Virus record (IMG/VR): IMGVR_UViG_2579778606_000002
Location: 1 to 64,000 of that record
DNA from: a virus
Taxonomy: Duplodnaviria; Heunggongvirae; Uroviricota; Caudoviricetes
Length of the DNA: 64,000 nucleotides
Reading direction: 5' to 3' (one strand)
In this document: positions 1-64,000 of the stretch, in pieces
Position numbering within the stretch: position 1 is the stretch's first letter
Layout of the letters: each line of letters opens with the position of its first letter
Notes under the pieces: model-generated
What the model was told of the DNA's origin: nothing
Database searches by the model: none
What the model saw: the letters and a program-made list of their open reading frames with translations, nothing else
Position numbers and translations under genes: made by a program

Positions 1-699
1 GTTGCTTATATTTTCAAACATCCGGCCGGGAAATTATTCTGGGCTTTAACGGATGAAAGCAATAAAGAGCAAGCGGACGTTATTCCTGTTTATGCTGCCG
101 CGCCTGCGTCGGTTGTGCCGGATAATGCATCAGAGCCTCTTGCTTATGCTTACAAAGAGCTTACGCCTGAGATTATGCGCAACCATTTAGCTGTATTCGA
201 GCGATATGGAATAGCCCCAAACGATAGCTCTACCACAATTCAGGCACTGCGAATCGCGCTGGATGGCATAGAGCGGAGCGACGCCATGCTTCATGGTGCT
301 GAACCTGTAAGCCAAACTTACAAGTTGCCAATTAATACACCTTGCCAAGATGCGCCAGCCCATATCTGGCTGCAAACAGCTGGAGTATGGCCAGAAGATG
401 GCGAGTTAAGCGAATTAACGTGGTGCAGCCACAATCAGCACCATGATGACACACTATATGTTCGAGCTGACCTTGTGAATGGCAACTATCCGGTAACTCC
501 GGATGGTTGGATAAGCTGTAGTGAGCGAATGCCGGATAATAATCACGACGTACTTTTCTTCGATGTGTGGGGTTATATCAGGATTGGCTGGTTCAGTGCG
601 GACGACTGGTCGTGGTTTACGTCGGATGATGGGTGCTGCATGGAGGTGACCCACTGGATGCCGCTACCAGAACCGCCTCAGGAGGTTAACCGTGGCTAA
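1..699 (+). CDS. DUF551-domain phage protein, 5' partial (reading frame is open from window position 1; first Met at 115)
   Basis: Frame 1 has no stop from nt 1 to 699; C-terminal WISCSERMPD...WMPLPEPP resembles DUF551 domain common in enterobacterial prophages. Confidence 0.55.
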   Translation, partial: VAYIFKHPAGKLFWALTDESNKEQADVIPVYAAAPASVVPDNASEPLAYAYKELTPEIMRNHLAVFERYGIAPNDSSTTIQALRIALDGIERSDAMLHGAEPVSQTYKLPINTPCQDAPAHIWLQTAGVWPEDGELSELTWCSHNQHHDDTLYVRADLVNGNYPVTPDGWISCSERMPDNNHDVLFFDVWGYIRIGWFSADDWSWFTSDDGCCMEVTHWMPLPEPPQEVNRG

Positions 700-729
700 C
701 CTGCAACTTATCCTCAAAGGTGAAAAGAT

Positions 730-951
730 TTGAGGATTCGCATCATTAATAACACCGACAAGCATCCGGAAGATTATTTGGATTGCTCGTTAGCAGAGTG
801 TGGTATTTCCGTATGGGATGAGTTCGATGTGATGCGTAAAACCGCTTACGGCTATGTCGTAATTCATAACGGAGAAGAATTATTTGTTCGTCGGTCAGAA
901 TGCGTGGAATTGATAGAAGAGAATCACCGCACATCGGCAACACACAGCTAA
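730..951 (+). CDS. hypothetical small protein (TTG start in ORF track; no ATG nearby)
   Basis: 73-aa ORF with balanced charged composition; the overlapping minus-strand ORF 746..1159 looks like antisense noise. Confidence 0.3.
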   Translation: MRIRIINNTDKHPEDYLDCSLAECGISVWDEFDVMRKTAYGYVVIHNGEELFVRRSECVELIEENHRTSATHS

Positions 952-977
952 ATATGTTCGCAATAAAGGGTAAGTCA

Positions 978-1379
978 ATGGCTAAATTTCGGAGAACTAT
1001 TGTTTTTCTGGCAATGTTATCTGCCTGCCATTTATCACATGCATCGGTTATTGTTGCAACCGCCGCAACAACGGCAGCAATTAGCGCCTCAGCCGCAAGC
1101 GAGCAGGAGCAACGCACTGCAATCAATGCATCCGCAAATACTACCACTGTAGCAGTCACGCAAGATAAGCCAAATATAGGCTTTGTTACTTGCGGAAAAC
1201 GGCATGGAGAGACGGTCGGTTCTCTTGGTTGCGCAGTGTGGCATGACGAACGAGCAGAAATTCCGTGGAAATCATGGACTGGTTACATTCTTGGCGAAAA
1301 GATACCCACCAGCTATGAAGTAAATGCTATTTCGTTCGATCAATATAACAGAGTCGCAACGGTCTACTTTTCTTATTAA
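978..1379 (+). CDS. exported or membrane protein with N-terminal signal peptide (MAKFRRTIVFLAMLSACHLSHA)
   Basis: ATG at 978 with AAGGG 7 nt upstream; hydrophobic signal-like N-terminus followed by Ala/Thr-rich segment. Confidence 0.5.
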   Translation: MAKFRRTIVFLAMLSACHLSHASVIVATAATTAAISASAASEQEQRTAINASANTTTVAVTQDKPNIGFVTCGKRHGETVGSLGCAVWHDERAEIPWKSWTGYILGEKIPTSYEVNAISFDQYNRVATVYFSY

Positions 1380-1391
1380 CACGGAGTGATT

Positions 1392-1685
1392 ATGTGGCGC
1401 GGTAATAATCATGGCAGAAGCCATATGATACTTACCGAATATAAGCTAGACCACAAAACCAATAAATCGCGCTCAGTATATTTGCTCCGGCACAATAGCC
1501 GCGTAAGGAATACCGTGCTGGAGCAAAATCTGACCGTTGAAATGGATAATTTCGGGAATTTCAAGCCAACAATATCGCTTGATGATTTCCCTCGTGGTTT
1601 AAGCGAAAGAGAAGCAATGCTGAAGTTAGCAGAATGGCTACAAAGATTGAGCATTGTTATTGAAGATAACTGGAGTCAACCATAA
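1392..1685 (+). CDS. hypothetical protein
   Basis: ATG at 1392 preceded by GGAG 5 nt upstream; ORF track start 1386 is GTG. Confidence 0.4.
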   Translation: MWRGNNHGRSHMILTEYKLDHKTNKSRSVYLLRHNSRVRNTVLEQNLTVEMDNFGNFKPTISLDDFPRGLSEREAMLKLAEWLQRLSIVIEDNWSQP

Positions 1686-1861
1686 TGAAAAACAGAAAGA
1701 AATTTTGGATTACTTTTTTGTTTGTATGCCTTTGCGGTTTATTTGTTTTATTAGCTGGTGGTGTTAAATGGGGTACGGTGGGGTGTGGTTTTTGGAGTGG
1801 GCTTACTCTTTTCGCAGCTTGGCTTATCGCCAACTTTGAGTCAGGCGGAGGGTATTGGTAA
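1685..1861 (+). CDS. small hydrophobic membrane peptide, 58 aa (MKNRKKFWITFLFVCLCGLFVLLAGGVKWGTVGCGFWSGLTLFAAWLIANFESGGGYW)
   Basis: Below ORF-track size cutoff; ATG overlaps stop of upstream ORF (TAATG), two predicted TM segments. Confidence 0.4.
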   Translation: MKNRKKFWITFLFVCLCGLFVLLAGGVKWGTVGCGFWSGLTLFAAWLIANFESGGGYW

Positions 1862-1881
1862 GTGGTCTTATTCCCCACTTC

Positions 1882-1934
1882 ATAACGGATATCACGCTCG
1901 TGATAACGGATATTCCAATTTTGATAACGGATAA
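1882..1934 (+). promoter_or_regulatory. three direct repeats ATAACGGATA(T/A) with exact 21-bp phasing (starts 1882, 1903, 1924) upstream of CDS 1941..2150
   Basis: Seen directly in sequence; two-helical-turn spacing suggests cooperative binding site array. Confidence 0.4.
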
Positions 1935-1940
1935 AGCCAA

Positions 1941-2150
1941 ATGAGGCATTTTTTAAGGCTGGCATTTGTTCTGGCGCTATTTGCTCCTCCGGCTGCGATG
2001 GCTGGAGAACAGCAGCACTGTGTAACTGAATCAGAGAATCTTGTAATAGTCACTCAATGCGATGACGGAACGGTGACCGTGGTTAATGTACGAGATAACC
2101 GTGTAGCCGTGTGTCGTAAAGGCGAATCATGTAAGGAAATAAAACTATGA
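1941..2150 (+). CDS. small secreted protein (signal peptide MRHFLRLAFVLALFAPPAAMA, Cys-rich mature part)
   Basis: ATG start, signal-peptide-like N-terminus, 4 Cys in mature 48 aa. Confidence 0.45.
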   Translation: MRHFLRLAFVLALFAPPAAMAGEQQHCVTESENLVIVTQCDDGTVTVVNVRDNRVAVCRKGESCKEIKL

Positions 2151-2944
2151 CTAAAATCACTAAATTTCGCATATCAGAGATTATTGCACGCATCGAAATG
2201 TATGGATACGGCGCTGGATACACGGCAGATGAGGTATTGGAGCTTGCCCAAATAGCGTTAGCAACCTGCAAAGACGGTGAGAGTATAAAGCTGATTGACT
2301 TGTTGGTGCTGGAGCTGCCAAAGCGTGGAGGGTGGCCTGATGATGTGCTCGATTGTCGCATGGTTAGAGAGGACTGCTGTGAACCATCATATGGGTTCTT
2401 TGCTTTTGGCTCTGATCCAGCGAAAAGCCCGCGTGGGCGCAATTTTTGCCTTGAGGTCAGGCTTCCGATAAGTAACCTTGATCGCGAGGAATACACGGAA
2501 ATAATTTCGCGCAAACAATACGAAGAGGCTCTTGAAGCATCCAATAAGTTAAATTTTGAGCAATGGCTGGGACAACAACGCGAAAAAATCGACCTGGACT
2601 GCGGTTGTGTGTCTACTGAAACATTCATGCACTGGCTGCGGGTAGCCTATGAATCTGGCAACCGTCTGGATACTCATCCACAAGAGGTGCCGAAGCCAAG
2701 AGTAAGCACAACTCTGGAAAGGAGCTATCTTGAAACTGCATTAAAGATTAAGGCAGGCCATACGCTAGGCGTCATTGATGCCATGTTGGTTCATGAAATG
2801 GCGAAGGCTTTACTACCAGAAATTCCCGCGAATACGCCTACGCAAGTTCTGGCGCTAATGAACAAACACAATCTGCCCAGGGAAGCATTCTGGTGCTTTG
2901 ACCATGAACAGTGGAGATACTCATGCTATGAATGCCGGTATTAA
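2147..2944 (+). CDS. hypothetical phage protein, 265 aa
   Basis: ATG at 2147 with AAGGA upstream; ATGA overlap with preceding gene. Confidence 0.55.
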   Translation: MTKITKFRISEIIARIEMYGYGAGYTADEVLELAQIALATCKDGESIKLIDLLVLELPKRGGWPDDVLDCRMVREDCCEPSYGFFAFGSDPAKSPRGRNFCLEVRLPISNLDREEYTEIISRKQYEEALEASNKLNFEQWLGQQREKIDLDCGCVSTETFMHWLRVAYESGNRLDTHPQEVPKPRVSTTLERSYLETALKIKAGHTLGVIDAMLVHEMAKALLPEIPANTPTQVLALMNKHNLPREAFWCFDHEQWRYSCYECRY

Positions 2945-3000
2945 TGATGACTGGTGAGCTTGTAGTTCTGGCTACCCGCAGCCCCCCTGGTTACTACAAA

Positions 3001-3351
3001 TCATTGTAGTGGGTGGCATTTAACGAAATCGATCACCCTATCCTGAACTTCAGAAAGAAGGGCTTTTTCACGCGCCAGGACGTCAGGATATTGACGTTCT
3101 GGCCTTACCAGATGCCGGAGCTTCCCATTAAGCAGAATGGCCTCAGAAAACACTTTTACGCTGTGCTTTATCCCCTCTGTTTCACTTTTCAACGTCAAAA
3201 TAAAGCGCAATTGCTTATTAGCCTGATTCGGATTCAATACACGAATTTGCAGTTCGTCTATGCTGTTTCGCAATGGGATTGATGCCACCACACTGGTGCA
3301 GTCCCTGATTGTCTGAATTGAACGGCTAACATTGAGAACGTTATTGTGCAT
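3001..3351 (-). CDS. hypothetical protein, 116 aa, divergent from hot
   Basis: ORF with AGGAG about 15 nt upstream; overlaps a plus-strand ORF (3013..3282) so strand choice uncertain. Confidence 0.3.
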   Translation of the reverse strand: MHNNVLNVSRSIQTIRDCTSVVASIPLRNSIDELQIRVLNPNQANKQLRFILTLKSETEGIKHSVKVFSEAILLNGKLRHLVRPERQYPDVLAREKALLSEVQDRVIDFVKCHPLQ

Positions 3352-3383
3352 GTGCCTGATCCACTAACTCCTGGAGGTTTCTT

Positions 3384-3635
3384 GTGTCAGATCGAAATAT
3401 AGCAGCTAAAAGCCAGGAAGAGCGAGACAAGGTGAACGTAGACCTTGCCGCCAGCGGCGTTGCTTACAAAGAACGGCTGAATATACCTGTGATTGCAGAG
3501 CAGGTGGCCCGTGAGCAACCGGAAAACCTGCGCGCCTATTTCATGGAACGGCTACGGCACTACCGGCAGTTAAGCCTCCAGTTGCCAAAAGGGAGCGATC
3601 CGGTGTATCAGAACGAGGATGCACCAAAAAAATAA
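3384..3635 (+). CDS. hot: Hot, homolog of DNA polymerase III theta subunit (HolE)
   Basis: [43 protein letters not shown] closely parallels E. coli HolE as I recall it; GTG start with GGAGG 5 nt upstream; same position relative to humD-phd-doc as in P1. Confidence 0.8.
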
Positions 3636-3720
3636 CGGCAAGATGGGGGAGAAATGTGATTAGCCCCCAGCGTGGCGCGCCTACAAACCCCGCTTTCACA
3701 AACTATGCCTTTTCAATGTA

Positions 3721-3740
3721 TACTGTATGAATAAACAGTA
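3721..3740 (+). promoter_or_regulatory. LexA (SOS) box TACTGTATGAATAAACAGTA
   Basis: Perfect CTGT-N8-ACAG core with flanking TA/TA, 19 nt upstream of humD start. Confidence 0.75.
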
Positions 3741-3758
3741 TTGTTGAGGTAAAACGCT

Positions 3759-4148
3759 ATGGGCTTCCCTTCTCCTGCGGCGGATTATGTTGAAAGCCGA
3801 ATTTCTCTTGATCAGCAACTAATCAGGCATCCATCAGCAACCTACTTCATGCGGGCAGCTGATGGCCATCACCGTGAGGGAATATTGCAGGGTGCTTTGC
3901 TGGTGGTTGATTCCTCGCTTACTCCGGTTGATGGTTCTCTGCTTGTGTGCGCTATGGAGGGTGAATATCGCATAAAGAGATACAGGAAGTATCCGCGCCA
4001 GCACCTGGAGGATTTAAGCACCGGGAGGAAAGAGGCGTTACCAGTGGATGACGATGGATGCACGGGGAGTAATGCTGTTTTTGGTGTGATCACTCATGTC
4101 ATCAATGATGTCCGAAGTGGGGAATTTGATGATTGTCCGGTGATTTAA
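3759..4148 (+). CDS. humD: HumD, UmuD'-like S24 peptidase (translesion synthesis accessory)
   Basis: GFPSPAADYVE...LDQQLIRHPSATYF...GDLLVVD...VFGVITHVIN matches UmuD; lacks the UmuD N-terminal 24 aa like P1 HumD; LexA box upstream. Confidence 0.8.
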   Translation: MGFPSPAADYVESRISLDQQLIRHPSATYFMRAADGHHREGILQGALLVVDSSLTPVDGSLLVCAMEGEYRIKRYRKYPRQHLEDLSTGRKEALPVDDDGCTGSNAVFGVITHVINDVRSGEFDDCPVI

Positions 4149-4220
4149 GCTGCAAAGTGCTGGTGCTTTATACCTGTGAAGTTTATAGTTGTGTACACAT
4201 AACGAGTACATGAGGTGTTT

Positions 4221-4442
4221 ATGCAATCCATTAACTTCCGTACCGCGCGCGGCAACCTTTCTGAAGTGCTCAACAATGTTGAAGCCGGGGAAGAGGTTGA
4301 AATCACCCGCAGAGGCCGAGAGCCAGCAGTAATTGTCAGCAAGGCTACTTTTGAAGCCTACAAAAAAGCGGCGCTGGATGCTGAATTTGCATCCCTGTTT
4401 GACACCCTGGACTCCACCAACAAGGAACTGGTTAACCGATAA
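4221..4442 (+). CDS. phd: Phd antitoxin (prevent host death)
   Basis: [49 protein letters not shown]... matches P1 Phd as I recall it; ATG at 4221 with GAGG upstream (ORF track start 4215 is GTG). Confidence 0.85.
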
Positions 4443-4822
4443 TGAGGCATATATCACCGGAAGAACTTATTGCGCTTCATGATGCGAATATAAGCCGCTA
4501 CGGCGGCCTGCCGGGAATGTCAGATCCGGGTAGGGCAGAGGCCATTATCGGGAGAGTTCAGGCCAGAGTTGCCTACGAAGAGATCACCGACCTTTTCGAA
4601 GTCTCCGCCACCTACCTGGTGGCTACAGCGAGAGGGCATATATTCAATGATGCCAATAAGCGTACCGCGCTAAACAGTGCGCTGCTATTTCTACGCCGTA
4701 ACGGTATACAGGTATATGATTCTCCCGTGCTGGTGGAACTTGCGGTGGGGGCTGCAACTGGTGAAATCCCCGTATCTTCAGTAGCGGAAAAACTACGTGA
4801 ACTATATGGTTCCAATATTTGA
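4442..4822 (+). CDS. doc: Doc toxin (death on curing, Fic-fold kinase)
   Basis: 126 aa, [39 protein letters not shown]... matches P1 Doc; TAATG overlap with phd. Confidence 0.85.
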
Positions 4823-4827
4823 AAAGA

Positions 4828-4849
4828 AGCCCGCTCAACCAAGCGGGCT
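4828..4849. terminator. GC-rich hairpin AGCCCGC-N7-GCGGGCT between convergent genes (doc and 4903..5700); T-runs on both sides, likely bidirectional terminator
   Basis: Inverted repeat read directly; followed by TTCTTTTC on minus strand and TTTTTTC downstream on plus strand. Confidence 0.45.
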
Positions 4850-4902
4850 TCCTACTATCACTCAATGATTTTTTCTGCTGTCAGCCAGCTAATTTCTTGC
4901 TT

Positions 4903-5700
4903 TTAGGCGTCAGCATCAGCATCCTCTGCTTCCACATCTGCCGCGACTTCATCGGACTGTTCTTCTTTGGCCTGTTCTGCAATCGCCGCACGGCATTTCG
5001 CCCTGGCGGTAGCGATAGCCTCAACTTTCACGTCATTAGGAATACTTGAGGTGACATACATATCCAGTTCTTCAGCACGGAAGACTGTTTTGCCCAGGAA
5101 TTCATCAAGCATCCAGGTTAAGGAAAAGTCGCAGGAAATCAGGTCTACTTCGCCTTCCGCGCCGTTTGGGAAATGGATAAATATCTGTTTGCCCAGGCCA
5201 AGCACGCGACAAGCAGCCATCATTACTGCAAGTTCCAGGTCTTTGTTTTCACCTGCTACTGGTTGATCCACACCAGTAATAGTGCCGTTCAAATGGATAT
5301 TATATGGCTGATATTTAGAGATGCGTTCTACACGCCATGTGCCGGTTAAGGTTCCCTGGCGGAAGATTATTGGCGTGACCGAAAGCGACAGCTCTCGAAT
5401 GAGTTGTTGCGCTATGGCTGGGTCATACAGGGGATCTAACGCGATGCATCCATAAGACTGCGCCAGTTCAAACAATTCTTCCTGTGTGCGCTGAATGCCT
5501 CTTGCCGTAATAAAACGTCTGACTCCCGTTTTCCCATCACGCCAGATAGCAATGCCATTCTCACTATCTAACTCTTCGTCTAAGCCCAGGTATGTAAGGA
5601 TGGTTCGCTCAATGGTAGCAAAGGGCAGGGACATATCATCGTTTACATCCACCAGCAGGCCATTACGCAGGCGATATTGAATGTTTTTGGTATTTTCCAC
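4903..5700 (-). CDS. hypothetical protein with acidic C-terminal tail (…DVEAEDADADA)
   Basis: 265-aa ORF, first gene of a minus-strand block ending at convergent terminator. Confidence 0.5.
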   Translation of the reverse strand: MENTKNIQYRLRNGLLVDVNDDMSLPFATIERTILTYLGLDEELDSENGIAIWRDGKTGVRRFITARGIQRTQEELFELAQSYGCIALDPLYDPAIAQQLIRELSLSVTPIIFRQGTLTGTWRVERISKYQPYNIHLNGTITGVDQPVAGENKDLELAVMMAACRVLGLGKQIFIHFPNGAEGEVDLISCDFSLTWMLDEFLGKTVFRAEELDMYVTSSIPNDVKVEAIATARAKCRAAIAEQAKEEQSDEVAADVEAEDADADA

Positions 5701-5706
5701 GTTAAA

Positions 5707-6369
5707 TCACTCCACAACAAACCAGTCACAGGCCAGCAGGTCGCCAACTGAAGGCACCCACGGAACAACTACACCTTGTGCATTTTTTAAGGCGAAATAA
5801 GCACCATACGGAACGAGGTCGCCGGGAAAATATCCCTTAATGGCTTCCATTCGTGCCGGGTACTGTCCTTCAGGAACCAGCCAGCAGAATTGGTTTTCGC
5901 CGTTCCACCCACGTCGGGCAACTTTCTTGCCATCCTTCAGCCACATCAGCGCGTCAGAAAAGTCGGCTGCTTCAAGGTCGATTTCTTCTTGTAGAGTAGC
6001 GATACCGCCAGCAGAAATAGTTACGTCCCTGGCTGTAATGAATGTCACCCCATTGTGACCTTCAATGCTGAGCGATACCCCATTTTCGGAGGCGTCGTTA
6101 ACCCGGCTATAGCATTTTTCAAATGCTTTCTCTGGCACATAGACCAGATAGCCATTTTCAGCAGTGACGAGATATCCTCCTATTTGCGGTCGGAATTTTT
6201 CCAAGAACACACCATCAACACGAAGCGTCATTCCTTTTGGCTCAACGACTTCGATACTGCCAAAAATGGGCGCATAAGCTTCGCCGACAATAACAATATC
6301 TTTGATTTTCGATGCCCGAATGATGCTGTGGCTTTTGTATTTGGGGAACACCTGAAAAGTGCTGGCCAT
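5707..6369 (-). CDS. two-domain protein with C-terminal DUF2829 (Tad2-like) domain
   Basis: C-terminal ALMWLKDGKKVARRGWNG...VPWVPSVGDLLACDWFVVE fits the DUF2829 signature (A..LK.GKKVAR.GWNG ... PW..S..DLLA.DW.V). Confidence 0.5.
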   Translation of the reverse strand: MASTFQVFPKYKSHSIIRASKIKDIVIVGEAYAPIFGSIEVVEPKGMTLRVDGVFLEKFRPQIGGYLVTAENGYLVYVPEKAFEKCYSRVNDASENGVSLSIEGHNGVTFITARDVTISAGGIATLQEEIDLEAADFSDALMWLKDGKKVARRGWNGENQFCWLVPEGQYPARMEAIKGYFPGDLVPYGAYFALKNAQGVVVPWVPSVGDLLACDWFVVE

Positions 6370-6383
6370 AATCTTTCCTCTAC

Positions 6384-6878
6384 TTAAAACTTTTCGTACT
6401 GAAGCGGTGTACGCTTGATTTCAATGCGGTCTTCCGATGTGCTACCAAAGCCACCAGCACCTCGCTCTGTTTCATCGAGTTCATCAACTTCTACCAGCGA
6501 TACCGGTTCAACACGCTCAAAAATGCCTTGCATGACCGCCATTCCAGGCTTGAGGCAAACACCTTCACCACCAGGATCTGTAATCAGTTTTGCCATGATT
6601 TCACCGCGATAATCGGAGTCGATAATTCCTACGCAGTTAGCCAGGCGCGTATGCTTTTTGCAGCGCAATCCGGAACGAGGATAGAGTTTCAGACACCAGC
6701 CAGGAGGGATCGCCATAGCGAGGCCGGTATGCACCCACCAGCTTGAGGAAATAGCGCCGTTGCTATCGATACCCGGCGTTATTTCAACAGCAACAAAATC
6801 CATCGCCGCCGATCCGGCGGTGGCGTAAACGGGGAGTTTTGCCGCCGGATGAAGGCGTTTCACTTTCACGTTAATCAT
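6384..6878 (-). CDS. dut: dUTP diphosphatase (dUTPase)
   Basis: Conserved dUTPase motifs PRSGL, GIIDSDYRGEI, RGAGGFGST; overall collinear with E. coli Dut. Confidence 0.75.
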   Translation of the reverse strand: MINVKVKRLHPAAKLPVYATAGSAAMDFVAVEITPGIDSNGAISSSWWVHTGLAMAIPPGWCLKLYPRSGLRCKKHTRLANCVGIIDSDYRGEIMAKLITDPGGEGVCLKPGMAVMQGIFERVEPVSLVEVDELDETERGAGGFGSTSEDRIEIKRTPLQYEKF

Positions 6879-7363
6879 TGCTTTTTAGCTCTCCGGGTAA
6901 ATGTATAAATCCGGCGTTTGATATGCGGAGCGGTCGGAACGGAGACGCAGGTATTCTCGATAACACCTTGTTCCTCCAGCGATCGCACAGCGCGCAAGAA
7001 CTGTGATGCATCACCACCGCCAGACAGCCAGAATTTGCGGGCATAGACGCTGCCATTACGGATAATTTCTGCGATCACCCGCGCTTGCGTCTGGCTTTCT
7101 CGATAGCCAAAGAGTTCTCTTGCCTCTCCTTGTGGGATAGCCAACTGATAGCCTTTCCCGCTACGGTGACGGACAAAACCGTGAGCAATGAGGTTCTTCA
7201 GCTCATTTCTGGTGCGGATACACCCGTACTCAGGGAACTGTGTGTTGATATCACCAGGCTTATGCCATTCATCAGGACTATCAGCCAGGAGGGACAGAAG
7301 TTTCCCTGACAGCTCAGGATTAGTGGTTGGATAGCAGTTCAGGGATGGGTAGTAAGTTTTCAT
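6875..7363 (-). CDS. hypothetical protein, 162 aa, basic C-terminus
   Basis: ORF in operon context, 4-nt overlaps with neighbours. Confidence 0.45.
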   Translation of the reverse strand: MKTYYPSLNCYPTTNPELSGKLLSLLADSPDEWHKPGDINTQFPEYGCIRTRNELKNLIAHGFVRHRSGKGYQLAIPQGEARELFGYRESQTQARVIAEIIRNGSVYARKFWLSGGGDASQFLRAVRSLEEQGVIENTCVSVPTAPHIKRRIYTFTRRAKKQ

Positions 7364-7704
7364 TTGCGCCCCCTTGCCGGATAGCGCCCGGCATTTGCAT
7401 CAGGGGCAATGAAGCCGCTGGTGGGGCGAGTGAAAACATGGTTAATTTTCTCGGTCATAGCGCGATAATTTTCCTGATAGTGGGCCAGGAGTTTTTCAGC
7501 AGCAATGACGGTTACTTTCCGGACGTAGCGTTCAGCTTCCTCCAGATTTCGCCAGTTTTTTTCGAGGGTAAACACGGGAACGGCATCAAGTCCGGTCATA
7601 ACACCGAACACCACGACCGCCTGGTCGCGCTTAACGCCCGCAGTGAAGGTTATGGTGTAACCGTCAACAGTGAAGCGTTTTGATTCCGTAATACGATTGT
7701 GCAA
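7360..7704 (-). CDS. hypothetical protein, 114 aa
   Basis: ORF downstream of operator-like motif at 7763..7772. Confidence 0.4.
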   Translation of the reverse strand: MHNRITESKRFTVDGYTITFTAGVKRDQAVVVFGVMTGLDAVPVFTLEKNWRNLEEAERYVRKVTVIAAEKLLAHYQENYRAMTEKINHVFTRPTSGFIAPDANAGRYPARGRK

Positions 7705-7762
7705 AGTACCCTCCGCAATAGGCGAGGGTACTTTACATTAAAATGCACTGTCTAAAAAGATT

Positions 7763-7772
7763 GTTAGAAAAT
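7763..7772 (+). promoter_or_regulatory. operator-like motif TGTTAGAAAA (followed by TTAATTT)
   Basis: Exact copy of dispersed 10-mer; intergenic between dre and 7360..7704. Confidence 0.45.
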
Positions 7773-7776
7773 TAAT

Positions 7777-8805
7777 TTATGAATCCATCAGGCGACTATT
7801 TGCACCAACGGATGCCCCGCTACGGCGCAAATATCGCATAAGTGTTTCGGGCTTTTTCCATGTGCCTTCCTGCATGATCTCGACCATTGACACCTGTTTC
7901 TCAGCCATATCAATTGCCGCACCAACACGCGCACTATGGCCTGTCCACGTCCGGTATCTTCCCTTGTTCGGCGTGGCATCTCGTTTGTTCAGCAACCCCC
8001 AGGCATCGCTGAATATTTTCTCCATTGCAGGTGCAGTAAGGGGCGTTGTCGTGATTCTGGCCTTATTACTGCGGTGTATTGGCGGGAATAGCACCGCGTC
8101 CGGATGTTCTCGAAGTCCGGACACCTCCAGCCAGTCGTTCAGTACGGCGGTAGTGTAACGAGAAAGCACCTTATCAAGTCCGGCGGCGGTCGTGATGGTC
8201 TTCGTGTGTGAAATATGCAGCGTTACAGTGTCACCTCTTTGGTCCAGATCTCCGACACGGATGCGCGAGATTTCTGACATACGCATCAGGGTATTGTATG
8301 CCACGAAGAGAAACGCCCGATTGCGCAGGTCCACCAGCCGCTCGGAACGGGACAGCAACACGTCGAGCAATTTCAGATCATCCCACCGCAACGGTATAGC
8401 CTGGCCTGTTCGCTCGCCTTTTTCCGTTGCCGCTTCGCGCCGGATGCGCCGCATGGCCAGAGACACACTTTTATCGTCCGACAGCGGCGGGAGGCCACAT
8501 TGCGAAAGCAGCATGTTAAGCATGGCATAGTGCTTATCAATGGTGGTCGAAGCCAGATCGGCCTCATGCAACTGGAGAAGATACTCGCGGGCCATTTCCG
8601 GCGTAATCGGGAACCAGGGGCGCTGGCGCGAGTTACACCACCGCGCCCAGGAATGAAACACCAGACGGAGATCACGAAGTGTATTTGGGGCATAAGCTCC
8701 CTGGTCGTTCATGAACTGCATAAAGTTTTTTGCAGCTTCCTGGTATTCGGTGCCAATATCGCGCAGAAAACCACCAGAACCGCCGGAGATAACTAGTTCA
8801 CCCAT
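7777..8805 (-). CDS. dre: Cre-family tyrosine site-specific recombinase (Dre-like)
   Basis: 342 aa; collinear with Cre (…WFP..PE..R.YLL.L....LA..TI..H...LNML...SGLP.PSD...VSL.MRRIR…HSARVGAA.DMA…) and near-identical to what I recall of D6 Dre; cognate rox site 150 bp upstream. Confidence 0.85.
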   Translation of the reverse strand: MGELVISGGSGGFLRDIGTEYQEAAKNFMQFMNDQGAYAPNTLRDLRLVFHSWARWCNSRQRPWFPITPEMAREYLLQLHEADLASTTIDKHYAMLNMLLSQCGLPPLSDDKSVSLAMRRIRREAATEKGERTGQAIPLRWDDLKLLDVLLSRSERLVDLRNRAFLFVAYNTLMRMSEISRIRVGDLDQRGDTVTLHISHTKTITTAAGLDKVLSRYTTAVLNDWLEVSGLREHPDAVLFPPIHRSNKARITTTPLTAPAMEKIFSDAWGLLNKRDATPNKGRYRTWTGHSARVGAAIDMAEKQVSMVEIMQEGTWKKPETLMRYLRRSGASVGANSRLMDS

Positions 8806-8957
8806 GAAACTATTAAACCTCTATATACAGATAACGCTACGTGAAAAATAGAAAACTGACAGGGTAGTTATAAGTTAATTTTCAAAATTCAAGCCTTTGA
8901 TTCGAGGCATGATTTTTCATCCTTGTCAATACTGCCTGTTTACTGGAGATTATAGCC

Positions 8958-8989
8958 TAACTTTAAATAATGCCAATTATTTAAAGTTA
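8958..8989. other. rox: rox-type recombination site: 14-bp inverted arms TAACTTTAAATAAT / ATTATTTAAAGTTA around a GCCA spacer
   Basis: Read directly; identical to the 32-bp rox site I recall for Dre; lox-like architecture upstream of the recombinase gene. Confidence 0.8.
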
Positions 8990-9074
8990 GAAATCGGGAC
9001 TTTTTTCCCAAAAAAACACCGACAAGATCACTTCGCAAATCTGTCAGCCATGCGGTAGCCGTTTCCTGGTTACA

Positions 9075-9084
9075 TTTTCTAATA
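9075..9084 (-). promoter_or_regulatory. operator-like motif variant (TTTTCTAATA on plus strand = TATTAGAAAA on minus)
   Basis: Between rox and gene 9187..10224. Confidence 0.35.
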
Positions 9085-9158
9085 GGAACAATCAAAAAAA
9101 AGCGGTTTTATCCTTTACTCACCTTGTTATTCAGCATAAATTTGTCACAGGACTTTTA

Positions 9159-9168
9159 TGTTAGAAAA
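9159..9168 (+). promoter_or_regulatory. operator-like motif TGTTAGAAAA (followed by CTAAATC), 19 nt upstream of ATG 9187
   Basis: Exact 10-mer copy overlapping the likely promoter/RBS region. Confidence 0.45.
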
Positions 9169-9186
9169 CTAAATCGAGTAGGAATA

Positions 9187-10224
9187 ATGAGTAAGAAGTC
9201 GATCGAGAATGAGTACAAACGGTTCCTGCAAACCGCTGAACGGTGGAAAGAGCTGGTGGTCGCAAACTCTGTTTTCCATGATACCAGTTACGTTGGCGAG
9301 GAATTTCGCCATGTTGCATTAACACATGATCCGGCTGTATTAGAAGAAGCTGAAAAATGCATAGCCGAATGGAAAGCCTTTGTTGATCTGTGTCGCAAGG
9401 ATGATGACAAAGCCTCAAACATTGTTGAGTCGGTTTATTTACCGATCCCATTCATTGTTGAGGATACTAATCAGAGTACGCATATCGTTATGCAAAGCGC
9501 AACCACAACGAGAACATTTACGCGCGAAGACCTGCTGAAAAAATACGATAAAACTATAAAGAAAAGCATGAAAAACAGGATCTTTTCACAGGTTGTCGGT
9601 GCGCTTGAAGAAGAACGCAGATTCTTCGCCGCAGAACGTGAGGGCGAGGTATACCGCGCAAGAAAAGAAGGTTATACCGATGTGGTGATTACCACCAATA
9701 TCGAGGGCAACAATGGACTTTCACGCTTCAGAGTGGGTACGCACGGTGCGCTGATCTTTGCAAAAAAAGCAAACACAGAGATTCCCGTTGTTAACAACGT
9801 TGGTGAGCGCCGCACCCTTACCATTTACACTGGCATTAAACCGCTTCCGTGCGGACTTCTCGGCGAATTTGACCTTTATCGGGTTCGTGACCTGGAAAAG
9901 CAGCAGCCAAGCTATGTCGTGAAGTCATATATCCTGAGAAACATTGATATCCGCAATCAGAGTTTAAAAAACAAATCAGAGAAAATGCTGTCCGAAGCCG
10001 ATCCAGCCATACACCAGATCGTTAGCCGGAAAATTCAAGAAGCTAAAGATGCAATGGCAAGGCTGGATAAAATGGACCTGGAACTACTGGAAGTTATGAT
10101 TGCCTCCGGCGATGACCTGACAGGCATCCGCCTTACTGAAGCCAGGAAAAAATACGGTAAAAGCGTTGAAGAACGCTATGGGTACACATTCACACAAACG
10201 ATGTACGCGGCAAAACTCTGGTAA
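9187..10224 (+). CDS. hypothetical 345-aa protein, AT-rich gene adjacent to rox; possible repressor-position or accessory gene
   Basis: ATG at 9187 with AGGAA upstream (ORF track start 9124 is TTG); lower GC than flanks; flanked upstream by two operator-like motifs. Confidence 0.45.
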   Translation: MSKKSIENEYKRFLQTAERWKELVVANSVFHDTSYVGEEFRHVALTHDPAVLEEAEKCIAEWKAFVDLCRKDDDKASNIVESVYLPIPFIVEDTNQSTHIVMQSATTTRTFTREDLLKKYDKTIKKSMKNRIFSQVVGALEEERRFFAAEREGEVYRARKEGYTDVVITTNIEGNNGLSRFRVGTHGALIFAKKANTEIPVVNNVGERRTLTIYTGIKPLPCGLLGEFDLYRVRDLEKQQPSYVVKSYILRNIDIRNQSLKNKSEKMLSEADPAIHQIVSRKIQEAKDAMARLDKMDLELLEVMIASGDDLTGIRLTEARKKYGKSVEERYGYTFTQTMYAAKLW

Positions 10225-10261
10225 TCGCAAGCCACCCACAAGCCCCGAATCGCCGGGGCTT

Positions 10262-11770
10262 TTAAATGTCAATATCAGGAATATCCACTTCTGCCAACAC
10301 CTGATCGCGGAATGTTGCTAGTTCTGCGCCAATGTCTTCATTAGCAGGCACGTAATCCACCAGCATAGTGAAGCAGTAGGTATCCCATCTGTCCGGCGAC
10401 TTGATGTTTAACTTCTGCCGCATGTGCTCCTTGCGCATCATCGCCACCTTCCCTTCTTCGTTAAGCATATACGGGATTTTTGATGCCTGATCGGCAGTTT
10501 TGGGGTCACTATCGATACGCATACGCCCTGATTTAATGGCATCCCCTGCCATAATATTGGCGTAAGCACGCTGATTGACAAAGCGTTCTCTGTCTCTTAG
10601 CGCAAACATAGGTTTACCCCAACGGATGCGAACGGGATTAGCACCACGGCGGACAAGCTGCGCACACGTATCTGAACCAAAGCCATCAGCATCCACAGCA
10701 ATGGTGATGTTCGGGTATTTATCAGGAGTGCATTCGTTATAGATAAAGTCGGCAAAAGCCAACGGGTCCATAGTGCCTGGCATCTCCAGTATCTTAAAGT
10801 TCACAACACGTCGTTTCTCACGATAACCGGATACTTTGCATATATTGAGCACCGATTTGTCGCGACCATTACCGACGTCAGCGGTCGCTACCCAGCCCCA
10901 ATCTTTCTCCAGCAACACTTTACGCCGTGCGGCGCGGTCGCACTCATCACGACCAAGCAAATACCCGTTAATTGCACGCGGGAACTGGCCCAGCACCTTA
11001 ACCATGTACTCCAGCGAATCCCTGCCGCCGTACTCCAGCAATTTCTCACGAATAAAGCTCGGTTCAACGAATGGAGATTCTTCAGAGTTAAGGACTATTG
11101 CCGTCCAGACTCCTTCCGGATTGCCTTCTGCCTTTGCCCTTGAATGGTGGGATTCATAAAAGTAACCGCTTGGACGCGTAGGCTGGGAAAGCATGAGCAT
11201 ACGGTTATCTTTCTGCGTTAACGCCCCCGTCATGACGTTAATCGCCTTATCTGATATGCCCGATGCTTCATCAAGGATTAGCAGTAAATGCTCCGCGTGC
11301 TCCCCCGCCAGTGCCTCTTCGTTACCGAGTCGATAACCTTTACAGAGCACTTCCCATATCCCTTTACGGGAACGCTCATAAAACATGGTGTCAGACAGGA
11401 CAAAATAGGTCTGTAACCAGCCGTGGCGCTTAACAGCATTCGCCCAAAACTGTTTCACGTATTTGAATACGCCTGTTTTTACCTGGCCTATTTTGTTCGC
11501 AACAATAATGACGCGGGCGTCGGGGAACAGGATCATAAAAATTAGTAGCAACATCGCGGTAAGGGACGACTTACCCGTTCCGTGTCCGGACGTAACGGTC
11601 GTCCTGCTCCCCGTCTCCTGCACTGACTGAATGATCTGCTGCTGCTGGTGGGAGGGGAACATCCCAAAAATATCGACAACCGCCTGGGTAAAGTTGTATC
11701 GATACCTGATAACCATATCGCGCCAACGTGGATCACTGGTGACGCACTTAATCTTACGACCACCAGCCAT
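10262..11770 (-). CDS. pacB: terminase large subunit (PacB-like)
   Basis: 502 aa, Walker A GHGTGKS, nuclease-like C-terminal half; immediately downstream of pacA-like gene as in P1. Confidence 0.75.
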   Translation of the reverse strand: MAGGRKIKCVTSDPRWRDMVIRYRYNFTQAVVDIFGMFPSHQQQQIIQSVQETGSRTTVTSGHGTGKSSLTAMLLLIFMILFPDARVIIVANKIGQVKTGVFKYVKQFWANAVKRHGWLQTYFVLSDTMFYERSRKGIWEVLCKGYRLGNEEALAGEHAEHLLLILDEASGISDKAINVMTGALTQKDNRMLMLSQPTRPSGYFYESHHSRAKAEGNPEGVWTAIVLNSEESPFVEPSFIREKLLEYGGRDSLEYMVKVLGQFPRAINGYLLGRDECDRAARRKVLLEKDWGWVATADVGNGRDKSVLNICKVSGYREKRRVVNFKILEMPGTMDPLAFADFIYNECTPDKYPNITIAVDADGFGSDTCAQLVRRGANPVRIRWGKPMFALRDRERFVNQRAYANIMAGDAIKSGRMRIDSDPKTADQASKIPYMLNEEGKVAMMRKEHMRQKLNIKSPDRWDTYCFTMLVDYVPANEDIGAELATFRDQVLAEVDIPDIDI

Positions 11771-13134
11771 TAGTCATCCTCCGGCTGGTCTATCGCAATC
11801 TCGTCATCTACAGCATCAAAACCGGTATCCCCCGCGTCATAATCACCGTAGATATCAGCCGTGGCGGAAGGGTCTATATTCAGGTCTTCATCATTGGCCT
11901 CAAATTCACCGGCTTTACGTTCTCCGTTCCGGTCGTAATCCCCCATCCCAAGCCTATCAACGATTTTCGCTACTTCAGCCCGGCGTTGTGCAAGCCATTG
12001 TGGGAGTCCAGCTTGTTGCTCGGCAAACTGCTTCGCCTCTTTATCCAGTTGCTCATCATCAACATCGTTAACGTCAGAAACCGGAGGCTCCAGAAGTGAG
12101 ATCGCTTTTGCCGCTCGTGCCGCCAGGATAGCCGGGACACTGACGCCCTGCCGCTCGATATATTCAGCAACGCCTATATCGTCCAGCTCCTCGCGCTCAC
12201 GCATACGTATAGCGGCGGCGATAACTCTGGCGGCGCGTGCGTCAGCGCCAATGCGATACTCAATCTCTTTGCCACGCTGCTCGGCTTGCAGGCGAGTAAT
12301 CGCCAGTTTTTCTCTGGCCTCAGCCTCTCTGAATGCCTGCTGGCGCGCGCCCTGCGCAAGTTTTTCATCCCCCTGGCGTAGCTTCTGCTCGGTCTGGTAG
12401 ATGGCAGCCAACCTACTGATAAAGTCATTCATGTAGTAGGCCGCATCGCTTATTAGGCCGAGAAGACGCTGCCCTGGGTGCATTCCCTCTGGCTGTGTAT
12501 CGCCGAGGGCGTCAATCTCTTCCTGTAGTCGTTCCGCTTCCTGGTCAACGATGGCCTGATACTGAATTGCTCGTTCCTGCGCCATCTGTATCGCAAGTCG
12601 TAAATGTTCAGTCGCGCCGTTCTTCATCATCTCACGGGCGACGTTGGTGGCAGGCAAAGTGGCGCTTTGAGCTGATGAGTCAGGGATCATTTGCAATGAT
12701 CCCTTGTTTCGTTGGGCTTTTTCGCTGCTTTTAGGGATCATTTCCCCCATTTCATCACAAAATGATCCCCTTACATCCTTGTGTATCTTATTGTTATTAC
12801 TTGGCTTTTCTTTGTGATCCGCATTTTGTTTTTGCGGCATGGCGCGGAATCGTCCACCAGCTAACGATTTGTCAGTTTTTGTAAATTCTGTGCTTTTATC
12901 AGCCTTTTTTTGCTCTTTTTTTGGGCTTGTGGCGCTACTTTTTGCGCGCTGTTTTGTACTTTTCCCGGCAGCCTTAGCTTTCGCTTTAACCTCGTTTTTT
13001 TTCATATTGAGATGCTTTCTGGCGGTGTTAAAGCTGAGGTCATGCTGCTCGCAATATTCTTTTATGGTGATCCCGGTTTCTTCTCTTAACTCCAGGAACT
13101 TAGCTCGATGCGCTTCCCAGTTAATTAACGTCAT
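11770..13134 (-). CDS. pacA: terminase small subunit / pac-recognition protein (PacA-like)
   Basis: 454 aa, N-terminal HTH-like region, Lys-rich linker, acidic C-terminus; contains GATC-rich pac-like cluster near 5' end. Confidence 0.6.
   Translation of the reverse strand: MTLINWEAHRAKFLELREETGITIKEYCEQHDLSFNTARKHLNMKKNEVKAKAKAAGKSTKQRAKSSATSPKKEQKKADKSTEFTKTDKSLAGGRFRAMPQKQNADHKEKPSNNNKIHKDVRGSFCDEMGEMIPKSSEKAQRNKGSLQMIPDSSAQSATLPATNVAREMMKNGATEHLRLAIQMAQERAIQYQAIVDQEAERLQEEIDALGDTQPEGMHPGQRLLGLISDAAYYMNDFISRLAAIYQTEQKLRQGDEKLAQGARQQAFREAEAREKLAITRLQAEQRGKEIEYRIGADARAARVIAAAIRMREREELDDIGVAEYIERQGVSVPAILAARAAKAISLLEPPVSDVNDVDDEQLDKEAKQFAEQQAGLPQWLAQRRAEVAKIVDRLGMGDYDRNGERKAGEFEANDEDLNIDPSATADIYGDYDAGDTGFDAVDDEIAIDQPEDD
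12685..12829. other. pac: candidate pac site: five GATC-containing hexamer elements (TGATC[C/A]) within 145 bp inside 5' part of pacA
   Basis: GATC at 12685, 12698, 12736, 12764, 12826 embedded in repeated GGGATCA / TGATCC elements; P1 pac is a Dam-methylated hexamer cluster inside pacA. Confidence 0.45.
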
Positions 13135-13523
13135 AGGGAAGCCTCACGTTTTTTCACAGCGGCGTTCCATAGCTGGTTAGTCATCGCCACCAACTGACGC
13201 TGCTCCTTTCGTAATTGAGCTTCTATCTTTCGGTTGGTGTTTTTCACCAACAGCCGACCGAATTCAGGAGTGCGCCCGCGCACCTTGAACTGGTATCCAT
13301 TCAGGCCATGTAGCCAATATTTCCGGGGGTATACGCGGTCGTCTATTTCGCAAATGGCACGACTGGAACGAACAAAAAAACGTATGATGTTATTTACGTT
13401 TACGCGCGACACATGAAGGTGAGGATATTGTGCTTTTGCACGGCTGGTGATTTCGGTGACCGTCAGATAGCAGTCAGCCCTGATCATGATATCCGCTATT
13501 TCGGCGCTACTGATTTGCTCCAT
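13131..13523 (-). CDS. lpa: possible late promoter activator (Lpa-like), 130 aa
   Basis: Position immediately upstream of pacA as in P1; operator-like motif just upstream; assignment by synteny only. Confidence 0.35.
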   Translation of the reverse strand: MEQISSAEIADIMIRADCYLTVTEITSRAKAQYPHLHVSRVNVNNIIRFFVRSSRAICEIDDRVYPRKYWLHGLNGYQFKVRGRTPEFGRLLVKNTNRKIEAQLRKEQRQLVAMTNQLWNAAVKKREASL

Positions 13524-13600
13524 TTATCCCCCGGATAGAAAAAGACCGAGGGGATGATAATCAGCTTGTTAATACTGAGAAGACTGTCAAAAACATGATG

Positions 13601-13610
13601 TATTAGAAAA
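13601..13610 (+). promoter_or_regulatory. operator-like motif variant TATTAGAAAA (followed by TTAATATT) upstream of lpa-like gene
   Basis: Intergenic 13524..13630. Confidence 0.4.
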
Positions 13611-13630
13611 TTAATATTAACTTACTAACA

Positions 13631-14014
13631 CTACCAGCGGGATAAACGAACAACATGCTTAACTTTTGCCTCCCACTTCCCTTTATGTTTGTTGATCACC
13701 GCCTGCGCCATCTTCAGACTGGCTTCAAAATCGGCTTTTCGACCACTATTGCCCACCAGCAACGCTCCGTCTATTTCGGGTAAGCATAAGTAATCCTGCT
13801 CGACGGTAAGCGGCATTGATGATGTAACCTGGCAGGCTTTCCATCTGAAGCGTATGCGCACACTCCTGACTGACATCACGACATAACCTGATATTGTGCT
13901 CTTGTGTCCGGCGTCTGTGCGTGTAGCCTTGCATGATGTTATCTTGCAGGTGATGATGTCCCAACCAATGTGCATCGCATCCTCAATGCGTAATTTAGTA
14001 GCCTCGTACATCAA
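13631..14014 (-). CDS. hypothetical protein, 127 aa
   Basis: ORF in minus-strand operon. Confidence 0.4.
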   Translation of the reverse strand: MMYEATKLRIEDAMHIGWDIITCKITSCKATRTDAGHKSTISGYVVMSVRSVRIRFRWKACQVTSSMPLTVEQDYLCLPEIDGALLVGNSGRKADFEASLKMAQAVINKHKGKWEAKVKHVVRLSRW

Positions 14015-14586
14015 AAAACCTCCCAGTCAGTAGCGATAATATCGACACCAGTTGCAAACCAGTCTGTCTGCGCCTGTAAATCCCCATTCATCATTACCAG
14101 GCGAGGCATAACCATCACATCACAACCTTCAACAATATCGAATGCCTCTTCCGGCAGGAATTCGACGAGCTTTTCTTTGCTGCCAACACTGCCACGGAGC
14201 ATCGATATATAGCTCCCTTTAGGCCATGATGTTCGCCGGGCATCAAGCCCCTTCATCATCCAGTAAAAGGCCGATGAGAACGGGATGTTCTTTTTGGCGA
14301 TGAGCACGTTATTCGCTTCTGTGTACTTCAGGAACTTAACTAACCTTACCATCGACTCGGATAACGCAATGTACGGCTCATGATTGATTGCTGACACGCT
14401 TACGCCGTGCAGTCCAACACTTACCACTGTCATATCACCGTTCTGTGCGGTTTCGATGTTGACGCCTTTACGAACTAACGCTGCATAAAGCTCCTCGCGC
14501 TTTTGCGTCCAGCATTCTCGTCGCCCTATAAAGTCACTCAAAACGAGATCATCTTCTGAATACGCGTTATCGTTCGCCGTTAACAT
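14011..14586 (-). CDS. protein with C-terminal DUF2829-like domain
   Basis: FYWMMKGLDARRTSWPKGSYI ... DWFATGVDIIATDWEVF resembles DUF2829 signature (weaker than 5707..6369). Confidence 0.45.
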   Translation of the reverse strand: MLTANDNAYSEDDLVLSDFIGRRECWTQKREELYAALVRKGVNIETAQNGDMTVVSVGLHGVSVSAINHEPYIALSESMVRLVKFLKYTEANNVLIAKKNIPFSSAFYWMMKGLDARRTSWPKGSYISMLRGSVGSKEKLVEFLPEEAFDIVEGCDVMVMPRLVMMNGDLQAQTDWFATGVDIIATDWEVF

Positions 14587-15040
14587 AACGTCTCCTTTTT
14601 TACACGCGCGACTATCCCCCGGCTGAACCGGTAGTGACGTCGTAAATTCGTATTAATTAAGGGTTACAGCCTGAGCGGCTATATGATGAATTGAAAGGAG
14701 TTGTGGCGGTGGTGCCTCCACCTGCCAGGTTAGCCACGCCCGGCGACGACACTTATCAGAACGTAGTGAATGAAAATGGCTTCGTCACGAGCGCATAGCC
14801 GCAATTACCACAACGGAGAAGGCGCTCGTATTAATTAAACACCTTTTCCTGTTGTACGCCGTGCTATTCCGGCTGTCACACCGAATCGCCAGGATGGTGA
14901 GTCCCTGAGTCCGCTACCCTACCAACGGTGACTTGCACATTCCGGCTACCTGATGTGCCCATGCAGTGTTAGTAAGGCACCTAACAGCTACACCAGACCG
15001 CTAACGACGCATGTGCCATACGCCGTGTTACAACCAAATG

Positions 15041-15117
15041 TGGTGGCCCCTACCGGACTTGAACCGGTGACCGTGCGATTATGAGTCGCCCGCTCTAACC
15101 ACTGAGCTAAAGGGCCA
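15041..15117 (-). tRNA. tRNA-Ile2-like (anticodon CAU; could be read as Met without lysidine modification)
   Basis: Reverse complement GGCCCTTTAGCTCAGTGGTTAGAGCGGGCGACTCATAATCGCACGGTCACCGGTTCAAGTCCGGTAGGGGCCACCA folds as cloverleaf; anticodon arm GGCGACTCATAATCGC like E. coli ileX. Confidence 0.7.
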
Positions 15118-15544
15118 GATTACTGTTAATTACGCTTACGCTTTTTGCCAGAACCGCGTAAGGCTTTTGCCGCTTGCTCTACCCCGTATGCAACCACCAG
15201 CAGAAACAATAATGTCCACTCCGGGTTTTTATCGGCAAACGCCCAAAAATCCATCACTTGCAGCCACCTTTTAAGACAAACGCCATTGCTGTTAGGTTGC
15301 GGTGCCGGGTGCCTCCCGGTGACGTTAACCAGTTAACAATTAACGCCGGATCACTTATGGATTCTCGTTACGCCAGTAAAAAGACCACCTTTACTGTTTT
15401 AACTGTTCCGCGTGCGCTTAGCCGCATTCACCGCAATGGTAAGAGCATTTGGCTGACTGGGCGGCGATGACGCCTGTACGCATTTGGTGATCCGGTTCTG
15501 CTTCCGGCATTCGCTTAATTAGCCAAATACTCTTAACGTTGCGA

Positions 15545-15631
15545 TGGCGGAGAGTAATGGAATCGAACCATCATCGCTTGGGCGACGGGACGGTTTTCAA
15601 GACCGCTTGAGCACCATGCTCCCTACTCTCC
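15545..15631 (-). tRNA. class II tRNA, probable tRNA-Ser (anticodon UGA); D-arm atypical
   Basis: 7-bp acceptor GGAGAGT/ACTCTCC, discriminator G, CCA, anticodon loop CTTGAAA, long variable arm, T-loop TTCGATT. Confidence 0.45.
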
Positions 15632-15872
15632 AGTGATTGTGGTGGTCGGTGCTGATCTCCGACTGCGCCTCTTTTTTTCATAGCCCATAAGGCCGGTCAG
15701 TGCGCTTGATGACTGAGGCATCGATATTTACTACGCCGCCTCGTTGCCATAGGGCGGACTTGCGCGCCAGCAACGCGCATTCACCACAACGGTAAGGGTA
15801 CTTCGTAGGGATTCGAACCCTCTGCCAAGCACGGCGATCTCCGACGTCGCAAAATACCCTTACCTGTTGTGT

Positions 15873-15948
15873 TGGTGCCGGTTAACGGACTCGAACCGCT
15901 GACATCCTGCTTACAAGGCAGGCGCTCTACCAACTGAGCTAAACCGGC
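15873..15948 (-). tRNA. tRNA-Thr (anticodon UGU)
   Basis: GCCGGTTTAGCTCAGTTGGTAGAGCGCCTGCCTTGTAAGCAGGATGTCAGCGGTTCGAGTCCGTTAACCGGCACCA; canonical cloverleaf. Confidence 0.8.
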
Positions 15949-15952
15949 AATT

Positions 15953-16039
15953 TGGTGGGGAGTGATGGAGTCGAACCATCCGAGTCGCAATGACAGTAGA
16001 TTTACAGTCTACCCCGCTACCCCTACGGACTAACTCCCC
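15953..16039 (-). tRNA. class II tRNA, probable tRNA-Tyr (anticodon GUA)
   Basis: Acceptor GGGGAGT/ACTCCCC, anticodon arm GTAGACTGTAAATCTAC and variable arm similar to E. coli tRNA-Tyr; D-arm imperfect. Confidence 0.55.
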
Positions 16040-16044
16040 TAAAT

Positions 16045-16121
16045 TGGCGATGGTGGGTGGATTCGAACCACCGACCGACAGCTTAGAAGGCTGCTGCTCT
16101 ATCCTACTGAGCTACACCATC
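16045..16121 (-). tRNA. tRNA-Arg (anticodon UCU, reads AGA)
   Basis: GATGGTGTAGCTCAGTAGGATAGAGCAGCAGCCTTCTAAGCTGTCGGTCGGTGGTTCGAATCCACCCACCATCGCCA; canonical cloverleaf. Confidence 0.75.
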
Positions 16122-16582
16122 ACTTGCCGGGTACGTCTCCGGCGAGGGCTTCCACCTCCGTATGCTTTTCGGCGCACCGCGCCCTGGCTGCAATTCGGTA
16201 ACAGGGGATACACAACCCTGGCTTCCAGCGTGATTAGCGCCTTCAGCATGACGGGATATACCCGTTACAAGACATTATTCCAGAAAGCCATTAACCAATG
16301 GCTGTTACGCGGGAAGGACGTAACAGGTAAGGGCGCTGACCAGAAAGACCTGACCCTTCTCATTCATCTGGTTAATCACACCAGCGCCCTTGCCTGTTAT
16401 GCCTCCCCGTTCCCTAATACACAGACGGGGACACTCTGCGGTCGATTTTTTGACGGGGGACGACTCATACCCCGTGGCGTCAGGCTTCTTAGGCCGCTAC
16501 CATCATCAGATCATCGTTTGCATTTACTTTAATGGTCGGGTTCTAAACCGCCGCAAAGTCGCTAACCATGACGAAAACACTG

Positions 16583-16606
16583 AAAAAACACCCACCCGAA
16601 GGTGGG
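16583..16606 (-). terminator. rho-independent terminator (minus strand): CCCACC-TTCG-GGTGGG then TGTTTTTT
   Basis: Stem-loop with tetraloop followed by T-tract when read on minus strand. Confidence 0.5.
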
Positions 16607-17305
16607 CAAATATCCCACTCGCGGTATTGCCACTTAGGCGTATGGTCAACCTGGCAACTCGGTGTCCTCAACGGGGAAGGAATAACCCCGCCATACTTAC
16701 CGCCGCGCCTGTCGCGGTTATCGCTACGTATCAACATAAAAGCCGACTGCCTGAGCAAGATTCACTTTCAAAGGCCCGCAGAAAGGAATCCATAGTCGGC
16801 TTTTATCTTGAAGCGGCTCTCTCTCCGCCCGTCACCGTCCTATCCCGGTTGTCGCGTTTGCCACGCCAGCCGTAACGAGGTTTAAAGTCTTTTCACGTTT
16901 TCATCACTCGACTGCCGTCTATGGCTGTTCGTTGCAGCGGGGGTGCCTCCCCCTGGGGATATCCCCGGCCTTACCCCCATTCTTTCAAAACACAATGCAA
17001 GGCCACATCCGCATAGGTGCATTACCGCAACGTTAAGGAGACTCAGAGTCAGCAAAATAAGAGGAAAACCCAACTCTGCGCCTCCTTAACGTTGAGGATG
17101 TGCACTGATGATGACCCGATGCAGCCTGGCCCACTTAACATACTCACTGCCAGATCATCATCAATGAACACCTTAAAAAGACCTTCCGTGGCTCAAGTCA
17201 CTGTCGTTTACTCCGTAAAATGCTCTCGCTGAAACCACTTTACGCACTAAACCTGCCGGGCATGTATTTGCACGGTGCCGGAGCTTTCCCTTACCTTAAA
17301 ATTTA

Positions 17306-17316
17306 CTTTCTAACAC
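17306..17316 (-). promoter_or_regulatory. operator-like motif (CTTTCTAACAC on plus strand)
   Basis: Partial copy of dispersed motif in ORF-poor region. Confidence 0.3.
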
Positions 17317-17434
17317 TTAAGTTTGTTTGATGCTGGTGGGGGAAGACAATGAAGTGACTATCAAACCCGCAAGCGACATGGGAAGCTCCCCACCAGCACG
17401 AAAAATTCTATGTTAAGTTAATTCCATAATCAAC

Positions 17435-17464
17435 ATGTTAGAAAGATAATTTTAGTTTTCTAAC
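17435..17464. promoter_or_regulatory. inverted pair of operator-like motifs TGTTAGAAAG-N10-TTTTCTAACA
   Basis: Two half copies in opposite orientation at the 3' end of gene 17468..18676. Confidence 0.4.
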
Positions 17465-17467
17465 ACA

Positions 17468-18676
17468 TTATTTCCCGTAAAGATTTTCAACTCCACCGTT
17501 CTTCTTATCCCACTCGTTCGCCCATACCCGGCAAGCATCAATTATTTCCTGACGTCGATCGCCCTGCATGAACGGAATGCTTTCATGAAAGCTGCTTGGA
17601 ATGCAGGCCACACTGAACACTGTATCAAACTCAGTCTGCTTGATTGCCTCCAACGTCTCTGGACGCATTTTCAATTCGTCGATCGGTGCATCCTTAGAGT
17701 CCATAATCCGGCGATGTAAGCGTGGAAAATCCGTTTCAAGGTACGCCATAATTTTATCTGCCAGACATTCGTCTATGTCGGTATTCCAGTCAGTTTCGAA
17801 GCCAGGAATTCGGTAGTAAAGCGGCGCTCCCCATACTGACGGGATCACATCCATCGTCAGCAGGCGGCTGGTTCTGATTTGCTGATGGTAATTTGCCGTC
17901 AGCAACGCTTCGCCACGTTGCCCAGTCTCCGCGACCAGACCATGCGGAAACTCATGGATATAGGCAATAGCTTCTCTTCCGTCATACATTAGCGGGAATG
18001 TCTCTGGCCTTTGCCCCATGCCACAGGCGCGATTCAGATCATGACCAAGCTCTGAGCACTCTCGTTTCAATGTTTCAATAATGCTCTGCGCCGCTGCTAA
18101 CTTTTTACGCAGTGTGACGAGTTCGCCTTGATACTCAACGCATTGCTGATTTAGCTTGGTTAAACGCTCTTTTAGTTCCCGACGCTCTCTTTTCAGCGTG
18201 CGGTTATCTTTCTCCGCAACATCCAGTCGTTTTGTCAGGCTTGGCGGATAGTCTTTTTTGTAACGACTCAAATCGACTTCAGCAGATTTGCGCAGTGTAT
18301 TTGCCTGCTCAAGACGCGCCTCCAGATTGCCGATCTCATTACGCATATTCGCGGCAAATTGATTAACAGCATCCCCCAGGCTTTCAACTGTCGCTGATAC
18401 ACCAGTGACTTGAGAAAAACGGATCAAGCCATCATTAACGGCTTGCTGATATTCCTCAAACTGATCCACCAGCTTATTGTAATCAACTGCCCCATCATCA
18501 AGGAGCTGGTTGATTTCCGCCACCAGGTTATCTGTAGTGGCAATGACGCTCTCATGCAGTCGCTTTGACAGGTCATCGCCCGGATTTCGTTTCTGTATAA
18601 GCGCGATTTGTGTCCGCAGCGTTTCAATTGCGGTTGAGATGATCTCCAGGCTTGATGATTCTACTTGCTGACTCAT
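17468..18676 (-). CDS. hypothetical protein, N-terminal coiled coil (approx residues 100-220) plus C-terminal globular domain
   Basis: 402-aa ORF with heptad-rich region (…LEARLEQANTLRKSAEVDLSRYKK…LKRERRELKERLTKLNQQ…); own operator-like motif upstream. Confidence 0.55.
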   Translation of the reverse strand: MSQQVESSSLEIISTAIETLRTQIALIQKRNPGDDLSKRLHESVIATTDNLVAEINQLLDDGAVDYNKLVDQFEEYQQAVNDGLIRFSQVTGVSATVESLGDAVNQFAANMRNEIGNLEARLEQANTLRKSAEVDLSRYKKDYPPSLTKRLDVAEKDNRTLKRERRELKERLTKLNQQCVEYQGELVTLRKKLAAAQSIIETLKRECSELGHDLNRACGMGQRPETFPLMYDGREAIAYIHEFPHGLVAETGQRGEALLTANYHQQIRTSRLLTMDVIPSVWGAPLYYRIPGFETDWNTDIDECLADKIMAYLETDFPRLHRRIMDSKDAPIDELKMRPETLEAIKQTEFDTVFSVACIPSSFHESIPFMQGDRRQEIIDACRVWANEWDKKNGGVENLYGK

Positions 18677-18700
18677 GTTTGTTCCCTTTCTTGAAATTAG

Positions 18701-18710
18701 TTTTCTAACA
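18701..18710 (-). promoter_or_regulatory. operator-like motif (TTTTCTAACA on plus strand) about 25 nt upstream of gene 17468..18676
   Basis: Exact 10-mer copy. Confidence 0.45.
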
Positions 18711-18752
18711 TATTTTATTAGTATGCAATTTCAATAAAAAGACTCAGGCAAC

Positions 18753-18774
18753 AAAAAACCCGCCAACTGGCGGG
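18753..18774 (-). terminator. rho-independent terminator (minus strand): CCCGCC-AGTT-GGCGGG followed by TTTTTTGTT
   Basis: Hairpin plus T-tract read on minus strand, directly after stop of gene 18786..19112. Confidence 0.55.
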
Positions 18775-18785
18775 TTTATGACCGT

Positions 18786-19112
18786 TTAGACGTGTTGGAG
18801 TAGCATGTATGCCATATAAATCAAAGCTATCAGTACGACAACTACCTCTGAAATTCTAAACGCGCGCTTTACTATCTGCCGCTCACCGTGGGGTATACCA
18901 TCCGAGTATTCCTGATCCGTCATTTTCCCCAGCCAGCTTACCGATAACAGAGCTGAATTCTCACTCATATCAAGTTCACTTACGGCCTCTCGTATAAGTG
19001 GCGCGGTTACTTTCCTGGAAGCAACTTTCATGGTTATGCTTCTGGTTCTTCCGGCGTCATCAGCAAACGTCAGATTTACGTGGTGTTTTCTGCTCAATGA
19101 ACAAACTCCCAA
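18786..19112 (-). CDS. small protein with C-terminal transmembrane segment
   Basis: 108-aa ORF ending …VVVLIALIYMAYMLLQHV. Confidence 0.4.
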   Translation of the reverse strand: MGVCSLSRKHHVNLTFADDAGRTRSITMKVASRKVTAPLIREAVSELDMSENSALLSVSWLGKMTDQEYSDGIPHGERQIVKRAFRISEVVVVLIALIYMAYMLLQHV

Positions 19113-19294
19113 TCATTGGCTTTCGCGCTTTCCGGGGTAATGCATACCTTGTCGCCGGTAACTATGTTTCGGGCTTCTAATGCCCCATCATCCATCTTTT
19201 TAAGCTCTATACAGAAAGAATGAGGCCATGAGCAGCGACGAGCAACAACGTTAGCACCGGCAGGGATAAGTTCAGCCACGTTAAGTAAACGCAA
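19094..19294 (-). CDS. hypothetical small protein, 66 aa
   Basis: ORF only. Confidence 0.3.
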   Translation of the reverse strand: MRLLNVAELIPAGANVVARRCSWPHSFCIELKKMDDGALEARNIVTGDKVCITPESAKANDWEFVH

Positions 19295-19308
19295 AACGAT
19301 TTCTCCGT

Positions 19309-19755
19309 TTAATCAAGATTTACATATTCCGTGATAGCTTTTATGGCTTCATCGGCACTGCGCGCCTCAAAGCAGTAATAGCCTGCTTCCGTGAGGCGAG
19401 TCATCCAGACGAGCTGTTCGGGAGTCAGACGGTTTCTCCCGTGCTTCATCTCAATGCGCATTCCGTGATACCCACCACGAGCAAGGTCAATAGAAAGGTC
19501 CGGATAGCCCTTCTTCTGACCTTCTGCCACCATCTTAATGGCTGTCCTTTTGCCTCTCAGGCCGCCGTTCGGTGTTGAGTGTGTGTGCTCATACACGTAT
19601 CGCATGTTGCGATACAGCCAATCCAGAACGCGAACCTGTTCGTAATGTTCGTAATTCCGTTTTAATAAGTCAGGATTTCTTTCTAACTCTCTCAGTGCAG
19701 CAGCGTGCGGGGATATTTCAGAATACGCACTATGATGCCTGCGTCTTCGCATCAA
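19309..19755 (-). CDS. VRR-NUC domain nuclease (PD-(D/E)xK fold)
   Basis: E..EQ..V..WL…PNGG.R…KKGYPDL…GGYHGMRIEMK.G…L.P.Q..W…L..AG pattern typical of VRR-NUC. Confidence 0.6.
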   Translation of the reverse strand: MMRRRRHHSAYSEISPHAAALRELERNPDLLKRNYEHYEQVRVLDWLYRNMRYVYEHTHSTPNGGLRGKRTAIKMVAEGQKKGYPDLSIDLARGGYHGMRIEMKHGRNRLTPEQLVWMTRLTEAGYYCFEARSADEAIKAITEYVNLD

Positions 19756-19765
19756 ATTTCTAACA
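19756..19765 (-). promoter_or_regulatory. operator-like motif variant (ATTTCTAACA on plus strand) abutting the ORF-track start of the VRR-NUC gene
   Basis: Motif copy; suggests the true start of the nuclease gene may be internal. Confidence 0.35.
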
Positions 19766-19941
19766 CATACTTACTGAAATCAGGAACACGATAATAACAA
19801 GAGCGTTATTTTTATCAAAACCGAGGGGAATACTACTGAAGAGATAGGCGGATGCAACAGGTCGGACTTGTTTTTAGAGTAAATGGTGATGCGGGTCAAC
19901 AAGCCGGGTAAATTGTATGTCATTTACCCAACTTGTTATTT

Positions 19942-20202
19942 TTAATGGTTTATTTTATCAGGCTCGTTAATTTCCATAACCGCCTTGTCGATAGCAATCA
20001 TCCATCCTTCATAGGATAAATCATCAACAAGTCCCACCAGCTTATCGTCAGTGTGCGGAAAATAAATCCATCCCCATTTCGAAGGGTTTTCTATATGCCG
20101 CAGGGTAAATACCCGCTTATAACGGTGGTATTCAAGGGCGTATCCCTTCCCTTGTGAGTACGCTTTTAAGTCGTCGATCGTAAACCTACGATTCTTCCGC
20201 AT
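19942..20202 (-). CDS. hypothetical protein, 86 aa
   Basis: ORF only. Confidence 0.35.
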   Translation of the reverse strand: MRKNRRFTIDDLKAYSQGKGYALEYHRYKRVFTLRHIENPSKWGWIYFPHTDDKLVGLVDDLSYEGWMIAIDKAVMEINEPDKINH

Positions 20203-20204
20203 GG

Positions 20205-20639
20205 CTACCCCACGATTCGATATTTCTCTATAGACTCGTCGTAACTTGTGTATACGTATGGCTCTGTATCATCAGCATAAGGCGCGACTTCCAGAGCATG
20301 AACGGGATTGTATACCGCGTCATTTTCCAGGCGATCGCTCGAATACAGATGCCCGGCTAAAACCGTAAGCGCCGGGCGACTCATTTTGTAGATTTCTGCC
20401 ACATCACTATCTACAACTTGTCCAAATGATATGTCGCCACGCTCCAGCAATAACGTTTTAAGCGCAGGCCACCACGGCCCATAAAGATGATAAAGCTGTG
20501 GATCTCTTTTCAGCCTTTCCGCCATGCCATCCAGATATGCATCCAGAAACGCCTCTTCACTCCTGCCATTGAGCGCCTGCGGCAAAATGTCCTCAAGGTA
20601 GGATTCCGTCGGTTTTACAGTGTCAATTAATGTCGTCAT
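20205..20639 (-). CDS. hypothetical protein, 144 aa
   Basis: ORF directly downstream of darB-like gene. Confidence 0.4.
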   Translation of the reverse strand: MTTLIDTVKPTESYLEDILPQALNGRSEEAFLDAYLDGMAERLKRDPQLYHLYGPWWPALKTLLLERGDISFGQVVDSDVAEIYKMSRPALTVLAGHLYSSDRLENDAVYNPVHALEVAPYADDTEPYVYTSYDESIEKYRIVG

Positions 20640-20675
20640 TCAAATTCGGCCCCGGTTGGGGCCGCTCCTTATCTG

Positions 20676-23600
20676 TTAGGCCGCATCGGCGATTATTTTA
20701 CGCAGTTCATCTACCGAGTAACGCGTAGATACCATCCATGCAGGACGGTCAAAGTTCACATCAGCAACCGGGTTTGCTTCAAAATTCCAGAAACGCCCGC
20801 CAATCTTCTTAATCGCGTCTTTGGCGTTCCGTATTGTCGAGGAACCAGGTTGGTCGGCAATGAGATAAACCGCACCGACGTCCTCGCTGACACTCCACCA
20901 GCGCCCGCGAACACGCGCCTTAGCGCGAATCGGCTTATCATTAACCACAATGATATAGTCATCATTCGCCGCTTCATCAGCTCTGGCTTCAGCCACTGCC
21001 GCCTGCTCTTCTCTTTTGCTTTCAGCCTGTTCAAGCCTTTCCGCGATCTCTGATTCGGTGGCCCCGCCGTTTTTCAGCGATACATAGTCTTGCCACGTTG
21101 CTGATTTGAGCGCATCCGGCAACTCATTCACATAGTCACCGTCTTTCAACTCACGGGCGCGGCGGGTAGCCATTTCTACCAGGCGATTAACAGAAACAGC
21201 ATCAGCAAAATCGTCCTTACTAATGTGTTTTTCATCAAATGCATTGATGACAGCCCCCACCTTAATCCACTGTGCTGCCGGTGATTCCAGGGGGTTATCA
21301 GCCTTAACAATGGCGAGTTTCGCTCCATCTACCCCATTATTCGCCAGCTGTTCCAATGCCGCCCATCCATCTGCATCACTGAGTGATTTATATTGCTCAA
21401 ACAATGCATCGCGCCAGGCCACCAGCGCAGAACGTGTTTTTTCGATCTTCGCCTTAATTTTCGCGATCTTGACCTGATTAAACATCCGTTCAATATCATC
21501 GATATTGCTAAAGGCTTTCATCCTGCCCTGGAATAAACGGTATGCCAGCACGGTCCTCCAGAATGATTCCAGACCTTCTCCGGACGGTTTGCGGAACAAG
21601 CTAAGAATATCTTCAGAAGTGACTTTATTAAGCGAACGACCTGACAGACCACGCCCAGCCATCCAGTTTTCGAACTCCTGGGCAACATCATCCATCGTTG
21701 CCTGTGCGCCCCATGCCTGCATTCCCTGGGTGTAATCATACCCATACAATGCCTGGAGGAATCCCTCGCCGTCCACGATATTCAGCGGGTTATCACTGGC
21801 TTGTATTTTTGCCACTTCACGCTTCAGCGCCTCGTCGTTGCCATCAGGATATATCCATCGCTCAGGTGCTATATCCGATGCTCGCCCGATTTTTTGGCCT
21901 ATCACGCCATCATAGGCCGATGACAGCGCGATCTGACCATCATCTGTGCGATATGCCCAGTATTTAATAGCTGACCCACCGCCCCATGCATTACCAGGTT
22001 TACCAGCAATAACATTCATTACCCCATTGCGAATAGCATCATAGAACTGATCGCGAGTAAGTATTGTTGATAGCTGGTGGCACTGAACACCACGCGCAGC
22101 CGTTGCGCGCGATTCAGCTACCCCCTCTTCAAAAGTTACCGCCTCAATCACAGAGTCAAACGGCAATGTAACGATTGACCCCGGTGCTCGAGCGTAACGA
22201 CTTGCTCTATCCAGCCAGGCGATACGGCAGAGGTATTGTGCTTTTTCACCGTCAATTTTTTCCACCCGGACAATCGCTGTTGTTTCGCGATCATCAATGA
22301 CTGCACGGTAATAACTACCTTTATGCAACAGGATATTCTTGTCAGTGCGCATATATTCCTGTGGGTTCTGAATAACATCGATACTGATATCCAGCACACC
22401 AGACTTAATAGCGCGCTCCACATCACCACGAGAGCGTTTCATTATGGTATCCGCGTCTTTTGCCCTGGTGATCGCAAACCGCAGCACCCGCGCACGTTTT
22501 CTGTAGCTACTCAACTGCTCAAGCGCGTATTTTTGCCCATTCCTGTTCGTACCCGCTTTTATCAGGTCGTCAAGATTGCGCTGGTAATACTCTATCTGTT
22601 CCATCGCGCTTTTCAGTTCTGTCTCCATCATGCCGATATCTTTTCCGGCGGCGTTTGCCGCTTTCAGGTAGATATCGAGAGCATTGTTGGCCTCGCGCTG
22701 TGCTTTCAGTTTCAGACGTTCTTCACGCTCTTGCGCCTGGCGAGCCATGATTGCGCGGCGTTCTTCCGGGTTTGCCGCCAGCATAATGGCGCGTTCATCA
22801 GCATCATCCGCATCACCATTGGCGATCTCTGACATGTCGGATGTCATCACCATCTTGATCCAGTCTTTCTTACGTTTCAGCGTATCCAGACGGAAGTCGT
22901 CGAATGTGCCTTTGCCACAATAGTAGTGAACATTGACCTTTTCTTGCGGTGAACCTACGCGCGCACCGCGCCCATTTCGTTGGTCGATACTGGCTGGTGT
23001 CCAGGGTAGTGTCAGGTGGTGGATATCGGTTGTCCCGATGTGCAGGTTAATACCTACTTCAGCCTTCTTGTTACAGATTATGATGCGCGTGCGACCTTCG
23101 TTATAGTCGGCGGCAATACCTTCCATGCCCTCAAGGCCAGCATCATTTTTAGCGGAGAGATAATCCTCATATTGGGCAAGTTTGCTGTAGTAGGTTTCCC
23201 ATGCCCCTTCTTTGTATTCACCGTTTTTGTTTGGAGTAGGTTCGGTCGGCTTATTCACCTTCTTCAGCTTGATGCCACCAGCCTGGCTAACTGTCGTCGC
23301 ATTGATAATGCCAATCTCCTGCTCCGGCATTTGCAGTGCACTGGCGATAATACGGCGCAGCTTCTGGTGCTGGGCTTTTTCATCAATAAAGACGATCTGC
23401 TTACCGTTCTTCAGACCTTCACGAAGATTTTCGATCAGCGCGGCATACTTCGGCGGGATGGGGTGCGATACCTGCTGCATATCAATGCCGGCAGCCGCAA
23501 TGGCCTTCAGTATTTCAGCTTCCAGTTCAATGCTGGCACGTATTTCAACATGCGTCGGATGTTCACTAAAAGCGGTCTTCACTACCTTGCTGGTACGCGT

Positions 23601-26600
23601 ACTGACCAGCCCGCCAGCGCCGTCTTCCTCGGCCTCATCAACATCATCTGCCACTTTACCGCCAGCTACTTTTGGCAAGGCATCAGCAATAGCTTTTACC
23701 TGGTCTGCAAGCTCAACGGGGAACTGGAATGTAATCGCACTGGCATACAGATCCGGGTCTATAGCAACCTTATCCATGTCACGGATGATGGAGAAGATGA
23801 AATCATCCGGTTTGTCGTTAGTGATATGCCCGTTTTCATCGACTGTCAGCTCATCATTGCGACTTAACTCCTGAGCACGCTTACGAAGCTCTTCATAAGC
23901 AGTCTCCTGCTCCCCTGTCATCGGGATCTGCAAGGTGTTCTCGATGATGTCGGGAATTTTAACCGTCGCTCCGACATCTGCAGCAGTCTTCAGAGTGGTC
24001 CACCGATGGAAAATACCACGCAGGCCGTCAAGGTTCTGGAAGCCCACCAGCCCCTGCTTCTCTTCCACTTCCCCGGAAATTTTCTGGACCTGAACTGTGG
24101 CTGTTTTGCCAAACACACGAACGAAATCATCAGGCGTAATGATGCCCATGCGCATCCACTCTTCCTGCGGAATGACAGTAGACAGCATGTTGAAGGCATC
24201 AATCGGACTGTTCACCAGCGGAGTTGCCGTCAGCATGACTACACCACGCCCGTTGTTGCGTTTCATCATGTACGCAGCTTTTACAGCCATGTCGCGGGCC
24301 ATCTTGGATACTGCCGGGTTAGGCAAATATGCCAGTTGTCCCGCTTCACGCCCGGCATTAAAGGAGTTGCGGTAGTTATGCCCCTCGTCGGCAATCACGC
24401 TATCGAAGTTCATATCCTCAAAGTACGGGATATTCTGCTTCTTCGTTGTACCGGTATTCGCGGCCTGATCCTTAATCTTGTTCTTCTTCTGCGCATCACG
24501 GTGTTTACCGGACGCCAGGTCAAGACGCCCCATTTCCACAGCATTAAAGACAGCTTGCTGTGAGTTCTCCTCGATGGTTTTTTCTCGTAGCGGGATAGAC
24601 GCGAATTGTTCTTTTGTCATGATGACCGTTCGCCAATTTGACGACGGGATCATGTTCATACGCTGAACGATAACGGCGCTGGAGGACTCTTTCACAACAT
24701 TTCTGGTAAGAGGCTGCCCGTTACTGTCGAGGCGTGGTTCGCCATTTTCATCAAGCACCGGCGCGGTCAGAATATTTCCGCTGTCATCACGAACTTCATC
24801 CAAACCGATAAACATCATATTGGCGAAGGCATCAGCACTGTAGAAACTCTGTGCCTCGTGATACCAGTTCTGATAAACCGCCTTCGGAACAACAATACAC
24901 GTGCGTTTAGTGCGACCTGTTTCGAAGTTATACGCCTCAAGCGCAAGCGCGGTCGTGGTTTTACCCAGCCCGGTACCAAATCCCATGATGCCACGCCCAT
25001 CTTCTGACAAGCGCCGAACTTCTTCATTCTGATAAGTCAGAGGAATGCGCTTTCCACTAATCCCTTCCAGGCCAAGCGGTGCGTCAGAATGTGTGAACGG
25101 AATGAAACCATTGAATGCGTCGTTATAGTCACGGGCTATCTGATCCGCCTGCGGGTGGGTGCGTAACCAGTCGTTAAAGCTAACTTCCAGTTGAGCAATT
25201 TTATCCAGGTACTCGTTAGCGTTCTGCCCACGCGGTTTAACACCGTTCAGGTAGTTTTCTAACTGGTTCAGGAAGCCGTCTTTATTGTTGGCCTTCTTGA
25301 ACTCATTCCCGTTTTTGCCGTTTACGGTTCGTAGCTGATAGCCGGTAAATACCCCGTCCTTACCTTCGTAATCGTCCGGAGATACCAGAATGCCATCGAC
25401 GACCTTCAGATCAGGTTCAGTGTACTTAAACTCGTCATAGCCCTGCTCTGCCAGGAACTCTTTTATCAAGCGGCGATCCAGCCAGCGGGCATTCAGATTA
25501 ACGGTGACTTTATTTAGTGGCGTGAAAATACGTTTCTCTTCGATTTTCGCCAACTGACGCTCAAAGTTCGCTTTCTGCTCACCTGTTGACGCATCACGCC
25601 AGCCCATCAGCAATGCTGTTTTGGTTGCAATATCGCCGCTGGTGGCGCGGTCCATCGGCAGCAGGCAGCCATACCCATCAATAGCGATATCATCAAATTT
25701 CGCCAAGTATTCAAGGGCCGCGTCGTCGTCCTCTGGCAGTTCACCAGCAAACGCCTCACGAAAGTCTCCCAGCGTTATAGGATTAAGGGCTACATCACTG
25801 AAAAGATGTGCTATCACTTGTTCAGGACGTGTAAAGTCAATACCGGCAGCACCATCTGTTACATCAAGTCGCCCTGCCAGAAGGTCAGAAGTGGAACCAT
25901 CCTGTTTCACATTGCCAGTGAACGTCATCCAGTTTTTAGCGCCAGCTTCAGCAAGCCCATTCAGCTTAATAGCGTGCGGTGGTCCATACTTCGCAACTTC
26001 TGCTGCCGCCAGGCGGGATGCATCTGCCAGTTTGTCATCAACGTTCACACCCAGGTTACGCAAATCAAGTGCCTTGTTGATCAACTGACCTATCAGCGCA
26101 CCGCGCATAACGCGCTCCCTGTCTTTTTCTCGCTGCTTGCCAGCAAAGCGAATCATTGCTGCCACTTCATCACTGACAACCGATGGATAGTCGGACGCGA
26201 TCGCCGATATCTGGTCCCATGACAAAGCCAGAATCCCGTTTGTTGACTGGAACGCGATCTGCAGATCGCCAAACGTCGAAACACCATATCGACTTACATC
26301 AAGTACGGAGGATTTGGTTGTCGCATCTTTAACCCATTGCAGGCCATCAAACTCGTGCCAGATGCCACCTACAAGGCGCTTGTCTCCTACTTTGGCGCCC
26401 TGCCATGCCTGAGTAGTTACGCCAAGCAAATCCCAATTAATGCGGCTTTCAAAGCGGCGCGATAGAGCGGTTTTCATCGACTCATTGGATACACGACCGT
26501 CCTTTTTCACCACCAGAGTATTGCGGAAGCTGGTACGTTCCATGTCGCCGTAAACAAATCGTTTCCCTTCGGTTGTAAACCATTTTCCTTTGAGGAAGGT

Positions 26601-27527
26601 ATCCCAAAGGACGTTTGCCGATTTGAGTGTTGAATCATCCGTGTCGGGGATCATCTCCTGGAAGGTTTCCGGGTGTTTACGCAATACCCATACGTCCACC
26701 ACGGTATCTGTACCGGATTCGCTGAACGTACCAGAAGGCATACGATGCGCGCCCAAAAATTCCGCTTTACGGCTGACTTTATCGCGCAATTTTTTGTATT
26801 TCGTACCATCGGTCATGCCATTCGGCACCACCAATACAATTAGTCCACCAGGCTTAACCTTGTCGATCGTGCGCAGCACAAAATAATTGCCAACGTTCTT
26901 CTCGTTTGCATATACCGGATCAAGCCCGGCGACGCCGGAACGCCCTTCGCCAAACGGTACGTTACCAACTGCGTGGTCATACATTGCATCTTTCGCCGCC
27001 AGCGCCTCAAACGCCCCGATATTCACATCATCTTCCGGGTGCAAAAGCTGGTTTATTCGACCGGAGATCGGAGACAGTTCGGCGCTGGTCATTATCATGC
27101 CCTGCCGTTTTGTCTCCTGGAAAATACCTGTGCCTGCTGACGGTTCCAGTATGTGACCGCTATCAATACCGTAGTCGCCGAAGAGATCCCATATACCTTC
27201 TGCCATAAACTGTGGCGTGTAGTATTCGTATTGGCTGCCCTCACCATCTGTCAGGCCGCCTTCACCGGTATACCCGGCAAGAATCTGACGCTGTTCGTCA
27301 GTTAATTTCGCTCCATCGAAGCCGGGCGGAAGGGAATTAAGAAGATCTACTGCGGCGTTGTTTGCTGTCCGGCGTGTTTTCTGAATACTGACGCCATCGA
27401 CTTTCTTAACGCCAAAGGTCACTACAGCTCGCGGTTTATGCAACCGACTAACAATTTCAATCAGCGCCCCAATGCTGGTGGCCTGGCTAATTGAATCAAT
27501 TATTTTGTCCAAAGGAAGCCCCCTCAA
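20676..27527 (-). CDS. darB: DarB-like antirestriction protein: N6-adenine methyltransferase plus SF2 helicase fusion
   Basis: 2283 aa; MTase motif I LEPSAGTGIF and motif IV-like GNVPFG; helicase Walker A GFGTGLGKTTT and DEGH box; size matches P1 DarB (about 2255 aa); start codon at 27527 is TTG. Confidence 0.75.
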   Translation of the reverse strand: MRGLPLDKIIDSISQATSIGALIEIVSRLHKPRAVVTFGVKKVDGVSIQKTRRTANNAAVDLLNSLPPGFDGAKLTDEQRQILAGYTGEGGLTDGEGSQYEYYTPQFMAEGIWDLFGDYGIDSGHILEPSAGTGIFQETKRQGMIMTSAELSPISGRINQLLHPEDDVNIGAFEALAAKDAMYDHAVGNVPFGEGRSGVAGLDPVYANEKNVGNYFVLRTIDKVKPGGLIVLVVPNGMTDGTKYKKLRDKVSRKAEFLGAHRMPSGTFSESGTDTVVDVWVLRKHPETFQEMIPDTDDSTLKSANVLWDTFLKGKWFTTEGKRFVYGDMERTSFRNTLVVKKDGRVSNESMKTALSRRFESRINWDLLGVTTQAWQGAKVGDKRLVGGIWHEFDGLQWVKDATTKSSVLDVSRYGVSTFGDLQIAFQSTNGILALSWDQISAIASDYPSVVSDEVAAMIRFAGKQREKDRERVMRGALIGQLINKALDLRNLGVNVDDKLADASRLAAAEVAKYGPPHAIKLNGLAEAGAKNWMTFTGNVKQDGSTSDLLAGRLDVTDGAAGIDFTRPEQVIAHLFSDVALNPITLGDFREAFAGELPEDDDAALEYLAKFDDIAIDGYGCLLPMDRATSGDIATKTALLMGWRDASTGEQKANFERQLAKIEEKRIFTPLNKVTVNLNARWLDRRLIKEFLAEQGYDEFKYTEPDLKVVDGILVSPDDYEGKDGVFTGYQLRTVNGKNGNEFKKANNKDGFLNQLENYLNGVKPRGQNANEYLDKIAQLEVSFNDWLRTHPQADQIARDYNDAFNGFIPFTHSDAPLGLEGISGKRIPLTYQNEEVRRLSEDGRGIMGFGTGLGKTTTALALEAYNFETGRTKRTCIVVPKAVYQNWYHEAQSFYSADAFANMMFIGLDEVRDDSGNILTAPVLDENGEPRLDSNGQPLTRNVVKESSSAVIVQRMNMIPSSNWRTVIMTKEQFASIPLREKTIEENSQQAVFNAVEMGRLDLASGKHRDAQKKNKIKDQAANTGTTKKQNIPYFEDMNFDSVIADEGHNYRNSFNAGREAGQLAYLPNPAVSKMARDMAVKAAYMMKRNNGRGVVMLTATPLVNSPIDAFNMLSTVIPQEEWMRMGIITPDDFVRVFGKTATVQVQKISGEVEEKQGLVGFQNLDGLRGIFHRWTTLKTAADVGATVKIPDIIENTLQIPMTGEQETAYEELRKRAQELSRNDELTVDENGHITNDKPDDFIFSIIRDMDKVAIDPDLYASAITFQFPVELADQVKAIADALPKVAGGKVADDVDEAEEDGAGGLVSTRTSKVVKTAFSEHPTHVEIRASIELEAEILKAIAAAGIDMQQVSHPIPPKYAALIENLREGLKNGKQIVFIDEKAQHQKLRRIIASALQMPEQEIGIINATTVSQAGGIKLKKVNKPTEPTPNKNGEYKEGAWETYYSKLAQYEDYLSAKNDAGLEGMEGIAADYNEGRTRIIICNKKAEVGINLHIGTTDIHHLTLPWTPASIDQRNGRGARVGSPQEKVNVHYYCGKGTFDDFRLDTLKRKKDWIKMVMTSDMSEIANGDADDADERAIMLAANPEERRAIMARQAQEREERLKLKAQREANNALDIYLKAANAAGKDIGMMETELKSAMEQIEYYQRNLDDLIKAGTNRNGQKYALEQLSSYRKRARVLRFAITRAKDADTIMKRSRGDVERAIKSGVLDISIDVIQNPQEYMRTDKNILLHKGSYYRAVIDDRETTAIVRVEKIDGEKAQYLCRIAWLDRASRYARAPGSIVTLPFDSVIEAVTFEEGVAESRATAARGVQCHQLSTILTRDQFYDAIRNGVMNVIAGKPGNAWGGGSAIKYWAYRTDDGQIALSSAYDGVIGQKIGRASDIAPERWIYPDGNDEALKREVAKIQASDNPLNIVDGEGFLQALYGYDYTQGMQAWGAQATMDDVAQEFENWMAGRGLSGRSLNKVTSEDILSLFRKPSGEGLESFWRTVLAYRLFQGRMKAFSNIDDIERMFNQVKIAKIKAKIEKTRSALVAWRDALFEQYKSLSDADGWAALEQLANNGVDGAKLAIVKADNPLESPAAQWIKVGAVINAFDEKHISKDDFADAVSVNRLVEMATRRARELKDGDYVNELPDALKSATWQDYVSLKNGGATESEIAERLEQAESKREEQAAVAEARADEAANDDYIIVVNDKPIRAKARVRGRWWSVSEDVGAVYLIADQPGSSTIRNAKDAIKKIGGRFWNFEANPVADVNFDRPAWMVSTRYSVDELRKIIADAA

Positions 27528-27623
27528 AACCGTTAAATCCGCCTTAAGCGGTACGGTTTGAGAGGGTATGGAGTGTGTTAATTTCGCAGAATCACACCCC
27601 GAAGGTTCTTACTCAAAAGGGGA

Positions 27624-28121
27624 TCATGGTTGAACCTGGATAACATCACCGTTCTTAACGGTAATGATTTTGTTCAGAAGAACGATTTGCGGGAAATGTC
27701 CAGCATACCAACTGAACGAACCAATCACTTCATACTGGCCTGGTGGTACGTTTTCGAACTCAAATTTGCCTTGAGCATCAGTCAGGACAGTTCTGTCATA
27801 TTCCGCAACCCTGCCGTCGATTATTTCTAAGGTCTGAGTGTCGTAATCAATTTTGGGGGTATTTTTGATATATGAAGTATACGGACGCAGTATGATATTG
27901 GAGCCAGCACCAATCTTCACATCCCCTCCGCGAGTTACTCCAAATAATTCCCCCTTAACCTTACCTGTGCCTTTTTTCGGCAATGCCTGATATTCCTCTA
28001 CAGGGAATGCTGGGCGTTTAACAAACTGTTTTACTTGCTGAGGCTTGTTGTATGTCTGAACCGGAGCGCATCCTGATAATGCAAATGCACAAACAATAGT
28101 CGCTAATATTGCTTTTTTCAT
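27624..28121 (-). CDS. lipoprotein with carboxypeptidase-regulatory-like (transthyretin-fold) domain
   Basis: Start ATG at 28121 (MKKAILATIVCAFALSGC lipobox); TDAQGKFEFENVPPGQYEV motif. Confidence 0.55.
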   Translation of the reverse strand: MKKAILATIVCAFALSGCAPVQTYNKPQQVKQFVKRPAFPVEEYQALPKKGTGKVKGELFGVTRGGDVKIGAGSNIILRPYTSYIKNTPKIDYDTQTLEIIDGRVAEYDRTVLTDAQGKFEFENVPPGQYEVIGSFSWYAGHFPQIVLLNKIITVKNGDVIQVQP

Positions 28122-28314
28122 AACTTTCTCTTTTCTCAAATAAATAACGCAAACCAATAATAACCAGTGTTATCATTAACTTAGCGCAACTTAACTTTTC
28201 TGTTAGATAATACATTGAATAAAGTTAAAGATGAATGCCGTTTAATAATGTTTGGTGTAATAGAAATCACATTCTCAACATAGTTATTGCTCTTTTTTCA
28301 TTCGGAGCATGATT

Positions 28315-28800
28315 ATGATCAATAATGAACCTCGCTGGCTTATTGAAGCCCGTAAAAATATTGGAGTCACCGAAATAAAAGGAGCGAAACACAATCCTGA
28401 GATCGTCCAGTTCTGGCGGGATATTAAGCGCGGTGGAATTAAAGACGATGAAACGCCGTGGTGCGCAGCATTTGTCGGTGCAATGCTGGAACGTGTAGGC
28501 ATCCGCTCAACAAGATTTGAGTCGGCAAAATCCTATCTGGATTGGGGCGAGAAATTAGATACACCGGCATACGGATGTATCGTTGTATTTACTCGCGCAG
28601 GCGGTGGGCATGTAGGCTTTGTTGTCGGACGCCGCGCCAATGGCGATCTGCTTGTCTTGGGTGGGAACCAGGGGGATGCTGTTAATATTCGCGCATTCCC
28701 AACATCAAGAGTGTCTGGCTATCGCTGGCCTGCTGGCGAACCACGCAATACAGCTCTGTTACCTGTCGGCGACGCAGCAACCTCAACTAATGAGGCATGA
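28315..28800 (+). CDS. TIGR02594-family / CHAP-like putative peptidoglycan hydrolase
   Basis: Conserved Cys (PWCAAFVG) and His (GGGHVGFVVG) catalytic-pair pattern; GGAG 7 nt upstream of ATG 28315. Confidence 0.55.
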   Translation: MINNEPRWLIEARKNIGVTEIKGAKHNPEIVQFWRDIKRGGIKDDETPWCAAFVGAMLERVGIRSTRFESAKSYLDWGEKLDTPAYGCIVVFTRAGGGHVGFVVGRRANGDLLVLGGNQGDAVNIRAFPTSRVSGYRWPAGEPRNTALLPVGDAATSTNEA

Positions 28801-29028
28801 AAAAGCCCCGGCCAGGCCGGGGCATCACACTTCAAGTTACGATCCAATCATTACCGACTGCATCCGCCGTCGATAAATCGACTTCCCGGATCTGGCATCC
28901 ATTAATACAAAACCATCCGGTAGTAGAGCAATTATCAGGCCAGATCCATATACCAACACTCCATGCTTTACGGCAGCACACTTCAGCCTGTCCTTCCCTG
29001 ATTTTTTTTACCGCCTGCATGATGTCCA

Positions 29029-29736
29029 TCACTCGCCTCCCCAACCGATCACCTGGAATTGTCCCATCCTTGGGTGATACCAGCGTTTTCCTCGGTGTTC
29101 AGCCTCCGACATCATCAGGGTAAAGGCATTCATGAAGGGAGATAAGGCCACAATAGTACGACGCGACAATACCCCCTCTGGCGTCAAAAACTCATGCGTA
29201 TCTGTGGGAATCCGGTAAGCGTTGACCAGGTTACGGCATTTGGCTTCAGTCAGGCCACATTTCGCCGCTAACTGGCGATAGCCAATGTAACCTTCTGGCA
29301 TGTTGCCCTTCTTGATCTGCTCGACGGTTTCAGCAACCTGGCTAACCTTTGACTCAACAACATGAAGCCGCTTTTGCTGCTGAACTGCATTTGCAGCCAT
29401 TGCAGCGATCATCTCTATTTCGGTCAACGGCTGGCGTACTTGTTCTTCCAGTTCGCGCCAGCGGTCCACCAGCCGGGCGGTGAATTCGGGAGAGAGCTGC
29501 GCAACGACGATAATGCTATCGCGCTTGCCTTGCTCGCCTTCGAAGACGTAAGCCTCAACACTACGTCGTAGTCCTAAGTTATTGATTTTTTCGAAAACCT
29601 CAATTTGAGGACGAACAATAACGCCACCTTTGTCTAATGTCTCAATAGTGCGTTTCACATTGTCATGACGTTTTCCCACCAGCTCCGCGATCTCAATGCT
29701 GGTCATTGATGGCTTTTCGAGAATGCAGATATCCAT
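29029..29736 (-). CDS. ant: Rha-family regulator / putative antirepressor (Ant-like)
   Basis: N-terminal TSIEIAELVGKRHDNVKRTIETL matches phage Rha domain; ATGA translational coupling with upstream icd-like ORF as described for P1 immI. Confidence 0.5.
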   Translation of the reverse strand: MDICILEKPSMTSIEIAELVGKRHDNVKRTIETLDKGGVIVRPQIEVFEKINNLGLRRSVEAYVFEGEQGKRDSIIVVAQLSPEFTARLVDRWRELEEQVRQPLTEIEMIAAMAANAVQQQKRLHVVESKVSQVAETVEQIKKGNMPEGYIGYRQLAAKCGLTEAKCRNLVNAYRIPTDTHEFLTPEGVLSRRTIVALSPFMNAFTLMMSEAEHRGKRWYHPRMGQFQVIGWGGE

Positions 29737-29960
29737 CAGTGAGACTCCGCAATGCCGGGATTGGTAATATTGCGATACCAGGGATTGGTGTTTGGTTGTG
29801 GGGAAGTAGAGAAACGACCAGTGAGAACGCCATACTGATCAGGGATCAGAGAACGGGCTTCTTTTTCAGTTGCGGCAATTGCGAAGTGATCGCAGTGTTT
29901 TTGCAGGGAGTGAAAACGCCAGATGAATTCTGGACGTGAGCAAGGATTGGCATTAACCAT
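29736..29960 (-). CDS. icd: small ORF in icd position (74 aa), translationally coupled to ant
   Basis: GAGG 8 nt upstream of ATG; stop overlaps ant start; size equals P1 Icd (73 aa); assignment by architecture not sequence. Confidence 0.35.
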   Translation of the reverse strand: MVNANPCSRPEFIWRFHSLQKHCDHFAIAATEKEARSLIPDQYGVLTGRFSTSPQPNTNPWYRNITNPGIAESH

Positions 29961-30019
29961 AGTTACGGCCTCACTAACAGGTTTAACAACCTGCTACCCG
30001 CTGCTAAACAGGTGGCAGG

Positions 30020-30110
30020 ACGTGACGGGGTTAGCAGACTGGCGTTAGTGAAACCAGCAGGCCGAAGCCTCCCCATCACGCCCCACCATAATTTGGGCGT
30101 AACGCGGTTT
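30020..30110 (-). ncRNA. c4: candidate C4-like antisense RNA (contains a'/b' elements CACTAAC … CTGCTAAC complementary to two flanking target pairs)
   Basis: Minus-strand RNA would carry CACTAAC and CTGCTAAC (30030..30050) complementary to GTTAGTG / GTTTAGCAG copies at 30156..30183 and 29972..30013 (the latter just upstream of icd RBS); boundaries approximate. Confidence 0.4.
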
Positions 30111-30290
30111 TACGGACACAAAAATACCGCAATATCGGATATCTGCGGTTGTCCGCACTAACATTCAGGCTGCTAAACCCGGTCGCAGAATTTGCTACGA
30201 CGGCATGAATATAAGCCTGAACATTAGAAAGATCAACAGAATTTTTATCAGATGCTGTTTTTTAGTGACGATATAAATCATACATTCTTG

Positions 30291-30319
30291 ATTAGAAACA
30301 TCAATTTAATTTTCTAACA
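30291..30319. promoter_or_regulatory. operator-like motifs (ATTAGAAACA and TTTTCTAACA, inverted pair) upstream of the immI-like region
   Basis: Motif copies in intergenic 29961..30376. Confidence 0.45.
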
Positions 30320-30376
30320 TACATTTTCGAGCGATGAAATTCCCGCCGCACGGTTATTGTACAGTCAATCGCAACA

Positions 30377-31339
30377 TCATCCCCGAAAGCCCTCCGGAAT
30401 TGACCAGTCTTCCCGGTCAAATTCAGACCGATAGCCACGCTGTTTCATCAGGTCAAAGGCTTCACCAATGGTTGCACACCCCTGGGAGCCAGAATAATCC
30501 ATTGAGAAATCCAGGGCACTGGATTGTTTAGGCTTATTCACTGCTGTAGCGGCACTACGTATCCATGCAAATTTTTTTGCCAGCTTTTCAGCGGTACGAT
30601 ACAGAGCCTGCCGTTTTGCGTGCCCCTCATCTGAACGACGCTTTGCAGCTCTCGCTTTTGCCGCCGCCAGGCAGTGGTTGGTATGTTCTTCCCTGATTAC
30701 TGGTTTTTTATCCAGACCCCCATTATCCGCTTGAGAACTATCTGCTGGTGAAGCCTTTGGCTGAACCGCGCATGATCTTTCTCTTCTTTTGGCTATAGAG
30801 TGACTCTTATTTTCTATTGGCTGTTCATTTTGAACATGGGGGGACTTGTTCAATTTGAACAGGGGGTTCCCAGTTTCAAAAAAATAACGAACCTTTGAAA
30901 TCAACTGCTTAACCAGTTTTGTGGCGTTGGCAAATTTGATGCCCTGCTTACTCCCTATCTCCATTGCTACATGAATGAAGTGGAGAAATTGTGTTGTAAA
31001 CCGGTACACGTTACACACCTGAGCATTGTTATTCGCTACCTGATGCTGCTTAACAAGCATTCCGCACTTCGTCGCTTCGGCAAATGCCCGGCGCACAGTA
31101 GAAATACTGCGTCCTGTAATCTCGGACATATCCGCATATGAGCGACGGATCATGTATTCATCGGTAGCTCCTGCCAGGTTGGCGAACTCGGCAATAATGG
31201 CGCTATGTGAAGGGGAAAGAAAACCGCTATGACGAGCAAAAAAACTCAACTGATGACCTTTGATTTTTTTGTGGTATTCAGTGTTGTTTTTATACTCAGA
31301 AGTGTTGAAAGTAACTGAAACTGAATTTAAAATACTCAC
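30377..31339 (-). CDS. HTH DNA-binding protein, 320 aa (function unknown; replication or regulatory)
   Basis: HTH-like MSEITGRSISTVRRAFAEATKCGML; basic Lys/Arg/Ala-rich middle region. Confidence 0.5.
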   Translation of the reverse strand: MSILNSVSVTFNTSEYKNNTEYHKKIKGHQLSFFARHSGFLSPSHSAIIAEFANLAGATDEYMIRRSYADMSEITGRSISTVRRAFAEATKCGMLVKQHQVANNNAQVCNVYRFTTQFLHFIHVAMEIGSKQGIKFANATKLVKQLISKVRYFFETGNPLFKLNKSPHVQNEQPIENKSHSIAKRRERSCAVQPKASPADSSQADNGGLDKKPVIREEHTNHCLAAAKARAAKRRSDEGHAKRQALYRTAEKLAKKFAWIRSAATAVNKPKQSSALDFSMDYSGSQGCATIGEAFDLMKQRGYRSEFDREDWSIPEGFRG

Positions 31340-31511
31340 CAGATAGTTCCGTGAAAAATCTATCTACCGTATAAATCTATGCCAGTGGATTTATACACCC
31401 AAAAGCCGCTACTCAGCGGCTTTTGCTTTTTTTGGCAGTCGCTACCGGAGCAGTGACCGCGATCCTACTCGATCACGTGCCGTCGGATCAACAGTGTATA
31501 AAAACACACTG

Positions 31512-31521
31512 TGTTAGAAAA
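31512..31521 (+). promoter_or_regulatory. operator-like motif TGTTAGAAAA (followed by TTAAGCT) upstream of gene 30377..31339
   Basis: Exact 10-mer copy in intergenic 31340..31538. Confidence 0.45.
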
Positions 31522-31538
31522 TTAAGCTAGCTTTTAGC

Positions 31539-32537
31539 TCACATCCTCTTAGACACAAAGATCAGCGGAGTCACCGTCTTGTTCTCTTTCACCGGTATTT
31601 CTTGTTGTTTATTGGCTGATATTGGCAGACCATAAGTGGCATTAGCCCCCAGGGATTCAAGCATCGCTGCGACAATGCGTGCATCATCCTCTGACTGCAT
31701 ACGGCAGAGCGCCCGGCGCTGTTCTGCGCTGATAAAAACAGGCATTTCCTGGATAGCATCACGCAAAATACGGCGGCATTTCTTCGCGTTCTCCCCCTGG
31801 CTTTCCATCATCGCGGCCTGGTCGCGTAGTTTGTCGCGAAGCTGCATATTTTCCACTTCAAGATGTATCAGTTCCGACTCCAGAACTTCACGTTGTGCTG
31901 ATTCGAATATGGCTTGCTGACTCTTCATTGCTGAAAAGTGGTGAACCAGATCCGTAGCAGCATTATCGGTAAAACCTTGTTCGATAAGTGCCGCATGAAT
32001 CGCCGCGTCGCGTTCTTCTGCTGATTCAAGCATCAGGCTTTTCTTGTCGAGGCTGATATAGTTAGGCACAGTTACGTAATCAAAACCGTGAAAAGACTTT
32101 ACCAGGGATACAGAGTAATCTGGACCAGATGTAGCCCATGACCAACCACCTGCGCCAGAATTAATCATACCCTGAACAATACGTCCGGTGTCCGTATCCA
32201 GTATTTCCTGTGTATGGGTAACAATGCCGTTGTCGTCAATTGAAATGTCGATAGTCCTGTTTGACGGCACGTTCTCCAATACAACAGGCTTCCCATCTAC
32301 CATCACAACAGAGACTTCCGGCAAGTCCAGGCTTTTCGTTTTGTTATAGTGCATCGCCCGGCGACCATGACCGTAATAACCATACATCTCACCCAGTGCG
32401 ATACGCTCTTTTGTTTCTGGCGAGTTGAATGTGTCTCGTACCGACTGGATAACGTAATTGCGATTGTTCTGAGGTGTGTGTTTGCGGATTTTCTCTACCA
32501 GGGAGAAGCGATCCGTAACGGTATTCAGTGATTGCAT
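31539..32537 (-). CDS. hypothetical head-morphogenesis protein (possibly Pro-like protease/scaffold), 332 aa
   Basis: Follows a portal-sized gene; central coiled-coil segment; assignment by size and order only. Confidence 0.35.
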   Translation of the reverse strand: MQSLNTVTDRFSLVEKIRKHTPQNNRNYVIQSVRDTFNSPETKERIALGEMYGYYGHGRRAMHYNKTKSLDLPEVSVVMVDGKPVVLENVPSNRTIDISIDDNGIVTHTQEILDTDTGRIVQGMINSGAGGWSWATSGPDYSVSLVKSFHGFDYVTVPNYISLDKKSLMLESAEERDAAIHAALIEQGFTDNAATDLVHHFSAMKSQQAIFESAQREVLESELIHLEVENMQLRDKLRDQAAMMESQGENAKKCRRILRDAIQEMPVFISAEQRRALCRMQSEDDARIVAAMLESLGANATYGLPISANKQQEIPVKENKTVTPLIFVSKRM

Positions 32538-32550
32538 TATTTCCCTCCGG

Positions 32551-34236
32551 TTAATTATTGCTCATCACAAATTTTGCAAAGTTGATTAATTGTTCTTGCG
32601 TCCAGTTTTCCGGATCGTCACCGGACGACAACGGCGCGGATTCGTACATACCATGCTCGTTGTTTTGCTCTGATTCATTCGCTTTAAACTCTTTGATCAT
32701 TACGTTGAGAGTGTCATCGTCGATACAAAGCTGTTCGGTGAACAGATAACGCATAAACGCGTCGCTACCCGCCAGTTTCGGGTTGTTCTGGATCTGGTCC
32801 ATTATTTGCGAGATGACAGCTACGAAGTTGGCGCGCGCATCCAGCTCTCGGTTTTCCTCTTCCTGGATAGCTGTGTTCATTGAGTTGAATTGCACGTCAT
32901 AAGGACGGTTTTTTTCGGTGTAAACCTTCCCGTATTTATAAGCGAGGTGAATGTCATGAAGCCGATAAATAGTCCGCTGGGCGGCCTGTCTGATCCAGTT
33001 CGCGCGTAAGGCGGCCTGGATAGCTGTTTGCTGCCAACCGCCTTCTCCAAGTCCACCACTCATCTGATCAGCCCAGCCAAGCATTGTTGCGTCAATACCG
33101 AGGCTTGCCGCGAGCTGTCGGAGATGAAACATAACGTCTTCGATACCACTGATATCTGCGGGTATAGATTGCGTATCAATGGTGATCCCGTTCTTCCCAT
33201 CCCCCATGACGGGTATCAGATGGTTAAGTACAGATGGGAGAGCATTAGAATTAATCGACCGTTGCGCTACGAGGTCGCTATGACGCTTCAGTGCCTGGCT
33301 GACCCCGCGCGTATAATTCGCCGCATTTACCGGATCTATCGTGTTCGTTGTGAGTGCAATCAGGCGATCAATTTTTGCAGCGTTGTTTCGCGTTGCTTTC
33401 AGCGCAGCAAGCGCGGCACATAAATTCAGGTAGGGTTCATAACTGTATTCAAGAAATGACGTACCGTAGTTCTGCGTCTCCATTAACGGCTTGTCCTGCT
33501 GTTCACTAAGCAAGGAATAGCCTTTAGTGCCGTAAGTTACTGGCATTACATTATGCTGAGGCGTCCAGTACGGGTTTTTCATGGAAACCAGATTCCATGG
33601 TTCGGTTATAACTCTGCGCAAAGTATGCGTATCCAGAATGTAATCACCGCTGAATCCGACAAGTTGGCTACCGCGATAAAACTCCTGAACGAAATGAGGG
33701 AGCGTGTAATAGCTCGACTCAATTCCAGTTATCCCCTTCCCTTGCTCTGCATATGGACGGATATACGACACACCGAAAATAGCCATGATCATGGCCCACG
33801 ATGGCAGGCCATCATTAATCATTGAGCTTAAATCAGCGGTCAATTCCTCACATCGACTTACAGCCTCCTTATCTGCCCCATTTTTCGGAGCGAGAATAAA
33901 TGCGAGGCCTGTTTTTTTTGATGGAGCCAGAGAATGCGCAATGTGAATGTTTAATGCTGTGGAGACAGTCGGACTTTTCGCCATCGTCTCCAGTATGTTG
34001 TATTTTTGCAGGCGGTCGCCGGGCAGTTCTGCCGAAATTGATACTGTATCTGCCGCGCTTGTCATGCCATCGCTATTGCCACCCAGGATACCCGGACGTA
34101 AAGCAGACAGACCAGAACGCGCAACGACACTATGACCGCTTGTAAAAACGACCGGATCAGCAGGCGTGACATCGCCACTGTTGAAGGCTTTCTTCAATGC
34201 CGACAGAAAGCCTTTGTTTTTGTCTTTCGTTGCCAT
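32551..34236 (-). CDS. hypothetical 561-aa protein, portal-sized (possibly Prt-like)
   Basis: Size and position only; no diagnostic motif recognised. Confidence 0.35.
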   Translation of the reverse strand: MATKDKNKGFLSALKKAFNSGDVTPADPVVFTSGHSVVARSGLSALRPGILGGNSDGMTSAADTVSISAELPGDRLQKYNILETMAKSPTVSTALNIHIAHSLAPSKKTGLAFILAPKNGADKEAVSRCEELTADLSSMINDGLPSWAMIMAIFGVSYIRPYAEQGKGITGIESSYYTLPHFVQEFYRGSQLVGFSGDYILDTHTLRRVITEPWNLVSMKNPYWTPQHNVMPVTYGTKGYSLLSEQQDKPLMETQNYGTSFLEYSYEPYLNLCAALAALKATRNNAAKIDRLIALTTNTIDPVNAANYTRGVSQALKRHSDLVAQRSINSNALPSVLNHLIPVMGDGKNGITIDTQSIPADISGIEDVMFHLRQLAASLGIDATMLGWADQMSGGLGEGGWQQTAIQAALRANWIRQAAQRTIYRLHDIHLAYKYGKVYTEKNRPYDVQFNSMNTAIQEEENRELDARANFVAVISQIMDQIQNNPKLAGSDAFMRYLFTEQLCIDDDTLNVMIKEFKANESEQNNEHGMYESAPLSSGDDPENWTQEQLINFAKFVMSNN

Positions 34237-34419
34237 GAGTCACCGCGAAATGTTTTCAGTTTGCGGCAGCATAGTCAGTATGTGATTTTTGATGATGGAT
34301 CTTTTCAACTAGAAATATTGGCTGGCCCCTCTCGTAACAAAGTGAAGAATAAAACTTGAATATGCACATTGTGCGTATTAAGATTAAAAAAGTTGACCAC
34401 TTTGCTGCGGAGAAATTCC

Positions 34420-34722
34420 ATGAAAAGCTCTTTAATTAACTCCAAATTACACCAACTTGCTATCAAAAATCGAGTTCCTGCATGGTCGGTTTACATGCAT
34501 ATCAGCCACGCATGTCTGAGCAATGAAAACATTTACAATCTGCAAATTCTAAGCCGGGAAGGCAGGACTTTGTTTAGCGTTGCAGAGGATTCCTATAAGG
34601 CCTGGGATATGCTGGATGACGCGTTAAGCCAATACGCGCAAACAGAAGAATGCCAAAAAGAATGGGCCAGGTACTGTGATGAAGGGATGCCATGCTGCGG
34701 TCTGTTCGGCGCAGCTCTGTGA
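34420..34722 (+). CDS. hypothetical 100-aa protein upstream of HTH gene (candidate toxin partner)
   Basis: ATG at 34420 with GGAG 7 nt upstream (ORF track start 34369 is TTG). Confidence 0.4.
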   Translation: MKSSLINSKLHQLAIKNRVPAWSVYMHISHACLSNENIYNLQILSREGRTLFSVAEDSYKAWDMLDDALSQYAQTEECQKEWARYCDEGMPCCGLFGAAL

Positions 34723-34734
34723 ATCGATTCAACG

Positions 34735-34998
34735 ATGATATACTTCGTTGCGAATCACAGCATTGGCAAAGGGCATATTGTGAAACAACTCCCACCAAAC
34801 ACCCCGGAAACCATAATTGAAATCCGCCAGCGAATGGGGCTAACGCAAACGGAGTTAGCCCACAAAATGGGGTATCAACTCCGGGCTTGGCAATTCAAAG
34901 AAGATAGAAATAAACCGAGACGCCTTATGGCTGGTGAATTTGAGTACCTGTTATTGCTTGCTGGAGAGCATCCTGAATTTATTCTTACACCACGCTAA
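34735..34998 (+). CDS. XRE-family HTH DNA-binding protein, 87 aa
   Basis: HTH motif MGLTQTELAHKMG; small size typical of antitoxin/regulator. Confidence 0.5.
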   Translation: MIYFVANHSIGKGHIVKQLPPNTPETIIEIRQRMGLTQTELAHKMGYQLRAWQFKEDRNKPRRLMAGEFEYLLLLAGEHPEFILTPR

Positions 34999-35032
34999 AA
35001 AAACCCGCCTGACGGCGGGATTATCAATCATA

Positions 35033-35326
35033 TCAATTCACATCAATGTCTTGATATGATTCGCCAGTATCGTCTTCGTCGTCAGGATCTCCTTCCACCT
35101 CTGGCCACTCAACCTCCCAGCCAACAGTTTCCAGGCTCCGCAGAACAAACACCCCATCGGCATGAATGGTATTCACGATCCCCATTGCGGAATTTGTGTT
35201 GATAAAGCGTAAATCTTGCGCAATATTTTCTTCCGAAATATCGCCTTCAAATATACGCAATGTGCCGTCATCAGAGCATTCAACAATCCCTCTAATCCCA
35301 GCGGGACTCACAATGCTATACTTCAT
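35033..35326 (-). CDS. hypothetical acidic protein, 97 aa
   Basis: Last gene of Dar-like operon; acidic C-terminus. Confidence 0.4.
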   Translation of the reverse strand: MKYSIVSPAGIRGIVECSDDGTLRIFEGDISEENIAQDLRFINTNSAMGIVNTIHADGVFVLRSLETVGWEVEWPEVEGDPDDEDDTGESYQDIDVN

Positions 35327-38300
35327 TTTGCAACTCCTTCATACATCCCAAGAAAAATTCCAGCACGCCGTCATTGTTTAATACAGAGTTAGTCGCCTGC
35401 TCAGGATCGGCATACATCTGCAAGGCCATAGAAAAAATCTCAGTCGCCCTGCAATTGCTTAATGCAGGTGGCTTTGATATAAATCTGCCGCTGACAGAAC
35501 TTACCGTATTTTCCATATAAATTTTAGACATATATCCATGACTTAGGTCGGTTCGCACCAAATACTCAGCACTGCCACGGCTACCAATATTATGATAAAA
35601 AACTTTACCGTTAGTTTTTGATTTAATGAAGGCTTTGGCCCTCTCCAATAGATGGGGATTTGAATGTTCTATATGGTGACCTATTTCATGCCATAATACA
35701 CGCTCGTGATCACTATTAGCATCAATTGTTATATTCCCATTTCGACTTGCAAAAGCACGAACATTGTTCTTGTGGTTAATATTTTTTAATGTAGATAAAG
35801 TCCCTCCTGAAATAATATAGGCTTTTTCAATTGTCTCGCGAATACTGTATGCTTTACGGGAGAAAGTTTCATTATCGTGACCACTTAACTGCTCTGCTTC
35901 ATCAGAAATAGCAATCCCACGACTCCATTCCTTAGACTGGTCATGTGACACATTTGACGATTCAAGAATCATGTCAAATGCGGCTCTGACTTTTTTATGT
36001 ACTACATTTTCAAGCGCATTAGGATAGGCTTTTTGTCCACGTGTTAATGAAGCTATTTCATATAATTCTGCTTGCAAGTCTTCCGGTATGTCCAGATTAA
36101 AAACAAGCATTTTTTTCAGTTCATATCCAATCCCATGATCATTCTGGTGCAAAACCTCAGCAAGGTAGTCAGTGAGTTTTTCCTTATTTGACCTAACTTT
36201 ATTGATTTGTTCTATAGTAAAGTCAACGCGCTCCTTGATTCCGTAATATGAGGAATGCTCTGCTAATTCCACTATCTCCTTAAGCCTGACAAGTGTCTCA
36301 ATATACGCATCAGCGATCTCCTCTGCCGTTAGTTCGGAGCTAACTCCGACGCTGGCTGTTATTTCCCTACCAGCCGCCATAATATCGTTGATATTATGCA
36401 AGCTCTTTTTGAATAACTTCAAAGTATTTTGGATTATGCGCACCATCTCTTCTGCGCTTCCAGCTTTATTCATTTCCTTTCTAAATCTTAAAGCTGTTTT
36501 CTCTGCAATAGACGCTGGAGATTTTAAATAGTTACCTAACCAAACAAGACAACCATTGCGCAATTCATCAATGCTAAAGTCATCAGGAATATGTTTTGCT
36601 GCATTATGTAAAACACGTATAAATTGTTCAGCGGGCACGCCTTCTTCTGACATATTGCAAAACGTTTCAATGTCACAATCAATATTTCTTTCATCTGCGA
36701 GTGAAGGAGCTTCATCTCCTTTTTCAATCGCGTCACGCAGTGCGTTAGCATAAAAATTGCTGCGTTGATAAGACAATAACATCGTTGTTAACACAGCGTT
36801 GCTGTATCCATAACGTTTAGCCCACGCCTTAATCTCATTAACGGTGACATTGCGAATATAAAAACCAAGTTCCAAAAATACATTGCGCTTTATTTTTTTT
36901 GCGGACTCCTTAATTTTTTCTGACGCCTTCACGATTCGGATCAAGTCCTCCACGCTGGTCGCATCAGCAATTAGCTTTGAAATGTATGGTTCGACATCTC
37001 CCGAAACCGATTCGAACATGGCGAAATTAAGCCCTTTACCTTCGCCATACTCAGCCTCAATTTCATCAGAAACGGCAGATAAAATGCTACGCAGATCGAC
37101 ATCTCCGCCGCCGAACATATCGCCTAACGCTTGTTGCTGGTGAATAAGTTCATCGTTAATTTTTTGCGCCAGTTTCTTGAAAGCTGCCCCCATTCGCTTA
37201 GCGCTTCGGTTGTTGGCAACAATAAACAGAGCAAGCGCTTCTGCTTCCGGAGTGCTATCTCCAAACAATCCACGCTGTGCGATCACCTCTTCTACTGCCT
37301 GACCGTTATCTTTTGCTTCACGAACAAGGTTAATTGCTTCCTGTAGCGCGGCAATAGCCTGTTTATCCAGACCATTCAATTGCTCTATACCGTCTACCAG
37401 TCCGGTTACCGTGTCATGGTGAACATCACCTGAAAGCGACTGCATTTGCGCAAAATCGCTGGCTGCCGTATTTAATGCGGTAAGGATGTTACGCATTTCC
37501 GGATCTGGCTCTTCCGCCACCAACCGAACAAGCCTTTCATCCTTGTACGCTTTGGCAAAAATTGCATTCTGGATGCGGTCGATAAGTTGTTTCGTTGGAC
37601 GCCCATCGGCTGTAAGCAAACCTGCCGTCGCCGTATCACCTATTTCGCGCAAAAACGCACGAATAAACGCATCATTGGACCGCGCCAGTAGATTCCCATC
37701 ATCTGAAGGATTAAATAGCGCCATGACGCTCTCAGTGAGAAATTGCGCATCCGCATACGCTTTTTCACTTGCAGCCATCTCTTGCAGATCGCTGATGTTT
37801 GAATCGCGGGCGAACTGCGCACGATCAACATCAGTGAGTCTTTCGCGCACCAATACGGGCATAGACATTTGTGAAATGTCGTCAGGATTCAGACCAAACT
37901 CTTTTGCATGATCGATCAGGTACTGGCGATATTCATCCGCCTGCCCTTGCTCATAGGCACGCCAGATACCCATGCTCCTTCCGTTGCCGGATTCAACAAC
38001 GTTGTCCGGACCAACTATCGGCGCTCCGTGGCTGCTCATGCCGGAATCCGTTAATTGTGCCGGGCGTAAATTGGAGGCAATACGGTTAACCTGGAGTTTG
38101 CTGGATAGCCGTGTACGGTCACGTGGCTGGAGTTCTTCCGGGAAGGCCGGATTAATCGTACCGTCAAGGTTGTTCGAAATGATCAGACTGCTGGCATCAA
38201 CGACCTTAAAAGCCGTCTTTACCTCTGCCCCTTTACTGGTGACTACGTAACTACTGCGCCCCTGGCGTGTTTCTCGCCTCTCTAATGAAGAAACCAGCGC

Positions 38301-38357
38301 AATAACACTGTTAATGTCTGCTGCTTCGGATAGCGCGGAAGTAACTGACTTGTTCAA
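35316..38357 (-). CDS. ddrB: large Dar-cluster protein (DdrB-like) with C-terminal HExxH zinc-metallopeptidase motif
   Basis: 1013 aa; LWHEIGHHIEH about 124 aa from C-terminus (nt approx 35672..35695); position after darA/ddrA-like genes. Confidence 0.5.
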   Translation of the reverse strand: MNKSVTSALSEAADINSVIALVSSLERRETRQGRSSYVVTSKGAEVKTAFKVVDASSLIISNNLDGTINPAFPEELQPRDRTRLSSKLQVNRIASNLRPAQLTDSGMSSHGAPIVGPDNVVESGNGRSMGIWRAYEQGQADEYRQYLIDHAKEFGLNPDDISQMSMPVLVRERLTDVDRAQFARDSNISDLQEMAASEKAYADAQFLTESVMALFNPSDDGNLLARSNDAFIRAFLREIGDTATAGLLTADGRPTKQLIDRIQNAIFAKAYKDERLVRLVAEEPDPEMRNILTALNTAASDFAQMQSLSGDVHHDTVTGLVDGIEQLNGLDKQAIAALQEAINLVREAKDNGQAVEEVIAQRGLFGDSTPEAEALALFIVANNRSAKRMGAAFKKLAQKINDELIHQQQALGDMFGGGDVDLRSILSAVSDEIEAEYGEGKGLNFAMFESVSGDVEPYISKLIADATSVEDLIRIVKASEKIKESAKKIKRNVFLELGFYIRNVTVNEIKAWAKRYGYSNAVLTTMLLSYQRSNFYANALRDAIEKGDEAPSLADERNIDCDIETFCNMSEEGVPAEQFIRVLHNAAKHIPDDFSIDELRNGCLVWLGNYLKSPASIAEKTALRFRKEMNKAGSAEEMVRIIQNTLKLFKKSLHNINDIMAAGREITASVGVSSELTAEEIADAYIETLVRLKEIVELAEHSSYYGIKERVDFTIEQINKVRSNKEKLTDYLAEVLHQNDHGIGYELKKMLVFNLDIPEDLQAELYEIASLTRGQKAYPNALENVVHKKVRAAFDMILESSNVSHDQSKEWSRGIAISDEAEQLSGHDNETFSRKAYSIRETIEKAYIISGGTLSTLKNINHKNNVRAFASRNGNITIDANSDHERVLWHEIGHHIEHSNPHLLERAKAFIKSKTNGKVFYHNIGSRGSAEYLVRTDLSHGYMSKIYMENTVSSVSGRFISKPPALSNCRATEIFSMALQMYADPEQATNSVLNNDGVLEFFLGCMKELQNEV

Positions 38358-38450
38358 AATACACTCCCCTTACATAGAAAGCAGGAAGTGTAAAAAGTGT
38401 GTGATTTATGGACTTACAGGAAAGTGAAAGGGGCATTTCAGCCCCTTTGA

Positions 38451-38819
38451 TTACCCTGCATAACCGTTGGCTTTCACCCAGCTTATGGTCTGCTCTTTAG
38501 CCTGTTCCAACGTAAGGAACTCGCCTACATAGTTTGAGATCCCACGTAGCGCATCAATAAATTCCATTTGCGTGGACTTTGTGAATGCACCTCCAAGGAA
38601 GTCTGTCACTATCTTAGGAATGTCACCTGCAACAGTATCTGGCTGCGCCTGCGGATCCGATACTGATTGGGCCGCAGCCCCAAGCCCCAGTTTAAGCATC
38701 ACATCAACAATCTGCTTACCAATTGAGACGCGTTGCAATACTGGCGCGGTTTTCTGCGCCTGCATTAAATCTGATAGCTCTTTACCCAATTTCAGACGGT
38801 CTAAAACAGAGATAGTCAT
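38451..38819 (-). CDS. ddrA: small Dar-cluster protein (DdrA-like), 122 aa
   Basis: Position between darA-like and ddrB-like genes. Confidence 0.35.
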   Translation of the reverse strand: MTISVLDRLKLGKELSDLMQAQKTAPVLQRVSIGKQIVDVMLKLGLGAAAQSVSDPQAQPDTVAGDIPKIVTDFLGGAFTKSTQMEFIDALRGISNYVGEFLTLEQAKEQTISWVKANGYAG

Positions 38820-40744
38820 TAAGCACCTCCCTGCTGAATTTCAGCCAGAATGTTGATCAGGTAGTCAACTGCTGCGCCAACCGTTGCTTCGTTCTCGTCA
38901 TATCGACCAGCACTGATAAGAGCGTTTGCAGCTTCCTGCACATGATCAAGTTCAGCACTTATGACCGTCAGATCGCGGGATGTGAACTGCTCCGGAACGG
39001 ATTTCAGGTACTCAAGCGCTTTATCTGCTTCCTGGTCAGCTTCGCTTGCTGATTCACCCGCTTCTTCTGGCTCCGGCTCCTGTTCTGGTGCTGGTGCAGG
39101 TTGCGATTCTGGCTCAACTACAGGATCTGTTTTTACTTCGCTTGAATGATTTTGAAGGGCGTTATACACGTCCATAATGAAAAGGTTCTCCCCATCACCA
39201 AGTGGATATGCCACGTTCGGGAACGCTTTGCGGAAAAGAATTTTAACTTGCGCCTTGAATGTTTTCAGGTCACTTCCAAACAGATCTACATAGCCATCAA
39301 TATGTTTTACCATGCTGGACGCAACCAGCTCGTTCGCCATCCCTCTCAGTTCATCGTCATCAGGCAGATAGCGTAATTCGTACTGACTGACTTCTTCGTC
39401 TGTCAGTTTGCGGTCATACGTAATGATTCCGTGACGAGCATATTCGTAATACGGATCAGCCTGATCAGGACGGTCAAGTACAGCTTTATTTCCTTCAGGA
39501 ACCGCACCAACACCCGCCGGGCGAGATTGTAGCGCATAGCGATATTTACCAACCTCCAGGGGATCAGGATGTGATGCTGGTTGTGGCTCCTGTTCAGGCT
39601 GCGGCTGATCAGTTGGCTCAGGCTGGCCCGGCAACACATCCACTTTGTATTGATCAGCATTATGTTCACGATAGGCTTTAAGTAATTTGGTTGCAGCGTC
39701 CGCTGAACTCCCACCTTTAACAGCACTGACATCAATACTGAAATTGCCTTCTGGTGCCTCAATCGTGACAAAGCTATCACTGCCTGACGTGACATACTTA
39801 ACTACAGCACCATTATCCAGCGTTGTTTGGCCTTCTGTAGCAAGATTATGTTTTATGTGTCGCAGTTGATCATTGAAGGCACGCTCTTTAGTTCCTTGGC
39901 TCTTAGCTGACAATAAATTATCGCGCTTAGCCTGCAATTCCGCGTTAAGGGCTTTTTGTGCGTCTAATTTATTCTGCATATCATTGAGTGTTGAGCGTTT
40001 CTCTGCCAGCCCCCGCTGTGCGTCTTCAACCTGCTCAATCAGCACAGAACGTTCTTCTGCCAGCTTGTCGGCTTCATTGAGATACCCCTCAATATCAGCC
40101 TTCATTTTGTCCTGGCGCTCCTTTGCTTTTTTGAATTTTGCACTGTTACGCTCAATGAGGTTAGAAAGCGCCTGACACACCTGGCTCAGAGATACATCAC
40201 GCCCACCGATTGGCGCAACAACATGCGTAACGTTTCTTTTGTTAAGAAGAAACTGAAACGCAACCAGCTCGTCATCCCCTTTAATTCTTGTGCCGTCTGC
40301 GGTTGGAGAATGGAAAATTATGCTTGTCGTTTGTCCATCGGTTAGAGGTATTTGTGCTGTTACAACAGGGATATTAGCAACCCGGCGCACGCGCCCAATG
40401 ATTGCCCCACCGATACTATTACGTCCGTCTTCATATTCACCTGCCTCATCCGTACCCGCAGCAATGTCAGTGCCATTCAGGCCGCGATTAAGCGCCCGGA
40501 CAAATGCTCGCATTGTTTGCGCTAACCGCAATTTTGTTGTGGTTAAAGCTTCGAACATTGCCTCATTGGTAGTTACCAAAATTTCGTTGCCCATATAGGC
40601 CAGCTCGATATCTTCCAGCGTCGCAGGCTCGATAAGTAAATCATCCTCGGTGATATCTTCCGCCACCCAACGATTAGGCGTATATCCAGTGAGCGTATCT
40701 GCAAAAGTGGACTGGATATTTATTCGAATAGGTTTCTTTATCAT
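38819..40744 (-). CDS. darA: DarA-like antirestriction/capsid-internal protein precursor
   Basis: 641 aa (P1 DarA precursor about 639 aa); coiled-coil centre, Pro/Glu/Gln-rich linkers; operon order hdf-darA-ddrA-ddrB. Confidence 0.5.
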   Translation of the reverse strand: MIKKPIRINIQSTFADTLTGYTPNRWVAEDITEDDLLIEPATLEDIELAYMGNEILVTTNEAMFEALTTTKLRLAQTMRAFVRALNRGLNGTDIAAGTDEAGEYEDGRNSIGGAIIGRVRRVANIPVVTAQIPLTDGQTTSIIFHSPTADGTRIKGDDELVAFQFLLNKRNVTHVVAPIGGRDVSLSQVCQALSNLIERNSAKFKKAKERQDKMKADIEGYLNEADKLAEERSVLIEQVEDAQRGLAEKRSTLNDMQNKLDAQKALNAELQAKRDNLLSAKSQGTKERAFNDQLRHIKHNLATEGQTTLDNGAVVKYVTSGSDSFVTIEAPEGNFSIDVSAVKGGSSADAATKLLKAYREHNADQYKVDVLPGQPEPTDQPQPEQEPQPASHPDPLEVGKYRYALQSRPAGVGAVPEGNKAVLDRPDQADPYYEYARHGIITYDRKLTDEEVSQYELRYLPDDDELRGMANELVASSMVKHIDGYVDLFGSDLKTFKAQVKILFRKAFPNVAYPLGDGENLFIMDVYNALQNHSSEVKTDPVVEPESQPAPAPEQEPEPEEAGESASEADQEADKALEYLKSVPEQFTSRDLTVISAELDHVQEAANALISAGRYDENEATVGAAVDYLINILAEIQQGGA

Positions 40745-41382
40745 GCATCTTCCTCCAGGCGCGCTATTTCTTCTTTCAATACGCGAGTTTTCGCCAGTTC
40801 CTGCGCCATCTCGGTTCTAATGATTTCAGTTTCTCTTGTTGCGCGGTCTGAATTACCTTGCACCTGATTTAATTTTTCTTTGGCCCTTTCAATATCCTCG
40901 CTGATCGCATCGCGAGATTCCTTTGCCTCTGCTAGTTTCTGCGCATTGGACTTAACGCCTTTTATTTTCTTATTCCCATCATCAATATCTTTCGCCGCAC
41001 GAGCTAACTTACGCGCCAATGATTTCTGAAATGATGATGCGCCTTTATTAAATAAAGCAGCCAGTGATTGCCCTAAAGCCATCAGCGTTTTAACTGGCTT
41101 GAAAGGAACAATTTTTCCGTTCAGTTTTACACCAGAAATATCACCAGTATCATTAACCTGAACGTCCATCGTCTGCTCATCGATTCCGATAAGGGTAAAC
41201 GTGCGCGTCATGATCCCGTCTTTCTTCCTGCCATTACTGGCGGGGATCACCCTCGCTATCTTGTAGCCTCCTTTACCGATTTCTTTGACGAGTTTTGCCA
41301 GCCCCTTTTCGTTTAACTCATCATAATTAAGAAGAACATAATTAGATTTATTTGACATTCCAGTCTCCTTCACACTTTTCAA
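40741..41382 (-). CDS. hdf: Hdf-like protein, 213 aa
   Basis: Position immediately upstream of darA-like gene; coiled-coil C-terminus. Confidence 0.35.
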   Translation of the reverse strand: MKSVKETGMSNKSNYVLLNYDELNEKGLAKLVKEIGKGGYKIARVIPASNGRKKDGIMTRTFTLIGIDEQTMDVQVNDTGDISGVKLNGKIVPFKPVKTLMALGQSLAALFNKGASSFQKSLARKLARAAKDIDDGNKKIKGVKSNAQKLAEAKESRDAISEDIERAKEKLNQVQGNSDRATRETEIIRTEMAQELAKTRVLKEEIARLEEDA

Positions 41383-41794
41383 TCATAAACTGACGTTCTA
41401 TGCAGTCATTGATAGGGAAAATGCGATAAAGCGGATTCAGGCGGCAATTACCGTTAGTCAATGTGACCTTTAGATCCCACTTCGCTGGCTCAAGATATTT
41501 CGTGTCGATGAGCAAATATTCTTCTCTCTCACCGCGTTTTGATGCGTCAACTGGTCTTGTTTTCCCCGAAATAACCACAGATGGATTTTTCAAGTCCTGC
41601 AACCAATATTCGATTTGTGCATTGCTTACCCAGCTTCGCTTAACGCGAAGCGACACGGGAAACGCTATAGCAGACTCTTTCACTACAGCTTCGCCAATGC
41701 TCAAAATATCAACACTCTTGCGACGAAATAAGAAACGGTCAATAACGGCAACAAATGCCATGATAAAAATGAAATAATTTCCAAAGTCACCCAT
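41348..41794 (-). CDS. lydB: LydB-like antiholin candidate, 148 aa
   Basis: Size and position after holin-like gene match P1 lydA-lydB. Confidence 0.35.
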   Translation of the reverse strand: MGDFGNYFIFIMAFVAVIDRFLFRRKSVDILSIGEAVVKESAIAFPVSLRVKRSWVSNAQIEYWLQDLKNPSVVISGKTRPVDASKRGEREEYLLIDTKYLEPAKWDLKVTLTNGNCRLNPLYRIFPINDCIERQFMIEKCEGDWNVK

Positions 41795-42120
41795 TACTTC
41801 TCTCCACCTTTTCCCCCACTCGCTATTACGCTTAAGAGATTCAAGACGTTACTAGCTCTGGACTTCAAGCCCTGTAAAATTTCACTTCCGTTGTTACTGG
41901 CAATCAGAACAACGCAGTAAATGATGCCTTCCGGCCATTCATAGCTATCAGCCACCCAAAACCCCGCAAGCCCGGCAGTTACTGCAGTAAACAATTCACT
42001 CGCGAGGTTGAGCAGTGACGCAGAAATGCGCCCGTCTCTAACTCCGAGAAGGAATACGCCGGTTCCACTCAGCAGGGATGTTATGACTGCTACAGCCAGA
42101 TTTTCATAATCTGCAAACAT
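41794..42120 (-). CDS. lydA: holin-like membrane protein (LydA-like), 108 aa
   Basis: Multiple hydrophobic segments, Lys-rich C-terminus; size matches P1 LydA. Confidence 0.45.
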   Translation of the reverse strand: MFADYENLAVAVITSLLSGTGVFLLGVRDGRISASLLNLASELFTAVTAGLAGFWVADSYEWPEGIIYCVVLIASNNGSEILQGLKSRASNVLNLLSVIASGGKGGEK

Positions 42121-42202
42121 ACCCCTCCAGAAATGACGTTTAACGCGGCTTCAACTTATCCAGTTTGTTATTTCCCGACTAAATGCCATTCACACAAAAT
42201 GG

Positions 42203-42421
42203 ATGCATATGATGGCCCGGTGGTCCGTAAACCTCGTCACTCAGAGCGTGGAGGATGCCAAATTCGCGTATCAACAAAATGGTCCAAACACGGCTTTAAA
42301 GAGAAATACGCTTGAATGCGCAAGATGTGAGCTGATTCTTGAGGACAAAATGATGACATGTGAGTCTTCACAAGCGTCATTCAGTGAATATAATGCCCCC
42401 CTCTCAGATACCACTAACTGA
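42203..42421 (+). CDS. small plus-strand ORF (72 aa) with its own terminator, embedded between minus-strand operons
   Basis: Followed by strong terminator at 42434..42466; alternative frame ORF 42133..42315 also possible. Confidence 0.3.
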   Translation: MHMMARWSVNLVTQSVEDAKFAYQQNGPNTALKRNTLECARCELILEDKMMTCESSQASFSEYNAPLSDTTN

Positions 42422-42433
42422 GTGTTCATTTTG

Positions 42434-42466
42434 CCCGCCGTCATTGACTGGACGGCGGCTTTTTTG
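42434..42466 (+). terminator. rho-independent terminator: CCGCCGTC-N8-GACGGCGG followed by CTTTTTTG
   Basis: Hairpin plus T-tract read on plus strand. Confidence 0.55.
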
Positions 42467-42580
42467 TACCAAAGGATTGTATTACTAAAAAAGGTCACAA
42501 AAGCACTCACTAATAAAGCCCTCAACAAAAGAGGGCTTGAAATATCAAAAAAGCAGTGCTGATTGGATTGTTATGATTGT

Positions 42581-43003
42581 TTATACAGGCATCTCAGGCC
42601 ATGAGATATCTGCATCAACAGAAGTGTCAACTCTATTAAGAAGAACTCTATACCTCTTTAACTTTGTCAACATTTCTATTTCCTCATCAGTGGCAATATC
42701 CATATCAACAGCATCCTGAAGCGTTGATATTTTTATGCTCACATCATTCATAAGACTACTTTTGGTGTTTTCAGCAATGCTGACTCTATCCTCTAAGCTC
42801 ATAGGTTGTGGGTCAGATAACATTGGATAACCATCGCCATTTGCAATTATTATTTTCCCATTGCCATACCCTGATAACAATTCATCATATAAGTCATCAG
42901 GTATATGTACAGTATCGGACGGCCATGAACCGTTTTTATCGTAATCTTCTTTTAGTCTGTCGTCGTAGAAACCACCAGTCTCTTTGCTGTAATACTTTGC
43001 CAT
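42581..43003 (-). CDS. tail fibre assembly protein (Tfa family; P1 gene U-like)
   Basis: C-terminal SLM…LQDAVDMDIATDEEIEMLTKLKRYRVLLNRVDTSVDADISWPEMPV matches lambda Tfa / P2 G family. Confidence 0.8.
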   Translation of the reverse strand: MAKYYSKETGGFYDDRLKEDYDKNGSWPSDTVHIPDDLYDELLSGYGNGKIIIANGDGYPMLSDPQPMSLEDRVSIAENTKSSLMNDVSIKISTLQDAVDMDIATDEEIEMLTKLKRYRVLLNRVDTSVDADISWPEMPV

Positions 43004-43034
43004 TTAAGCACCTTCATTCTAATTAACTATATTT

Positions 43035-46000
43035 TTAATACCCATAAGCAACATACTGTGCATATATTTTATCAGTGGAGCTACTTTTCACTGTAAAACC
43101 AGTGGCTGAGTGGTTGTATGTATAAAGAATTGAATTGACAGCATTCCCGCTGTGAGGCGAAATCACAACTACCGCACACGCCTCAGGAAAAGCAGTCGGA
43201 AATTTAACCACGCTTCCTGGAGTTAAATTTGTTATAAACCCCCACTGCATCATCACCTTAGTTGATGTATCCTTATGCCATCCATGAATGTTGGCATATG
43301 CTGTGTTTTTAGCCTGATATTTCGTGTTGAAATTACTATAGTTACCAGGGGTAATCTGACCAGCGGCAGATAAATTCCCCATAACCCTTACATGACCATC
43401 AGCACGTCCTAATTCTACGCGACCATCACCGCCATCTATCTTTAATGGAGTGTAAACGACATCACCATTAACATTTTGCCCAGTGGTTGATATCTGGAAA
43501 CTATATCCAGTATTAGTTATTAGGAATCCATAGTTATTATTATAAGTTAGGCGTATAGCATTTTGGCTGCTGGATATAATTTCACCGGTAACAGTACCAC
43601 CTGTTGTTGGTAACGCACCAACATGACTTGCCGTTAATCTGATGTCTGCAGAACCATCAAAAGCCACTCCACTTATTTTTCTGGCAGTTTTTAACTTTGT
43701 CGCTGTAGCTGCATTACCACTTGTATTTTGATTTCCGGCAATATTAACGCCCGGAAGATTGATGTTTGCTGTACCATCAAACGAAACCCCGCCGATTGTG
43801 CGTGCCGTCTGAAGTTTCGTTGCAGTTGCAGCATTGCCGGTAGTGCTCTGATTACCTGTTTTATTCACGCCCGGCAGGTCGATATTGGCACTACCATCAA
43901 ATGACACCCCGCCGATTGTGCGTACTGTTTGCAGTTTTGTTGCAGTTGCAGCATTACCGTTCAAACTACCATTGATGCCGCCAGTAACATTGAGTCCATT
44001 ACCGATCGTAACAGCACCATTGGCATTGTTAATGATAAGCGGCCTTAACCTATTATAGGTTCCAAGATTGTCACCCGAGGCGGTCAACATGAAATATGTG
44101 TTTGAACCATCGTTTCGGATAAAGAATCCGTAGTTTCCGTAGGCAATGCGCAGACCATTCACCGATCTTGAAATGATCTCACCAGTAGCCGTTAAACCGC
44201 CGTTGAGATTTCCTCCGGTTATTGGTAATGCGCCGACATCCGTGGCGGTCGGTTTAATGTGCGAACTGTAAATTACATATACAGTTCCATCTGTCAGACC
44301 TGTTGGTTTATTCGCTGTATAAGATGGTGATGTATGAATCGTTACGCTGGCGTTACTGGTATAATCCCACTGAATATTAACACGTGTGGTGAAATTACCT
44401 ATTTCAACATAAACATCATAGGTATCACCGGATGTATTCACCCATGCAAAATTAGTAAATCCAACCGATGTCCGTCGCCATAACGCACCAGAAAGACCTT
44501 TTGGATTCCCATTTCCCGCACGAAGAACAAGTTCAGATATACCAGCCTGCATAGGGGAGTTAACATTATATCCAGAACCACCAATCAGGCTTATGTAAAC
44601 CACGGAACTGGACTGTGGCATGGTTACAGTTGCCAGCTTGAACCATCCAGTACCACCACTAAAAGACATTGTTGTTGAGTTGATCGTGCCTATAGACCTT
44701 GGAGTTAGCTCAATGTTTTTAGAACCGTCAAACAACACCCCATTTATAGTTCTAGCGGTTTGTAACTTGGTCGCTGTCGCTGCATTACCGGATGTATTCT
44801 GATTACCCGCAACGTTAACACCAGGTAAATTAATATTCGCAGTACCATCAAAGCTAACTCCGCCGATAGTTCTTGCCGTCTGTAGTTTTGTAGCAGTTGC
44901 TGCATTGCCAGTTGTATTCTGATTGCCAGTGGCATTCACACCAGGAATGGAGTCCCTTGATGTATATACCTGCGCCCACGCTGACCATGCCGCATCAGTG
45001 TGATCTCTTCGGGAGCGAATGAAAACCGGCGCATGTGCACCGCTCGTACCACTCCAGCCAATAAGCAACTCGCCCTCACCAGCAGCACTCGCACCTTTCA
45101 TGTGCAATACGTTGCCATACGCGGTCGGGTAGCTATTGTTGTACGCCTCATACATCTGCAATCCAGTAGCAGCACCTTGTGTTGTATCGGTGAGCGCAGT
45201 AACACGCCCTCTGGACGTAATTGTTGGTATCGAAATGTTCGCAGAGCCATCAAACTTAACACCGTTGATTGTGCGTGCTGTTTGCAGTTTTGTTGCAGTT
45301 GCAGCATTGCCGGTAGTGCTCTGATTACCTGCTTTATTCACGCCCGGCAGGTCGATATTGGCACTACCATCAAATGACACCCCGCCGATTGTGCGTACTG
45401 TTTGCAGTTTCGTAGCGGTTGCAGCATTGCCGGTAGTGCTCTGATTACCTGCTTTATTCACGCCCGGCAGGTCGATATTGGCACTACCATCGAACGACAC
45501 TCCGCCGATCGTTCGAGCTGTCTTGAGCTTTGTGGCAGTATCTGCGTTTCCCGTCAAATTACCAGTAATACCACCGCCAACTTTTACGCCGTTACCGATG
45601 GACACCAACCCAGTTCTTAAGTTTATAGAAAATGGTCTTAATGGCCCGATGTCACCATTTTCACCCTCCCCTTCATTTGTCGGGATAAGATGAAGAGATT
45701 CCTCGGATCTCCTGAAGATAAGGCCAAAGTCCTGGTTAAATATTCGAAGCGCATTTATTGTGCCAATTTTTAGCTGCCCCCCCATTGTGTCGCCAGAACG
45801 CTGAACTGCGTTACCAGCTTGAGAAGCAATATCCGTTAAGCCAAGATCTTCCGGAGTCAGAGTAATATCTGCCGACCCATCAAATGCCACACCGTTAATC
45901 TTTCTGGCTGTTTTTAATTTCGTCGCAGTATCGGCGTTCCCGGTCAGCGTACCAGTGATCCCCGCGCTGAAAGTCTGGCGTGCACTCCAGGTATTAGCTG

Positions 46001-47255
46001 TGCTCAACAGGGGGAGCTTTTCTCCGCTGGTTCCGAGTTCTCTTAAACCAAGGTATTGGATAACAGCCAGCGTGCTTGTTTTAGCAAGAATATCGCGACC
46101 GACTGACGTTAAATCAGTCTGGGCTACAGTGTCTGTTCCGGTAAAGTACGGTAATTTATTTGCCCCCGTCGCCAGGCCAGCGAGCGCGGTTAAGGTTGCG
46201 TCGAGAGGCTGCTTACCTGCCAGGGCATTTGTCATTGTAGTCGCAAAGTTCGGGTCATTGCCCAGCGCCGCAGCAAGCTCATTAAGAGTATCAAGAGCTT
46301 CTGGTGATGAGCCGACCAATGCAGAAATAGCGGCACGAACATAAGCGGTTGTTGCAATCTGAGTGTTGTTCGTACCTTGTGACGCCGTAGGAGCTGTTGG
46401 AACCCCCGTAAATGCCGGGCTTAATAACGGCGCTTTAAGAGCTAAAGCATCATTAATCGTCTGGCTAAACTGGGGATCATTGTTTATTGCATCTGCAATT
46501 TTTTTCAGCGTATCCAACGCTGAAGGAGAACCATCAATAAGGGCGGTTATAGCGGCCTGAACAAAGGCAGCGTTTGCGATTTGTGTACTGTTTGTACCTT
46601 GTTCCGGAGTTGGAGATGTAGGGACACCTATAAATTCCGGGCTATCAACCGGAGCTTTAAGTTTATTTAACGTGCTGATAGCAAGTGGGGTTGCAGCTTT
46701 ATATTCTTCGTCACTATCCAAAGCACTGGAGAACTCAACACCTACAGCACGATTAGCGCGATATTTAGTGCTAATCATATCTGCGGTGACGGCTTGAGCA
46801 TTGTCAGGCACGATCACTCGGCATAGCTCAATCTGGTTAGATGCTATGCCCTCATCAACGAGAGCTATAATTCTCGCTGCGCTAATATCCGATGAACTAT
46901 CTACCTGGCTGGTTTTCACTCCATGTTCGTAATTAGCTTCAAGAACGATGATTGTCGTTACACCTGCTTCTACAGGAACAACAACATCACTGACTTGCTG
47001 CACGGATATCTGACATTTACCCACGTCAACTGAAGCCGCCCCTCTTCCCTCTGTTTTCTCGGATGTAATCCGCACAAACAGGCCATCCCCTGGCACCGGT
47101 TCAAACCCACAGTACACACCGGGCAGAACGATATTTTTCATCTTCCTGTTTAGAGCTTCGGTGCTATACAGCTCAAAGTATTGCATGTCTGCAATTAGTG
47201 GAGCGGAAATGTCCGAAGATAAGGTGACAATGTTCTTTACTTTATCTGCGCACAT
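43035..47255 (-). CDS. tail fibre protein (S-like), 1406 aa, with at least 7 internal ~40-aa repeats
   Basis: Repeated NxTGNQxTxGNAATATKLQTARTIGGVSFDGSANI units; followed by Tfa gene. Confidence 0.75.
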   Translation of the reverse strand: MCADKVKNIVTLSSDISAPLIADMQYFELYSTEALNRKMKNIVLPGVYCGFEPVPGDGLFVRITSEKTEGRGAASVDVGKCQISVQQVSDVVVPVEAGVTTIIVLEANYEHGVKTSQVDSSSDISAARIIALVDEGIASNQIELCRVIVPDNAQAVTADMISTKYRANRAVGVEFSSALDSDEEYKAATPLAISTLNKLKAPVDSPEFIGVPTSPTPEQGTNSTQIANAAFVQAAITALIDGSPSALDTLKKIADAINNDPQFSQTINDALALKAPLLSPAFTGVPTAPTASQGTNNTQIATTAYVRAAISALVGSSPEALDTLNELAAALGNDPNFATTMTNALAGKQPLDATLTALAGLATGANKLPYFTGTDTVAQTDLTSVGRDILAKTSTLAVIQYLGLRELGTSGEKLPLLSTANTWSARQTFSAGITGTLTGNADTATKLKTARKINGVAFDGSADITLTPEDLGLTDIASQAGNAVQRSGDTMGGQLKIGTINALRIFNQDFGLIFRRSEESLHLIPTNEGEGENGDIGPLRPFSINLRTGLVSIGNGVKVGGGITGNLTGNADTATKLKTARTIGGVSFDGSANIDLPGVNKAGNQSTTGNAATATKLQTVRTIGGVSFDGSANIDLPGVNKAGNQSTTGNAATATKLQTARTINGVKFDGSANISIPTITSRGRVTALTDTTQGAATGLQMYEAYNNSYPTAYGNVLHMKGASAAGEGELLIGWSGTSGAHAPVFIRSRRDHTDAAWSAWAQVYTSRDSIPGVNATGNQNTTGNAATATKLQTARTIGGVSFDGTANINLPGVNVAGNQNTSGNAATATKLQTARTINGVLFDGSKNIELTPRSIGTINSTTMSFSGGTGWFKLATVTMPQSSSVVYISLIGGSGYNVNSPMQAGISELVLRAGNGNPKGLSGALWRRTSVGFTNFAWVNTSGDTYDVYVEIGNFTTRVNIQWDYTSNASVTIHTSPSYTANKPTGLTDGTVYVIYSSHIKPTATDVGALPITGGNLNGGLTATGEIISRSVNGLRIAYGNYGFFIRNDGSNTYFMLTASGDNLGTYNRLRPLIINNANGAVTIGNGLNVTGGINGSLNGNAATATKLQTVRTIGGVSFDGSANIDLPGVNKTGNQSTTGNAATATKLQTARTIGGVSFDGTANINLPGVNIAGNQNTSGNAATATKLKTARKISGVAFDGSADIRLTASHVGALPTTGGTVTGEIISSSQNAIRLTYNNNYGFLITNTGYSFQISTTGQNVNGDVVYTPLKIDGGDGRVELGRADGHVRVMGNLSAAGQITPGNYSNFNTKYQAKNTAYANIHGWHKDTSTKVMMQWGFITNLTPGSVVKFPTAFPEACAVVVISPHSGNAVNSILYTYNHSATGFTVKSSSTDKIYAQYVAYGY
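45301..45540. repeat. tandem 120-bp direct repeat inside tail fibre gene (45301..45360 identical to 45421..45480); further diverged copies near 43820..43950, 44770..44900, 45850..45950
   Basis: Exact 60-nt identity read directly from sequence. Confidence 0.8.
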
Positions 47256-47257
47256 AA

Positions 47258-47704
47258 TTATCCCTCGACCTGTTCAATGGTCATGAGCAAGCTGTATCGC
47301 TTACCTTTGAATAAGGTGTCCTGTTGAGTACAAACAACCCCAAAAGCCTGATCCTCTGCATCTACGAGAACCAGCGTATTGAAATCGTAAGGTGTATCGT
47401 CCGGCATCGTTTCTTGTGGAAAAGCGGCATTAATCGTAATGACACCATCGAGGCTGGAAAGAATGAGATTGGATTCAGCAAAATGCTGTGCATCACTTAA
47501 CTTGAAGTCGAGCGGAATATCAGAAATAGTCCAGCCACCAGCACTATTTACAGTCACAAGATCGGACTTGCACCAATAAGCCTTTGTCATAACAAAACGC
47601 TCACCTCTGCCGATTGCAGACTCTGCACGGCGAGAGTAGTAGTAAGAAAGGAGTTGCGCCTTGTAAATACTGGAATCGCTTTGGGATTTTAAAGTTTCAG
47701 CCAT
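47258..47704 (-). CDS. hypothetical tail protein, 148 aa (upstream of tail fibre; P1 R-like position)
   Basis: ORF, 3-nt gap to tail fibre start. Confidence 0.4.
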   Translation of the reverse strand: MAETLKSQSDSSIYKAQLLSYYYSRRAESAIGRGERFVMTKAYWCKSDLVTVNSAGGWTISDIPLDFKLSDAQHFAESNLILSSLDGVITINAAFPQETMPDDTPYDFNTLVLVDAEDQAFGVVCTQQDTLFKGKRYSLLMTIEQVEG

Positions 47705-47820
47705 ACGAACATAGCCCCTTTAACAAGCAATAAATCGAAGGGCAGTATGTTCAGTTTGTGATTTCCAGTGGTCTTTTGTTTTGAGAAATGGCCCCACCTA
47801 GGTTGGCGGGGCCTGGTTTG

Positions 47821-48663
47821 CTAAGGTGCAAAATTATAATCCAGCGCCCAGGCGTCGAGCGGGAGTTCATCGAGATGAAGCACTCTTTCCCTCGTTCGGT
47901 CTGGCCTTCCTGCGAACTGGATGCCGCCTATTTGAATGATCGTATCGCTAATAGATAGCTCATCGACCATCTCTTGCGTCGTGTACACCCCCTCAATAAA
48001 GGACACTTCCGCAGATAAGCAATTCAGGATCTCCGCCATTTCCGGCAATGTTGCGCTTAACTGGAAAGAAACACCATCAAACACGATATGCAATGGCAAT
48101 AGCGGCGCTATAACCGTATCAAAATCAGCAAGTAGCTTCTGTACAGCAACGTCTCGGTCACCGCTATCATAAGCTCGATACAGCTTATTTTGGTTGACGA
48201 CAACCAGCCCTCTGGATGTCAGGAAAAACTCACCATATTGTGCCTGAGCGGTCGGTATTTCATTTGCGGTCGCGAAGAATGAACCATAGGGATGTTTTTC
48301 TGTATCGACAGGCGCATACAAAGGTTCCCATGAGACGGGGATTGTGCCAAATTCACGCCAGAACGTTTGCTCTATCGGCCTTACTGTTCCTTTGAAGTGC
48401 ACCTCATCCAGTCGTTGAGCTAATAGCATTGGCCTGCGTGTTTTGTCCGTTTCTGTGATAACAAAGAAACGACCATATTCAGCAATGCGAGTGTCCATAT
48501 CCTCCCTTGCCATTGTGAAAAACGATTTACGGTTGCTTATTCGCGTGAGAATAGGTTCAACCGATTCATTCCACACGTCCTGAATCGTATCAACAAAGGC
48601 GGCCCACAATTTAGAATCCTGTTTAAATTGCGTCAGACGCTCTTTTAGCCAGTTATTCTGCAT
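47821..48663 (-). CDS. hypothetical baseplate/tail protein, 280 aa
   Basis: Operon context between baseplate J-like and tail fibre genes. Confidence 0.4.
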   Translation of the reverse strand: MQNNWLKERLTQFKQDSKLWAAFVDTIQDVWNESVEPILTRISNRKSFFTMAREDMDTRIAEYGRFFVITETDKTRRPMLLAQRLDEVHFKGTVRPIEQTFWREFGTIPVSWEPLYAPVDTEKHPYGSFFATANEIPTAQAQYGEFFLTSRGLVVVNQNKLYRAYDSGDRDVAVQKLLADFDTVIAPLLPLHIVFDGVSFQLSATLPEMAEILNCLSAEVSFIEGVYTTQEMVDELSISDTIIQIGGIQFAGRPDRTRERVLHLDELPLDAWALDYNFAP

Positions 48664-48672
48664 TGTGACCTC

Positions 48673-50103
48673 TTACGGATAGGTTATGCTGAACGTTGAT
48701 GATTCCACGTCCAGATAAACAAAATCATTAAAGTACACAGCTTCTTTCATGTTCTGCGTAGCCACGTCATAAGACAGGAACATATCCAGCGATTCGATTA
48801 CTCGCCAGATATCTTTTACTTTGACCTGTGCATAACATTGCTGTGAATCGTCATCACTCTGCAATAGCTGGCTAAATGACATGGAGTCTTTACCGAAGTT
48901 CTCCTCCAGTGCCGCTTTAATTGCAGTTAGCGCGTCATCCACCAGCACACTCTTTTTTACGATACCGGTAAATTTGATGTTGAACGGCTGTTCATTGGTG
49001 GCGACGTATTCGAACTTCTTATTCAGCTCATTAGGGATACTCTCAAGGGCTGATAATATCTCTGTTTTCAGAGCTTCCTGTGTTACGCCGGGCTTGTGCC
49101 CACAAAAGAAAATTTTGTTGATATTACGCACATCAAAGCCCGTGATTTTCTCCTGTAGCGCCTCCCCCCACACGTTAAGCCATGACGTGCCACTGACCAC
49201 GTTCTGAATGAACTGGCGGTAATCACCGCCCCAAACAACCTGCTCATCGTAGGCCACATAATACTGCGCCCTGTTTCGGGTTTCCTCGGTAGTTTCCATG
49301 CCACCACCGCCAGAAATGATCGAATCGGTTTTTACTTCCAGTGATTCGACATACCCGGAGATGTTCCCTGCTGGTTCAAGTTTCTGGCCTTCAGCCAGCG
49401 TGTAATCACCGAGGCTTGCCATAATATCAATGCGTACCTGACTCCCTGCCGCTGGCATCATCCCCATTGATCCATCACCGAAGCGCACGCCGATCTGTTC
49501 TGTCGGCTTATAAACCAACACATAATGTTTACTGTTATCCCTGGACATGCGGAACAGGGGGTTATGTGTCCATTTTTCCTCGACACCATTAGTTATCACG
49601 ACAACTTCCAGGCTGGCGACTTCTGCTGTTAACTCACGGGAAAGTAACAGCGTCAAGAATGGTGTTTCTTGCACCACGTCGAACGTTACGCTGACTGCTT
49701 CATGCTGTTTTACTTCTATGCCGGGTACTGTTTCACCAGCAGGGATAACAACACTACTGCTGGTTGCAATTGGTGTCTGGTCACTTGTCAGTAATTCAGC
49801 CCCTCCGGGTAGCGTAATATCCCTGTCGGTTTTGTTGGTGATGGAAACAGTGCCGTATGACGCATCGACCAAACGACCGACATAGCCACGGTCTTCCGCT
49901 GCCGCGAGAATACTTGCTCTACGCGTCGCGGTGGAAATGAATCCTTCTGTAAGTGCACGGCTTGCAAATGTACGCGCAATATAAACAATCTGCGCGCCCA
50001 AAACGGACTGCATTTGAATAAACTGGCTGTTTACAAATCGCGCCCACCAGGGGTTTTCGTTCAGCTTGGCATTAAACTTGTCCAGTAATTCGGTAATACT
50101 CAC
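48673..50103 (-). CDS. baseplate J-like protein
   Basis: 476 aa; overall resemblance to gpJ/T4 gp6 family; operon context with gp25-like gene. Confidence 0.5.
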   Translation of the reverse strand: MSITELLDKFNAKLNENPWWARFVNSQFIQMQSVLGAQIVYIARTFASRALTEGFISTATRRASILAAAEDRGYVGRLVDASYGTVSITNKTDRDITLPGGAELLTSDQTPIATSSSVVIPAGETVPGIEVKQHEAVSVTFDVVQETPFLTLLLSRELTAEVASLEVVVITNGVEEKWTHNPLFRMSRDNSKHYVLVYKPTEQIGVRFGDGSMGMMPAAGSQVRIDIMASLGDYTLAEGQKLEPAGNISGYVESLEVKTDSIISGGGGMETTEETRNRAQYYVAYDEQVVWGGDYRQFIQNVVSGTSWLNVWGEALQEKITGFDVRNINKIFFCGHKPGVTQEALKTEILSALESIPNELNKKFEYVATNEQPFNIKFTGIVKKSVLVDDALTAIKAALEENFGKDSMSFSQLLQSDDDSQQCYAQVKVKDIWRVIESLDMFLSYDVATQNMKEAVYFNDFVYLDVESSTFSITYP

Positions 50104-50474
50104 GCTGTATCTCCGCTATCTTTCTGCATAACAACATTCACGGTGCCTCCTTTTGCCTGGAAGCTAATTAGTAACTGGTCTTCAGAGACAGTCGCGCAGC
50201 GGATCGCCTGGAGTCCAAGCCCTGGTAAGTCCTGCTGTAGCTTCGTCATCATTCGCGCTTCAATCGCCACTTCAACAATGTGTGACGTATCAGAACCGAA
50301 GGGTTCGTGTTTGAACTCCTCCATCGGATTCCCCCATGACGGCAATCCGTAAACGCTGCCATTTGGTGTCCGTAGCCATTCATCGAGTCGGGCTATCCAG
50401 GCGTTTGTGTCGCCTTCAGCGATCACCACCCCGCTCTCGTTTGTCTGAAGGCGGGCATCAATCTCATAAAGCAT
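50100..50474 (-). CDS. baseplate wedge protein (GPW/gp25-like), 124 aa
   Basis: Size and position upstream of baseplate J-like gene; weak motif resemblance. Confidence 0.45.
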   Translation of the reverse strand: MLYEIDARLQTNESGVVIAEGDTNAWIARLDEWLRTPNGSVYGLPSWGNPMEEFKHEPFGSDTSHIVEVAIEARMMTKLQQDLPGLGLQAIRCATVSEDQLLISFQAKGGTVNVVMQKDSGDTA

Positions 50475-50479
50475 CAGTC

Positions 50480-53400
50480 TTAATCCTCCAGTAATTTGTC
50501 AAGAGATGGGTCATTGATAGTCGTGCTGGCACGCTGACGAGGTTGTGGTTGTGATGTGTTCACAACTTTGTCCTGATCGCCTTTGCGGTTGTCTTTGCTT
50601 ACGCCAAGAATCTCTTTGAGAACGGAATAAACGTTCTCCAGTGCTTTCAACATAGCCGGATCGTTATTTGCGGTATCTGTTGTTAGCATCTGCCTTATTC
50701 CGCTTCGTGCGAGGTCCGTGACGGTTGGTAGCTGAGGAGGCATTGCAAGGAACGGTTCTTTAGCAGCCACGCCCGAAGCAAACAGGCTTTGATTGATTGC
50801 GCCAGTCGTGTCCCTGATCGTATCCGCCGTTTTCTGTATGCCACCATTCAGCCAACCGCCAACACTCCTTGTTAACGGACTAATAGCGCGAGCAACATCG
50901 GTATTCTGTCCAGAGGACTGCAATACAAAGTCATTTAACATTCCGGTGCTATCAATACCGCCCACAAGTCGCGAGAGGTTATCTCCAACGGCGGGGAGGA
51001 CGGCGGAGCCTACCTGGTTAAGCCCTGACACAGTTGAATCAAATAGCGAGCCAAAGAAGCCCCTGTCCTCACCTTCAACCACCTTGTAGCCGTTGTCGTA
51101 AATCTGCACACCCGCCGGTGTCGATGTGGCACGCTTCTCGCTGATGGTTGCCGGACTCTCCGGAAGCAGGTCAATGGTTTCTGTATCGCGGTTAACGTTG
51201 CGCTTTTGCTGTATAGCCGTAGTGATATCGGCGATCGGTTCCGCCTTCTGGAAACTAAAGTTTTTGCCCGTTGCTCTGGATATTTTTTCAACAAGAAACT
51301 TATCCAATTGCTTGGCTTTTGCTGCTAACGAGGACATCTCTTCCGGAGAACTGGCAGGGCCGAGATTTAGCCCCATATTGGGATCTCCCCCAACTATCCC
51401 GGCGATGACGCCCCCAACACCGTCTGCACTCATTAACCGCTCCGTCAATCCGGCTGCGGCGGAAGAATTGCCACTAGCTTTCGCGTGGCTGATCGCTTGG
51501 GCATTTTCCTGTTGAGCTGCCTTCGGTTTTTTAGCTGCCTGTGCGTGTTGAACCACGTCAGTAGGGCTAGGCATTACAGCCTGGGCTACGCTTGACGCAG
51601 GAATAGCAGAAGATGAGCCGTTGGCGTATTTGACTTTGCTACCGACACTATATTGGGAGTTGCGAGCGATTAGAGGACCGCCCTTTTCCTTCTGGATTTT
51701 ATTAATGTGTTCCAGCGTTTCATTATTGAATTGCCCTTCCCAACGCCCAGTTTTAGCGTTGAATGAACCAAGAGCTGTTTTGATGAAATTGTTGTTAACC
51801 GCCGGGTTACCCCCCTCCTTCGTCGCAATAGCGCGAACAAGGTGCGTCATAACTTCAGGGTTGCTAACGTCTATTTTATCGTTGGGGGATACCCCTAGAT
51901 ATTTGCTGACGTTTTCAATGTACTGATTGGTGTTGTTCTCTGTTGGTGGTGCCCATTTTGAAATGATGCTGGATACTGTTTGCAGCTTCTGATACCCAGC
52001 GGCAGCACTTGTACCGTTGTAATAACTCGATACCTGGTTTGCCAATGCCCGAATCCCTTCTTCGGGCGTATTAAACCGCGCAAAACGCTGTTCGCCTTTC
52101 GCGTTCGGCGCTTCCAGTACCGCCCCCTCCTGATTTGCAAAAACCAGGTTCCCCAGGTTGTTATTCCGGTAATTCCTGTTCTTGGCGTTGCTTCCGCCTA
52201 TATTCAGATCAGTCGTTATTGTATTTTTTTCAGGCGCTTTAAATTCGTCTGGCGATTTGTAGCCGTGTTCACCCACGCCATCCTCACCTCTGCGCCCGCC
52301 CTGTAGCTGTCGGGCCAGATCATTAATTGCGGCTACCGTTTGCTTGGTGCCATCTTCAACGGCTTTCTTAACCTGCGCAGTGCCTTCGCTGCTTGATGAG
52401 AACGATTCTTTTAGGCTGCTGAATGCGTTCTTCGACGCGTCGATAGAACTATTTATGCCGCGAGCAATATTGCTGGTATCAAGACTCTGAAGTTTTTGTC
52501 CGACACCTTCAAAGCCTAGCGCGGACATCCCCTCGCCAATGAGGTTAGCCGCTCCCGTCACCAGACCGCCCATATCCAGGACGTTAGCAGCGGCATAGGC
52601 GCTCTTTTGCTGTGTTGTAACGTCCTGCCCTTCCTTCAGGTTATAAGTCGCCCTCTGCGCTTCTGTGTCGCTGTAGCCGTCTACGGCATCATAACCAACC
52701 ATAGCCACCTGGCCGATGACTGGAATCGCCCTGAATCCGGCCCTTGCGGCAACACCTCCGGCAGCTTTGAGAGCCACTTTTCCAGCTTCTTTTTTCGCGA
52801 TGTTTTCACCAGTGACAACGGCAACCTTACCCGCCTCTTTCCTGGTAAGGCTTTCCCCTGCGGAAGTTGCCGCTTTACCAGCGTCTTTCCCTGCCGCTCC
52901 ACCAGCCGCCGTTTTGGCTACACTTTCTTCAGTGACCTTACCTGCTCTGGTTTTAACTGAAGATTTATCACCCGATGATTTTGGTGAGGTACTACCCTCG
53001 TTCCCACCAGCATTTTTTGTCCGATTTTTTTCCTCGCCCGCACTGTTGTTTTTGCCTGGCTGATTTTTTTTCCCCTCTTTGCCTTCCTGACTCCTGCCCG
53101 TCTCAGTAGGTTTGCTGGTGTTTTTTCCCTTCTTGCCCTTGTTTTCTTTACTGTCTCCAGTGCGGCCCGTGTTGCCACCACGTGCACTGCTACGACCGCG
53201 TGTAGGGGATATTTTGGTACGTAATCTGCCACCGCCGAGGAGGTCGCTCAGTTTTAGCCCACTCTCCTGCGACTTTCGTAGTTTCCGGATCTCTTCGGAT
53301 ACAGTTTCCAGCTCATCAATTATCTGGCTGTCGTTGCGTTGAAGAACTTTCGTTTGTTCTTCGATCGCACGTACAGATTTTTCTTTAACGGCTTCAGTAA

Positions 53401-54343
53401 ATGCCTTTGCTGAACCGGGCGCGTTATCTGGAGTCTTCCTTTCATTGTCAGGTGCCGGGTAAGTAATGGCGGGGGCTTTCGCGACCACCGGTGCGCCAGC
53501 CGCCTTGTCGTTGCCATTATCTATCCATTCTTTCAATGATTTAGCCTTGCCTGTAATCTCGCGGCTGATATCAAATACGCCCCGTGCTGCCATCCATAGT
53601 GGACCACCAGCCCCTACCCCGGCAACATCGGTTACAGCTCCATCGTCGGCTTTCCCTGAACCATCAACCCCCATAATGGAACCGAGTTTTCGCAGGAACC
53701 CAACCTGTAGTTTTGCCTGTGCGCGTAGCTCATTCTGGCGTGCGAGATCCTCGTTTTTTTTCTGAGAGGCAAATCGTCCGTTGCTATCCCGTAACGGTGC
53801 ACCAGCGATGCTCTGGTTTTCTCTAACTGGTTGTTCTTGCCTTGCAGGCTGAATGTCAGGAGTGAGCGATTGAATGCGCTCAGGTGATGACTTCGTGGCT
53901 TTGCCTTCAGCCATCGGTGCTGTTTTTGATTCCGAATGAGCGGTGCGGTGATCTGCTGCTGCTTTTTGCGGATTATCTATCTCGCTAGTGTTGTTTATAC
54001 GTAATCTCTGTTTCTTGGTAGGCAGCCGGTCTTTATACGGCCCCTGAATGAAACTGTTGCGTTGCGCCCCTGCTTTCTCTGTTCGGGACAGGCGACGACT
54101 TACGCGTCCTTGTGGTGCGTCGCTGGTTTCAGGATTGCGTCCGTAAGACTCAAGTGCTTTTATTATTTCTGAAAGCGCAGCTAGCTCTTTCGCGTTTGCC
54201 GTTTGTATTGCGTCGATTATCGCTATTCGGTCTTTTTTATCGTTCAAAATAACCTCACTTACATCGGCGGTGATCACCCTGTTTTTTTGGCGTGGGCTTT
54301 GTATTTCTCTTCCAGTGCTTTTTCCATATGGAGTGCCCGCCAC
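50480..54343 (-). CDS. sit: tape-measure-like protein (P1 Sit-like), 1287 aa, with low-complexity Gly/Lys-rich segment and possible C-terminal glycosidase-like region
   Basis: Very large tail-operon protein upstream of baseplate genes; KGKKGKNTSKP… low-complexity block. Confidence 0.55.
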   Translation of the reverse strand: MAGTPYGKSTGREIQSPRQKNRVITADVSEVILNDKKDRIAIIDAIQTANAKELAALSEIIKALESYGRNPETSDAPQGRVSRRLSRTEKAGAQRNSFIQGPYKDRLPTKKQRLRINNTSEIDNPQKAAADHRTAHSESKTAPMAEGKATKSSPERIQSLTPDIQPARQEQPVRENQSIAGAPLRDSNGRFASQKKNEDLARQNELRAQAKLQVGFLRKLGSIMGVDGSGKADDGAVTDVAGVGAGGPLWMAARGVFDISREITGKAKSLKEWIDNGNDKAAGAPVVAKAPAITYPAPDNERKTPDNAPGSAKAFTEAVKEKSVRAIEEQTKVLQRNDSQIIDELETVSEEIRKLRKSQESGLKLSDLLGGGRLRTKISPTRGRSSARGGNTGRTGDSKENKGKKGKNTSKPTETGRSQEGKEGKKNQPGKNNSAGEEKNRTKNAGGNEGSTSPKSSGDKSSVKTRAGKVTEESVAKTAAGGAAGKDAGKAATSAGESLTRKEAGKVAVVTGENIAKKEAGKVALKAAGGVAARAGFRAIPVIGQVAMVGYDAVDGYSDTEAQRATYNLKEGQDVTTQQKSAYAAANVLDMGGLVTGAANLIGEGMSALGFEGVGQKLQSLDTSNIARGINSSIDASKNAFSSLKESFSSSSEGTAQVKKAVEDGTKQTVAAINDLARQLQGGRRGEDGVGEHGYKSPDEFKAPEKNTITTDLNIGGSNAKNRNYRNNNLGNLVFANQEGAVLEAPNAKGEQRFARFNTPEEGIRALANQVSSYYNGTSAAAGYQKLQTVSSIISKWAPPTENNTNQYIENVSKYLGVSPNDKIDVSNPEVMTHLVRAIATKEGGNPAVNNNFIKTALGSFNAKTGRWEGQFNNETLEHINKIQKEKGGPLIARNSQYSVGSKVKYANGSSSAIPASSVAQAVMPSPTDVVQHAQAAKKPKAAQQENAQAISHAKASGNSSAAAGLTERLMSADGVGGVIAGIVGGDPNMGLNLGPASSPEEMSSLAAKAKQLDKFLVEKISRATGKNFSFQKAEPIADITTAIQQKRNVNRDTETIDLLPESPATISEKRATSTPAGVQIYDNGYKVVEGEDRGFFGSLFDSTVSGLNQVGSAVLPAVGDNLSRLVGGIDSTGMLNDFVLQSSGQNTDVARAISPLTRSVGGWLNGGIQKTADTIRDTTGAINQSLFASGVAAKEPFLAMPPQLPTVTDLARSGIRQMLTTDTANNDPAMLKALENVYSVLKEILGVSKDNRKGDQDKVVNTSQPQPRQRASTTINDPSLDKLLED

Positions 54344-54394
54344 TGCGGTAATTGTTCAACGTCACTAACTGGCTGGTAGCCGTATAACGTCAGG

Positions 54395-55345
54395 TTATTG
54401 ATAATGGTTAGCCATCCATTCAGATCTAATTGATGGGATAAACTCTCTATTGAGAAATGGGGCGTACAGCGTGGTAGTCACGTCTGCACCCTCCTTAGCG
54501 TTTTTGCAGCGTTGTGGCGGTAGGATCAGGCGGCTTGTGCCTCGTTCAATAGCCATTTTTAAGCCGTGGCGAAGGTCTTTCTGCATGAGCTGAATGCGAG
54601 CTACCAGAGGGGTAAACTCGGTTTCCAGTGCCATGTTTTCAATGATATCGAATCGTCTGTTTGCAGCTTGTGTGAAGTCTTCTGGATCGTCGTTCAGAGA
54701 TGTACACAAGGCCAACTCAGCTATGCGGAGACGAGCAACCTCAGCACTGTACTCTGGAGTTTTCATATCAGGCAAAGTGGCGCGCATACGTTCAAGCAAT
54801 TCAGCGCCTTTCCCTGTTAGCGGTTTAAGCGTCCACTCGGTTGGTACTCCGTTTATAGGGACCATAGTTTTAACAAACGGCGGGACAGTCAGGATTTCTA
54901 CCGTTTCGGCAAGGTCTGAAAGGTTAATATCTGCGTGATGAACGTTTCCACAGTGACCACACTCATATGAGTAAGTCATGACGGCATCAGGCCTGGAATT
55001 AACAAAGATCCACCAAAGCGCGGTTCTGCGATCCTGAACTGTCCAGTTTGAGCTGTCGCTAATTTCGCCATCTTGCATAGCGTTGAGGTATTCTGTTGTG
55101 GTTGCCTCGTCTTCTGCCGGATTGATGTCTGAATATTTCAGGGCATCTTTCACAGTAGGTGCATGAAACTGAATTTCTATTTCAGGCTGTGAAGGCAATG
55201 GGAATTTGGGAATGTTCAAGGATTCCTCCAGAAAAGTCGGTACTCGTTTGGCTGGAGGATAGGGAGTGTGTGATTTTGACTTTAACCTATTTATCCACAG
55301 GGTAGATCCAATAAATAGATCCCAAAGAGAACCAGTAAGATCCAA
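54395..55345 (-). CDS. hypothetical protein with CGHCG zinc-ribbon-like motif; annotated N-terminus overlaps origin elements so true start is probably internal
   Basis: 316-aa ORF; ECGHCGNVHH; 5' end overlaps DnaA box/GATC cluster. Confidence 0.35.
   Translation of the reverse strand: MDLTGSLWDLFIGSTLWINRLKSKSHTPYPPAKRVPTFLEESLNIPKFPLPSQPEIEIQFHAPTVKDALKYSDINPAEDEATTTEYLNAMQDGEISDSSNWTVQDRRTALWWIFVNSRPDAVMTYSYECGHCGNVHHADINLSDLAETVEILTVPPFVKTMVPINGVPTEWTLKPLTGKGAELLERMRATLPDMKTPEYSAEVARLRIAELALCTSLNDDPEDFTQAANRRFDIIENMALETEFTPLVARIQLMQKDLRHGLKMAIERGTSRLILPPQRCKNAKEGADVTTTLYAPFLNREFIPSIRSEWMANHYQ
55291..55299 (+). promoter_or_regulatory. DnaA box TTATCCACA
   Basis: Exact consensus 9-mer adjacent to GATC heptamer cluster and iterons. 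Confidence 0.6.
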
Positions 55346-55360
55346 AGAAGATCCCGGATC
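55305..55360. repeat. five GATC-containing heptamer repeats (AGATCCA/AGATCCC/GGATCGC), Dam-methylation cluster of replication origin
   Basis: GATC at 55305, 55318, 55339, 55350, 55357. Confidence 0.6.
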
Positions 55361-55397
55361 GCTGCGAGCCGCGCCATCACTGGCCTAAATGGCGATC

Positions 55398-55502
55398 AAC
55401 ATTGACTATGTGCGATTTAATGTTGACTATGTGCGATTTAATATTGACTGTACGCGATTTAATGTTGACTATATGCGATATAAACATTGACTGTATGCGA
55501 TA
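55398..55502 (+). repeat. five tandem ~21-bp iterons (consensus AATGTTGACTATGTGCGATTT), incC/oriR-like
   Basis: Direct repeats read from sequence, immediately upstream of repA. Confidence 0.8.
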
Positions 55503-55581
55503 ATTCTCTCAGCCGTCAGACGGCTGTGGATAAGTATCTTTCATTTGGCTATAAAGCCCCGTCAATCAAGGAAATAACAGG

Positions 55582-56466
55582 ATGGTAGATGACAAAAAAG
55601 GCTTTCTGAATGTTGAGGAAATATCAGGGAATACCGGAGAAATCCACAGCTTAAAGCCTAACAATAATAGTACTATTCAGCCGATAGCTTTGTTGCGGCT
55701 TGGGGTGTTTGTTCCCACATTGAAATCTACCAGTGTTGCTTTACGTCGCAAGAACGCCGGTTTAACTAACTCCACTGATGCGACAGAAGAGCTGTCCAGC
55801 CTGAAGATTGTAGAGCAGGAAGGGTATCAGGGTATTGAGATTCATGGTCCACGCCTGGATATGGATACTGATTTTAAGGTGTGGATAGGCATTACATCTG
55901 CATTGTTTGACTATAAACCAGATAATGATGGTGTGATCACCCTGACATTCTCTGAATTTGTGGATCGTTGCGGTTATCCAAGGAAGCGGCTGTCCAAGGC
56001 TTTTCGCAAGAGCATTGGCGACTCTCTAACGCGTATTCAGCAGACGTTGCTGAAGTTCAACTTGCCCACCAGCAAAGAACATGTTCGTTATATCCAGATG
56101 AATTTATTGGCATTTAGTGAACTTGATACTGAAAATGACATTATAAGAATCCAACCGCAGAAGCAGTTGTCTGAGTTGTACTACGTTGACTATAAGCGAA
56201 TATTGAAGCTCAAAATGCTCGATAAACTTGGCAGGAAAGAGACAGCCAAGGTGCTTTATACGTTTTTCGAAGCGTTACCTTCAAACCCTGCGCCAGTGAG
56301 TATTGAGCGCCTTCGTGCCAGATTGAACCTCAAGTCCTCGGTTAGCGTTCAGAACAGTGTGATTCGTAAAGCCATGAAAGACTTAGAAGCTGTTGAATAT
56401 CTTAAATTTTCAGAGATAAAGAATGGTCGGAAAATAGGTTTCCAGATCCATAAACGAAATCCATAA
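55582..56466 (+). CDS. repA: plasmid replication initiator RepA (iteron-binding, Rep_3-like)
   Basis: 294 aa (P1 RepA 286 aa); flanked on both sides by iteron arrays. Confidence 0.7.
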   Translation: MVDDKKGFLNVEEISGNTGEIHSLKPNNNSTIQPIALLRLGVFVPTLKSTSVALRRKNAGLTNSTDATEELSSLKIVEQEGYQGIEIHGPRLDMDTDFKVWIGITSALFDYKPDNDGVITLTFSEFVDRCGYPRKRLSKAFRKSIGDSLTRIQQTLLKFNLPTSKEHVRYIQMNLLAFSELDTENDIIRIQPQKQLSELYYVDYKRILKLKMLDKLGRKETAKVLYTFFEALPSNPAPVSIERLRARLNLKSSVSVQNSVIRKAMKDLEAVEYLKFSEIKNGRKIGFQIHKRNP

Positions 56467-56697
56467 CGTTGACTGTGTGCGATTCTAAGCGTTGACTATA
56501 CGCGACAAACATTGGCGCAGGCGGATTTAGTTATTAGCTTTTTCACATGATCAATGGATAAACCAGCTATTTTATTGAGTATTTGTCGCTTATAGTCAAT
56601 CTTTTCTCATTTCTTGTCGCGTGTAGTCAATGTTTTGTGATCGGGATCGAGTACAGTCAACATTAGTTGTAGGCCATTTCGCCTATAGTCAACATTT
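56466..56697. repeat. second iteron array (incA-like): two direct copies then four inverted copies of TTGACT(A/G)T(A/G)(C/G)GCGA-type iteron
   Basis: Copies at about 56466, 56489 (direct) and 56586, 56617, 56647, 56679 (inverted). Confidence 0.7.
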
Positions 56698-56988
56698 CTC
56701 CATCAGCAGTCTTAAGGGCAATTCTTACATCATTAGTTAGTTGGTTGGATCTTTAACGGCTAACATTATTTGTAATTTATTGATTAATAAGGAATGTGTA
56801 AAAATCAACCTCAGATGGCATCGTATGCTATAGCTATTTTTATAGCACTACTGTTGAATGTTTTATGGTTGTAACGCGTTGATTTTGTTGTGATGTGTAA
56901 AAAATGCCATCATTGACGTAAACAGCAGGTGTAGATATTGCCCTCAAGTTTGCCCCTTCCCCACCTTCTCGCACTTTAATACTACATT

Positions 56989-57726
56989 TCAAAACTTGAT
57001 CACGTTGCTGGCGGCGCTTTTAAGTGCGCTTGTTGCTAAACCAGCAGCTCCATTGACTAATGCGGACAGGCCTGAACCAGCAGATGTGTATCGCTGGAAC
57101 GTGATCGGATAGGACAAGAATTCGGACACCTGATCACGTGAGCGGCTGATCTCTCCTATCTGAGTCGGAAATACACGCATTTCCTCTTCCAGCTCTTTCC
57201 CGCCTTCCTGTGTAACGCGGTATAGCCTGATATTCATGAGATAATCTGGCGGCAGGTTTAGCGTACCATCGCTATTGGTTACACGGGCGCGGCGCTCCTT
57301 GAACCAATTCATTATTTTGCCGTCTTCTGTGTCTCTGACCGTCATTGTTACCGGTCCGGCGGTTACGTGCGTTGGCTTATTGAACTCGACGCTACCAATG
57401 ATTTTGCTTTCTGTTTCAATATTCCCGCTACTGTAAGTTATGTCCTTAACGAACATATCAAAGCCGCTTAATCCGTCTACGTCTACCGTCCACTGCCAGC
57501 CCTGGGCATAGCGGATACGCATAGCCGTAGCAACTACGTTCTTTCCGTAAGCGATGTCATTGCCGTAGCTCCCACTAACGCCACTGCCAGACACCGCTCT
57601 ATCCAGAATGTCGCTGATAAGGTTGCTGGTGAACGATTTCGCGCTAAACGATACCGCACTGGATAGCGTTTGCGTTGCAGCACTAAAAATACTCACGTAG
57701 CCCTCCGTGTTAAAAAATGGTGGCAC
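56989..57726 (-). CDS. hypothetical phage protein, 245 aa
   Basis: ORF in minus-strand morphogenesis operon. Confidence 0.4.
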   Translation of the reverse strand: MPPFFNTEGYVSIFSAATQTLSSAVSFSAKSFTSNLISDILDRAVSGSGVSGSYGNDIAYGKNVVATAMRIRYAQGWQWTVDVDGLSGFDMFVKDITYSSGNIETESKIIGSVEFNKPTHVTAGPVTMTVRDTEDGKIMNWFKERRARVTNSDGTLNLPPDYLMNIRLYRVTQEGGKELEEEMRVFPTQIGEISRSRDQVSEFLSYPITFQRYTSAGSGLSALVNGAAGLATSALKSAASNVIKF

Positions 57727-58261
57727 CAGGGATAATGGCCCGGTTGGCTGCCATTTTTTCTTCTATCTCCTGAACACGCGCGTAGAGCGTCGCCTCATCA
57801 GGAAGATCGGAGTAATCAAACTTGCCATCAATTGACGCCCTTCGCTGGCGGGCAACGTTGCGGACATTGATTAGTGCTTCAAGATATTCCTCAAGCATTC
57901 CGATAATCGCAGGTGGAACTTGCCACTCATCCAGGTTGCGATCGCGGAGATTTACAAGGTATTGCATCTTGAAAGGCCAGCGTTCAGAACCGGTAAGCTC
58001 AAGTTCGACAAAACCGGCAATCTCGTCGGCGTAAACCAGAAGTCCGTTGTGGTCAGTGACGTGGACCAGAGACAGATAATCATCCGGAACAGGGATCGCC
58101 GTACCGTCTGCTTTCTCCAGCTTTAATGCCTTCACTACTCCCGCTCTGTCCTGGTAAGTAGTCAATGCTTTGATCAGGAATGCTTTCAGTGTCTCCTCTT
58201 CCCGTACAAGAAGAGGATTGAATCGCGCTTTAACGCTTTCTAATAGTTCAGAAGGTGTCAT
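57710..58261 (-). CDS. hypothetical phage protein, 183 aa
   Basis: ORF in operon. Confidence 0.4.
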   Translation of the reverse strand: MTPSELLESVKARFNPLLVREEETLKAFLIKALTTYQDRAGVVKALKLEKADGTAIPVPDDYLSLVHVTDHNGLLVYADEIAGFVELELTGSERWPFKMQYLVNLRDRNLDEWQVPPAIIGMLEEYLEALINVRNVARQRRASIDGKFDYSDLPDEATLYARVQEIEEKMAANRAIIPGATIF

Positions 58262-58312
58262 AGATGCTCCGGACGGAGGGGGATAACCCCGCTCTTTTGA
58301 GCGGGATCGGTA

Positions 58313-58804
58313 TTACTCAACCCAGTTGTACACAATACGCAGGGTCGGTCTGACAACCGCCGTTACATCTTCTGATGAGAAATCAACGGCATCGGAATAC
58401 ACTTTGCAGTGTGAGTAAGTACGTGACAGACCTTTGCTGTCACCGCTGTTAGATTCAGCGGCAGCCTGGAAAGAGATATCCAGATATTTCTTCTGATAAA
58501 CCATCTCTTTGACGGCAGCGAGTACAACACCTTCAATCGTCTCCGCACAGGTAACCTGAAATTCACCTGAGTTACGCAGCGGACCGTGTTGGTTGAACTT
58601 CATACCGCCTGGTGCGTAATCTTCTACGTCTTCACGCGTCATTTCCGGTAACTGCGCAGTGCGGATCAGCACTGACAGATTTTCGTATCCCTTAATGGTC
58701 ATCCAGTATTCAGTGCCAATTAATTTTTCGCCTGCTGCCAAGTTCTTGTTGAATCTGGCTTTCAGGAAGGCGAGATCGGCTTTTGTGTTTGAAAAACCGG
58801 CCAT
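58313..58804 (-). CDS. hypothetical structural protein, 163 aa (possible tail tube)
   Basis: Size and position downstream of sheath gene; no diagnostic motif. Confidence 0.35.
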   Translation of the reverse strand: MAGFSNTKADLAFLKARFNKNLAAGEKLIGTEYWMTIKGYENLSVLIRTAQLPEMTREDVEDYAPGGMKFNQHGPLRNSGEFQVTCAETIEGVVLAAVKEMVYQKKYLDISFQAAAESNSGDSKGLSRTYSHCKVYSDAVDFSSEDVTAVVRPTLRIVYNWVE

Positions 58805-58812
58805 AATTACTC

Positions 58813-59430
58813 CTAAACAAAAACAGATGAGATATTGCTGCGGTTAATAGATGTGTTGCCACTGCATTGCAGAGTGACCGTGTTGTGGGTGAAATAGCCT
58901 TCCGATGTGCGCGGGGCGTCAAGCTGATAGCTGACGCTTTTGATCACAACGTTCGTTAACATCACGTTCCTGCCGATATTTATCGTTACGGCCTCCGGGA
59001 CTCGACCAAAAGGCGTAATGTCGTTTAGTTCTGGCGATGCCATTTTCAGCAACGTCGTGATGGCGTCATTCACCTCAATTTTTGCGCTGGATGTAGCTAA
59101 AAAATCCAGGACAAGGGTAAATTCCGGCGGTTGTTGCCCTTCCCACACGAGGGTGGAGTTGAACCGGCTTTTACTCGTGTACCCTGATAATGTCTGCACG
59201 ATGCCTGCAAGAGATGATGCAGCCTCGCTAATAGCGCCTAACATGCTGCCCATCGCTTTATCTTCAAATGGCGACTGCCACAGAGACGATAGTTCGGCAG
59301 AGGAACCTTCGCCGATATATCCGACTACCATATCCTCACTTGACTTGATGTAGGCTTTCATTAGCGGGCTTATGCCGTCTGCCATGATCGCGCCGCAAAT
59401 CACTGCTATTTCTCCCAAACAGGCCACCAT
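58813..59430 (-). CDS. hypothetical phage protein, 205 aa
   Basis: ORF in operon. Confidence 0.4.
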   Translation of the reverse strand: MVACLGEIAVICGAIMADGISPLMKAYIKSSEDMVVGYIGEGSSAELSSLWQSPFEDKAMGSMLGAISEAASSLAGIVQTLSGYTSKSRFNSTLVWEGQQPPEFTLVLDFLATSSAKIEVNDAITTLLKMASPELNDITPFGRVPEAVTINIGRNVMLTNVVIKSVSYQLDAPRTSEGYFTHNTVTLQCSGNTSINRSNISSVFV

Positions 59431-59448
59431 TACAGGTGGCTTACATCA

Positions 59449-60195
59449 TTACAGACCGCGTTTTTTGCGAATGCGGATAGACTTACGGCGGCGAGTGTTA
59501 GCTATCGACGTATGTGCCTTACGGCGAGCTTTTTTCAGCGCCTGCTTTTGTAAGGACGTCATGCGACGCGGGCGCGGGCGTTTGCGGATGATAGTAACCT
59601 TGCCATCACGAACGACTTTTTTGCTGACAGCTTCGAGCATTGCTGCATTGCCACCAGCAACGGTGTAAATCGCAATGGCTTCTTCCATCATTTCACTATC
59701 GCTTTCTGACAGTGCGTCAAATACGCGTTCTGCTGCCGCGTCATCTTCGTCATCGATCATCTCGGTGACGTCGTCCTGATCAGCGCCCAGGGCCACAGCC
59801 GCGTTAGCCAACGCCGCGAGTGCGTCGTTATATGCGTCAACCTGTTCGTCGGTCAGTTCCGTGTCTTCGTCAATGTCGGCCAGGCCAGCCATTGTGATTG
59901 CCAGCGCATCAAATGAATCCGCTTCAGGGTCGCCATCTTCTACCCAGCTCGCCAGCATTGAAGCTGCCAGACTGCGGATGTCACTTTGTGCACGGGATTC
60001 CACCGCTTCCATCATTGCGGCTTCGATATCCGCGCCATCTGTTCCATTCTTGGCACTTTCCAGGATGGCGTTATCGCCACTTTCAAAACAACCAGAATCT
60101 TTGGCGCTTTCCAGTATGGCTGTATCTGCGTTATCGGCTGTTTTGCCTGCAAATAGCGCGCGCATGAATGGATCAACAACAGAATAGTTTTTCAT
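59449..60195 (-). CDS. acidic Ala/Asp/Glu-rich protein with strongly basic C-terminal tail (RKRPRPRR…RRRKSIRIRKKRGL)
   Basis: Compositional bias read directly; internal short repeat TAILESAKD / NAILESAKN. Confidence 0.4.
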   Translation of the reverse strand: MKNYSVVDPFMRALFAGKTADNADTAILESAKDSGCFESGDNAILESAKNGTDGADIEAAMMEAVESRAQSDIRSLAASMLASWVEDGDPEADSFDALAITMAGLADIDEDTELTDEQVDAYNDALAALANAAVALGADQDDVTEMIDDEDDAAAERVFDALSESDSEMMEEAIAIYTVAGGNAAMLEAVSKKVVRDGKVTIIRKRPRPRRMTSLQKQALKKARRKAHTSIANTRRRKSIRIRKKRGL

Positions 60196-60238
60196 TAGGA
60201 AACCTCATTCATCCCCGCGTTTCAGCGGGGAAGATAAA

Positions 60239-61894
60239 TCAACGCATCAGGATTGGTTTGCCGAGGATTCGACGGGCAGTGCCTGTTGGGCACACGGACC
60301 ATTCCACTTCCCACAAGTCGATGTCTTTTTGAGTTACCTTGACCACATAAGGGTCAGAACCTTGAGATTCATCGCGTGGTGTAACCAGCGCACCAGCCGC
60401 ATAAAAACGGTCCAGAAGATCTGTCAGTGCGTTAGTCAGACTTTCCTGCGTAACGCCATCAGGTTCATGCTTGATTGCCTGAGCAACTTCATAGAAATTG
60501 CGGGCAATTGCATTCATCAGTGATGAAACGTGCTGGAATCGCAGATAGTTATTTTTGCTGTATGTCGTCAGGGAGTCGTCGATGTAGACAGAACCATCCG
60601 CTGCAACGCTTACAGGGTTAATACGAGCGGTCACATACGCTTCACGATCGATTGTGCCAATTCCGGAGAGTCTGGTGATGTTCTGGCGATCAATGATTGC
60701 CCGAGACAGACCAGCCGGGGCGTAATGCCAGCCGCCTACATCAGACACAAGCGCAACGCCTTTCGCTTTTGCCACGAACGCATCACAACTGATTCCGTAA
60801 ACCACATTCATACCGCTGAAAGTGTCACGGCATGAGTACGGGAAGTGATAACGTGCAGCCTGGTGGGATTTGCCGAAACCATGTGATTTAGCTTCTGCGA
60901 TAGCGTTTTCACCAGTCTGAGCACATTTCAGGTCGTAGAACATATCCACGCGAACGTCTTCTGCCAGCGTATTGATTTTTGCCAGCACGGATGCGTCGTA
61001 GCAGCCCAGAGAAAGCAGCGCGGTATAATTAACTTCTGACGCTTCGAGAACCTCTAACGCTTTCAGATAATCATCAGCGTCAATTGAGGACAGATCGCCA
61101 TCTGTACCGCCTTCAAACGCTACATCTTCGAAAGTCAGCAAGTGAGCGGAGTCTTCGGCACCATCAGCCAGTACAGCTCCAAGCCTGGAGGACTGACTTT
61201 CTAACAACGCAGGAATCCATGCTGGCTGGCCCATATCGTTCGTTGCATCCGGATCGAAAGAAACCTGGTAGCTTTCCAAAGTTTCTACAGAACCATCGGT
61301 CTGTGTCTCTTTCAGTTCCAGAGTGAACAGGTCATTTTCTTCGTCCTCACGGGTCAGTGATAACGTGCGGTTTGTCGAAGCATCACCGTCCTTTATGTAG
61401 AAAATAGCCAGTTCACTGCCGGAAATTTCAGGTGTTTCGCTTGCAGCGAAAGTTACCGGAGAAGTGGCTCCAGAAACGGCACGAACGGTCAGTGTATCGC
61501 CGATATTTACCGTTGCTTCGGTCGGAGCAATTTGCAGAGTTTTTGCTGACTTGGTGCTTTTCGACCTGGCCTGAACAGAAACGGCAATGCCCGGTACTTT
61601 CATGTCTTTTGCGCATACGCGAACCACATAACCGGTGCCGCCTTTTACTGCGCGTTCAACGTGGCGATATGGTTCAAATGCGGCCCCGGTGCGCGGGTGA
61701 AGAGGTGAACCTAACACGCTCTGATAGTTGGCTGCTGTAACCTGCAAAACCTTGCCTGGTGCTCCTCTGCGGGAAATCACCAGCCCGGCAAAGACGGAAG
61801 CACCGCCAGATGTGTTGGACAGAATAGCATCGGCGTTTACGTCCGCTACCGCAACGCCCGCCGCCTGACCAACAGAAAAACCAATTTTATTCAT
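60239..61894 (-). CDS. tail sheath protein (P1 gp22-like)
   Basis: 551 aa; C-terminal region resembles contractile sheath family; adjacent to capsid-like gene as in P1 22-23. Confidence 0.55.
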   Translation of the reverse strand: MNKIGFSVGQAAGVAVADVNADAILSNTSGGASVFAGLVISRRGAPGKVLQVTAANYQSVLGSPLHPRTGAAFEPYRHVERAVKGGTGYVVRVCAKDMKVPGIAVSVQARSKSTKSAKTLQIAPTEATVNIGDTLTVRAVSGATSPVTFAASETPEISGSELAIFYIKDGDASTNRTLSLTREDEENDLFTLELKETQTDGSVETLESYQVSFDPDATNDMGQPAWIPALLESQSSRLGAVLADGAEDSAHLLTFEDVAFEGGTDGDLSSIDADDYLKALEVLEASEVNYTALLSLGCYDASVLAKINTLAEDVRVDMFYDLKCAQTGENAIAEAKSHGFGKSHQAARYHFPYSCRDTFSGMNVVYGISCDAFVAKAKGVALVSDVGGWHYAPAGLSRAIIDRQNITRLSGIGTIDREAYVTARINPVSVAADGSVYIDDSLTTYSKNNYLRFQHVSSLMNAIARNFYEVAQAIKHEPDGVTQESLTNALTDLLDRFYAAGALVTPRDESQGSDPYVVKVTQKDIDLWEVEWSVCPTGTARRILGKPILMR

Positions 61895-61959
61895 GCTGCT
61901 CTTTTCCTCTTTATCGAGCGGATGAGAGAAGTCTCCCCATTAGCATGGGGAGACTTTTA

Positions 61960-62250
61960 TCAGGCTTCGCCGACCGTGAATCTGTCACCTACCGTCACTT
62001 CTTTGGTTGACGGTTCAACGCTGACGGCGCTTACCTTCTTTGTGGCTTCATTAACCGTTACGGTGCATGTTGCCGTTTTATTGCCATCGGTGGTCTTGAT
62101 AGTGAGCACAGCCTGACCTGCTTTAAGTGCGGTACAGGTTTTGCCATCTACGCTCACAATGTCCGGATGATCTGACTCGATAGTGAAAGATTTATCTGTC
62201 GCATCGGAAGGTGTAATAGTTACCTGAATATCAGCCATTTTTTCCTCCAT
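61960..62250 (-). CDS. Ig-like (Big_2-type) domain protein, 96 aa
   Basis: Thr/Val-rich beta-strand pattern SVDGKTCTALKAGQAVLTIKTTDGNKTATCTVTV. Confidence 0.4.
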   Translation of the reverse strand: MEEKMADIQVTITPSDATDKSFTIESDHPDIVSVDGKTCTALKAGQAVLTIKTTDGNKTATCTVTVNEATKKVSAVSVEPSTKEVTVGDRFTVGEA

Positions 62251-62379
62251 ATAGCCCCCTATTCAGGGGCTGGTCTTACTTCTTTTTGGGTGTTTTTCGT
62301 GTCTTTGAAGTGCTTGCGGCGATAGTTTCACCTTCGTTTACTTCAATTGCCGTTGGTGAAACTGACACGTTCGCCACTG

Positions 62380-63969
62380 CTACTTTTTTTCGTTGATTTG
62401 CCCGCTCAACATGTCAATCGCACCTTCTTTCGAACGTGTCAGGCGAAGGCGAGTGAAATAGTTCTCACCGTTGCGCGGATGCACATCGTTGATTGCTGTA
62501 CCCCAAAGAGTGGTGCGGTTTACCAGGGCTGGATTTGTTTCGTGGACATACGGAATAGCAGGCACAGCATCACCAGCGACCAGGCCAGCTTTACCAATGC
62601 CTTCGCCACGACCATAGAAGTAGATGTCGTCCAGGCCAAAGTCGTAGCCATGTTCCTGGAATTGTTTGCAGATAGGCTTCGGCACTTCGTAGATACGAAT
62701 GGAACCAAACAGGGTGCCGATGTATTGAATGTACGGCGACTGTACATAGCCCGGTGCCAACTGGAAGTGCTGCGGCGGTAAGGAACGCAGGAAGTTAGCA
62801 GCATCGCCACCAGCAAAGCCACCACGGATACCGGTAGTCAGGGTGCGGTCAGCCATGTCCTGTGACAGCGCGTTCACTACATGGCGAATTAAACCAACCC
62901 ACGATTCGTAGTTCTGCGCTTCTGGCAGTGCCACATCAAATTTACGACCGTAAACTGTGTGGAATACCAGAGTGCGCAGGCGCATCATATCGATTTCGTG
63001 GGAAATCCAGTTGCGCATTGCGGAGAATTGCAATGCTGCCAGTTCGAGTCCGTGTTCACGGCTCAGGTCAGATGCTGTCATAACCGTATGTTCGGATGCG
63101 ATCACGTACTGCGACGGGCGCAGGGCGTAATTGCGCATGGACTGGTTAATGACTGGTATCAGGCTCGGATTGCGTTCAATGTTGATTTCAACCTGAACAG
63201 CGATTTCTGTGCCTTCTGCTGGTGCTTCATTAAAGGTGATATCGATAACGCCGGTATCGTATTTAACTTTTGCTGTAGCAGAGAAAGAGTTGCCGTTGAC
63301 GTCTTTGTCGTTGAAATACAGGTTGCCGTCACCATCATCTACTTTGGACGGTTTGCGGTTAATCAGCAGTTTGTTGTAGCCCTGGCGCAGCGGGCAGGCC
63401 TGGCCTTCGAAGTTCTGGATATCAAACTGGAAGGTGGTTTTGCTGCCATCGCCTTTTTCGGTCAGGATGTACAGGCGTTTCATCTGCGAATACACGCCAG
63501 CAGACTGCATGTTCAGTTCATCGCCCTGCTCGAATGTACCGAATTTTGTACCAGCAACGTTGGTCAGCTCGTAAATATTGGTTTCATCACGATCACAAGG
63601 GATAAACGTACATGCGTCGCTGGTGGCTGCGCCGAGAGAAGCAGGCAGGATCAGTGCGGCATATTGTGCAACCTTCATTACACCATCGGAGGTGCGCATG
63701 TCCTTGGCTACTGATTCAAACATGGCTTTGCCAGCGCCTTCATGCGTCTCTTTAGCGGACTCCATCATCAGGCGCTCAAGTGCTACATGGGCGTTGGCTA
63801 ATACATCGCTTGCCGGATAATGCCCATGCTGGCGTTTGTATTCATGAATAGACATGGCCCAGCTACCAATAATCTGGCGAGCTGCTTCTGGTCCAACGCC
63901 TTCAAACATTGGCTCTTTCTGGATAGCTTTTTCCAGGTTAGCCATCATCACTTCGTTGTCGGTAATCAT
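62380..63969 (-). CDS. putative major capsid protein (P1 gp23-like), 529 aa
   Basis: Size and position next to sheath gene; assignment by synteny. Confidence 0.4.
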   Translation of the reverse strand: MITDNEVMMANLEKAIQKEPMFEGVGPEAARQIIGSWAMSIHEYKRQHGHYPASDVLANAHVALERLMMESAKETHEGAGKAMFESVAKDMRTSDGVMKVAQYAALILPASLGAATSDACTFIPCDRDETNIYELTNVAGTKFGTFEQGDELNMQSAGVYSQMKRLYILTEKGDGSKTTFQFDIQNFEGQACPLRQGYNKLLINRKPSKVDDGDGNLYFNDKDVNGNSFSATAKVKYDTGVIDITFNEAPAEGTEIAVQVEINIERNPSLIPVINQSMRNYALRPSQYVIASEHTVMTASDLSREHGLELAALQFSAMRNWISHEIDMMRLRTLVFHTVYGRKFDVALPEAQNYESWVGLIRHVVNALSQDMADRTLTTGIRGGFAGGDAANFLRSLPPQHFQLAPGYVQSPYIQYIGTLFGSIRIYEVPKPICKQFQEHGYDFGLDDIYFYGRGEGIGKAGLVAGDAVPAIPYVHETNPALVNRTTLWGTAINDVHPRNGENYFTRLRLTRSKEGAIDMLSGQINEKK

Positions 63970-64000
63970 GTTACCGGCAGCATCAGTGGTTGGATCGACG

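Follow-up and report, generated by a model that had tools for sequence, protein, structure and literature searches.

DdrB of phage P1 (YP_006491.1) is the product of a nonessential gene that carries the RefSeq/GenBank note "possible metallopeptidase," and ddrB of phage JL22 is recorded as a "putative metallopeptidase." The C-terminal MPTase of P1 DdrB was identified by Iyer et al. (2017; PMC5512222), who described a large "MPTase" group in phage polyvalent proteins with P1 DdrB as a named example and proposed that the protein undergoes autoproteolysis. ArdC of plasmid R388 (PMC7213743) is comparable: it is an antirestriction protein, encoded by a mobile element and carried along with the DNA, and it ends in a gluzincin MPTase with HExxH, a Glu on the glutamate helix and a conserved Tyr. 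The sequence-only reading of the locus described here named no described catalytic function for DdrB, but one had already been predicted in the P1 and JL22 records and by Iyer et al.; the motif itself adds nothing new, since the annotation of the P1 genome has carried it from 2004 on and the literature on polyvalent proteins from 2017. What is new here is a strictly conserved junction, (M/L)(F/L)E↓(S/A) (the arrow marks the predicted cut), the reading that the prohead protease Pro splits DdrB at it, and the finding that D6 and the majority of D6-like plasmids lack the peptidase module.

The protease gp21 of phage T4 cleaves after Glu at hydrophobic-x-E sites in capsid and internal proteins. 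P1 Pro resembles it (HHpred 99.4%, supplement to PMC9024508), and the P1 capsid protein gp23 is cut at E120↓S121, a site mapped by Edman sequencing (PMC9024508). P1 DarA is also processed: residues 1-69 are missing from the cryo-EM map, about 9 kDa is removed, and the cleavage is ascribed to Pro (PMC12810830).

The ddrB gene and its neighborhood

The window is the whole 64,000-nt stretch of Caudoviricetes DNA that we analyzed (positions 1 to 64,000 of IMG/VR record IMGVR_UViG_2579778606_000002). The ORF of interest (Table 1) is the DdrB ortholog in the Dar (defense against restriction) cluster of a D6/P1-like phage-plasmid. Its product matches PHROG 2299, the P1 DdrB ortholog group, over aa 12-1012 (E = 0) and is 44% identical to P1/P7 DdrB over aa 4-1011, so that the similarity is full-length; the gene order by PHROGs is Hdf-DarA-DdrA-DdrB, a synteny common to D6 and P1, which bears out the earlier placement of the gene after darA- and ddrA-like genes. 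The window and P1 proteins are alike in length (1013 vs 995 aa), in the ParB domain, in the junction motif, in the signature HExGHxxE...E...Y...TExxS, and in their neighbors, hdf-darA-ddrA-ddrB-hxr, down to the 11-nt hxr overlap; the window differs in belonging to another lineage, with a D6-like backbone.

The hxr-like gene is predicted to be translationally coupled to ddrB, and its product shares 42% identity with Hxr of P1 (E = 1e-19). Acidic ORFs of 100-121 aa abut or overlap the ddrB stop codon in four other lineages and are missing where the C-module of DdrB is missing. This pairing of an hxr-like gene with the peptidase does not hold for a 617-aa member of the peptidase family that is not a DdrB.

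Table 1. Features of the ddrB region and of the predicted Pro sites (window coordinates).
Feature	Coordinates	Strand	Remarks
pro, prohead protease	31539..32537	-	synteny with D6 and P1 pro
hxr-like gene, 97 aa, very acidic	35033..35326	-	11-nt overlap with ddrB; AAGGAG Shine-Dalgarno
ddrB ortholog, 1013 aa	35316..38357	-	TTG start; GGGGAG Shine-Dalgarno upstream
N-module, aa 1-449: DdrB-type ParB domain and conserved helical region	37011..38357	-	
ddrB-ParB domain (PF18763), aa 42-173	37839..38234	-	Pfam E = 9.8e-42
Flexible inter-module linker, aa 441-452	37002..37037	-	pLDDT <50, full-length AlphaFold model
A446-M-F-E449↓S450, predicted Pro cleavage site in DdrB	37008..37022	-	
All-alpha domain of C-module, aa 457-789	35991..36989	-	confident fold; sequence varies between lineages
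Zincin (gluzincin) metallopeptidase domain, aa 790-1013	35319..35990	-	
H890-E-I-G-H894, two zinc ligands and catalytic base (predicted)	35676..35690	-	helix 885-899
E897, invariant acidic residue three positions past second His (HExxHxxE)	35667..35669	-	
Y942, invariant tyrosine, candidate transition-state stabilizer	35532..35534	-	by analogy with ArdC Y255
E973-I-F-S976, ExxS "glutamate helix" motif	35430..35441	-	predicted third zinc ligand
DarA A62-M-F-E65↓A66, predicted Pro site	40547..40561	-	
Major capsid protein AMFE↓S	63712..63726	-	homologous to P1 gp23 maturation site E120↓S121

Module architecture

The ParB domain is unambiguous (142.4 bits against a gathering cut-off of 27.6), and the N-module as a whole is very strongly conserved, with many invariant columns up to F448. 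It is paired with several different C-terminal halves and, in other proteins, is fused to InPase or PBECR2. Three segments of the model fall below a pLDDT of 50 (aa 1-3, 320-326 and 441-452), and the longest is the one between the modules. Within the C-module we saw no second conserved linker or motif.

A conserved gluzincin domain at the C-terminus

The sequence-only reading had pointed to an HExxH motif in this protein, at about 35672..35695 and about 124 aa from the C-terminus, and it was right on all counts: LWHEIGHHIEH occupies aa 888-898 (nt 35664-35696), HEIGH occupies aa 890-894, 123 residues from the end, and it is the single HExxH of the protein, against 0.04 expected from composition. 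The alignment of homologs that it had proposed as a check of the two His and the Glu found H890, E891 and H894 invariant in 69 homologs, together with G893, E897, E931, Y942, E973 and S976; within the 11-mer only H890, E891, G893, H894 and E897 are conserved, the other two histidines being variable (H895, H/F/M; H898, Y/F/H). (Queried with just the last 205 aa, the word-indexed search gave only three close matches, and the full-length query was used instead.) The catalytic residues of DdrB are also invariant in 38 aligned domains and are 96-100% conserved among 149 domains (135 distant representatives), and a profile of the peptidase domain matches 6278 representatives at E ≤ 1e-3.

The predicted structure has the features expected of a zincin: the HExxH lies on a predicted alpha-helix, a beta-sheet of at least three strands precedes this active-site helix, the fold resembles that of solved zincins, and E973 and S976, at the start of helix 974-980, fit the gluzincin glutamate-helix pattern (E,H)xx(A,F,T,S,G) as defined in the ArdC paper (PMC7213743). 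An acidic residue at the position equivalent to E897 was described by Iyer et al. for a phage-type MPTase clade (PMC5512222). Alignment and predicted fold together mark the HExxH as the active-site helix of a real zinc metallopeptidase domain of the gluzincin type, well conserved and spanning aa ~790-1013, with a predicted metal site of H890, H894 and E973 and E891 as the predicted general base; R867, E897, E931 and Y942/Y947 are further invariant candidates for the pocket. As an ortholog of P1 DdrB with a zincin domain in a multidomain phage protein, the window protein belongs with the polyvalent-protein MPTases, a group defined by zincin domains in multidomain proteins of phages or conjugative elements that enter with the DNA.

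A fortuitous HExxH with no peptidase domain around it deserves a hearing, given that the motif is short, that about half of its proteome occurrences fall outside known zincins (PMC3650047) and that no curated family model matches; the domain alignment and fold evidence already refute this reading, and we give it practically no weight. The domain had no sequence or profile match in Pfam, NCBIfam or the PDB, no Pfam peptidase family appeared at E ≤ 1 with whole DdrB or at E ≤ 0.1 with the C-terminal 244 aa, and Foldseek against the PDB returned nothing significant for it. Anthrax lethal factor and the Pro-Pro endopeptidases (MEROPS M34) and MtfA (M90) share 9-15% identity with the DdrB domain. 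At the sequence level the domain falls outside M34 (ATLF), with no Pfam match and no PDB sequence or profile match to LF or PPEP, and the similarity is one of fold alone; unlike M34 and M90, it has clade-specific invariant R867, E897 and E931 and, between Y947 and E973, a beta-rich insert that varies. Elsewhere the same domain is fused to MuF, an ADP-ribosyltransferase, Mu portal plus InPase, and LPD3. Neither Pfam, NCBIfam nor PHROGs names it, and because no curated database does so most copies are still annotated "hypothetical protein."

A maturation-type motif at the module junction

The six frames of the window contain AMFE[SA] three times, always in the capsid protein, DarA or DdrB, against 0.034 expected (Poisson P = 6e-6). 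The broader junction motif is present in all 93 homologs that have the anchor, including ParB-InPase proteins with no peptidase. In P1, [LM][LFM]E[SA] is found once each in gp23 (AMLE↓SVAAEM, aa 117-126), DarA (after E68, adjoining the point where the cryo-EM map begins) and DdrB (LFE↓S, after E441), and it is absent from P1 DdrA and Hdf. The position of the DarA site is conserved in six lineages, the C-terminal half of Pro itself has five hydrophobic-hydrophobic-E↓S/A motifs, and the same class of motif recurs in the capsid protein, DarA, DdrB, Pro and portal of a Vibrio P1-like phage.

The capsid protein, DarA and DdrB are, then, probable substrates of Pro, and the position of the motif suggests that Pro parts the ParB module of DdrB from a helical/peptidase module; the experimentally mapped Pro site is the one in the P1 capsid protein, and that in DdrB is deduced from sequence. 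The cut after Glu recalls T4 gp21 processing, with hydrophobic-hydrophobic-E↓S/A as the motif here; unlike in T4, where a short targeting peptide is removed, the predicted DdrB cut would divide a two-module polyprotein.

An accessory module that may travel in the virion

The C-module varies in its distribution. Only 4 of the 118 plasmids that match the window ddrB by DNA have the full-length gene, and the C-terminal half of the window protein at ≥99% protein identity (97-99% DNA identity) is found in only four PLSDB plasmids. The D6 ddrB is a truncated gene of 454 aa, and D6 and the other short variants end 4-5 residues past MFE. The C-module appears to be accessory cargo, since D6 and most D6-like plasmids encode the N-module alone and lack the peptidase module.

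Mass spectrometry of P1 virions gave 59.5% coverage of DdrB, which, if computed on the full 995 aa, exceeds the maximum attainable from either P1 fragment alone (44% and 56%) and so suggests that both halves are packaged.

Possible roles of the peptidase

On balance we favor, as reasonably probable, an account in which the gluzincin domain is the peptidase cargo of a DdrB split by Pro, injected and acting in trans. DdrB would be a head-internal polyprotein of two modules, the ParB-like N-module (1-449) and the C-module (450-1013), joined by a disordered linker. Most likely, Pro would cut the AMFE↓S linker inside the prohead and part the modules; more tentatively, the C-module would be kept in the virion and injected along with the DNA, and, again more tentatively, the injected peptidase would act on a host or co-injected protein. 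This last role, as a trans-acting effector, is far from assured, because ArdC, the one characterized MPTase among polyvalent proteins, remains able to overcome restriction when its catalytic residue is mutated, and no substrate of it came to light. A more specific version seems to us possible though doubtful: the 560-residue C-terminal product released by Pro would be a self-contained injected effector that, as infection begins, cleaves a specific host protein of defense or regulation, built from a helical targeting domain that varies between lineages and an endopeptidase resembling lethal factor and PPEP, with the cotranslated acidic Hxr restraining or chaperoning the peptidase.

The published proposal is autoprocessing, in which the zincin cuts DdrB, in cis or between molecules, before or after packaging, with the release of the ParB fragment as its sole job (Iyer et al., 2017). 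It rests on a reported 76-kDa processed form, and it draws on the fact that MPTase domains are common hubs of polyvalent proteins, which can be expected to need a way of releasing their modules (PMC5512222); natural variants with the N-module alone would moreover need no releasing peptidase. The 76-kDa form fits neither of the P1 fragments that we predict (47.9 and 60.9 kDa). The sole conserved junction motif is also the maturation site of the capsid protein and DarA, and for this reason we favor Pro over the zincin as the protease that cuts DdrB; the motif is retained in zincin-free ParB-InPase proteins, D6, which has no zincin either, retains MFE in DdrB and AMFE↓S in DarA, and no second conserved linker or motif was seen in the C-module. 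Taken together, autoprocessing appears unlikely.

Alternatively, the zincin might trim further Dar proteins (DarA, DarB, Ulx), or else different head proteins, while the head assembles or afterwards, which agrees with the position of DdrB inside the head (packaged after DarA, Hdf and DdrA and before DarB and Ulx, and reportedly aiding the incorporation of DarB) and with the known processing of DarA. Here too the conserved DarA site bears the Pro motif and the literature credits Pro, and phages of the D6 type, which lack the zincin, nevertheless possess DarA and DarB; this makes the role improbable, and the earlier suggestion that the peptidase processes Dar components is not favored, the capsid-protein maturation motif in DarA and at the DdrB junction pointing to Pro. 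Slightly less probable still is that the fold serves as a scaffold for binding or packaging, its peptidase activity being irrelevant to antirestriction as in ArdC, whose E229A mutant still overcomes HsdRMS with no substrate found (PMC7213743); in phage N4, the region of the virion RNAP that holds the MPTase is required for encapsidation (PMC5512222). Against this, not one of the catalytic residues varies among thousands of diverged sequences, which argues for selection on chemistry and not on the fold alone.

If the trans-acting account is correct, a proteolytic anti-defense effector would be delivered from the phage head, and the processing of DdrB would be reassigned from the zincin to Pro. 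Should Pro cut AMFE↓S, the published rationale for the zincin, autoprocessing, would fall away, and a phage-head peptidase family with more than 6000 cluster representatives would be left with no assigned substrate, which would point to an injected proteolytic effector. The junction motif may also offer a simple rule for Pro sites in P1-like phages, useful for engineering protein delivery by P1.

We also considered a capsid-targeting helix shared among the head-internal proteins, ATS[IV]xxLIx[IL][VL]; the idea was weakened by the tolerance of P1 DarB to deletion of residues 11-30. The pattern itself is seen at the N-terminus of DarB, at the N-terminus of P1 DdrB and just past the DdrB junction. 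A pairing of the ImmA/IrrE type (M78, COG2856), with a protease and an Xre substrate, was rejected, since DdrB had no M78 match and Pfam detected no HTH in the Hxr homolog. An XRE-like ORF lies at 34735-34998, on the strand opposite to ddrB.

The ddrB gene and its zincin domain

The window derives from a D6-like phage-plasmid (over its initial 1334 nt the gene is 95% identical to phage D6), with ddrB flanked by the Hdf, DarA and DdrA genes upstream and those for portal, prohead protease (Pro) and RepL downstream. The protein is 44% identical to P1/P7 DdrB (aa 4-1011) and matches PHROG 2299 across its full length; its sole Pfam match is the DdrB-type ParB domain (aa 42-173). The hairpin preceding the gene forms a terminator/attenuator-like stem without a clear T-run, and the antisense ORF within ddrB, at about the relative position of the annotated P1 iddB, may be a simple by-product of the conserved sequence of the N-module (aa 1-449, ParB-like).

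Positions of ddrB, its motifs and neighbouring features in the window
Feature	Position (nt)	Strand	Description
ddrB orthologue	35316-38357	minus	1013-aa ORF; TTG start after GGGGAG Shine-Dalgarno
LWHEIGHHIEH	35664-35696	minus	aa 888-898
HEIGH	35676-35690	minus	aa 890-894; 123 residues before DdrB C-terminus
AMFES, DdrB junction	37008-37022	minus	aa 446-450, inside linker 441-452
AMFE[SA], DarA	40547-40561	minus	aa 62-66
AMFE[SA], major capsid protein	63712-63726	minus	position homologous to P1 gp23 maturation site E120|S121
pro	31539-32537	minus	five hydrophobic-hydrophobic-E|S/A motifs within own C-terminal half
Helix motif, DarB	~27450-27482		aa 16-26
Helix motif, DdrB			aa 12-24 and 466-476 (P1 DdrB, aa 10-20)
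hxr-like gene	35033-35326	minus	97-aa very acidic protein; 11-nt overlap with ddrB stop; AAGGAG Shine-Dalgarno
Hairpin	38425-38447		GC-rich (aaaggggc-tgaaat-gccccttt), between ddrA stop and ddrB start
Antisense ORF	37486-37911	plus	141 aa, within ddrB
XRE-like ORF	34735-34998	plus	87 aa, between hxr-like gene and portal
Second ORF	34369-34722	plus	between hxr-like gene and portal

The sequence-only reading located and described the HExxH motif correctly; it is the only one in DdrB (0.04 expected from composition) and is in register in every homologue >700 aa that has the C-terminal region. Residues R867, H890, E891, G893, H894, E897, E931, Y942, E973 and S976 are invariant across 70 aligned C-terminal regions and likewise across a curated set of 38, with Y947 conserved at 99% in the same alignments; the extra histidines that had been remarked upon lack such conservation, with H/F/M at H895 and Y/F/H at H898. 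A profile of the peptidase domain retrieved 6278 cluster representatives at E<=1e-3 among 1.84 billion proteins, and the signature R...HExxHxxE...E...Y..GKxY...TExxS is kept at 96-100% (149 domains, 135 of the best representatives). The proteins bearing the domain are phage “polyvalent proteins,” among them some in which it is joined to Mu-F minor head protein, to ADP-ribosyltransferase, to Mu portal plus pyrophosphatase or to LPD3.

In the predicted structure three strands precede the HExxH helix and the next conserved helix opens with E973-x-x-S976, in agreement with the “glutamate helix” of gluzincins as defined in the structure paper on ArdC, the R388 antirestriction protein with a metallopeptidase domain (PMC7213743). 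In structure the domain is closest to sequence-specific endopeptidases, followed in rank by M1 aminopeptidases, Wss1, astacin, thermolysin and other zincins. The zincin interpretation could have failed on conservation or on fold and is supported on both, since the HExxH residues are invariant among the aligned homologues and the model combines strands, HExxH helix, glutamate helix and zincin matches. As modeled, the domain is a zincin with a predicted intact active site.

Its novelty was not borne out. Iyer et al. (2017; PMC5512222) had already identified the C-terminal metallopeptidase (MPTase) in P1 DdrB, the P1 reference record gives ddrB as “unknown protein function; possible metallopeptidase,” and the phage JL22 record as “putative metallopeptidase.” Pfam, NCBIfam and the named PHROGs have no model that covers the domain, which accounts for its copies being labeled “hypothetical protein” and for the sequence-only reading having given no described catalytic function. 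The literature searched contained no experimental test of the peptidase.

A probable prohead-protease site at the module junction

Conservation is very strong over the N-terminal ~450 aa of DdrB and moderate in the peptidase, while the domain between junction and peptidase, a confident all-alpha domain in the AlphaFold model (residues 457-835), differs from lineage to lineage; the N-module is also joined to other C-terminal cargo, such as a pyrophosphatase (InPase) in Vibrio. In the full-length model (pLDDT 83.8) confidence is low over three short stretches, aa 1-3, 320-326 and 441-452; the longest is the third, which lies between the N-module and the C-module (aa 450-1013).

In six-frame translation of the 64 kb, AMFE[SA] occurs three times against 0.034 expected (P = 6e-6), and all three matches fall in real head genes: DdrB, DarA and the major capsid protein, whose P1 counterpart, gp23, has its maturation site mapped by Edman (PMC9024508). 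In P1, [LM][LFM]E[SA] occurs exactly once each in gp23 (AMLE|SVAAEM, the mapped site), DarA (DLLE|AISS, after E68) and DdrB (GLFE|SVSG, after E441), and is absent from DdrA and Hdf. P1 DarA loses about 9 kDa to Pro, and its residues 1-69 are not seen by cryo-EM (PMC12810830); N-terminal sequencing failed to define the site, which we predict to follow E68 in P1 and E65 in the window and which is kept at aa ~63-68 in six lineages. An (M/L)(F/L)E|(S/A) junction is present in 93/93 DdrB homologues with a recognizable anchor, including ParB-InPase proteins without the peptidase, and in a Vibrio P1-like plasmid motifs of this class are found in the capsid protein (MMME|S, aa 120-123), DarA-like protein, DdrB-InPase, portal and Pro. 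It is probable that the hydrophobic-hydrophobic-E|S/A consensus marks prohead-protease sites in capsid protein, DarA and DdrB, and the five motifs in Pro are probably self-cleavage sites. Pro is labeled “tail fiber protein” in PHROG 1801 and in the product field of the P1 RefSeq record, apparently an annotation error that has spread.

A helix motif, ATS[IV]xxLIx[IL][VL], is common to the N-termini of DarB and P1 DdrB and to the start of the C-module; the strict pattern has just two six-frame matches in the window (DarB N-terminus, C-module start), the N-terminal DdrB copy being looser. It could serve in head targeting or docking, although P1 DarB reportedly tolerates loss of residues 11-30 (PMC9024508).

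Processing, packaging and role of the peptidase

Iyer et al. (2017; PMC5512222) proposed autoprocessing of DdrB by the MPTase ahead of packaging, with a 76-kDa product, but that size matches neither of the predicted P1 fragments (47.9 and 60.9 kDa). On the simplest reading of the junction, a prohead protease of the T4 gp21 type, Pro, would cut DdrB at E449|S450, with experimental mapping confined to the P1 capsid-protein site; if Pro does so, the zincin is not needed for that cut. What we add is evidence that DdrB is a polyprotein of two modules that Pro separates.

P1 virion proteomics covered 59.5% of DdrB (PMC9024508). The two fragments make up 44% and 56% of the protein, so that neither by itself would give this coverage and packaging of both halves is probable. 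P1 ddrB is nonessential, and the C-module is naturally dispensable: of 118 PLSDB plasmids with a DNA match to ddrB, only 4 carry the gene at full length (PLSDB totals are 514 plasmids for the peptidase domain and 638 for the N-module), and in D6 and other variants DdrB stops 4-5 residues past MFE. Given the probable packaging of both halves, the dispensability of gene and C-module, the endopeptidase-like relatives and the lineage-variable middle domain, we favor a peptidase that would be packaged, injected and then act in trans on a target protein. ArdC stands as a warning, its catalytic mutant being still antirestriction-proficient and no substrate having been found (PMC7213743).

The truncated alleles end just past the junction motif, as 'SMFE-PTSVG*' in D6 (454 aa; L001, 12001-13365) and 'SMFE-NSHR*' in a plasmid (453 aa; L002, 4501-5862); in the plasmid the portal gene comes directly afterwards, and in D6 the next genes are orf24 and orf23, two small ORFs unrelated to it.

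The hxr-like gene and nearby ORFs

The hxr-like gene is translationally coupled to the ddrB stop and its product is 42% identical to P1 Hxr (P1 locus L004, 745-1053), whose label “homolog of Xre” looks doubtful because Pfam finds no helix-turn-helix in the Hxr-like protein. In four other lineages an acidic ORF of 100-121 aa with a common G[WF]x[VFI]xWP motif abuts or overlaps the peptidase-bearing ddrB, and no such ORF accompanies ddrB genes that lack the C-module; the protein may serve the peptidase module as partner, inhibitor or chaperone. Of the two plus-strand ORFs before the portal gene, the second had no family match and the first encodes a weakly XRE/HTH_3-like protein, annotated as “XRE family regulator” in plasmid NZ_CP117014.

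Follow-up and report, generated by a model that had tools for sequence, protein, structure and literature searches.

The segment at 55277-56701 of the window (the whole stretch of viral DNA that was analyzed, 64,000 nucleotides long) is very probably a real and complete iteron module of the P1 family that serves the plasmid maintenance, by theta replication, of a D6-like phage-plasmid. It is, with the same high confidence, regarded as a rare and diverged subtype of the p0111-type replicon that was swapped in for the D6-type (RepE-like) replicon in the slot between pmgB and tub, the p0111-type replicon being in all likelihood a sister of the IncY replicon of P1 and P7 on the RepFIB-like branch of the dual winged-helix iteron initiators. 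Judged by its sequence, the element that carries the replicon is D6-like and not P1, and the replicon itself is not new, the same iteron consensus and layout being already known from the p0111 type. The swap is an ordinary module exchange, the mechanism of which is not new, and the RepA protein is already present in public databases (100% identity to WP_016262357.1).

The original prediction had described a complete P1-type replicon at 55290-56700 that follows the oriR-incC-repA-incA logic of P1, and all the elements that it listed were found at the predicted positions or no more than a few bases away. Between 55291 and 56692 there are a DnaA box, a cluster of five GATC sites, five iterons, repA, which is the open reading frame predicted for a 294-aa initiator, and a downstream array of two direct and four inverted iterons (Table 1). 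The resemblance to P1 was also upheld, since the origin core can be aligned with P1 oriR and RepA is 41% identical to the RepA proteins of P1 and P7 over 92% of the protein (tblastn, E 1e-58). What the prediction had overlooked were the inverted DnaA box, a sixth GATC, the GC-rich spacer, an iteron within repA, the remnants of a D6-type replicon, the D6-like backbone, and the replicon that was displaced.

Table 1. Features of the replicon and its surroundings (positions in the window)
Feature	Position	Strand	Remarks
pmgB homologue	54395..55219	-	Left flank, D6 backbone; WP_021551826.1; D6 orf41 is annotated "similar to P1 gene pmgB"
Replicon cassette (origin, repA, control array)	55277..56701	+	1.43 kb; stretch that replaces the D6-type replicon, in all probability, between pmgB and tub
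Left DnaA box, TTATCCACA	55291..55299	+	Sole perfect copy on the + strand of the 64-kb window; position shared with p0111-type and P1 origins
GATC (Dam-site) repeat cluster	55303..55361	+	TAGATCC twice, AAGATCC twice, GGATCG; aligns with the five annotated Dam sites of P1 oriR
GC-rich spacer	55357..55397	+	41 bp, 63% GC; sixth GATC at 55394
Five direct iterons, incC equivalent	55398..55503	+	TTGACTN5CGA cores at 55402, 55423, 55444, 55465, 55487
Perfect 8-bp palindrome, CAGCCGTC-A-GACGGCTG	55510-55526		Found by reading the sequence; overlaps the right DnaA box
Right, inverted DnaA box, TGTGGATAA	55525-55533	-	Sole perfect copy on the - strand of the window
repA	55582..56466	+	294 aa; dual winged-helix iteron initiator
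Iteron within repA, TTGACTATAAGCGA	56186..56199	+	Exact motif match; encodes part of YVDYKR
Two direct downstream iterons, first part of incA equivalent	56469..56505	+	56469-56482, 56492-56505; begin directly 3' of the repA stop
Four inverted downstream iterons, second part of incA equivalent	56586..56692	-	56586-56599, 56617-56630, 56647-56660, 56679-56692; about 31 bp apart
Scar: end of displaced D6-type rep (last codons and stop), ATCAGCAGTCTTAA	56702-56715		Fused to a D6-type iteron
D6-type iteron in scar	core 56715-56729	-	Scar spans 56702..56729
Further orphan D6-type iterons	56896..56944	+	Degenerate 56896-56910; perfect core 56930-56944
Tail-tube (tub) homologue	56989..57696	-	Right flank, D6 backbone; D6 orf43 is annotated "major tail tube structural protein"

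The origin is bracketed by the only two perfect DnaA boxes of the window, of which the left one had been predicted. The five GATC sites (55305, 55318, 55339, 55350, and 55357), which had been predicted as heptamers, comprise four of the AGATCC heptamer type and a fifth, GGATCG; five in about 57 bp form the densest cluster of the window, against a background of 3.7 per kb, and elsewhere in the 64 kb no 60-bp stretch exceeds three. By analogy, the cluster is presumed to be the site of strand opening and to be subject to SeqA/Dam control. The spacer has a 41-bp counterpart in the p0111 type, and P1 has the similar sequence …GATCG-TGC-AG-CCGCGCCA…CTGGC. At the site of the right DnaA box, the p0111 type has a different palindrome and a box with one mismatch, TGTTGATAA.

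The iteron motif TTGACTN5CGA has 12 exact matches in the whole window, every one of them within 55402-56692, whereas dinucleotide-preserving shuffles of the window contain 0.52 on average and at most 3, none of 100 reaching 12. The five predicted 21-bp iterons upstream of repA are present with spacings of 21/21/21/22 bp, a number and spacing found also in the p0111 type and in P1 incC; the 21-mer originally given for them, AATGTTGACTATGTGCGATTT, is the second iteron (55419-55439). The iteron within repA is part of a 17-mer, GTTGACTATAAGCGAAT, that recurs unchanged at the corresponding codons of the p0111 type. A weak further site in the gene, without the CGA half (55907-55920, TTGACTATAAACCA), was taken as a chance occurrence. 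The six additional iterons that had been proposed downstream, in both orientations, correspond to the two direct and four inverted copies, and the spacing of the inverted ones is that of the inverted incA iterons of P1. The sequence at 56509-56527 (13 of 20 matches, read by eye) is possibly a decayed third direct iteron; a comparable degenerate copy is found at this offset in the p0111 type.

In the P1 family, repA is autorepressed from a promoter embedded in the iterons. A consensus scan of 55398-55581 gave no convincing sigma-70 promoter for repA, and the scan of the control region for promoters and terminators yielded nothing useful, the counts being those expected from shuffles. Two candidate promoters were picked by eye, TGCGATAAT, an extended -10 (55496-55504, in iteron 5), and TGGATA-17-TATAAA (55527-55555). 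No RNA family was found in the replicon with Rfam, so nothing points to control by antisense RNA.

In tblastn comparisons, RepA is 85% identical to the RepA' proteins of SJ46, RCS47, and JL22, 45% identical to SSU5 RepA, and, as noted, more distant from those of P1 and P7. The Pfam model Rep3_C matches it above the cut-off (26.5 versus 21.1), Rep3_N falls just below its curated cut-off (20.4 versus 22.4), and no NCBIfam model matches either this protein or P1 RepA. When PDB sequences were searched with the single sequence or with a profile, all matches were at chance level, and a fold search was therefore needed. With an AlphaFold model (pLDDT 74), generated from an alignment that left out P1 RepA, Foldseek matched RctB, RepE, pi, pPS10 RepA, and TrfA with a probability of about 1.0; because the sequence searches were empty, placement in the fold family rests on this model of moderate confidence. 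The RepFIB-type initiators of large enterobacterial plasmids and SSU5-like phage-plasmids, compared by protein, belong to the same protein family but are much more distant than the p0111 type (44-53% identity). The generic names "RepB family" and "RepFIB replication protein A" are shared by these initiators and the present RepA.

The closest relatives of the replicon are of the p0111 type; the comparison of iterons and architecture covered 33 distinct sequences of that type and three copies of the variant. Representatives of this type (SJ46, RCS47, JL22, and MH422554) have a RepA of the same length, and the entire layout is the same, including the DnaA box, GATC heptamers, 41-bp spacer, and five direct, one in-gene, two direct, and four inverted iterons; the consensus common to both is TTGACTnTAnGCGA, and individual iterons recur in both sets. 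The new iteron implied by the original prediction is thus contradicted by the p0111 type, which shares the consensus, individual copies, and 5 + 1 + 2 + 4 arrangement and has a RepA that is 85% identical. However, the two types differ in their DNA (77% identity in repA and 88% in the origin), in the leader sequence and palindrome, and in their location, since p0111-type replicons lie between upfA and parA/parB in a P1-like backbone and the variant between pmgB and tub in a D6-like one. JL22 repA' is p0111 by typing (PMC9603915). No intermediates between the RepA proteins of the two types were found, the identities being bimodal (100% and 85%); one candidate with 76% identity (P0004) proved to be a p0111 replicon of the ordinary kind, located in a P1-like context and carrying an in-frame deletion of 28 aa. 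Replicon typing needs about 95% or more nucleotide identity (PlasmidFinder defaults), and at 77% the present repA is below this threshold for p0111; MOB-suite gives the replicon a separate cluster, rep_cluster_2164.

The 43 positions at which RepA differs from p0111 RepA' are clustered in residues 1-20, 51-70, and 151-190. The last of these blocks, which forms β-strands of WH1 in the model, contains 18 of the differences and is only 55% identical. In contrast, there is a single substitution in the predicted WH1 helix (139-153) and there are two in residues 191-294, a segment that includes WH2 and is 98% identical; because the DNA encoding them is only 80% identical, this segment appears to be under purifying selection. 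Over the whole gene, the reading frame is intact, and synonymous changes are in strong excess in the comparison with p0111. The shared consensus, individual iterons, and layout, together with a RepA identity of 85% overall and 98% in residues 191-294, make it most likely that the replicon is a member of the p0111 specificity group.

P1 and P7 have the same organization and logic in oriR, incC, repA, and incA. The P1 origin core is homologous, with a DnaA box, five GATC sites in heptamers, and a GC-rich spacer, followed likewise by five direct iterons at 21-bp spacing upstream of the gene and by direct and then inverted iterons downstream. However, incA of P1 has nine iterons (3 + 6) versus six (2 + 4) in the cassette, the two DnaA boxes of P1 stand in tandem on the left whereas the cassette has one on each side, and the P1 replicon adjoins parA-parB-parS, which is absent beside the cassette. 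The iterons are unrelated to the P1 19-mer, GATGTGTGCTGGAGGGAAA, as the original prediction had maintained, and resemble none of the 14 annotated P1 iterons. A specificity different from that of IncY is therefore very likely, and to this extent the distinct incompatibility that had been proposed is sustained; its novelty is not, as the consensus and layout are common to p0111.

The replicon occupies a slot that is otherwise known from D6-type elements. In D6 (orf42), pYU39_89, and NZ_CP104667.1, the same phage backbone has the same order of pmgB, replicon, and tub, and D6 and 94 of 5426 complete Escherichia coli genomes have a RepE-like rep with other iterons in this slot. The D6-type replicon is also an iteron replicon, with iterons flanking rep on both sides (PMC6799933), but its initiator (251 aa, with RepE as the best NCBIfam match) is unrelated in sequence to that of the cassette, with no BLAST similarity, and its iterons differ (AGGTGTAAGATTTGCCCTCA, at 22-bp spacing). 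Similarity to D6 and to NZ_CP104667.1, the closest backbone, stops at 55276/55277 and resumes at about 56702-56712; the cassette itself recurs at 98.7% identity in NZ_CP085065.1 and at 96.7% in CP042620.1. No D6-type Rep was found in the window by tblastn, and the upstream D6-type iteron array is also gone. What survives, between 56702 and 56944, is the last 14 nucleotides of the D6-type rep and two or three iterons. Both D6 orf42 and the rep of NZ_CP104667.1 terminate in …TATCAGCAGTCTTAA, followed by the same iteron, and the iterons at 56896-56944 are sites in the downstream array of an intact D6-type replicon (locus L006, 4101-4149). These remnants strongly suggest that the cassette replaced a D6-type replicon and left behind the end of the old rep and two or three of its iterons. 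Another IMG/VR locus (L013), the protein of which is 100% identical, was considered as an equal of the window but is a sister type in which the D6 iteron array is complete. The D6-type iterons at 56715-56944 are orphans in the window, and sister plasmids have the full array. Among the D6-like elements there is also an iteron-to-iteron deletion of 58 bp, which may have arisen once or several times.

The variant replicon was found in 6 of the 5426 complete E. coli genomes, on six complete circular plasmids of about 94 kb, and about 30 kb of the element falls outside the window. In one of these plasmids, NZ_CP085065.1, the variant is the only plasmid-type initiator and the sole other replication gene is the lytic repL. 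Records matching the variant or p0111 number 414 in 414 genomes, none of which has two; with only about 0.45 co-occurrences expected by chance, this absence is uninformative as to incompatibility. As originally noted, parA and parB are not adjacent and morphogenesis genes follow, the flanks being the pmgB and tail-tube homologues; the tail-tube homologue is the next gene, in the place where an IncY replicon has parA-parB-parS. Within the window there are no partition genes, and tblastn found no ParA or ParB homologue. The search elsewhere that had been recommended located partition genes in NZ_CP085065.1, where, as in D6, parM/parR are found together with a small ATPase, 10.6 kb beyond repA and past the end of the window. 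The absence of an adjacent parAB thus reflects the use by the D6-like backbone of parM/parR at another location.

The results bear on three other readings. The idea that this is a P1-type replicon with a new iteron specificity, forming an incompatibility group apart from all known P1-family replicons, agrees with the lack of relationship to the P1/P7 iterons, the 77% identity of repA DNA to p0111, the separate MOB-suite cluster, and the divergence of residues 151-190. It is nevertheless unlikely, because the consensus, many individual iterons, and the layout are those of p0111, the predicted WH1 helix and the WH2-containing segment have one and two substitutions, respectively, and shared iterons are the known basis of incompatibility in iteron plasmids (P1, F, and R6K). 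That the cassette is an inactive relic or passenger, the element being maintained by another replicon outside the window, can hardly be credited. About 30 kb of the element does lie there, and firing of the cassette is surmised from analogy with P1, but the intact reading frame, the synonymous excess, and the intact iterons, GATC sites, and DnaA boxes are not those of a relic; furthermore, the near-identical complete plasmid NZ_CP085065.1 has no second plasmid-type initiator, only repL, and the D6-type rep gene that could have served has been deleted.

The reverse direction of exchange, in which the D6-like lineage would have started out with a p0111-like cassette and been invaded by the RepE-like D6-type replicon, is very improbable. 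The cassette is present in two D6-like backbones with flanks that are only 75-80% identical, which could be read as an old presence, but its own 96.7% identity between these backbones suggests later lateral spread. The end of the D6-type rep and the D6-type iterons that adjoin the cassette are expected only if the D6-type replicon came first, the D6 type is about 15 times commoner (94 versus 6 genomes), and no TTGACTN5CGA remnants or p0111-like repA were seen in the D6-type slot of two loci with that replicon (L004 and L006).

The steps of replication proposed for this p0111-type subtype are derived from P1. RepA monomers would bind the five phased iterons and host DnaA the two flanking boxes, and the two proteins would jointly open the adjacent region of GATC heptamers. 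The methylation state set by Dam, together with sequestration by SeqA, would limit re-initiation, and the downstream 2 + 4 array would titrate RepA and handcuff the origin, which would keep the plasmid at close to one copy per chromosome. The parM/parR system of the backbone would take care of segregation. Since the p0111 type has the same iteron consensus and agrees in both of the DNA-reading parts of RepA, compatibility with P1/P7 (IncY) is predicted for the element, as is incompatibility with P1-like prophages of the p0111 type. However, cross-reaction with p0111 in dimerization and handcuffing could be weaker than the common iterons suggest, in view of the 43 differences in RepA and the location of 18 of them in residues 151-190. 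A more speculative and rather doubtful extension is that the swap altered the partners with which the element can share a cell, freeing it from D6-type incompatibility and placing it in competition with p0111 prophages, with the retained D6-type iterons soaking up the D6-type initiator. If true, this would result in one-way exclusion of D6-type competitors or a depression of their copy number, and the divergent block of the WH1 β-sheet (residues 151-190) might in addition make handcuffing with p0111 origins weaker.

In genomic surveillance, phage-plasmids are tracked by their replicon genes, with IncY or p0111 marking P1-like elements and a rep gene of their own marking the D6-like ones, and according to one study IncY and p0111 are confined to P1-like elements. 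The window represents a D6-like element with a p0111-family replicon that, at 77% DNA identity, is too diverged for p0111 typing, and the D6 marker gene is absent; marker-based screens would miss or mis-assign such elements. The replacement appears to be a clean and datable exchange of a replication module between two phage-plasmid lineages in a fixed slot, with a scar that gives its direction, and it may offer a simple system for testing whether prophage-plasmids that otherwise differ are tied together in their incompatibility by common iterons.

The replicon at 55277–56701 (the cassette) is an uncommon and diverged representative of the known p0111 family, the type with the RepA′ of the P1-like phage-plasmids SJ46, RCS47 and JL22, and it stands in place of a D6-type replicon in a D6-like phage-plasmid. 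The window belongs to a D6-like element, not to P1: its first 25 kb are 88–98% identical to numerous E. coli plasmids about 90 kb in size, and its tail and baseplate region is ~80% identical to phage D6, a match that ends at 55276. In D6 this slot is occupied by orf42, which lies between homologues of pmgB and tub and encodes a 251-aa initiator with RepE as its best NCBIfam match; D6-type iterons (AGGTGTAAGATTTGCCCTCA, 22-bp spacing) flank the rep gene on both sides. The closest backbone, NZ_CP104667.1, is 98–99% identical to the window on either side of the cassette and has a D6-type replicon in its place, with breakpoints at 55276/55277 on the left and about 56702–56712 on the right. Across 55200–57000, the G+C content is 0.33–0.46 in the cassette and intergenic remnant, lower than the 0.47–0.53 of the flanking structural genes, which is consistent with a separate origin.

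Reading and scanning of the region recovered every element of the original prediction, namely a DnaA box, five GATC sites, five upstream iterons, a 294-aa repA and six downstream iterons of mixed orientation, and added an inverted DnaA box, a sixth GATC, a 41-bp spacer, an iteron within repA and the sequence bordering the array on its right. Exact copies of TTGACTN5CGA number 12 in the whole 64-kb window, all at 55402–56692, whereas shuffled sequence gives 0.52 on average; no other GATC cluster in the window is as dense, and the window's only two perfect DnaA boxes, one per strand, lie on either side of the origin.

Features of the replicon and the adjoining remnant (window coordinates)
Feature	Position	Strand	Remarks
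Left DnaA box	55291–55299	+	TTATCCACA; region read and scanned
GATC sites	55305, 55318, 55339, 55350, 55357		four AGATCC heptamer-type repeats, one GGATCG
Sixth GATC	55394
GC-rich spacer			41 bp, between GATC repeats and iterons
Five direct iterons	cores 55402, 55423, 55444, 55465, 55487	+	spacing 21/21/21/22 bp
Right DnaA box, inverted	55525–55533	-
repA ORF	55582–56466	+	294 aa
Iteron copy within repA	56186–56199		exact core in coding sequence, YVDYKR
Two downstream direct iterons	56469, 56492	+
Four downstream inverted iterons	56586, 56617, 56647, 56679	-
Orphan D6-type iteron, degenerate	56896–56910
Orphan D6-type iteron, perfect	56930–56944

RepA is 85% identical to RepA′ of SJ46, RCS47, JL22 and other P1-like phage-plasmids, 45% to SSU5 RepA and only 41% to canonical P1/P7 RepA. 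The JL22 rep gene has been typed as “p0111” in the literature, which describes the replicon of P1-like elements as either IncY or p0111 (PMC9603915). The parts of a p0111 locus (L003) agree with those of the window in kind, order and spacing: the DnaA box, the AGATCC repeats, the GC-rich spacer of 41 bp, five direct iterons spaced 21/21/21/22 bp, an in-gene 17-mer of identical sequence, two direct iterons at the stop codon and four inverted ones. When 33 distinct p0111 replicon sequences from IMG/VR were compared with three copies of the variant, a common iteron consensus emerged (…gTTGACTaTA.GCGAtt…), and individual iterons of identical sequence occur in both. The window's iterons bear no relation to the 14 annotated for P1, as had been predicted, whereas its origin core (DnaA box, GATC heptamers and GC-rich spacer) can be aligned with that of P1; the host-factor part of the origin is therefore conserved across the P1 family, and the initiator-specific part recurs only in p0111. 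The cassette is a P1-family replicon with a specificity very likely different from that of P1/P7, as proposed, but the suggestion of a new iteron type does not hold, the consensus being that of p0111.

In Pfam searches, Rep3_C scored above the cut-off and Rep3_N just below it, and sequence and profile searches against the PDB gave no match. An AlphaFold model built from 32 homologues (mean pLDDT 74, low confidence for residues 1–70) matched RctB domains 2–3, RepE, pi, the pPS10 RepA WH1 and TrfA in Foldseek with probability of about 1.0, and the predicted fold is the dual winged helix of iteron initiators. The 43 differences from p0111 RepA′ are clustered: residues 1–20, 51–70 and 151–190 (WH1 β-strands in the model) are 65, 60, and 55% identical, whereas residues 21–50 are 100% and residues 191–294 98% identical, the latter encoded by DNA that is only 80% identical. 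In the model, one substitution falls in the WH1 helix 139–153 and two in the WH2 helices and wing (220–292), suggesting that DNA recognition is conserved with p0111 and that any change would, if anything, concern a protein-protein surface.

The P1 scheme of oriR, incC/incA, handcuffing and Dam/SeqA control reportedly goes back to Abeles, Austin, Chattoraj and Brendler. By analogy with P1, from which all binding and replication steps are carried over onto the anatomy, homology and fold described here, RepA monomers would load onto the five phased iterons and DnaA would bind the flanking boxes; the heptamer region would open only when fully methylated and be sequestered by SeqA after firing, and the downstream array would bind RepA and pair with the origin, turning initiation off as copy number rises.

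Several smaller features accompany this layout. In the repA leader, a perfect 8-bp palindrome (CAGCCGTC-A-GACGGCTG, 55510–55533) overlaps the right DnaA box, and the p0111 type has a different one, GCTGTT-GAT-AACAGC, at that position; what is conserved is the feature and not its sequence, and it may serve as an operator or bind some other protein. A promoter scan of the control region found no repA promoter; two candidates seen by eye are TGCGATAAT in iteron 5 (55496–55504, extended -10), which is not conserved in p0111, and TGGATA-17-TATAAA (55527–55555), which overlaps the right DnaA box. The in-gene 17-mer (GTTGACTATAAGCGAAT) is identical in 33 of 33 p0111 replicon sequences within a gene ~20% diverged in DNA, which may reflect protein constraint or a role as a RepA site. 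A possible decayed third direct iteron, ACATTGGCGCAGGCGGATTT (56509–56527, 13/20 matches to consensus), lies 23 bp past the second downstream iteron, and p0111 has a comparably degenerate copy at the same offset; counting it, the array would be 3 + 4, nearer to the 3 + 6 of P1.

The exchange left a scar. Directly beyond the last inverted iteron, the window has …CATCAGCAGTCTTAAGGGCAATTCTTACATCA; the D6-type rep gene terminates in …TATCAGCAGTCTTAA, and the D6-type iteron TTAAGGGCAATTTCTACA comes next. Thus, 14 nt of the old rep 3′ end and one D6-type iteron survive at 56702–56729. The right junction is identical in the window, in the sister plasmid NZ_CP085065.1 (cassette 98.7% identical) and in CP042620.1, which argues for a single origin; at the left junction, CP042620.1 differs by a 14-nt indel. 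By-eye reading suggests that the right junction may have arisen where TTCTCATCAAGCAGT, downstream of the last p0111 iteron, happens to resemble CCTATCAGCAGT, the D6 rep 3′ end, over a short stretch. Because CP042620.1 is only 75–80% identical to the window in the flanks but 96.7% in the cassette (98.1% in repA), the cassette has moved between D6-like lineages that are themselves diverged, probably through recombination within conserved flanking genes. NZ_CP085065.1 keeps the whole downstream D6-type array, with five orphan sites (9516–9704 of its locus, L001), whereas the window (56715–56944) and CP042620.1 have three and lack 58 bp between two D6-type iterons of the same orientation, suggesting recurrent deletion, or restoration, by iteron-iteron recombination.

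The predicted lack of an adjacent parA/parB extends to the whole 64-kb window, in which tblastn found no homologue of ParA, ParB, ParM, ParR or a ParA-like ATPase. NZ_CP085065.1 has parM, a partner gene and a gene for a small AAA ATPase 10.6 kb past repA and on the far side of the capsid gene, a position that projects beyond base 64000 of the window. D6 has stbA/stbB at that position, as does the D6-like pYU39_89 (PMC6799933). Since D6-like relatives place their partition genes this far from rep, the missing parAB reflects the D6 backbone and is nothing peculiar to the replicon.

In the complete gene list of NZ_CP085065.1 there is no second plasmid-type initiator, only the lytic repL besides. 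In the window, a C4 antisense RNA with a1/b1 target sites (Rfam; 30008–30214, minus strand) and a 320-aa ORF (30377–31339, minus strand) matching in size and position the sister plasmid's “lytic replication protein” (RepL) constitute a P1-like immI/lytic-replicon region. Also on the minus strand are five clustered tRNA genes (15041–16121; Met(CAT), Ser(TGA), Thr(TGT), Tyr(GTA) and Arg(TCT)) and a 2283-aa ORF (20676–27527), the counterpart of the “SNF2-related protein” of related plasmids. NZ_CP085065.1 is annotated with Ile, Ser, Thr and Asn tRNAs, and the tRNA set therefore varies between close relatives.

Among 5426 complete E. coli genomes, the cassette occurs in 6 (~98.8% identity), always on plasmids of about 93–95 kb, compared with 94 for the D6-type cassette and about 400 for the p0111 type; two PLSDB plasmids and one IMG/VR contig also carry it. 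Public databases already contain the RepA protein (WP_016262357.1), whose cluster has 16 members. No intermediates between the variant and p0111 were found in the protein cluster or IMG/VR; one candidate, P0004, was rejected as a p0111 gene with a deletion. On an ENA metagenome scaffold of P1-like context (L010, 618–1418), a p0111-type repA has a 28-aa in-frame deletion in WH1 (…FSE joined to QTVVKF…), with iterons and neighboring parA/parB otherwise normal, and may be a defective copy or an assembly artifact. The cassette is of value for surveillance typing and provides a neat, testable case of replicon exchange in which orphan iterons of the displaced replicon have been retained.
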